Shown: in pieces, positions 1 through 9,836 of the stretch
How positions within the stretch are numbered: the first letter of the stretch is position 1
How the letters are laid out: the number at the start of each line of letters is the position of its first letter
Source: a virus
Taxonomy: Duplodnaviria; Heunggongvirae; Uroviricota; Caudoviricetes
IMG/VR virus record: IMGVR_UViG_2563366976_000007
Strand: one strand, 5' to 3'
Length of the DNA stretch: 9,836 nucleotides
Notes under the pieces: generated by a model
Seen by the model: the letters and a program-made list of their open reading frames with translations, nothing else
The model's database searches: none
What the model was told of the DNA's origin: nothing
Translations under genes and position numbers: made by a program

Positions 1-6890: not shown

Positions 6891-6966
6891 GCATATGAGG
6901 TTTTTGGATGCACTGGCGTTCGTGATCGGGATAATCATTTCATAATTTGCAACATAACTCAATATC

Positions 6967-7016
6967 ATTGCATAAAATGCAATTCTGATTATAATCAGGA
7001 CTGGATAAACATCCAG
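6967..7016 (+). promoter_or_regulatory. Candidate regulated promoter of the head operon: three adjacent perfect palindromes overlapping -35, -10 and +1
   Basis: ATTGCAT-AAA-ATGCAAT (6967-6983), CTGATTATAATCAG (6985-6998) and CTGGAT-AAAC-ATCCAG (7001-7016). Consensus -10 TATAAT (6990-6995) lies inside the middle palindrome; -35-like TTGCAT (6968-6973) with a 16-nt spacer. Confidence 0.5.
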
Positions 7017-7051
7017 TTATGATTTTTTTAGTCGAAGAGGAATTTCTTACT

Positions 7052-7258
7052 ATGGCTGAAGAGAAAAAAGGCGGTGTTTCGGTGTACATAAGCCCCGAAA
7101 TCGTGGAGGTGCTCAAGCAGCGCCACAAAAAAAACTATGAAGCTGGCGTTGCGGCTGGACTGGATCCGCTGATGACGCCGGAGCCGTCGATAGGTTCACT
7201 TGTACGCTCTTATTTACTTGCGGCGCTTGGGATGCATAAAAATTATGGGGGTGAATAA
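7052..7258 (+). CDS. Hypothetical small protein (68 aa), first gene of the head operon
   Basis: ATG 7052 preceded by GAAGAGGAA; alternative in-frame ATG at 7019 has no SD. Its stop overlaps the capsid ATG (TAATG at 7256-7260), so it is translationally coupled to the major capsid gene. Confidence 0.6.
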   Translation: MAEEKKGGVSVYISPEIVEVLKQRHKKNYEAGVAAGLDPLMTPEPSIGSLVRSYLLAALGMHKNYGGE

Positions 7259-8313
7259 TGGCAGGCAAAGCAACGGCACTTAACACTAACCAGCTTTTCA
7301 TGTACCTGAATCGCGGGGATATTGCGGATTTTAAATTCAGCCCTCTGTTTACCACGCTGTTTTTCCCGAACGTGGCGACATTCAGCACGCAAAACATCAT
7401 GCTGGATACCCTGGACATTGAAGAAGTCACCATGTCGGCGTTTTGTTCGCCTATGGTGGGTAGCCAGGTTCAGCGCGATAAAGGGTACGAAACCAGCACA
7501 ATCAAACCTGGCTACATGAAGCCAAAGCACGAAATCGATCCAACGAAAACCATCATGCGCATGGCTGGAGAAGATCCGGCACAGCTTAACGACCCTACCT
7601 ATCGCCGTATGCGCCTGATTACTGGCAACATGCGCCGCCAGATAAACGCCATTAAGGCACGCGTGGAATGGCTGGCGGTGAATGCGGTAACGACCGGAAA
7701 AAACATCATTGAGGGCGAAGGCATAGAACGCTATGAAATCGACTGGAAAATACCGGAAAACTGCATCATAGAGCAGGCCAAGGGTAAAAAATGGTCCGAG
7801 CAGGATAAAGACATGCACGACCCAATCTATGACATCGAGCTTTATGCTGATCAGGCTGGTTGCCCCGCAAACGTCATGATTATGGGCGCTGAGGTATGGC
7901 GAACGTTACGCAGCTTTAAAAAATTCCGTGAGCTGTACGATCTTTCCCGTGGTTCAGAGTCCGCCGCAGAGCTGGCCTGTAAAAACCTGGGCGAAGTGGT
8001 GAGCTTTAAAGGCTATCTGGGCGATATTGCCCTTATCGTCTATTCCGGCAAATACGCCGACAGCGACGGCACAGAAAAATATTTCCTTGAGCCTGATTTG
8101 CTTGTCCTGGGCAACACCAACAATAAAGGGCTGGTGGCCTATGGTGCGATTATGGATCAGGACGCAGTAAGAACGGGGGCAACGCAAAACATGTACTACC
8201 CGAAAAACTGGATTGAGGACGGAGATCCGGCGATTGAGTACGTGCAGACGCACAGCGCACCGCAGCCGGTTCCGGCAGATATTCGCAAATTTGTTACTGT
8301 CAAAATTGCTTAA
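7258..8313 (+). CDS. Major capsid protein, lambda gpE-like
   Basis: 351 aa. Multiple blocks match lambda gpE as recalled: FKFSPLF..LFF (lambda FKFDPLFLRLFF), PGYMKPKHEIDP (PGYVKPKHEVNP), DPTYRRMRLITGNMR (DPAYRRRRIIMQNMR), VSFKGYLGDIALIVYSGKY (VSYKGMYGDVAIVVYSGQY), LVLGNT..GL.AYG.I.D, YPKNW...GDPA.EY...HSAP. Length also matches (gpE 341 aa). Confidence 0.85.
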   Translation: MAGKATALNTNQLFMYLNRGDIADFKFSPLFTTLFFPNVATFSTQNIMLDTLDIEEVTMSAFCSPMVGSQVQRDKGYETSTIKPGYMKPKHEIDPTKTIMRMAGEDPAQLNDPTYRRMRLITGNMRRQINAIKARVEWLAVNAVTTGKNIIEGEGIERYEIDWKIPENCIIEQAKGKKWSEQDKDMHDPIYDIELYADQAGCPANVMIMGAEVWRTLRSFKKFRELYDLSRGSESAAELACKNLGEVVSFKGYLGDIALIVYSGKYADSDGTEKYFLEPDLLVLGNTNNKGLVAYGAIMDQDAVRTGATQNMYYPKNWIEDGDPAIEYVQTHSAPQPVPADIRKFVTVKIA

Positions 8314-8324
8314 CGGGGGATTCT

Positions 8325-8660
8325 ATGGACACTCCATACATTGAGTTATTTGCAGGCAGTCAGCAGGTCGCCACGACGCTGGTACATTTTGCCGCTGATG
8401 CTGGCGTTATCCAGGAATTTACCCCGCTGATGCTGGCGGACAATGGCGAGTTTAAGCCGTGGGATGGTCAGGAATCTGGCAAGGCTGTTTATCTGACTTC
8501 GTACCCCGTGGACACGTCAAAGCAGAAATCAGCACAGTGTTACAAGACGGGGATATTTAATATCGCCGCCGTAAACTGGCCTGAGAGCGCCGACACTGAC
8601 GCGAAAAAATGCGCCGCCTTTGCGGGTTCTGGCGTATCCGTTCAGCCGCTGGCGCGATAA
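8325..8660 (+). CDS. Head decoration protein, lambda gpD-like
   Basis: 111 aa (lambda gpD 110 aa). Motifs TPLMLAD (gpD TPLMLD), WDG, CYKTGIF (FYKSGTF) and WPESADTDAKKCAAFAGS (WPEAASDETKKRTAFAGT). GGGGGA SD 4 nt upstream. Confidence 0.75.
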   Translation: MDTPYIELFAGSQQVATTLVHFAADAGVIQEFTPLMLADNGEFKPWDGQESGKAVYLTSYPVDTSKQKSAQCYKTGIFNIAAVNWPESADTDAKKCAAFAGSGVSVQPLAR

Positions 8661-8672
8661 GCAGGGGAAACG

Positions 8673-9086
8673 ATGGCAACGAATGAAAGCATCATGGCGC
8701 TACCGCTGGCGAGTAAATTTAAAGCAGAAGCGCGGGCAATGGCTGACAGAGGTTTATCAACCTACGAGGCCGTATATCAACTCAACAAACTGGAAGAACA
8801 GGACAAGCCGCGCGCTGATGCGATTATGGCGCTTCATGAACATAACGACTATCAGCCGCTGTTACGTGCAATGGCAAACGTGCCATGTATTAGCGTCGAT
8901 AATGCTCGTGAAATCCTGAACATGACCATAGAGCAGGAGCGCCCAAAGGTTGCACCAGAGCTTACCGCAGCCTTTGAAAACTTTATGGACATGCACAGCC
9001 CGCAAGCCGTATCAGCTGGCATGGCGTACGATGGCAGAAACCAGGGCGATGACGGCGACATCGATCGCATACTGAAAACCATCTGA
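8673..9086 (+). CDS. Hypothetical protein (137 aa) between the decoration gene and cos
   Basis: AGGGGA SD 4 nt before ATG. Acidic, probably helical protein. Function unknown; by position it could be a packaging or head-completion factor. Followed by a terminator and the cos site. Confidence 0.65.
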   Translation: MATNESIMALPLASKFKAEARAMADRGLSTYEAVYQLNKLEEQDKPRADAIMALHEHNDYQPLLRAMANVPCISVDNAREILNMTIEQERPKVAPELTAAFENFMDMHSPQAVSAGMAYDGRNQGDDGDIDRILKTI

Positions 9087-9091
9087 GACAA

Positions 9092-9116
9092 GGCCGGAGA
9101 AATCCGGCTTTTTTTT
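9092..9116 (+). terminator. Rho-independent terminator
   Basis: GCCGGA-GAAA-TCCGGC hairpin followed by T8. Third copy of the same terminator motif. Confidence 0.75.
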
Positions 9117-9148
9117 ACGGGTCCTTTCCGGCATATGGACCCGTTACG

Positions 9149-9160
9149 GGGCGGCGACCT
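9149..9160. other. lambda-type cohesive end site (cosN), GGGCGGCGACCT
   Basis: GTTACGGGGCGGCGACCTCGCGGTTTTTCGCTATTTATGA matches, with one mismatch, the lambda cos junction and left-end sequence as I recall it (…GTTACG|GGGCGGCGACCTCGCGGGTTTTCGCTATTTATGA…); identity is lost after ~35 nt. Lies ~135 nt upstream of the Nu1-like gene, as in lambda. Confidence 0.8.
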
Positions 9161-9255
9161 CGCGGTTTTTCGCTATTTATGAGCCTTTTCAGGGGGGTGG
9201 TGGTGGTTTTGTTGTTTGCTCTATCTTTATGAATAAAAAGGGAAAGATGCAAGCA

Positions 9256-9291
9256 ATACACCAACCTGAAGCAGTAATTAAGTTGGTGTAT
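9256..9291. promoter_or_regulatory. Perfect 10-bp inverted repeat abutting the terS start codon
   Basis: ATACACCAAC (9256-9265) and GTTGGTGTAT (9282-9291) with a 16-nt spacer, ending 3 nt before ATG 9294. Together with a G-rich tract (GGGGGGTGGTGGTGG, ~9192-9206) it occupies the position of cosB in lambda. Confidence 0.4.
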
Positions 9292-9293
9292 TA

Positions 9294-9836
9294 ATGAAAT
9301 CGCACCTGATGAACAAAAAAAACATGGCTAAAAGCTGCCGTGTAAGTGCGACAGCGTTCGACAAGTGGGGAGTAACTCCCGTTGAGCGTAAAGGCCGTGA
9401 GGCGTTTTATGATGTTGCCAGCGTGATAGACAATAGGGTTAACAATGCAATTAGCCAGCTTACAAACGACAAAGGCGATATTGACGATGATGAACTATTA
9501 CGAGTCAGGATCAGATTACTGACAGCGCAGGCGGAGGCGCAGGAGCTTAAAAACGAGCGCGAACGAGGCGACGTTATTGATACAGGGTTTTGCCTGTACG
9601 CGCTTTCAAAGCTGGCGAGCCAGATTTCTTCAATCATGGACAGCATCCCGCTTACTATGCAAAGGAGCTTTCCACACATTACCCCAGCCATGCTGGATGG
9701 GCTTAAAAGGGAAGTGGTTAAAGCCTGTAATGCCAGTGCCAGAGTTGCCGACAACCTCCCACAGATACTGGCTGATTACTTGAAAGAAACAACCGGAAAC
9801 GTACCGGAAAAGTTGCAGCAGAATAAAGATAAGTAA
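9294..9836 (+). CDS. Terminase small subunit, lambda Nu1-like
   Basis: 180 aa (Nu1 181 aa). Strong block similarity to lambda Nu1 as recalled: LLTAQAEAQELKNERERGDVIDTGFCLYALSKLASQISSIMDSIPLTMQRSFP (Nu1 LTRAQADAQELKNARDSAEVVETAFCTFVLSRIAGEIASILDGLPLSVQRRFP) and C-terminal LKREVVKACN...LADYLKE (LKRDIIKAMN...LSEYIEQ). The N-terminal ~50 aa are more diverged. Start could be ATG 9294, 9309 or 9324; none has a clear SD. Stop TAA is at the window end. Confidence 0.85.
   Translation: MKSHLMNKKNMAKSCRVSATAFDKWGVTPVERKGREAFYDVASVIDNRVNNAISQLTNDKGDIDDDELLRVRIRLLTAQAEAQELKNERERGDVIDTGFCLYALSKLASQISSIMDSIPLTMQRSFPHITPAMLDGLKREVVKACNASARVADNLPQILADYLKETTGNVPEKLQQNKDK

Follow-up and report, generated by a model that had tools for sequence, protein, structure and literature searches.

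Three clustered inverted repeats at positions 6967-7016 of an E. coli phage satellite coincide with what we propose, at a probability of about 0.6, to be the sigma-70 promoter of the capsid and packaging operon of a phage-inducible chromosomal island (PICI), with host LexA as its main switch. The third of these repeats, taken with its flanks, is probably an E. coli-type LexA (SOS) box of ordinary mechanism, and the operon would thus probably be switched on by the SOS response. The LexA mechanism is textbook knowledge; its use in this PICI operon is a prediction made from the DNA sequence.

By its gene content alone, the window, i.e., the whole stretch of 9,836 nucleotides analysed here, is assigned to the EcCICFT073 type of PICI. 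Its left module has the order integrase, AlpA, D5-type primase, SSB, PerC and a 74-aa ORF (orf74), and its right module the order orf68, gpE-like capsid, gpD-like decoration, orf137, cosN and Nu1-like gene. EcCICFT073 carries the same gene set, with c1499 and c1500 as the capsid and decoration homologues (PMC6092414), and its Nu1-like protein is Rpp, the function of which has been described (PMC6739421). The right module and the terminators ahead of it are laid out as follows.

6820-6843, plus strand: intrinsic terminator 1, AGCCGGAGCAATCCGGCT followed by a T-run (terminator scan and inverted repeat I6), which closes the upstream replication/PerC/orf74 operon
6846-6894: terminator 2, consisting of an A-run, a perfect 14-bp stem (AAAAGCCCGATAAG/CTTATCGGGCTTTT) and a T-run (inverted repeat I1)
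7037-7042, plus strand: ribosome-binding site AGAGGA
7052-7054, plus strand: start codon ATG of orf68
7052-7258, plus strand: orf68, 68 aa, first gene of the operon (phrog_3255)
7258-8313, plus strand: lambda gpE-like major capsid protein (Pfam, PHROG, RefSeq)
8325-8660, plus strand: gpD-like decoration protein (Pfam, PHROG, RefSeq)
8673-9086, plus strand: scaffold-like orf137 (phrog_1999; Pfam/PHROG and RefSeq)
9149-9160, plus strand: exact lambda cosN GGGCGGCGACCT, between orf137 and the Nu1-like gene
9294-9836, plus strand: Nu1-like small-terminase homologue of the Rpp type (PF07471, phrog_57), the last gene visible in the window

The start of orf68 at 7052 is that of the RefSeq annotation of identical DNA. 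The ATG at 7019 was rejected as a gene start, with most relatives reading ATG ATT TTT TAA at this place, and the 79-aa ORF that opens there in the window is an artefact peculiar to its lineage, arising from a 7-T run where most relatives have 6 T. We read orf137 as a lambda Nu3-like scaffold without protease domain; it also matches the C-terminal part (positions 494-567) of the head-maturation-protease family phrog_53. The cosN copy fits cos packaging by a lambdoid helper. In the left module, the AlpA homologue (minus strand; the stretches 1650-1858 and 2200-2397 are noted jointly for this gene and a 65-aa ORF) matches PDB entry 8c3t (E = 5e-8), an 'AlpA family phage regulatory protein'. Downstream of alpA, amid broken Icd-like reading frames, lies the 65-aa minus-strand ORF (phrog_949, DUF3950), which has a faint similarity to HicB.

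The 500 bp around the repeats are present in 594 of 5,426 complete E. coli genomes (about one in nine), including O157:H7 and O55:H7 lineages. Outside E. coli, the architecture was encountered in a few Salmonella satellites only, which were reached via orf68 homologues of 53-55% identity. A scan of species-representative genomes returned no relatives of the capsid gene, and the promoter-plus-LexA-box pattern gave chance matches only in these genomes, located in unrelated metagenome-assembled genomes (MAGs). Comparisons of variants below refer to 36 distinct family variants, and counts of gene linkage to 42 promoter-bearing elements.

The repeat region contains a promoter-like sequence composed of TTGCAT (6968-6973), a 16-bp spacer and TATAAT (6990-6995), a predicted sigma-70 promoter from which transcription should start near 7000-7004. 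The -10 hexamer is invariant in all 36 variants. The -35 hexamer matches the consensus TTGACA at three of six positions, which is why the promoter was not called by a consensus scan. Both terminators are strong, lie 100-170 bp upstream of the repeat region and argue for an independent promoter. Terminator 2, which apparently acts in both directions given the A-run before and the T-run after its stem, is retained even where relatives lack PerC and orf74. Linkage to the promoter is invariable for the downstream operon genes (42 of 42 elements) and for these genes only. A preliminary description of this DNA had placed the promoter of the head operon here, and this assignment is supported; the two terminators insulate the promoter from upstream.

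The stretch 6967-7016 reads ATTGCATAAAATGCAAT-T-CTGATTATAATCAG-GA-CTGGATAAACATCCAG, in which the following elements can be distinguished.

6967-6983: IR1, ATTGCAT-AAA-ATGCAAT, a perfect 7-3-7 inverted repeat with an asymmetric 3-nt centre
6985-6998: IR2, CTGATTATAATCAG, a strict 14-bp palindrome with TATAAT at 6990-6995
7001-7016: IR3, CTGGAT-AAAC-ATCCAG (CTGGATAAACATCCAG), a perfect inverted repeat with an asymmetric 4-nt centre, the maximal arms of which are 7 bp long (7000-7017)
6999-7018: predicted LexA box GACTGGATAAACATCCAGTT, with IR3 as its core CTG-N10-CAG, spanning about -3 to +17 relative to the predicted start

These elements had been described before as three perfect palindromes abutting one another across the -35, -10 and +1 positions. 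All three are present at these coordinates, but IR2 alone is a strict palindrome, whereas IR1 and IR3 are spaced inverted repeats. Their placement holds for the predicted promoter, but they are set apart by gaps of 1 nt (T6984, between IR1 and IR2) and 2 nt (GA at 6999-7000, between IR2 and IR3). The perfection of the repeats is partly lineage-specific. The seventh pair of IR1 is kept in nine of the 36 variants, with no compensatory changes, and the outer pair of IR2 is A:T in 17, C:G in 12 and broken in seven of them. The family-wide core of IR1 is TTGC-N7-GCAA only, which is also kept in Salmonella, and the conserved core of IR2 is the 12-bp TGATTATAATCA. TATAAT does lie embedded in IR2, but this is partly trivial because ATTATAAT is self-complementary. 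The further claim that such a density of symmetric sites is unlikely by chance was borne out, and the clustering of the three repeats is beyond chance expectation. Of 500 dinucleotide shuffles of the whole window, one had three non-overlapping perfect inverted repeats (arms of at least 6, spacers of at most 5) inside 55 nt; when the local AT-rich stretch 6895-7051 (33% GC) was shuffled instead, not one of 10,000 shuffles did. The local shuffles contained on average 0.36 such repeats, with a probability of 0.004 for at least three.

IR3 has the form by which LexA operators are recognised, a dyad of 16 bp (CTG-N10-CAG) that is AT-rich in the middle. Scored against a heterology-index (HI) matrix derived from 18 E. 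coli LexA boxes (Table 4 of PMC3009722), GACTGGATAAACATCCAGTT has an HI of 6.26, as compared to 6.54 for ruvA (CGCTGGATATCTATCCAGCA), 6.62 for uvrB and 5.70 for cho, and is placed mid-range among the 18 known boxes, whose leave-one-out HI spans 0.58-12.8. Omission of ruvA and cho from the matrix gives an HI of 6.88. The predicted box is the best LexA site of the window, the next best being a marginal one at 188-207 (HI 11.6). None of 200 window shuffles contained a site scoring as well, and 5 Mb of random sequence of window or local composition yielded no site with an HI of 6.26 or less. IR3 has 12 of its 16 bases in common with the ruvA core; the arms CTGGAT/ATCCAG are identical and the differences are confined to the central 4 bp. 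The predicted box begins 4 nt after TATAAT and spans the predicted +1, a location from which LexA would block initiation. Repression may nevertheless be weak, as for ruvA, because both arms are of the form CTGG/CCAG and not of the stronger form CTGT/ACAG.

Comparison of relatives further points to recognition by LexA. The box variants in E. coli all have an HI of 5.2-9.2, and three Salmonella satellites retain CTGGATGAAAATCCAG (HI 6.69) despite diverged leader and upstream DNA. A recurrent C-to-A variant (ATCCAG to ATACAG) breaks both the dyad and a hairpin described below, nears the LexA consensus ACAG and has an improved HI of 5.5-5.95; it therefore fits selection for protein recognition better than selection for RNA pairing. 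It could be objected that the stretch is a plain constitutive or weak promoter, the symmetry of which is a by-product of AT-rich DNA, of the self-complementary ATTATAAT and of hitch-hiking in a young, recombining family. The local GC content of 33%, the inherently palindromic nature of ATTATAAT and the unmaintained outer pairs of IR1 and IR2 would agree with this explanation, and a mean column identity of 96% within the family means that conservation within E. coli carries little weight. However, shuffles that preserve the local composition never produced three repeats, a LexA-grade score was absent from the composition-matched random sequence, and the Salmonella relatives keep the core elements while the neighbouring bases diverge. 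We thus regard a plain promoter as highly unlikely.

Regulation by LexA could proceed as follows. RNA polymerase would bind at TTGCAT/TATAAT and start near 7000-7004, unless a LexA dimer on GACTGGATAAACATCCAGTT (6999-7018) covers the start site and stops initiation. Upon DNA damage, RecA-stimulated self-cleavage of LexA would free the promoter, and the same SOS signal would induce the lambdoid helper prophage, so that the capsid, decoration, scaffold-like and Rpp proteins of the satellite would be timed with the late proteins of the helper. IR2 would essentially represent the -10 hexamer within a conserved 12-bp palindrome, and IR1 would be a possible site of a second dimeric factor, jointly with its degenerate copy, which lies three turns of the helix further upstream. 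A lytically infecting helper would not trigger the SOS response, and another route of expression would then be needed. LexA control alone also leaves IR1, the conserved upstream block and an extended hairpin with an invariant T-run unaccounted for.

Further LexA-like sequences were noted in the course of these comparisons. The pattern CTG-N10-CAG occurs eight times in the whole window as compared to 1.9 times expected from dinucleotide shuffles (0 of 200 shuffles), which is probably an effect of CTG and CAG codon usage that is lost upon shuffling; of these eight sites, only 7001-7016 scores as a LexA box. IR2 was rejected as a LexA site, having the wrong spacing (CTG-N8-CAG) and an HI of 17.4. 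In element L001 (NZ_CP024155.1), the int-alpA intergenic region contains TAGTGTATAAAAAACCAGTA (3508-3527, minus strand), a near-consensus LexA box with GTG in place of the critical CTG. This element has a different left-hand module, and the window has no equivalent of its int-alpA site.

One element of the family counts against the LexA reading. In L010 (NZ_AP045172.1, about 2560-2830), the promoter, comprising the upstream block, an IR1-like sequence and TATAAT, is joined near +1 to sequence of a capsid-forming PICI (cf-PICI), namely its leader and a module encoding an HK97-type capsid protein, a protease and a portal protein. The LexA box is lost at the junction, and this natural recombinant, present in one of the 5,426 genomes, thus drives a different capsid module without the box.

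The repeats had initially been ascribed to one or more dimeric regulators, namely a PerC-like or ribbon-helix-helix (RHH) protein of the element or the late activator of the helper. This ascription stands insofar as at least one repeat resembles an operator for a dimeric repressor, but the regulators proposed were not supported and IR3 fits host LexA. The corresponding alternative, that the repeats are operators for dimeric regulators of the satellite or its helper (PerC, an RHH autoregulator, for instance orf68, or a late activator of the helper) and that the match to LexA is coincidental, draws on the clustering of the three dyads beyond chance and on a second sequence upstream of the promoter.

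6934-6953, plus strand: upstream block ATCATTTCATAATTTGCAAC (conserved), a degenerate IR1 copy that agrees at 13 of 17 positions and has its centre at about -57, 30 bp before that of IR1

The block was recognised as direct repeat D1 (84%) and as a match to the IR1 pattern with two mismatches, and it reads ATCATTTCATAATTTACAAC in Salmonella relatives, where its flanks have diverged. IR1, the left arm of which holds the -35-like TTGCAT, may be an operator for some dimer, and its sequence together with that of the upstream copy suggests a second dimeric factor at two sites on one helix face, i.e., an arrangement like that of two operators. The whole promoter block from -68 to about +28 is kept between E. 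coli and Salmonella satellites although its flanks have diverged, and the constant linkage to the downstream operon genes alone would suit an autoregulator encoded by them.

The individual candidates fare less well. The gene for PerC is found in just 26 of the 42 elements that carry the promoter, and is absent from the annotated elements L005, L006, L008 and L009, which have the same repeats. For orf68, neither an RHH nor another DNA-binding fold was obtained: it belongs to no Pfam family, its AlphaFold model (pLDDT 73) consists of two helices and no strand, although the strand could be missed when an obligate dimer is modelled as a monomer, and its best match in a structural search of the PDB had an E-value of 2.5. 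In addition, the same orf68 protein accession is paired with different IR1 and IR2 variants. As for a helper late activator, a blastn search with 6925-7060 returned no meaningful match among 50,697 phage records, and on direct reading 6895-6990 contains no TGT and hence no site for P2 Ogr or P4 Delta (TGT-N12-ACA near -55). Mimicry of a helper late promoter was considered for the icd-integrated lambdoid prophage of CFT073 (L244, chromosome 1395000-1444000), the Q protein of which is QuuD and which is described as the helper of EcCICFT073 (PMC10111431). It was rejected: the search of phage records gave no meaningful match, and the only sequence that the region after quuD has in common with IR1 is the 8-mer ATGCAATT. 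TTGC-N7-GCAA is not enriched elsewhere in the element, with eight occurrences in the window at up to one mismatch versus 8.1 expected, which is chance level. In IMG/VR, the exact IR1 pattern was found in the same satellites and in unrelated environmental contigs, the latter taken as chance matches. None of the host and phage factors considered for IR1 and IR2 (Fur, CRP, FNR, NsrR, MarA/SoxS, IHF, Fis, DnaA, lambda CII, lambda QBE) fitted in spacing, as judged informally by eye against consensus sequences. Given further that a LexA-grade site is expected by chance less than about once in 5 Mb, we consider it unlikely that satellite or helper regulators explain the repeats and the LexA match is fortuitous.

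The second feature that LexA control does not account for extends from the -10 hexamer across IR3 into the leader.

6993-7029, plus strand: extended inverted repeat AATCAGGACTGGAT-AAAC-ATCCAGTTATGATT (inverted repeat I4), stem 6993-7006 with 7011-7024

The left arm of this repeat begins inside the -10 hexamer. In the window, the stem has one mismatch and one G.T pair and runs into the 7-T run at 7023-7029. A terminator scan flags a site here with eight pairs, three of them G-C; the short stem ends 4-5 nt from the T-run, and the long stem abuts it. The extended hairpin could be a third terminator for upstream read-through, or part of an antitermination device. Taken as the principal function of the region, the 14-bp extended stem and T-run would form a terminator or attenuator that stops upstream transcripts, or that is overcome by an antiterminator of the Q or AlpA type that loads at IR1. 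Besides the scan, a number of observations speak for such a role. The RNA of the extended hairpin folds far more stably than shuffled sequences (z -4.1 to -4.7), many relatives have a perfect 14-bp stem, and the T-run after the stem is invariant. Compensatory stem variants have arisen independently (GG/CC in L011, T/A in L034, C/G in L141, G/C in L025), with T.G intermediates also present, and in Salmonella the outer helix AATCAT/ATGATT has survived an indel. Leaders of cf-PICIs likewise contain a terminator-like hairpin and T8 just ahead of the capsid ATG, and AlpA of P. aeruginosa, which is loaded at an element between -35 and -10, lets transcription pass a terminator further downstream (PMC7969949).

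However, since the left arm lies inside the -10 hexamer, transcripts from the promoter itself hold only the 7-bp upper stem, 4-5 nt from the U-run, and if the outer A-U pairs are formed only three to five U are left. The stem has a mismatch in 15 of the 36 variants, including this window, and as the variants are close relatives, the shuffle statistics overstate covariation. A terminator would moreover act where two strong ones already lie 100-170 bp upstream. In the PDB, the AlpA of the PICI had a match in entry 8c3t only and none among the chains of P. aeruginosa AlpA, and IR1, read directly, is unlike the AlpA binding element (ABE) GGGACG-N5-GGTA (motif from PMC7969949). A search of 6500-7400 against Rfam found no family. 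Termination or attenuation as the main function is therefore doubtful, and we consider it improbable. Also unlikely is a combination of both mechanisms, in which LexA occupies the start site and the 32-bp extended palindrome with its T-run acts as a terminator for all transcription entering from the replication module, save by RNA polymerase that carries a satellite- or helper-encoded antiterminator of the Q or AlpA type, loaded at IR1 or upstream. If such a double lock were true, expression of the late genes would depend on DNA damage as well as on a signal from the helper, and the AlpA of Gram-negative PICIs, or the Q protein of the helper, would be a processive antiterminator and not a classical activator.

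The late region usual in cf-PICIs is built quite differently. In one cf-PICI of O157:H7 (L172, 1100-1365), three direct repeats (T/G)TTGTTC are spaced 10 bp apart upstream of a weak promoter. The leader of about 190 nt ends in a terminator-like hairpin (GTCCTGG...CCAGGAC) and T8 immediately 5' of the capsid ATG. The sequence of this late region points to an activator or antiterminator, and not to LexA, as its regulator.

Work on PICIs of this type has so far centred on AlpA as the helper-dependent switch (PMC6092414), and in the literature searched we found no description of the activation route of the PICI capsid/Rpp operon. Nor did the literature searches turn up a Gram-negative PICI reported to be under LexA control, which is an absence of confirmation and not counter-evidence, or a paper containing the box sequences. 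If the LexA box is real, genes for interference and packaging would answer directly to DNA damage, including that by SOS-inducing antibiotics, and independently of AlpA. The operon would then be a second, convergent case of the logic known from S. aureus pathogenicity islands (SaPIs), i.e., a Gram-negative counterpart with an E. coli-type box. LexA control would also offer a handle for engineering PICI-based delivery vehicles.

Among known systems, lambda Q at pR' and P. aeruginosa AlpA at PalpB are processive antiterminators that are loaded between -35 and -10 (PMC7969949, PMC9371919). The promoter described here is similar in that it has the right half of IR1 in its -35/-10 spacer and is followed by a terminator-like hairpin and T-run. 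It differs in lacking similarity to the ABE and in having a hairpin that overlaps the -10 hexamer and cannot form fully in its own transcript. There is also a likeness in form to E. coli SOS boxes such as those of the ruvAB operator (CGCTGGATATCTATCCAGCA), cho and uvrB, with which the predicted site has in common the 16-bp CTG-N10-CAG, the AT-rich centre, the HI range and the overlap with the start region. In contrast to the ruvA, cho and uvrB boxes, this predicted site has a different central 4 bp and different flanks and resides on a mobile satellite instead of at a chromosomal repair gene.

Operon I of SaPIs in S. aureus is reported to be a LexA-regulated operon of capsid-remodelling genes and terS (Ubeda et al. 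2007, cited in PMC3152322 and PMC6092414). Like SaPI operon I, the operon described here is a packaging and capsid operon of a satellite with its own promoter and, as predicted, host LexA as repressor, such that SOS induction of the helper would also release the morphogenesis genes. Unlike SaPI operon I, it belongs to another phylum and encodes lambda E/D-like capsid proteins and Rpp, as opposed to the unrelated cpmA/B and terS. The likeness between the two would be convergent and not homologous. The LexA motif of Firmicutes, CGAAC-N4-GTTCG, differs from the E. coli type.

In SOS promoters of colicin genes, LexA boxes are located immediately downstream of the -10 hexamer, and two boxes overlap. 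The PICI promoter differs from these in having a single box and two other dyads upstream. As in colicin promoters, however, a consensus-like -10 hexamer is followed by a LexA operator, predicted in the present case, that lies over +1, on a mobile element the expression of which is costly.

Follow-up and report, generated by a model that had tools for sequence, protein, structure and literature searches.

The closest described system to the element analysed here is EcCICFT073, a classical Gram-negative PICI with the genes c1498-c1501, for which helper-dependent induction and high-frequency transfer have been demonstrated (Fillol-Salom et al. 2018, PMC6092414; 2019, PMC6739421). Among 29 reference PICIs of Gram-negative hosts, 21 are reported to carry a capsid gene. 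The capsid-forming PICI (cf-PICI) EcCIEDL933 has its own capsid protein, uses helper tails and possesses the same int/alpA/rep backbone (preprint 10.1101/2022.09.08.507074). The cf-PICIs encode a full head and packaging set comprising portal, protease, connectors, HNH, and small and large terminases, whereas the present element is limited to shell proteins, a scaffold and a small terminase. SaPI1 encodes CpmB, a small helical satellite protein with a scaffold-like, coat-binding end, and SaPIbov5 encodes Ccm, a satellite paralogue of the helper capsid protein. The 137-aa protein described below may be likened to CpmB as a functional analogy, and the satellite capsid protein to Ccm, in both cases without sequence relationship; unlike in these two systems, small capsids have not been demonstrated for E. 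coli members of the present PICI family. Searches of Pfam, PHROG, NCBIfam and the PDB yielded no match of the module to Sid, CpmA/B, Ccm, TcaP or Rcm.

The element is a complete classical Gram-negative PICI of the EcCICFT073 type with a size of 11.3 kb. Copies of a 17-bp att core bound an island of 11,282 bp, which is positioned between cspD/yljB and clpS, outside any prophage. Its layout is that of a classical PICI, with an integrase at one end, an AlpA-type HTH regulator, a primase, a size within the 10-20 kb of such elements and att repeats, and its packaging functions likewise consist of a helper-like cosN and a TerS homologue, tail and lysis genes being absent. The island further encodes SSB and PerC, and a single additional ORF of 93 aa lies between the TerS gene and attR. 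Portal, protease, head-tail connectors and large terminase, which together with a capsid protein characterize a capsid-forming PICI, are absent from the window (the whole stretch of 9,836 nucleotides that was analysed) and from the remainder of the island. Scanning the complete window against Rfam returned no credible RNA family; the sole match, to a miRNA model with E 0.44, is attributed to chance. The features to which we refer in the following are:

1-1239: int, integrase at one island end
3394-5226: D5-type primase
6820..6895, + strand: two tandem intrinsic terminators upstream of the capsid operon
6933..7029, + strand: conserved non-coding control block of 97 bp, candidate promoter/operator
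7052..7258, + strand: 68-aa protein, orthologue of EcCICFT073 c1498; ATG start, TAA at 7256-7258
7258..8313, + strand: major capsid protein of the lambda gpE family, 351 aa, c1499 orthologue (Phage_cap_E, E 5.7e-50)
8325..8660, + strand: head decoration protein of the lambda gpD family, 111 aa, c1500 orthologue (HDPD, E 2.6e-17)
8673..9086, + strand: 137-aa stand-alone scaffold homologue, c1501 orthologue (phrog_1999; phrog_53; hhalign)
8808..9035, + strand: segment of the 137-aa protein homologous to the Nu3/gpC tail, residues 46-121 (profile-profile and multiple alignment)
9090..9117, + strand: intrinsic terminator ending the capsid operon, 9-bp stem AAGGCCGGAGAAATCCGGCTTT followed by T8
9149..9160, + strand: lambda-type cosN, exact GGGCGGCGACCT (chance expectation 0.01)
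9294-9836: Nu1-family small terminase (TerS), 180 aa

Compared to EcCICFT073, the order and lengths of the four genes (68, 351, 111 and 137 aa), the TAATG junction, the upstream control region and the downstream cos are the same. The two elements differ in that EcCICFT073 carries RppA (c1503, 144 aa) where the present element has the 180-aa Nu1-family TerS, and in that the latter has an extra 74-aa gene ahead of the operon and occupies another chromosomal site. The module is thus already known as c1498-c1501 of the published element, and what is gained here is a better annotation.

The region 7052-9086 encodes, in this order, the 68-aa protein, the gpE-family capsid protein, the gpD-family decoration protein and the 137-aa protein, and the RefSeq annotation of a 100%-identical genome contains the same four CDS. 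The initial annotation, which had been made from the sequence alone, had described a head module in which two small proteins flank gpE and gpD homologues, with the first gene coupled to the capsid gene by a TAATG overlap and the last one following the decoration gene. All of this was confirmed: the A at 7258 is common to the stop codon of the 68-aa frame and the ATG of the 351-aa ORF, both family matches are significant, and the 137-aa ORF starts 12 nt past the decoration stop with the ribosome-binding site AGGGGA ahead of it. For the 68-aa protein, the start at 7052 is favoured over an upstream ATG at 7019, as the N-terminus M-[AS]-[EK]-E-K is conserved among E. coli and Salmonella homologues.

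The block forms its own transcription unit, with two terminators upstream, one downstream, and genes that are tightly packed or overlap. The first upstream terminator consists of the hairpin AGCCGGAGCAATCCGGCT and a T run (6820-6843), the second of a perfect 14-bp inverted repeat (6852-6865/6877-6890) followed by TTTT, and both are conserved in CFT073. Transcription of the preceding replication/PerC unit ends at these tandem terminators, which shield the capsid operon from it. Between them and the first gene lies the control block, which contains a direct repeat ATCATTnCATAAnnTGCAA at 6934 and 6964, a palindrome ATTGCAT-AAA-ATGCAAT (6967-6983) overlying a poor -35 element (TTGCAT, 6968-6973), a perfect TATAAT (6990-6995) within the palindrome CTGATTATAATCAG, and a hairpin ACTGGAT-AAAC-ATCCAGT (7000-7017) with a T run. 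The candidate promoter with this TATAAT was picked by eye; a sigma-70 scan had missed it because of the poor -35. Between the E. coli element and a Salmonella element, the control block is 80% identical, compared to 67% for the nucleotides of the capsid gene, 46% for its third codon positions and 33-41% for the immediate flanks. Moreover, the outer base pair of the palindrome is changed on both sides in Salmonella, from A..T to G..C. The block may act as promoter and operator.

The capsid protein scored 170.7 bits against PF03864 (cut-off 22.9) and thereby belongs to the gpE family. It is 96% identical to PDB 3BQW, which is recorded as 'putative capsid protein of prophage' from CFT073, matches the structures of lambda gpE (7VI9) with E 1e-81 and is 43.7% identical to lambda gpE; no phage record was more than 47% identical to it. 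These comparisons indicate that the protein represents a satellite-specific lineage of the gpE family. The alignment with gpE is colinear, except that the satellite protein has two additional stretches of four residues in its N-arm, at residues 3-6 and 20-23, and a single extra residue at position 54. Neither the E-loop nor the A-domain, in which the initial annotation had asked for changes relative to gpE, contains an insertion or deletion. The decoration protein belongs to the gpD family (63.5 bits against PF02924, cut-off 29.1), matches phrog_49 with E 7e-27 and is 37% identical to gpD. The two genes are arranged in the order E-D in the satellite, whereas the order is D-E in lambda.

In the 137-aa protein a helical repeat unit occurs twice, at about residues 5-38 and 49-84, ahead of the tail motif FExFMxxHSPxAVxxG and a final helix at the C-terminus; a protease domain is lacking. 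In the profile-profile comparison by hhalign, its residues 46-121 aligned to residues 121-191 of lambda Nu3, which are also the C-terminus of gpC, with a probability of 96.8% and E 2.1e-10. The last approximately 70 residues of Nu3/gpC, and likewise of phage 21 gp5/gp6 and Gifsy-1 STM2605, are thus homologous to a segment that includes one helical repeat unit together with the tail motif, and a multiple alignment showed the protein to be colinear with the Nu3 tail. Correspondingly, it matched phrog_53, 'head maturation protease', at positions 494-567 of 583 (E 7.3e-10), and tblastn matches were confined to the C-termini of gpC homologues, among them the C-terminal ~70 residues of Gifsy-1 gpC, encoded directly 5' of the gpD/gpE genes, and the same region of a gpC-like frame of phage 204576 (E 1e-5). 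An exhaustive HMMER search retrieved only eight representatives, one of which has 195 aa and three repeats as found at gpC C-termini (E 7e-5 against 1.84 billion proteins). Three repeats are present in P0066 and in the gpC-like C-termini of Gifsy-1 and phage 204576, compared to two in the 137-aa protein, and in a natural 93-aa variant that lacks part of the repeat region the first unit continues straight into the second.

On the basis of this homology, we assign the 137-aa protein as a protease-less relative of lambda Nu3. It departs from a Nu3-type scaffold in the placement of its gene: the lambda scaffold is read in frame from the 3' portion of the protease gene, which precedes the capsid genes D and E, while the gene of the satellite protein stands alone and follows those for capsid and decoration protein. 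Scaffolds of the Nu3 type associate with the capsid protein within procapsids and leave before DNA is packaged or in the course of it. As a homologue of a lambda-type scaffold tail, it is plausibly an assembly factor. We infer that the tail common to Nu3 and gpC targets both proteins to the interior of the gpE shell, and the 137-aa protein would bind the satellite capsid protein. The initial annotation had judged that neither small protein resembles Nu3, C, FI or W; for the 137-aa protein this was incorrect with regard to Nu3 and C, while it stands for W and FI, to which BLAST found no similarity. The structural part of the analysis added little to the profile result, since the predicted model is all-alpha at a pLDDT of 61.6 and a fold search with this low-confidence model returned generic helical bundles only. 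Sequence searches of the PDB gave no match for either the 68-aa or the 137-aa protein.

Many members of the 137-aa cluster bear the NCBI name 'phage head-tail connector protein', and lambda W has 68 aa, as does the first protein of the operon, so that the two may be read as a head-tail connector and a gpW-like adaptor, respectively. We consider this extremely improbable, as no NCBIfam or Pfam match was obtained at E-values up to 1 or 10, BLAST detected no similarity to W, FI or FII, and the significant profile homology of the 137-aa protein is to the Nu3/gpC tail. In the BLAST comparison, the 68-aa protein was set against W because of its equal length, and the 137-aa protein against FI, which is similar to it in length and position; both candidate identities were dropped.

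For the 68-aa protein itself, the searches gave weak ribbon-helix-helix signals and no secure fold. It is possibly a ribbon-helix-helix DNA-binding protein, a class that includes CopG, Arc and MetJ and is marked by an N-terminal beta-strand ahead of two helices, and may regulate the capsid operon; no sign of a role as capsid factor was found for it. Its allele in the present element has diverged from that of CFT073 (dN 0.20).

The four-gene block was detected in 595 of 5,426 complete E. coli genomes (11%), carriers including O157:H7, O55:H7, O145 and Nissle 1917, and every full-length match, among the matches listed, bears four CDS annotations. All four genes are intact and identical in length in each of seven diverged elements compared, and dN/dS ranges from 0.10 to 0.32 across them (capsid gene 0.10, decoration gene 0.17, 137-aa gene 0.32), which indicates purifying selection. 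These reading frames are therefore not chance ORFs. No close phage relatives of the four genes were found. In Salmonella PICIs, the synteny of the 68-aa, capsid and decoration genes is kept at protein identities of 52-68%. The protein at the fourth position there (77-79 aa) was examined as a possible abbreviated version of the scaffold tail. It matches the appropriate part of the profile, with a score of just 8.6 bits that is not significant, so that conservation of a scaffold at this position is so far supported for E. coli only.

The same data bear on the notion that the module is inert, either as a remnant of the head genes of an ancestral phage or as a reserve capsid gene that serves only PICIs interrupting the helper gene E. 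PICIs inside the helper gene E, with a capsid gene of their own, do exist, and no phenotype of the module has been found so far. However, strong purifying selection acts on the four genes with their reading frames all intact, conservation of the regulatory block extends across genera, no phage record falls into the same lineage, and the present element is situated between cspD/yljB and clpS and not in a prophage, which renders this explanation very unlikely. The presence of its own scaffold homologue, together with the cross-genera control region and purifying selection, argues for a working unit rather than debris.

Published experiments on EcCICFT073 provide the available phenotypes. The native helper transferred the island equally well after deletion of c1499 or c1500, and an island lacking c1499 was transferred well with lambda and phi80. 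The authors of that work report the absence of a phenotype for c1499. Neither deletion relieved the interference with lambda, whereas deletion of rppA restored lambda plaques, and single expression of each post-ori gene except c1503 (RppA) did not inhibit lambda, with similar results for phi80. These results weigh against the idea that the module serves interference or defence, with capsid protein and scaffold tail acting as poison subunits that spoil lambdoid heads, for example by displacing gpC. Competition of this kind is conceivable, as the tail of the 137-aa protein is the one common to Nu3 and the protease gpC, and PICIs commonly hinder their helpers. With lambda plaques undiminished by the genes, which were expressed singly only, and not recovered upon loss of c1499 or c1500, we regard interference as distinctly unlikely.

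A further explanation is redirection of capsid size, in which heads below the T=7 of the helper would be imposed by the satellite capsid protein together with the truncated scaffold, so that a single satellite genome fills a head and the helper genome is excluded. A capsid paralogue and a scaffold-tail homologue are the kinds of protein that do so in SaPIs, and the related PmCI172 has a capsid homologue and makes small heads. The initial annotation had proceeded from the assumption that a small satellite needs a smaller head. This was not confirmed: four copies of the 11.28-kb element amount to 45.1 kb, or 93% of the lambda genome, and would fill a lambda-size head to that extent, so that small heads are not required; in addition, the packaged DNA of EcCICFT073 was reported to be phage-sized. 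Part of this evidence has to be read with the strains in mind: in the strain table, all lysogens of lambda and phi80 carry the c1499::cat island, from which the capsid gene is gone, and no lysogen of either phage has an intact module. The test of DNA size with lambda was thus probably performed on the c1499::cat island and is probably uninformative on the intact module. We had suspected that the 'c1501::tetA' island likewise carries a broken module, but the primers in Table S6 put tetA immediately past the c1501 stop codon, so that c1501 is intact in this island. With the native helper and all four genes intact in the tetA island, a monomer band was not seen. Together with the unchanged transfer after deletion of c1499 or c1500, and with a capsid protein free of indels relative to gpE in the A-domain or E-loop, this makes size redirection unlikely; it is unsupported, yet has been tested only weakly. 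Of the suggestion that the two small proteins are modifiers of capsid size or assembly, there remain a head module and a plausible assembly factor in the 137-aa protein, while size redirection is left without positive evidence and the 68-aa protein without a sign of a capsid role.

We favour, with moderate confidence, the reading that the block is a self-contained and separately controlled capsid-shell operon of a classical PICI. After induction of the helper, the operon would be transcribed from its own promoter with the weak -35, and the scaffold-like 137-aa protein may act as chaperone when the satellite capsid protein assembles into capsomers or shells. Once expanded, the shell would be stabilized by the satellite decoration protein, which binds outside, with the scaffold located inside. 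A lambdoid helper would supply portal, protease, large terminase, head-completion proteins and the tail, and the adjacent cos and Nu1-like small terminase would direct satellite DNA into the heads. The products of the operon may in this way enter particles. As the module is devoid of portal, protease and large terminase, any shell would need to be cross-compatible with helper proteins, and the helper shell components are only 37-47% identical to those of the satellite.

A tentative and rather unlikely extension of the shell-operon reading is that E. coli PICIs of this type are 'half capsid-forming', building a shell of their own from capsid protein, truncated scaffold of Nu3 type and decoration protein on a helper portal, possibly with a lower T for one 11.3-kb genome, and that this was missed through use of the capsid-gene-replaced island in the lambda and phi80 tests. 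The block is widespread, being present in 11% of complete E. coli genomes, yet the group that defined these elements described no phenotype of the capsid gene. Should the proteins indeed be incorporated into particles, the elements would stand between satellites that take over complete heads and others that make heads themselves. The engineering of PICIs as delivery vehicles would also be affected, as the usual chassis swaps the capsid gene for a marker.

Two minor observations concern the N-arm of the capsid protein and the cos end of the operon. In HK97-fold capsids, the N-arm contacts the scaffold inside procapsids, and in lambda it aids the binding of gpD; the satellite capsid protein differs from gpE in length in the N-arm only, which we counted as a sign of co-adaptation. 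The cosN lies directly 3' of the capsid operon and forms its context, outside the operon proper; the 22 nt that follow it are nearly identical to the left end of lambda before the sequences diverge (cosB).

Four genes make up the head block:

7052-7258, 68-aa ORF ending in the stop codon TAA
7258-8313, capsid gene (Phage_cap_E)
8325-8660, decoration gene (gpD family)
8673-9086, 137-aa ORF, 12 nt past the decoration gene and preceded by a ribosome-binding site

The sequence confirmed that the 68-aa ORF overlaps the capsid start by TAATG, the final A of its TAA being the A of the capsid ATG. Its start is probably at 7052 and less likely at the upstream ATG at 7019, because the N-terminus beginning at 7052 is common to the E. 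coli and Salmonella homologues. Across seven elements, which are up to ~0.2-0.8 synonymous substitutions per site apart, all four genes have the same lengths and no stops, with median dN/dS values of 0.10 (capsid), 0.17 (decoration), 0.23 (68 aa) and 0.32 (137 aa). Judged from the sequence, the four ORFs are real genes, and the head module proposed in the initial annotation holds, with Phage_cap_E and gpD-family genes lying in an intact four-gene block under purifying dN/dS. The block (at least 80% of the query covered) occurs in 595 of 5,426 complete E. coli genomes; among the matches listed, every full-length one carries four CDS annotations.

A 2.4-kb segment of the window matched E. coli 23CRST038 at 100%. 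The window is part of an 11,282-bp island that is integrated between cspD/yljB and clpS and flanked by a 17-bp direct repeat, AATGGTGTAGTTAATTT. The island encodes, in order, a tyrosine integrase, an AlpA-type regulator, a D5-type primase, SSB, a PerC-family protein, the four-gene head block, a lambda-type cos site, a Nu1-family small terminase and a 93-aa ORF; portal, protease, large terminase, tail and lysis genes are absent from the island. This is the layout of a classical Gram-negative phage-inducible chromosomal island (PICI; Fillol-Salom et al., PMC6092414, PMC6739421). Directly 3' of the primase gene lies an AT-rich non-coding stretch (5230-5510, GC about 0.39), and in islands of this type the replication origin has been reported just after the primase gene. 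The sole Rfam match in the window, to a plant miRNA model within this stretch, was dismissed as chance.

Between the capsid operon and the small terminase gene, cosN (9149-9160) carries the lambda-identical cohesive-end sequence. The small terminase (9294-9836; 180 aa, Nu1 family) shares 34% identity with lambda Nu1, whereas the published E. coli PICI EcCICFT073 carries the Rpp hijacker RppA (144 aa; locus L002, 2660-3094) in this slot. Related islands therefore exchange a TerS homologue and an Rpp hijacker at one position; between islands with TerS and with Rpp, cosN is identical and cosB has diverged. In two E. coli islands (L009 and L010, both 3686-4348), the ~660 bp between the 137-aa and 93-aa genes, where others carry TerS or Rpp, hold no annotated gene.

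The CFT073 chromosome contains the same block, with lengths, overlap, upstream region and cos all the same. The supplement of PMC6092414 lists c1498 (68 aa) and c1501 (137 aa), and that study describes c1499 as a putative capsid protein and c1500 as a head decoration protein. The capsid protein is 96% identical to PDB 3BQW (CFT073 'putative capsid protein of prophage'), and in a later survey 21 of the 29 reference Gram-negative PICIs carried a capsid gene. Both the head block and the satellite family to which it belongs were already known; the present analysis adds the annotation of c1501-type proteins as scaffold homologues, the conservation of the control region and the evidence for selection.

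Among phage records, no capsid protein was more than 47% identical to that of the island, which shares 43.7% identity with lambda gpE; the decoration protein shares 37% with gpD. Alignment of the capsid protein with gpE and with the Gifsy-1 homologue is colinear save for two 4-residue N-arm insertions and one residue at position 54. Salmonella PICIs carry the 68-aa, capsid and decoration genes in the same order (56%, 68% and 52% identity). It follows from the distance to phage capsids and the synteny with Salmonella that the module is an old, co-evolving satellite lineage rather than a recent capture. In the Salmonella islands L011 (9764-9997) and L013 (9727-9966), a 77-79-aa protein with only a faint Nu3-tail match replaces the 137-aa one. 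L011 further differs in a second integrase gene (6291-7286) just 5' of the module, and L013 in having a tandem pair of RppA homologues past cos (10157-11025; 32% and 60% identity).

Five independent results agree in assigning the 137-aa protein, at the level of sequence, as a homologue of the Nu3/gpC scaffold tail. Its PHROG match falls at the very end of a 'head maturation protease' family (columns 494-567 of 583; E 7e-10). In tblastn against 50,697 phage records it matched only two places, each at the far C-terminal end of a gpC-type protease-scaffold frame that lies immediately 5' of gpD/gpE genes (annotated in Gifsy-1, read from ORFs in phage 204576). When 1.84 billion representatives were scanned exhaustively with HMMER, only eight proteins matched, comprising fragments, one 41%-identical relative and one 195-aa protein (E 7e-5) of three repeats resembling the C-terminal ones of gpC. 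A multiple alignment shows the protein colinear with lambda Nu3 over the final ~90 residues of Nu3, and profile-profile comparison placed its residues 46-121 onto Nu3 121-191 (96.8% probability, E 2.1e-10). The earlier statement that neither small protein resembles Nu3, C, FI or W consequently fails for the 137-aa protein with respect to Nu3 and C, and stands for W and FI.

In the 137-aa protein, two helical repeat units precede the tail motif FExFMxxHSPxAVxxG, which is followed by a short terminal helix; the protein family is narrow and satellite-specific. In a natural 93-aa variant, P0029, part of the repeat region is gone and the first unit is joined straight to the second. Many records of the cluster (P0001, P0004, P0007, P0008 and others) bear the NCBI name 'phage head-tail connector protein', according to which the 137-aa protein would be a connector. 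This reading is weakened, as the name has no backing in NCBIfam or Pfam, the protein shows no resemblance to any of lambda W, FI and FII, and its profile match is to the Nu3/gpC tail; the label appears to be an annotation error that has spread through the records. Lambda Nu3 is read in the same frame as gpC and has the same C-terminus, from which we infer that the retained tail may be the part bringing both into the gpE shell.

The best-supported reading of the block is that of a shell kit of capsid, inside partner and outside partner. The satellite capsid protein would pair with its own scaffold-tail homologue inside and its own decoration protein outside; the 68-aa protein is encoded at the head of the operon, and the remaining parts would come from a lambdoid helper. 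Redirection of capsid size would be a special case of this kit. It had been proposed on the premise that a satellite of ~10-15 kb needs a smaller capsid, but four copies of 11,282 bp make 45.1 kb, or 93% of the lambda genome length, so a small head is not required. With the native helper, deletion of c1499 or c1500 in a c1501::tetA island left transfer and lambda interference unchanged (Fillol-Salom et al.), and no monomer band was seen with the c1501::tetA island. According to the primers (PMC6092414, Table S6), this marker lies immediately past the c1501 stop codon, outside the gene, so that island kept all four genes and was enlarged. Size redirection is unsupported, yet it is less firmly excluded than the literature implies. 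For lambda and phi80 lysogens the strain table (PMC6092414, Table S7) lists only the c1499::cat island, in which cat replaces the capsid gene, and later work used the cat island. The lambda DNA-size result, for which the paper leaves the island unstated, therefore most likely came from an island lacking the satellite capsid gene, which bears on the oft-repeated claim of phage-sized capsids for EcCICFT073.

Interference by poison subunits is likewise weakened: post-ori genes expressed singly, c1503 (RppA) excepted, allowed normal lambda plaquing, with phi80 similar, and the c1499 and c1500 deletions did not alter interference. Transfer in the laboratory clearly needs neither the capsid nor the decoration gene. 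That the block is inert or spare cargo is weakened by its purifying dN/dS, intact ORFs and conserved control region.

With two terminators 5' and one 3', the block is a separate transcription unit. The terminator hairpin AGCCGGAG(A/C)AATCCGGCT, with a T run behind it, is present in three copies, each at a module boundary: after PerC (6456-6473), after a 74-aa gene (6820-6837) and after the capsid operon (9092-9109). A 97-bp segment (6933-7029), which lies 5' of the 68-aa gene and past the upstream terminators, is 80% identical to a Salmonella PICI, compared with 67% for the capsid gene, 46% for third codon positions and 33-41% for the immediate flanks. Within this segment lie a perfect TATAAT, a poor -35 in a palindrome whose outer pair is altered on both sides in the Salmonella sequence, another palindrome over the -10, and a hairpin. 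The segment is a putative activator- or repressor-controlled promoter, for which the 68-aa protein, AlpA, PerC and a helper protein are candidate regulators.

The 68-aa protein has no family in Pfam or NCBIfam and no phage homologue; its relatives are confined to E. coli and Salmonella. Neither Foldseek nor a profile search of the PDB gave a match. The structure model (pLDDT 73.7) has an extended stretch at 8-14 and two helices, and the sequence, judged by eye, fits a ribbon-helix-helix pattern, which makes the protein a tentative candidate for DNA binding of this type. One relative, the 79-aa P0061, joins the PerC N-terminus to the C-terminal ~27 residues of the 68-aa protein; P0061 and P0029 alike look like deletion products of individual genomes.

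Follow-up and report, generated by a model that had tools for sequence, protein, structure and literature searches.

Gene content of the island

The window, by which is meant the whole stretch of DNA analysed (9,836 bases), begins with the start codon of an integrase gene and ends with the stop codon of a small terminase gene (terS); the genes and sites recognised within it are collected in Table 1. Its gene content identifies the window as a Gram-negative PICI of Escherichia coli, that is, a phage satellite, of roughly 11.3 kb; int, alpA and a primase-replicase gene are present, lysis and tail genes are absent, the element has its own att site and its length falls within the range of about 10-20 kb used to define such islands. 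The gene order is also that of the Gram-negative PICIs described by Fillol-Salom et al. (2018; PMC6092414).

Table 1. Genes and sites of the window; figures in brackets are lambda bp.
Feature	Position	Strand	Basis or remark
Tyrosine integrase	1-1239		Pfam
AlpA	1562-1858		Pfam
DUF4222 protein	3113-3412		Pfam
D5-type primase	3394-5226		Pfam
SSB	5756-6166		Pfam
Lambda E-type major capsid protein	7258-8313		Pfam
Lambda D-type decoration protein	8325-8660		Pfam
Intrinsic terminator, hairpin and T-run	9090-9117	+	Terminator scan; closes the upstream 137-aa ORF and abuts cosQ
cosQ, GGGTCCT	9119-9125	+	Aligns with lambda 48473-48479; lambda-like spacing from cosN
cosN, predicted 12-nt cohesive end GGGCGGCGACCT	9149-9160	+	Identical to lambda bp 1-12
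cosN-cosB spacer	9161-9193	+	Homologous to lambda bp 13-45; contains the conserved GCTATTTATGAG block
R3-type site GGTGGTGGTTTTGTT, putative	9199-9213 (bp 51-65)	+	Conserved core of the G-rich tract
Weak IHF-like site ATTCATAAAGATA	9222-9234	-	Three mismatches to WATCAANNNNTTR; lambda I1 position
R2-type site, putative	9255-9265 (bp 107-117)	-	Left repeat arm; AATACACCAAC on the plus strand, GTTGGTGTATT on the minus strand
R1-type copy GTTGGTGTATT, putative	9282-9292 (bp 134-144)	+	Right repeat arm; overlaps the terS ribosome-binding region
Phage_Nu1 protein (terS)	9294-9836	+	Pfam

The closest E. coli match to the window (99.3% identity) was found in strain 23CRST038, in which the island occupies a chromosomal site between cspD/yljB and clpS, is bounded by imperfect att-like repeats 11,282 bp apart, and ends ~1.3 kb past terS with one more small ORF after that gene. 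Neither the Pfam search nor the 23CRST038 copy revealed any large terminase, portal, tail or lysis gene in the island, and NCBIfam gave no match for TerS, the 137-aa ORF or a 93-aa ORF. The terminator hairpin abutting the cos region is the third copy in the window, identical 22-mers being found at 6457, 6821 and 9093. A scan of 8900-9450 found no sigma-70 promoter for terS, and this terminator lies just upstream.

The cosQ and cosN sites

The actual ends of the lambda genome were retrieved and aligned to the window, such that window position equals lambda bp + 9148. Window 9114-9193 aligned with lambda 48468-48502 followed by 1-45 (score 99), with two small gaps in the cosQ-cosN spacer, the length of which differs from that of lambda by 1 nt net, and with a single mismatch in a 39-nt core at 9143-9181. 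The initial annotation of this DNA, made from the sequence alone, had described a match to lambda cosN of about 35 nt; the match is real, but it extends over about 80 nt and takes in cosQ together with 45 bp to the right of the nick. The claim that the nicking site is preserved was borne out at the level of sequence, as 9149-9160 is identical to the lambda cohesive end, and the top-strand nick is predicted to fall between 9148 and 9149. Although GGGCGGCGACCT occurs only once in the window, the motif alone is little proof, because 12-mers with two or fewer mismatches are not rare by chance (a mean of 0.58 per shuffle); the convincing part is the lambda alignment. The cosQ sequence was invariant across all of the satellite and phage cos sites compared.

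Similarity to lambda ceases just before the position of lambda R3. Relatives with other packaging modules cease to match the window near the cosN-cosB spacer, at 9182-9194. When the window was searched by blastn against 50,697 phage records, 87 records were hit and, among the matches listed, all but one covered only window ~9112-9195.

An 8-bp inverted repeat, ACGGGTCC/GGACCCGT, had also been pointed out upstream of cosN. It is present at 9117-9124 and 9137-9144, but we rejected it as a separate signal, since its left arm coincides with cosQ, relatives do not keep the pairing, and phage PhiR5_1 has an identical spacer. On this comparison the repeat is cosQ plus a chance complement.

Organisation of cosB

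Downstream of cosN the window contains no lambda R sequence (CGTTTCC core), in agreement with the initial annotation. However, the description of this region as unrelated does not stand, since it is homologous to cosB of the N15/Monarch type, with 77% identity to the Monarch-type cosB of a lambdoid prophage as far as window 9267. The term “Monarch-type” is used for the complex kind of cosB, of N15-type specificity, that Feiss et al. (PMC4669245) described. An example is the cosB of a prophage of E. coli CU37RT-2, which has three copies of GGTTGTTGT in plus/minus/plus orientation and a near-consensus IHF site between the first two.

The G-rich tract noted previously (GGGGGGTGGTGGTGG, 9192-9206) is present, and its conserved core provides the R3-type site of Table 1. 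The position of this site matches that of lambda R3 (bp 50-65) and N15 R3 (bp 48-60; PMC9026076), both of which were mapped by experiment (PMC9026076, PMC4669245), in N15 by linker scanning (PMC9026076); in the N15 sequence retrieved here bp 48-60 reads GAGGTTGTTGTTT. In a gapless alignment to the Monarch-type prophage, bp 51-61 of the window is GGTGGTGGTTT. The core GGTGGTGGT[GT]TTGTT was found in every satellite cos compared, from Escherichia, Kosakonia, Superficieibacter, Enterobacter and Citrobacter, and stays the same while the remainder of cosB drifts. We propose 9199-9213 as the main binding site of the satellite TerS.

The putative R2-type site resembles the R3 core and has the orientation of lambda R2, which lies at bp 109-124. 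Most satellite cos sites of the various genera keep it as AATACACC[AC]AC, and the Monarch-type prophage has AATACAACAAC at this place. The R1-type copy is perfect only in the E. coli subclade of the window (the window and RM9872), degenerate in EcWJ and PM4-5, and absent in other genera, which have a normal Shine-Dalgarno sequence in its place. These two copies are the arms of the inverted repeat that had been reported as 10 bp long and touching the terS start; it is perfect, but its arms (9255-9265 and 9282-9292) are 11 nt long and 2 nt separate it from the ATG at 9294. Neither the repeat as such nor its right arm is conserved, whereas the left arm is.

Between R3 and R2, a scan of the window with the IHF consensus found nothing better than three mismatches; the same place (bp 74-86) has one mismatch in the Monarch-type prophage and in contig L051. 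No convincing N15-style remote rR2 inside terS, or further R copy, was found in the window. From the positions and orientations of these copies, the G-rich tract and the inverted repeat are best read as an R3/R2/R1 set with the lambda orientation pattern, and cosB as keeping a lambda-like layout of R3, bend, inverted R2 and R1.

A different reading of the inverted repeat is that it forms an RNA hairpin masking the ribosome-binding site of terS, or serves as a protein operator in the control of expression, and is not R2/R1 at all. The segment does fold well as RNA (-16.2 kcal/mol, z = -3.5) and its right arm, so close to the ATG, contains GGTG, a candidate Shine-Dalgarno sequence. However, in relatives the fold is weak or absent (-7.6, -9.3 and -6.3 kcal/mol, z from -0.9 to +0.8), and the arm that is conserved alone is the left one, which is R3-core-like and has the position and orientation of lambda R2. 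We consider this reading rather improbable; moreover, an RNA role and a role as terminase site are not mutually exclusive.

The satellite TerS

The terS product comprises 180 aa, scores 81.1 bits against PF07471 (cut-off 30) and is homologous to gpNu1 over its full length (hhalign 99.85%, with residues 6-166 aligned to lambda 3-180). The N-terminal sequence aligns with the lambda and N15 domains, so that a winged helix-turn-helix may be predicted, and in the C-terminal part N146, A149, P156 and Y162 are invariant across the lambda, N15, Monarch-type and satellite proteins. A low-confidence AlphaFold2 model built from an 11-sequence alignment (pLDDT 58) has its elements in an order that would fit this fold: strand, helix, helix, strand, helix. 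In the PDB no significant relative of TerS was found by sequence, since the one structure solved is that of the divergent N-terminal domain of lambda.

Among phage proteins, its nearest relatives are those of the N15 and Monarch types (Feiss et al. 2015), with which it has in common a short DNA-binding domain that is free of the lambda insertions. The domain is of N15 type, with satellite-specific residues, and no terL follows the gene. The best phage match was N15 gp1 (46-47%), there being no TerS more than 47% identical among the 50,697 phage records; the TerS of the Monarch-type lambdoid prophage of CU37RT-2, which is followed by a gpA-type TerL, is 49% identical. No phage counterpart to the cosB of the window was found in the same records, among the matches listed. 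The window TerS descends from the N15/Monarch lineage. Recent capture of the whole terS-cosB unit from a phage was considered and rejected, as the unit is absent from the phage collection.

Conservation of TerS among satellites is highest in the DNA-binding domain, at 98% for two E. coli variants and about 75% for different genera, and lowest in the C-terminal tail, at 60% and 26-34%, respectively. Compared with the tails of the lambda, N15 and Monarch-type proteins, that of the window protein reaches just 30-42% identity, and in Superficieibacter a satellite-type domain is joined to lambda-like central (78%) and C-terminal (65%) parts. At the DNA level the IMG/VR loci from other genera have a variable cohesive-end sequence and a constant R3. 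A conserved domain with a variable tail and cosN is the pattern expected if the domain and R3 are the satellite's own signal, and the tail and cosN suit the TerL of the local helper. One satellite TerS variant, however, occurs both in lambda-type and in Monarch-type prophages, and the TerL N-termini of these differ over roughly the first 30 residues (alignment read by eye).

Two classes of R core and recognition helix

Pairs of cos and terS were gathered from E. coli genomes, from one genome per species, from contigs with close homologues and from two pattern scans of IMG/VR. The scan of one genome per species provided the phage-type comparison set and two satellite loci; as only one genome was taken for each species, it held no close E. 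coli copy. The pairs fall into a satellite class, with R core GGTGGTGGT and helix MAKSC[RK]V[SG][AVI]TAFDKW, and an N15/Monarch phage class, with R core GGTTGTTGTTT and helix MASS[LI]GISVQAFDKW. The window has GGTGGTGGTTT with RVSATAFDKW, and not the GGTTGTTGTTT with GISVQAFDKW of the phage class, and the differences between window and phage class in R core and helix (SC[RK]V[SG][AV]T against S[LI]GISVQ) are constant in all of the satellite copies compared.

The satellite helix SC[RK]V[SG][AVI]TAFDKW was encoded at 78 of 80 IMG/VR loci with the satellite R3 (the other two could not be resolved), these loci having been retrieved with the R3 core pattern GGTGGTGGT[GT]TTGTT itself from a scan result of 110 stretches. 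Conversely, the phage helix S[LI]GIS[VT]QAFDKW was present in all 58 readable cases among 79 IMG/VR loci with GGTTGTTGTTT. The two classes also differ in what follows terS, as terL was found there in 47 of 61 phage-type loci and in none of the 26 satellite-type loci with enough downstream DNA. This association of the satellite R3 with the satellite helix, away from any adjacent terL, lends comparative support to the view that the island's own TerS reads its cosB. The association is, however, a correlation and not a repeated covariation, since there is essentially one evolutionary split. In the loci compared, the R core and helix of the window type appear to be restricted to satellites.

Distribution and satellites embedded in prophages

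The module was found in 763 of 5,426 complete E. coli genomes, or about one in seven, and the order int, alpA, primase, capsid E, D, cos and terS is intact in these 763 genomes and in four other genera. Capsid E and D genes always precede the satellite type of cos, which is often situated within the E or portal gene of a prophage; Mageeney et al. (PMC10111431) described such an arrangement as helper-embedded.

This breadth bears on the possibility that the locus is a decaying remnant of the head-gene region of a lambdoid prophage, that no longer serves in packaging. Such a remnant could explain why lambda E-, D- and Nu1-like genes are present and other head or tail genes are not, and some E. 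coli PICIs which “encode TerS” were not mobilised by resident prophages in the one published test (PMC6092414). However, the ORFs are intact, cosQ, cosN and R3 are invariant while the adjoining DNA diverges, the architecture is conserved as widely as described above, and mobility as satellites has been proven for sibling islands in which an Rpp module occupies this place (PMC6739421). Decay thus seems a very improbable explanation.

The embedded copies form natural pairs of satellite and helper. In EcWJ the island lies in a prophage with a TerS and cosB almost identical to those of lambda and with the same cosQ/cosN, and IMG/VR contig L091 shows the same arrangement in a lambda-type host prophage. 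Contig L105 carries a Monarch-type helper cos and a satellite cos with identical cohesive ends; from helper to satellite, bp 54 and 57 of R3 change from T to G, and the matching base of R2 likewise. In lambda, bp 55-63 contacts TerS (PMC9026076), so these two differences lie next to or inside the corresponding segment. Such prophages, with the same cosQ/cosN as the satellite and a cosB and TerS of their own (lambda-type or Monarch-type), further support the reading in which the island uses its own TerS.

The main rival to this reading is that the cosB of the window is in effect of helper type, its R sites being read well enough by the TerS of Monarch/N15-type helpers for the island to travel as a carrier of the helper cos in the manner of P4, SaPIbov5 and 11capE, and that the island TerS is dispensable or acts chiefly in interference with the helper. 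The two kinds of cosB are as similar as reported above, with R cores one or two bases apart, and the satellite of L105 is embedded within a Monarch-type prophage. In addition, PICI-sized contigs with a complete Monarch-type cosB and no TerS were found, from which it follows that the strategy of carrying the cos of a helper is used in the family. The terminase of N15 packages lambda DNA despite a different R3 (PMC4669245); related TerS proteins can thus cross-recognise, and those of Monarch-type helpers may do so here. However, all satellite copies, from five genera, have the G-for-T differences at bp 54 and 57 and the changes in the helix as fixed features; the other embedded copies reside in lambda-type prophages with entirely different R sites, and terS is intact in hundreds of genomes. 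We hold this rival to be unlikely.

A model for packaging of the island

We propose that 9119-9293 is the cos of a PICI, at which the island's own TerS, bound to its own R sites, would recruit a helper TerL of the gpA type to a lambda-type cosN, and put the probability of this reading at roughly two in three. Induction of the helper would lead to excision and replication of the island. The N-terminal winged-helix domain of the island TerS would then bind R3 (bp 51-65) and the inverted R2 (bp 107-117), with R1 (bp 134-144) as a further site in the subclade of the window and a possible bend at bp 74-86, whilst the Nu1-like central and C-terminal parts would recruit the large terminase of the helper. 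That enzyme would nick cosN (9149-9160) and package the DNA, using cosQ (9119-9125) for termination. Helper DNA with R sites of the lambda, 21 or Monarch type would not be a preferred substrate of the island TerS, and the island would be packaged in preference to its helper. In this way the machinery of the helper is probably steered onto satellite DNA. Several findings weigh against this reading: TerS-type E. coli PICIs were not mobilised in the one published test (PMC6092414), the association of R site and helix goes back to essentially one split, N15 terminase packages lambda DNA (PMC4669245), the tail of the window TerS is far from known tails, one TerS variant is found beside two kinds of TerL, the IHF-like site is poor, the terS promoter scan was negative with a terminator close by, and the model of the protein has low confidence.

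The sequences themselves show the homologies, the equivalent positions of the sites, the link between R3 type and helix type, the lack of terL and the helper contexts, and from these we infer the steps of TerS binding, TerL recruitment, cleavage and discrimination. The initial annotation had already suggested that the element's own Nu1-like protein reads cosB beside a helper-compatible cosN, and this fits all of the comparative evidence; the “element-specific” packaging that it expected is suggested by the class-specific differences in R sites and helix.

A wider and more tentative idea, which we think doubtful, is that the DNA-binding domain and the GGTGGTGGT R3 form a fixed pair that is a separate, satellite-only packaging specificity of the lambda-like cos family; the pair would pass from island to island and from genus to genus, and cosN and the tail that binds TerL would be swapped to suit local helpers; together with the Rpp islands this might even amount to one common satellite packaging signal.

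PICIs carry virulence and defence genes between enterobacteria, and for the preferential packaging of E. coli PICIs only the Rpp route has been worked out so far. If the proposed reading is right, a complete satellite TerS, acting on R sites that match it beside a cosN common to island and helper, would be a second route and would account for the ability of TerS-type islands to compete with helpers. Such a module would be, in addition, a natural and nearly orthogonal TerS/cosB pair, one or two bases per site away from the Monarch type, of use for dissecting recognition by lambda-type terminases and for engineering cos-based delivery vehicles; it would also predict in which base pairs and residues specificity is to be sought.

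Comparison with known packaging systems

In staphylococcal satellites, the SaPI TerS pairs with the large terminase of the helper and directs packaging to the recognition site of the satellite. A satellite small terminase acting with a helper large terminase at the satellite's own site, as in SaPIs (PMC6092414), is by analogy what we propose here. However, SaPIs use headful packaging from pac and an unrelated TerS family, whereas the window would be packaged by a cos mechanism from a cutting site common to satellite and helper. P4, SaPIbov5 and 11capE are likewise small islands with a cos that use helper capsids and terminase, as proposed for the window, but they copy the cosB of the helper and encode no TerS, whilst the cosB of the window differs from that of the embedding prophages. 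The genes by which cf-PICIs are recognised (own portal, protease, head connectors, HNH and TerL) are absent from the island, which has only the E-like capsid, D-like decoration and TerS genes.

With the N15/Monarch phages the window shares a putative R3 at the same bp, and the Monarch-type layout of R3, IHF site, inverted R2 and R1 is mirrored in it. The differences, apart from the change of GGTTGTTGTTT to GGTGGTGGT and of the helix, are that its cosB is compact (146 bp against ~228 bp) and that terL does not follow.

The nearest precedent is the EcCICFT073-type Rpp PICI, which belongs to the same island family and has a lambda-type cosQ/cosN with a non-lambda cosB. In EcCICFT073 the shared cosQ/cosN is combined with a private cosB that is read by Rpp together with the helper TerS (PMC6092414, PMC6739421), and Murialdo and Feiss proposed an R3-PICI at bp 48-65 (PMC9026076). 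As proposed by analogy for the window, the gene for specificity directly follows cosB and the TerL of the helper is needed. The split between cosN and cosB has thus been published already for Rpp-type PICIs, and the TerS-type module would be an addition to it; no published study of cos in TerS-type E. coli PICIs was found in a literature search that covered few subscription journals.

The relationship is particularly close at the cspD-clpS site, where a sibling island with an Rpp module is 94% identical over 85% of the window, up to window ~9189, and switches at about lambda bp 35 to that module, the start codon of which lies at bp 102. In the window a Nu1 homologue follows cosB in place of Rpp, and the two proteins gave no match by BLASTP and an hhalign probability of 0.07. 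The window TerS is full-length, including a C-terminal part that is missing from Rpp, and should therefore not need a helper TerS. The cosB of the window is also longer (the ATG lies at bp 146, and at bp 102 in the sibling) and includes the R2- and R1-type copies; the Rpp-type R3 is ACCACCACCAC, in which the GGT repeat is reversed relative to the window.

Two smaller observations concern Rpp itself. The Rpp-type R3 contains the word GACACCACCACCACT, as the reverse complement of the 12-nt satellite core TGGTGGTGGTGT; and when Rpp was aligned by eye on the conserved Trp, it was seen to share the basic residue (K/R) and the Thr by which the satellite and phage helices differ. The shared word and residues may be due to chance, or may reflect a common satellite packaging signal.

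Variation in the cos module among related islands

An island of E. coli JNE141411 (locus L050, 760-1324, compared with window 9182-9293), which lies at cspD-clpS as does the island of the window, is 94% identical to the window across the matched 85% of it and changes, at approximately lambda bp 35, to an Rpp (packaging-redirection) module at the point where the window has its terS module. The Rpp module encodes a protein of 144 aa with its ATG at bp 102; in the R3 region of this island, the satellite TerS-type core, TGGTGGTGGTGT, appears in reverse complement, as GACACCACCACCACT. Some of the satellite cos sites among the IMG/VR loci L059-L138 have a cohesive end unlike that of lambda (e.g., GGGCGTCAGGCG, GGGCGGAAGGCG, and GGGCGGCAGACG); where the cohesive end varies in this set, the R3 core is constant. 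The extension given in the table forms the C-terminus of the TerS proteins of E. coli satellites and is missing in the lambda, N15 and Monarch-type (N15-like) proteins and in those of satellites from other genera.

Many islands with the window-type TerS are housed in the portal or capsid E genes of prophages (L049 from E. coli EcWJ, L091, L105, L013, and L051-L057). The TerS and cosB of the host prophage are lambda-type for EcWJ and L091 and Monarch-type for L105.

The island of E. coli PM4-5 (L008) was observed to carry two cos sites in opposite orientations, at 2532 (+) and 3399 (-); one has R sequences of the phage 21 type and is placed after the capsid module, whilst the other is satellite-type with terS and is inverted relative to the arrangement in the window. 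A complete Monarch-type cosB, with three R copies, was found on IMG/VR contigs of approximately 7-12 kb (L175, L180, L190, L197, L200, L208, L209, L228, L230, and others), and neither a TerS helix nor TerL was detected downstream of it on these contigs, which look like islands that copy the whole cos of the helper. The cosQ-side flank of several of them is shared with the PM4-5 island.

Other features of the island

Location of additional features in the window and in locus L003, which extends past the window end
Feature	Location	Strand	Remarks
TerS C-terminal extension GNVPEKLQQNKDK	9795-9833		TerS residues 168-180; 12-13 residues
Terminator hairpin GCCGGAGAAATCCGGC + T-run	6457-6478, 6821-6842, 9093-9114	+	Three copies of one sequence, late region
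Lambda E-like capsid and D-like decoration proteins	7258-8660		Island-encoded
239-aa ORF	1868-2587	+	Longest in segment
Repeats, several families	L003 16163-16600		~310 bp spacing; 80-98% identical; between last island ORF and attR, downstream of window end

The copies of the terminator hairpin contain, in order, 0, 1, and 0 mismatches, and no shuffle of the sequence gave any match to it; antitermination or read-through may be required for the late genes, among them terS, to be expressed. The 239-aa ORF, for which no family match was found, looks non-coding; small minus-strand genes (YlcI/YnfO-like) replace it at the corresponding place in the closest annotated genome, and this segment is the least conserved of the window among relatives. 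The repeats in L003 could represent an origin or iterons. Published work has found a PICI capsid gene to be dispensable for transfer; among relatives, the capsid and decoration proteins fall into two sequence types, with approximately 95% or 54% identity to those of the window.

Follow-up and report, generated by a model that had tools for sequence, protein, structure and literature searches.

The gene at positions 9294–9836 (+) of the window, by which we mean the whole 9,836-nt stretch of viral DNA analysed here (IMGVR_UViG_2563366976_000007), is identified by its profile matches as coding for a lambda-type (Nu1-family), cos-type small terminase (TerS) that is the satellite's own. Because the gene adjoins the satellite's own packaging site without a large terminase (TerL), its product most likely steers the packaging motor of a helper phage onto satellite DNA. 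We put the probability that it does so as a cos-type TerS of the satellite, recruiting helper TerL to the island cos, at roughly 70%. A redirection of this kind had been proposed in an earlier note on this DNA. It is well supported comparatively: the gene lies in a PICI, takes the slot of rppA, co-varies with cosB, is under purifying selection and comes without TerL, while the domain argument of the note proved partly wrong. Since the field already takes PICI terS genes to redirect packaging, the role itself is not new. We regard the island terS as real, typical and fairly ordinary; it adds new detail and offers a clean experimental handle.

A lone terS in an E. coli island

Positions 8600–9836 of the window are 100% identical to two E. 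coli chromosomes, in which the gene is annotated as "terminase small subunit". The element is flanked in NZ_AP045810.1 by cspD/yljB on one side and clpS on the other. Its att sites are marked by a 73-nt imperfect direct repeat in the yljB–clpS interval, whose copies are spaced by 11,282 bp. We classify the element as a complete E. coli PICI of ~11.3 kb that resembles EcCICFT073. The genes recognised in the window are listed below; they rest on Pfam and RefSeq annotation except where stated.

1–1239 (+): integrase
~1649–1858 (+): AlpA-type regulator
~3409–5226 (+): D5-type primase
5756–6166 (+): SSB
7258–8313 (+): gpE-like capsid protein
8325–8660 (+): gpD-like decoration protein
8673–9086 (+): 137-aa ORF (RefSeq annotation, synteny with EcCICFT073)
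9294–9836 (+): satellite terS (ORF call, Pfam PF07471, PHROG 57)

DUF4222 and PerC-like genes also lie within 1–9086 (+) of the PICI. The PICI core order of integrase, alpA-type regulator, primase, capsid-like gene and terS is present (Pfam and annotation) and fits the core layout of SatelliteFinder (PMC10085698), which lists terS as a core component "responsible for redirecting the packaging" (PMC10085698). Downstream of terS, the source chromosome has a hypothetical gene of 93 aa and then ~1.1 kb of repetitive non-coding sequence, followed by attR and clpS. TerL is absent from the window, as the earlier note had stated, and from the source chromosome downstream of terS; a TerL gene immediately past 9836, which that note had named as the observation that would speak against a redirector, is not there. 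Tail, lysis, portal, protease and HNH genes were likewise not found in the island by Pfam or annotation.

The island showed neither a Ppi nor an Rpp. Both neighbours of terS, of 137 aa and 93 aa, were considered as an Rpp encoded elsewhere in the element and rejected, as neither has a PDB, Pfam or NCBIfam match to Rpp. The only matches of the 137-aa ORF are to PHROG 1999, which has no known function, and a weak one to a head-protease PHROG, of which it covers the C-terminal part. A role as scaffold was dropped, as BLASTP found no similarity to the N15 scaffold gp6.

The terS ORF is intact and encodes 180 aa, with an ATG at 9294 and a TAA at 9834–9836 that is also the final triplet of the window. 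Its product matches the Pfam family Phage_Nu1 (PF07471) with 81.1 bits and E = 9e-23, far above the curated cutoff of 30 bits, with aa 33–148 aligned to profile positions 35–162 of 164. PHROG 57, "terminase small subunit", matches aa 1–178 with E = 2e-52. Overall identity is 46.6% to N15 gp1 and 34% to lambda Nu1. A PDB sequence search with the satellite TerS itself returned no terminase match; a profile of its family reached residues 1–98 of lambda TerS (6HN7_B) at E = 0.006, and 1J9I only at E = 1.1.

The cos region and the terS and rppA cassettes

The gene lies directly 3' of cosQ, cosN and cosB in the window and in 78 of 80 related loci. The elements of this region are as follows, with bp counted from the cohesive end.

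9090–9116 (+): hairpin resembling an intrinsic terminator, at the end of the capsid-gene block and immediately 5' of cosQ
9119–9131 (+): cosQ-like core GGGTCCTTTCCGG, the same core as in lambda, N15, PhiR5_1 and EcCICFT073
9149–9160 (+): cosN, the 12-nt cohesive-end sequence GGGCGGCGACCT, identical to lambda
9196–9217 (+): R3-like element of cosB, proposed TerS binding site, a repeat at the coordinates of N15 R3
9255–9265 (+): conserved AATACACCAAC at bp 107–117, possible inverted second R site

The cosQ-like core is conserved at ≥95% over 46 distinct satellite cos regions, and the spacer between cosQ and cosN is identical to that of phage PhiR5_1. The cosN sequence occurs as a single copy in the island, and terS starts 145 nt downstream of it. 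The R3-like element consists of (GGT)4 at bp 48–59, followed by TTTT and GTTGTTT (bp 63–69). Further downstream, AATACACCAAC forms a perfect 11-bp inverted repeat in the window (9255–9265 with 9282–9292). The consensus of this block, AATACACC[A/C]AC at bp 107–117, is found in 34 of the 46 distinct satellite cos regions and also in the independently found satellites L102 and L103; it may be an inverted R site. Between R3 and this motif there is no canonical IHF site, and an N15-like remote inverted R site was not found within terS, which holds no ACC or GGT repeat. The hairpin sequence before cosQ occurs three times in the window (6457–6478, 6821–6842 and 9093–9114). A search upstream of terS gave no sigma-70-like promoter.

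The island and EcCICFT073, in CFT073, are syntenic gene for gene. Identity of 92–93% covers the stretch from window position ~5550 to bp 42 after the start of the cohesive end (~9190), which includes the capsid genes, cosQ and cosN, and returns at 92% from the first base of the gene after terS. Between these points there is zero similarity: here the segment consists of cosB and terS, in EcCICFT073 of cosB, rppA (144 aa) and an inverted cos2. Because this cassette alone differs between islands that are 92–93% identical, the satellite TerS can be regarded as a positional alternative to Rpp, and the alignment shows that terS and rppA, each accompanied by a cosB of its own, replace one another as cassettes at a single locus.

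By sequence comparison, the satellite TerS is not an Rpp. BLASTP gave no alignment with RppA of CFT073 at E ≤ 100; RppA does align with the DNA-binding domain (DBD) of lambda Nu1 (E = 3e-6). Rpp proteins comprise 144–153 aa, with a winged helix-turn-helix (wHTH), C-terminal dimerisation helices of their own and no TerL-binding end (PMC6739421, PMC9026076), and Rpp and EcCICFT073 need the helper's TerS (PMC6739421, PMC9026076). The Rpp site of EcCICFT073 at bp 55–63, ACCACCACC, is a reverse-complement (ACC) repeat of the island's GGT.

Both cassettes were counted by blastn in 5426 complete E. coli genomes. The terS cassette was present in 763 (14%) at ≥80% coverage, and every copy is annotated as a lone "terminase small subunit". 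The exact rppA+cos2 cassette was present in 53 (1%), a count that would miss divergent rppB and rppC. The terS cassette is thus far commoner among these genomes than the exact rppA+cos2 cassette.

Domain layout, cosB co-variation and selection

Alignment and an AF2 model divide the satellite TerS into three parts.

9294–9461 (+): N-terminal DBD of N15 type, probable wHTH, aa 1–56 (identity to N15 gp1, AF2 topology)
9486–9671 (+): central helical region, aa ~65–126, counterpart of the Nu1 oligomerisation region (AF2 helices, identity)
9672–9833 (+): C-terminal region, aa 127–180, counterpart of the TerL-binding end of Nu1 plus the tail TTGNVPEKLQQNKDK (alignment)

TerS proteins contact cosB with their N-terminus and TerL with their C-terminus (PMC9026076). 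The earlier note had described the N-terminal DNA-binding region as much more diverged than the rest, which does not hold. Residues 1–50 share 30–32% identity with lambda Nu1 (40% with a coarser N-terminal split), about as much as the 29% of aa 127–167, and 59–60% with N15 gp1 (57% with the coarser split). Conservation across 29 satellite homologues is highest in the DBD (majority fraction 0.86) and lowest in aa 127–167 (0.61). Because the N-terminus is best conserved against N15 gp1 and is no outlier against lambda Nu1, we assign it to the N15-type DBDs and not to degenerate Nu1 DBDs.

The central and C-terminal parts, which the note had called clearly Nu1-like, fit that description in part. 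Residues 86–126 share 46% identity with lambda Nu1, 54% with N15 gp1 and 66–68% with PhiR5_1 and PhiR12_5, and the pattern [LI]PxxLxxY[LI]...G is kept in the C-terminus. Residues 127–167, in contrast, share only 29% with either lambda Nu1 or N15 gp1, 44–49% with PhiR5_1 and PhiR12_5, and 63–68% with other PICI TerS. The idea of a preserved TerL surface joined to an altered DBD is therefore partly wrong: it is the TerL-binding end that has diverged, while the DBD, which is of N15 type, has been conserved.

In the AF2 model, the N-terminus has a beta-alpha1-alpha2-beta-hairpin-alpha3 topology resembling a wHTH, at moderate confidence (pLDDT 64–68), followed by three long helices, including 65–90 and 97–125. 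Foldseek with the full-length and DBD-only models gave no significant match (all E ≥ 0.8); at this level, the list for the DBD holds mostly MerR-type wHTH domains, along with the lambda terminase DBD entry 7LWR_A. Structure prediction and alignment with Nu1, which the note had suggested as a check, are compatible with the three-part Nu1 layout, but without a significant fold match and without an outlying N-terminus.

These comparisons bear on whether the protein could act as Rpp does, mainly by forming a hetero-oligomer with helper TerS, the contact being made by the dimer interface of the DBD or by the central helices. Such a complex would read the island's cosB and not that of the phage; it would still depend on the helper's TerS and would block the helper. 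The satellite gene occupies the slot of rppA in a 92–93% identical island, the closest likeness to phage TerS (46–68%) is in the central oligomerisation region, and lambda TerS and Rpp both dimerise through the DBD interface and helices concerned (PMC6739421). We nevertheless consider this mode unlikely, as there is no detectable similarity to RppA and as the full-length Nu1-type C-terminal region, which Rpp lacks, is kept under purifying selection. Furthermore, a heterodimer formed through the DBD is less likely because the satellite domain shares only 26–30% identity with DBDs of lambda type and 21 type.

DBD type and cosB type co-vary, and the comparison indicates that they are inherited together. 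The motif GGTGGTGGT stands at bp 51–59 in every satellite with an N15-type DBD, namely the window, the helper-embedded copy L011, the Citrobacter/Enterobacter-type copies L015–18, and L102 and L103, and it is kept despite diverged flanks and even where cosN differs, as in the copies from Kosakonia and Superficieibacter. N15, with the same DBD type, has GTTGTTGTT at bp 51–59, so that (GGT)3 and the (GTT)3 of N15 R3 differ by one base per triplet. N15 R3 has been mapped genetically to bp 48–59, of which bp 54–59 are critical, scrambling costing 100-fold (PMC4669245). Two marine prophages with an N15-type DBD and an overlapping TerL carry a GTTGTT-type motif in cosB and not GGT (GTTGTTGTTT in Glaciecola and GGTTGTTT in Thalassotalea); neither of them yielded a cosN-like site from which to count the position of the motif. 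The PICIs L009 and L010 combine a phage-21-type DBD with a 21-type cosB (ATGTCGGTACTTCT...), as does CFT073 prophage 4, and the Rpp island pairs with ACCACCACC.

A scan of IMG/VR viral contigs for cosN+N38+GGTGGTGGT gave 83 contigs, of which 80 were loaded. In 78 of these, a TerS of the N15-DBD type starts 145–165 nt past cosN, mostly 145–150, and one more holds a partial copy; none of the 80 has a TerL downstream. Because the GGT motif was the search criterion, its conservation in this set is by construction, and the independent support for it comes from L011, L015–18, L102 and L103. The same pattern had no match in the species-representative genomes. The distant homologues in Citrobacter/Enterobacter, Kosakonia and Superficieibacter likewise sit in TerL-less satellites. 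Thus, an adjacent TerL was never seen in the satellite copies examined; the phage relatives do have one.

Substitution rates show purifying selection on terS, with dN/dS of 0.07–0.35 across aa 1–167 and, against the 85%-identical L011 copy, 0.07 in the DBD. This matters for the view that the gene is a decaying remnant of the terminase operon of a lambdoid prophage, comparable to nohA/nohD and of no present function. Nu1 homologues without a working partner do occur in cryptic prophages, the prophage hosting L012 annotates its own Nu1 as nohA, and of two terS-bearing islands that were tested neither was mobilised (PMC6092414). Selection and conservation nevertheless contradict a remnant and leave it very improbable: in addition to the dN/dS values, the ORF is complete in 77 of the 79 copies with enough sequence and frameshifted in two, its position in complete att-flanked satellites is kept across genera, it co-varies with cosB, and 14% of complete E. 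coli genomes carry it.

The C-terminal region behaves differently from the DBD. In aa 127–167, dS against L011 jumps from ~0.25 to 1.76 at a dN/dS of 0.14, which indicates a recombinational swap of the 3' end of terS. PICI TerS with different DBDs share a common C-terminal half and the satellite-specific tail of ~13 aa, with 63–78% mutual identity, and the satellites as a group show several types of C-terminus. In L037 and L044, the DBD and cosB seen here are joined to a C-terminus of lambda/N15 type, which fits a modular adaptor. A variable and recombining C-terminal module is also what an arms race would predict, and the protein could be foremost an anti-phage factor that titrates helper TerL or poisons terminase assembly, with island packaging secondary. 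Interference with helpers is common among PICIs, and RppA blocks lambda and phi80 (PMC6739421). The tight linkage of terS to its cognate cos and cosB argues, however, that packaging is the selected function, and we rate a primary anti-phage role as quite improbable.

Candidate helpers, proposed mechanism and known systems

The nearest phage relatives of the satellite C-terminal half are PhiR5_1 and PhiR12_5, whose TerL N-termini form a type of their own, distinct from lambda/N15 and from 21-like phages. Together with the identical cosQ–cosN spacer, this points to PhiR5_1-like lambdoid helpers. Lambdoid phages of the PhiR5_1/PhiR12 terminase type are thus the most likely helpers by sequence likeness, and lambda-type phages possibly serve as well. 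Related satellite copies sit in the late genes of lambdoid prophages (helper-embedded PICIs). In four such cases, the satellite C-terminus was not found to track the TerL type of the surrounding prophage: one C-terminal type is embedded in prophages with a lambda-type TerL (L023, L056) and in one with a PhiR5_1-type TerL (L052), which leaves a specific TerS–TerL match hypothetical. Our literature search found nothing on PhiR phages.

Returning to the recruitment of helper TerL to the island cos, we propose the following course. A lambdoid helper would induce and replicate the island, and TerS dimers would use the N15-type wHTH to bind the R3-like (GGT)n repeat at bp ~48–59 in the island's cosB. 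The central helices would then oligomerise and the C-terminal region would recruit helper TerL, which would nick the lambda-identical cosN and package island concatemers into helper-derived heads; four units of 11.3 kb would give ~45 kb per head. Helper TerS would not be needed, unlike in Rpp-type islands, and harm to the helper, if any, would arise because the two TerS compete for TerL or form mixed oligomers. The terS-bearing E. coli islands IHE3034 and 18098 showed no transfer on induction of resident prophages (PMC6092414).

A more general possibility, to which we give somewhat less than an even chance, is an orthogonal packaging code of Enterobacteriaceae satellites, built from an N15-type DBD with a (GGT)3 R3, exchangeable C-terminal TerL adaptors and interchangeable terS and rppA cassettes. 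If true, exchangeable C-terminal modules would allow TerL to be captured from different lambdoid helpers without helper TerS.

Satellite-encoded small terminases are the textbook route of SaPIs to the helper's packaging motor. To our knowledge, this route has been worked out for headful (pac) systems only, and Rpp is the sole mechanism characterised for E. coli PICIs. Reviews describe the complex of PICI TerS and helper TerL for pac SaPIs, and a 2018 survey noted that some Gram-negative PICIs carry terS (PMC6092414). In the literature searched, no paper characterises a cos-type PICI TerS, the exchange of terS and rppA cassettes or a GGT-versus-GTT site, so that islands of the kind present in 14% of complete E. 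coli genomes, as against 1% for the exact rppA cassette, are uncharacterised there. The two cassettes, cosB with terS and cosB with rppA, offer a nearly isogenic natural comparison of two strategies. The GGT and GTT repeats at a fixed distance from cosN amount to a prediction of a recognition code for a TerS family whose DNA recognition is poorly understood. The exchange also provides a lead on the origin of Rpp, a question posed by the Rpp authors, and bears on which prophages mobilise such islands and their cargo.

Among known systems, SaPI TerS(S) is likewise a satellite TerS without TerL that pairs with helper TerL and reads the satellite's packaging site (Ubeda 2007, as summarised in PMC6739421 and PMC9006064). 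The SaPI protein belongs to an unrelated family, serves headful (pac) packaging and is aided by Ppi, which blocks phage TerS, whereas the protein described here is of cos type and encoded beside cosQ, cosN and cosB. The cf-PICIs of the EcCIEDL933 type are E. coli satellites that also carry capsid-related genes and terS, yet, according to the cf-PICI preprint, they encode a complete HK97-type head and HNH-TerS-TerL; the present island has only the gpE-like and gpD-like genes, the 137-aa ORF and terS.

Lambda gpNu1 shares with the satellite TerS the Pfam family, the three-part layout and a gene just downstream of an identical cosN. The satellite protein differs in a DBD of another subtype with two indels, in its 13-aa tail and in having no gpA gene beside it. 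The closest characterised phage TerS is N15 gp1, which has an R3-like triplet repeat at an equal distance from cosN, GTTGTTGTT where the island has GGTGGTGGT at bp 51–59; both cosB regions lack a canonical IHF site and lambda-type R2 and R1. The gene of N15 gp1, in contrast, overlaps the TerL gene (gene 2), and its C-terminus is of lambda type, with 80% identity to Nu1 in aa 127–167.

RppA, RppB and RppC of EcCICFT073-type PICIs are encoded in the same slot, directly 3' of the island cos and with a private cosB, whose repeat is ACC in Rpp islands and GGT here. The proteins have no sequence similarity, Rpp carrying a lambda-like wHTH and the satellite TerS being a full-length Nu1 homologue with an N15-type DBD. 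Both would presumably serve a common end, the sending of the helper's terminase to island DNA.

Initiation of terS and the late region upstream of cos

The reading frame of terS, the small terminase gene, spans 184 aa in 30 of the 77 related complete ORFs. Two of these that we examined (L052 and L056), together with the 179-aa ORF of L011, start four codons upstream with MGILMKSHL…. The window carries GTT in place of this upstream ATG (region 9282-9296), so that translation of its terS has to begin at 9294. A perfect 11-bp inverted repeat (9255-9265/9282-9292) overlaps the ribosome-binding region of the gene.

Directly upstream of cos lies an ORF that is kept in this position in terS-type and rpp-type islands alike:

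Window 8673-9086, 137-aa ORF

Its matches are PHROG 1999, a family without an assigned function, and, weakly (E=7e-10), a lambda-type head-protease/scaffold PHROG, of which it aligns with the C-terminal segment. BLASTP against gp6, the scaffold of N15, found no similarity. The label 'head-tail connector' is used for the ORF in some RefSeq records. Certain related islands (L011 and L015-L018) have an AlpA-like HTH protein in its slot.

One hairpin that resembles a terminator, GCCGGAGnAATCCGGC with a T run after it, is present three times in the window:

Window 6457-6478, copy 1, 3' of the PerC-like gene
Window 6821-6842, copy 2, 3' of a 74-aa ORF
Window 9093-9114, copy 3, 3' of the 137-aa ORF

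This threefold hairpin looks like recurring regulatory punctuation in the late operon and is possibly an antitermination target.

Mosaic islands and non-coding repeats

Positions 8600-9836 of the window match the best E. coli chromosome (L001) exactly. Between ~1800 and ~2950, no exact 30-mers were shared with this chromosome at the sampled positions except at ~2101, with a net length difference of 16 bp. The regulatory/early region is mosaic between otherwise similar islands, and island modules occur patchily across 1820 genomes. Past the 3' end of the window, the chromosome holds a further stretch of the island with several direct repeat families (37-60 nt, 80-98% identical):

L001 13580-14611, ~1 kb of apparently non-coding DNA between a 93-aa gene and attR

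Islands embedded in or beside prophages

Many related islands are helper-embedded PICIs that sit inside lambdoid prophages, inserted in either portal gene B or capsid gene E (L011, NZ_AP045789.1; L015-L018, L023, L040, L052, L056, and L102). TerL is of the lambda type at L023, L040, and L056 and of the PhiR5_1 type at L052. These PICIs and their prophages constitute natural pairs of satellite and candidate helper. A divergent terS-bearing PICI of the RepA-helicase type (L009 5266-8297) directly adjoins P2-like baseplate and tail genes and may be a satellite integrated in or beside a P2-like prophage.

The second cos of EcCICFT073

Sequence comparison revealed near-identity between the cos of the lambdoid phage PhiR12_5 (L014 ~2030-2150) and the second, inverted cos of EcCICFT073, the model PICI of strain CFT073:

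L008 ~26275-26372, minus strand, cos2 of EcCICFT073

The likeness takes in ~90 bp of cosB, including …GGGATCCATGTCCGGTTTCTCTGCAAGTTAACCATATGAAAAATATAAAAACATGC…, and thereby suggests that PhiR12-type helpers could package EcCICFT073 from cos2 via their own TerS. Why some PICIs possess two cos sites is a published question, to which PhiR12-type packaging from cos2 may be an answer.
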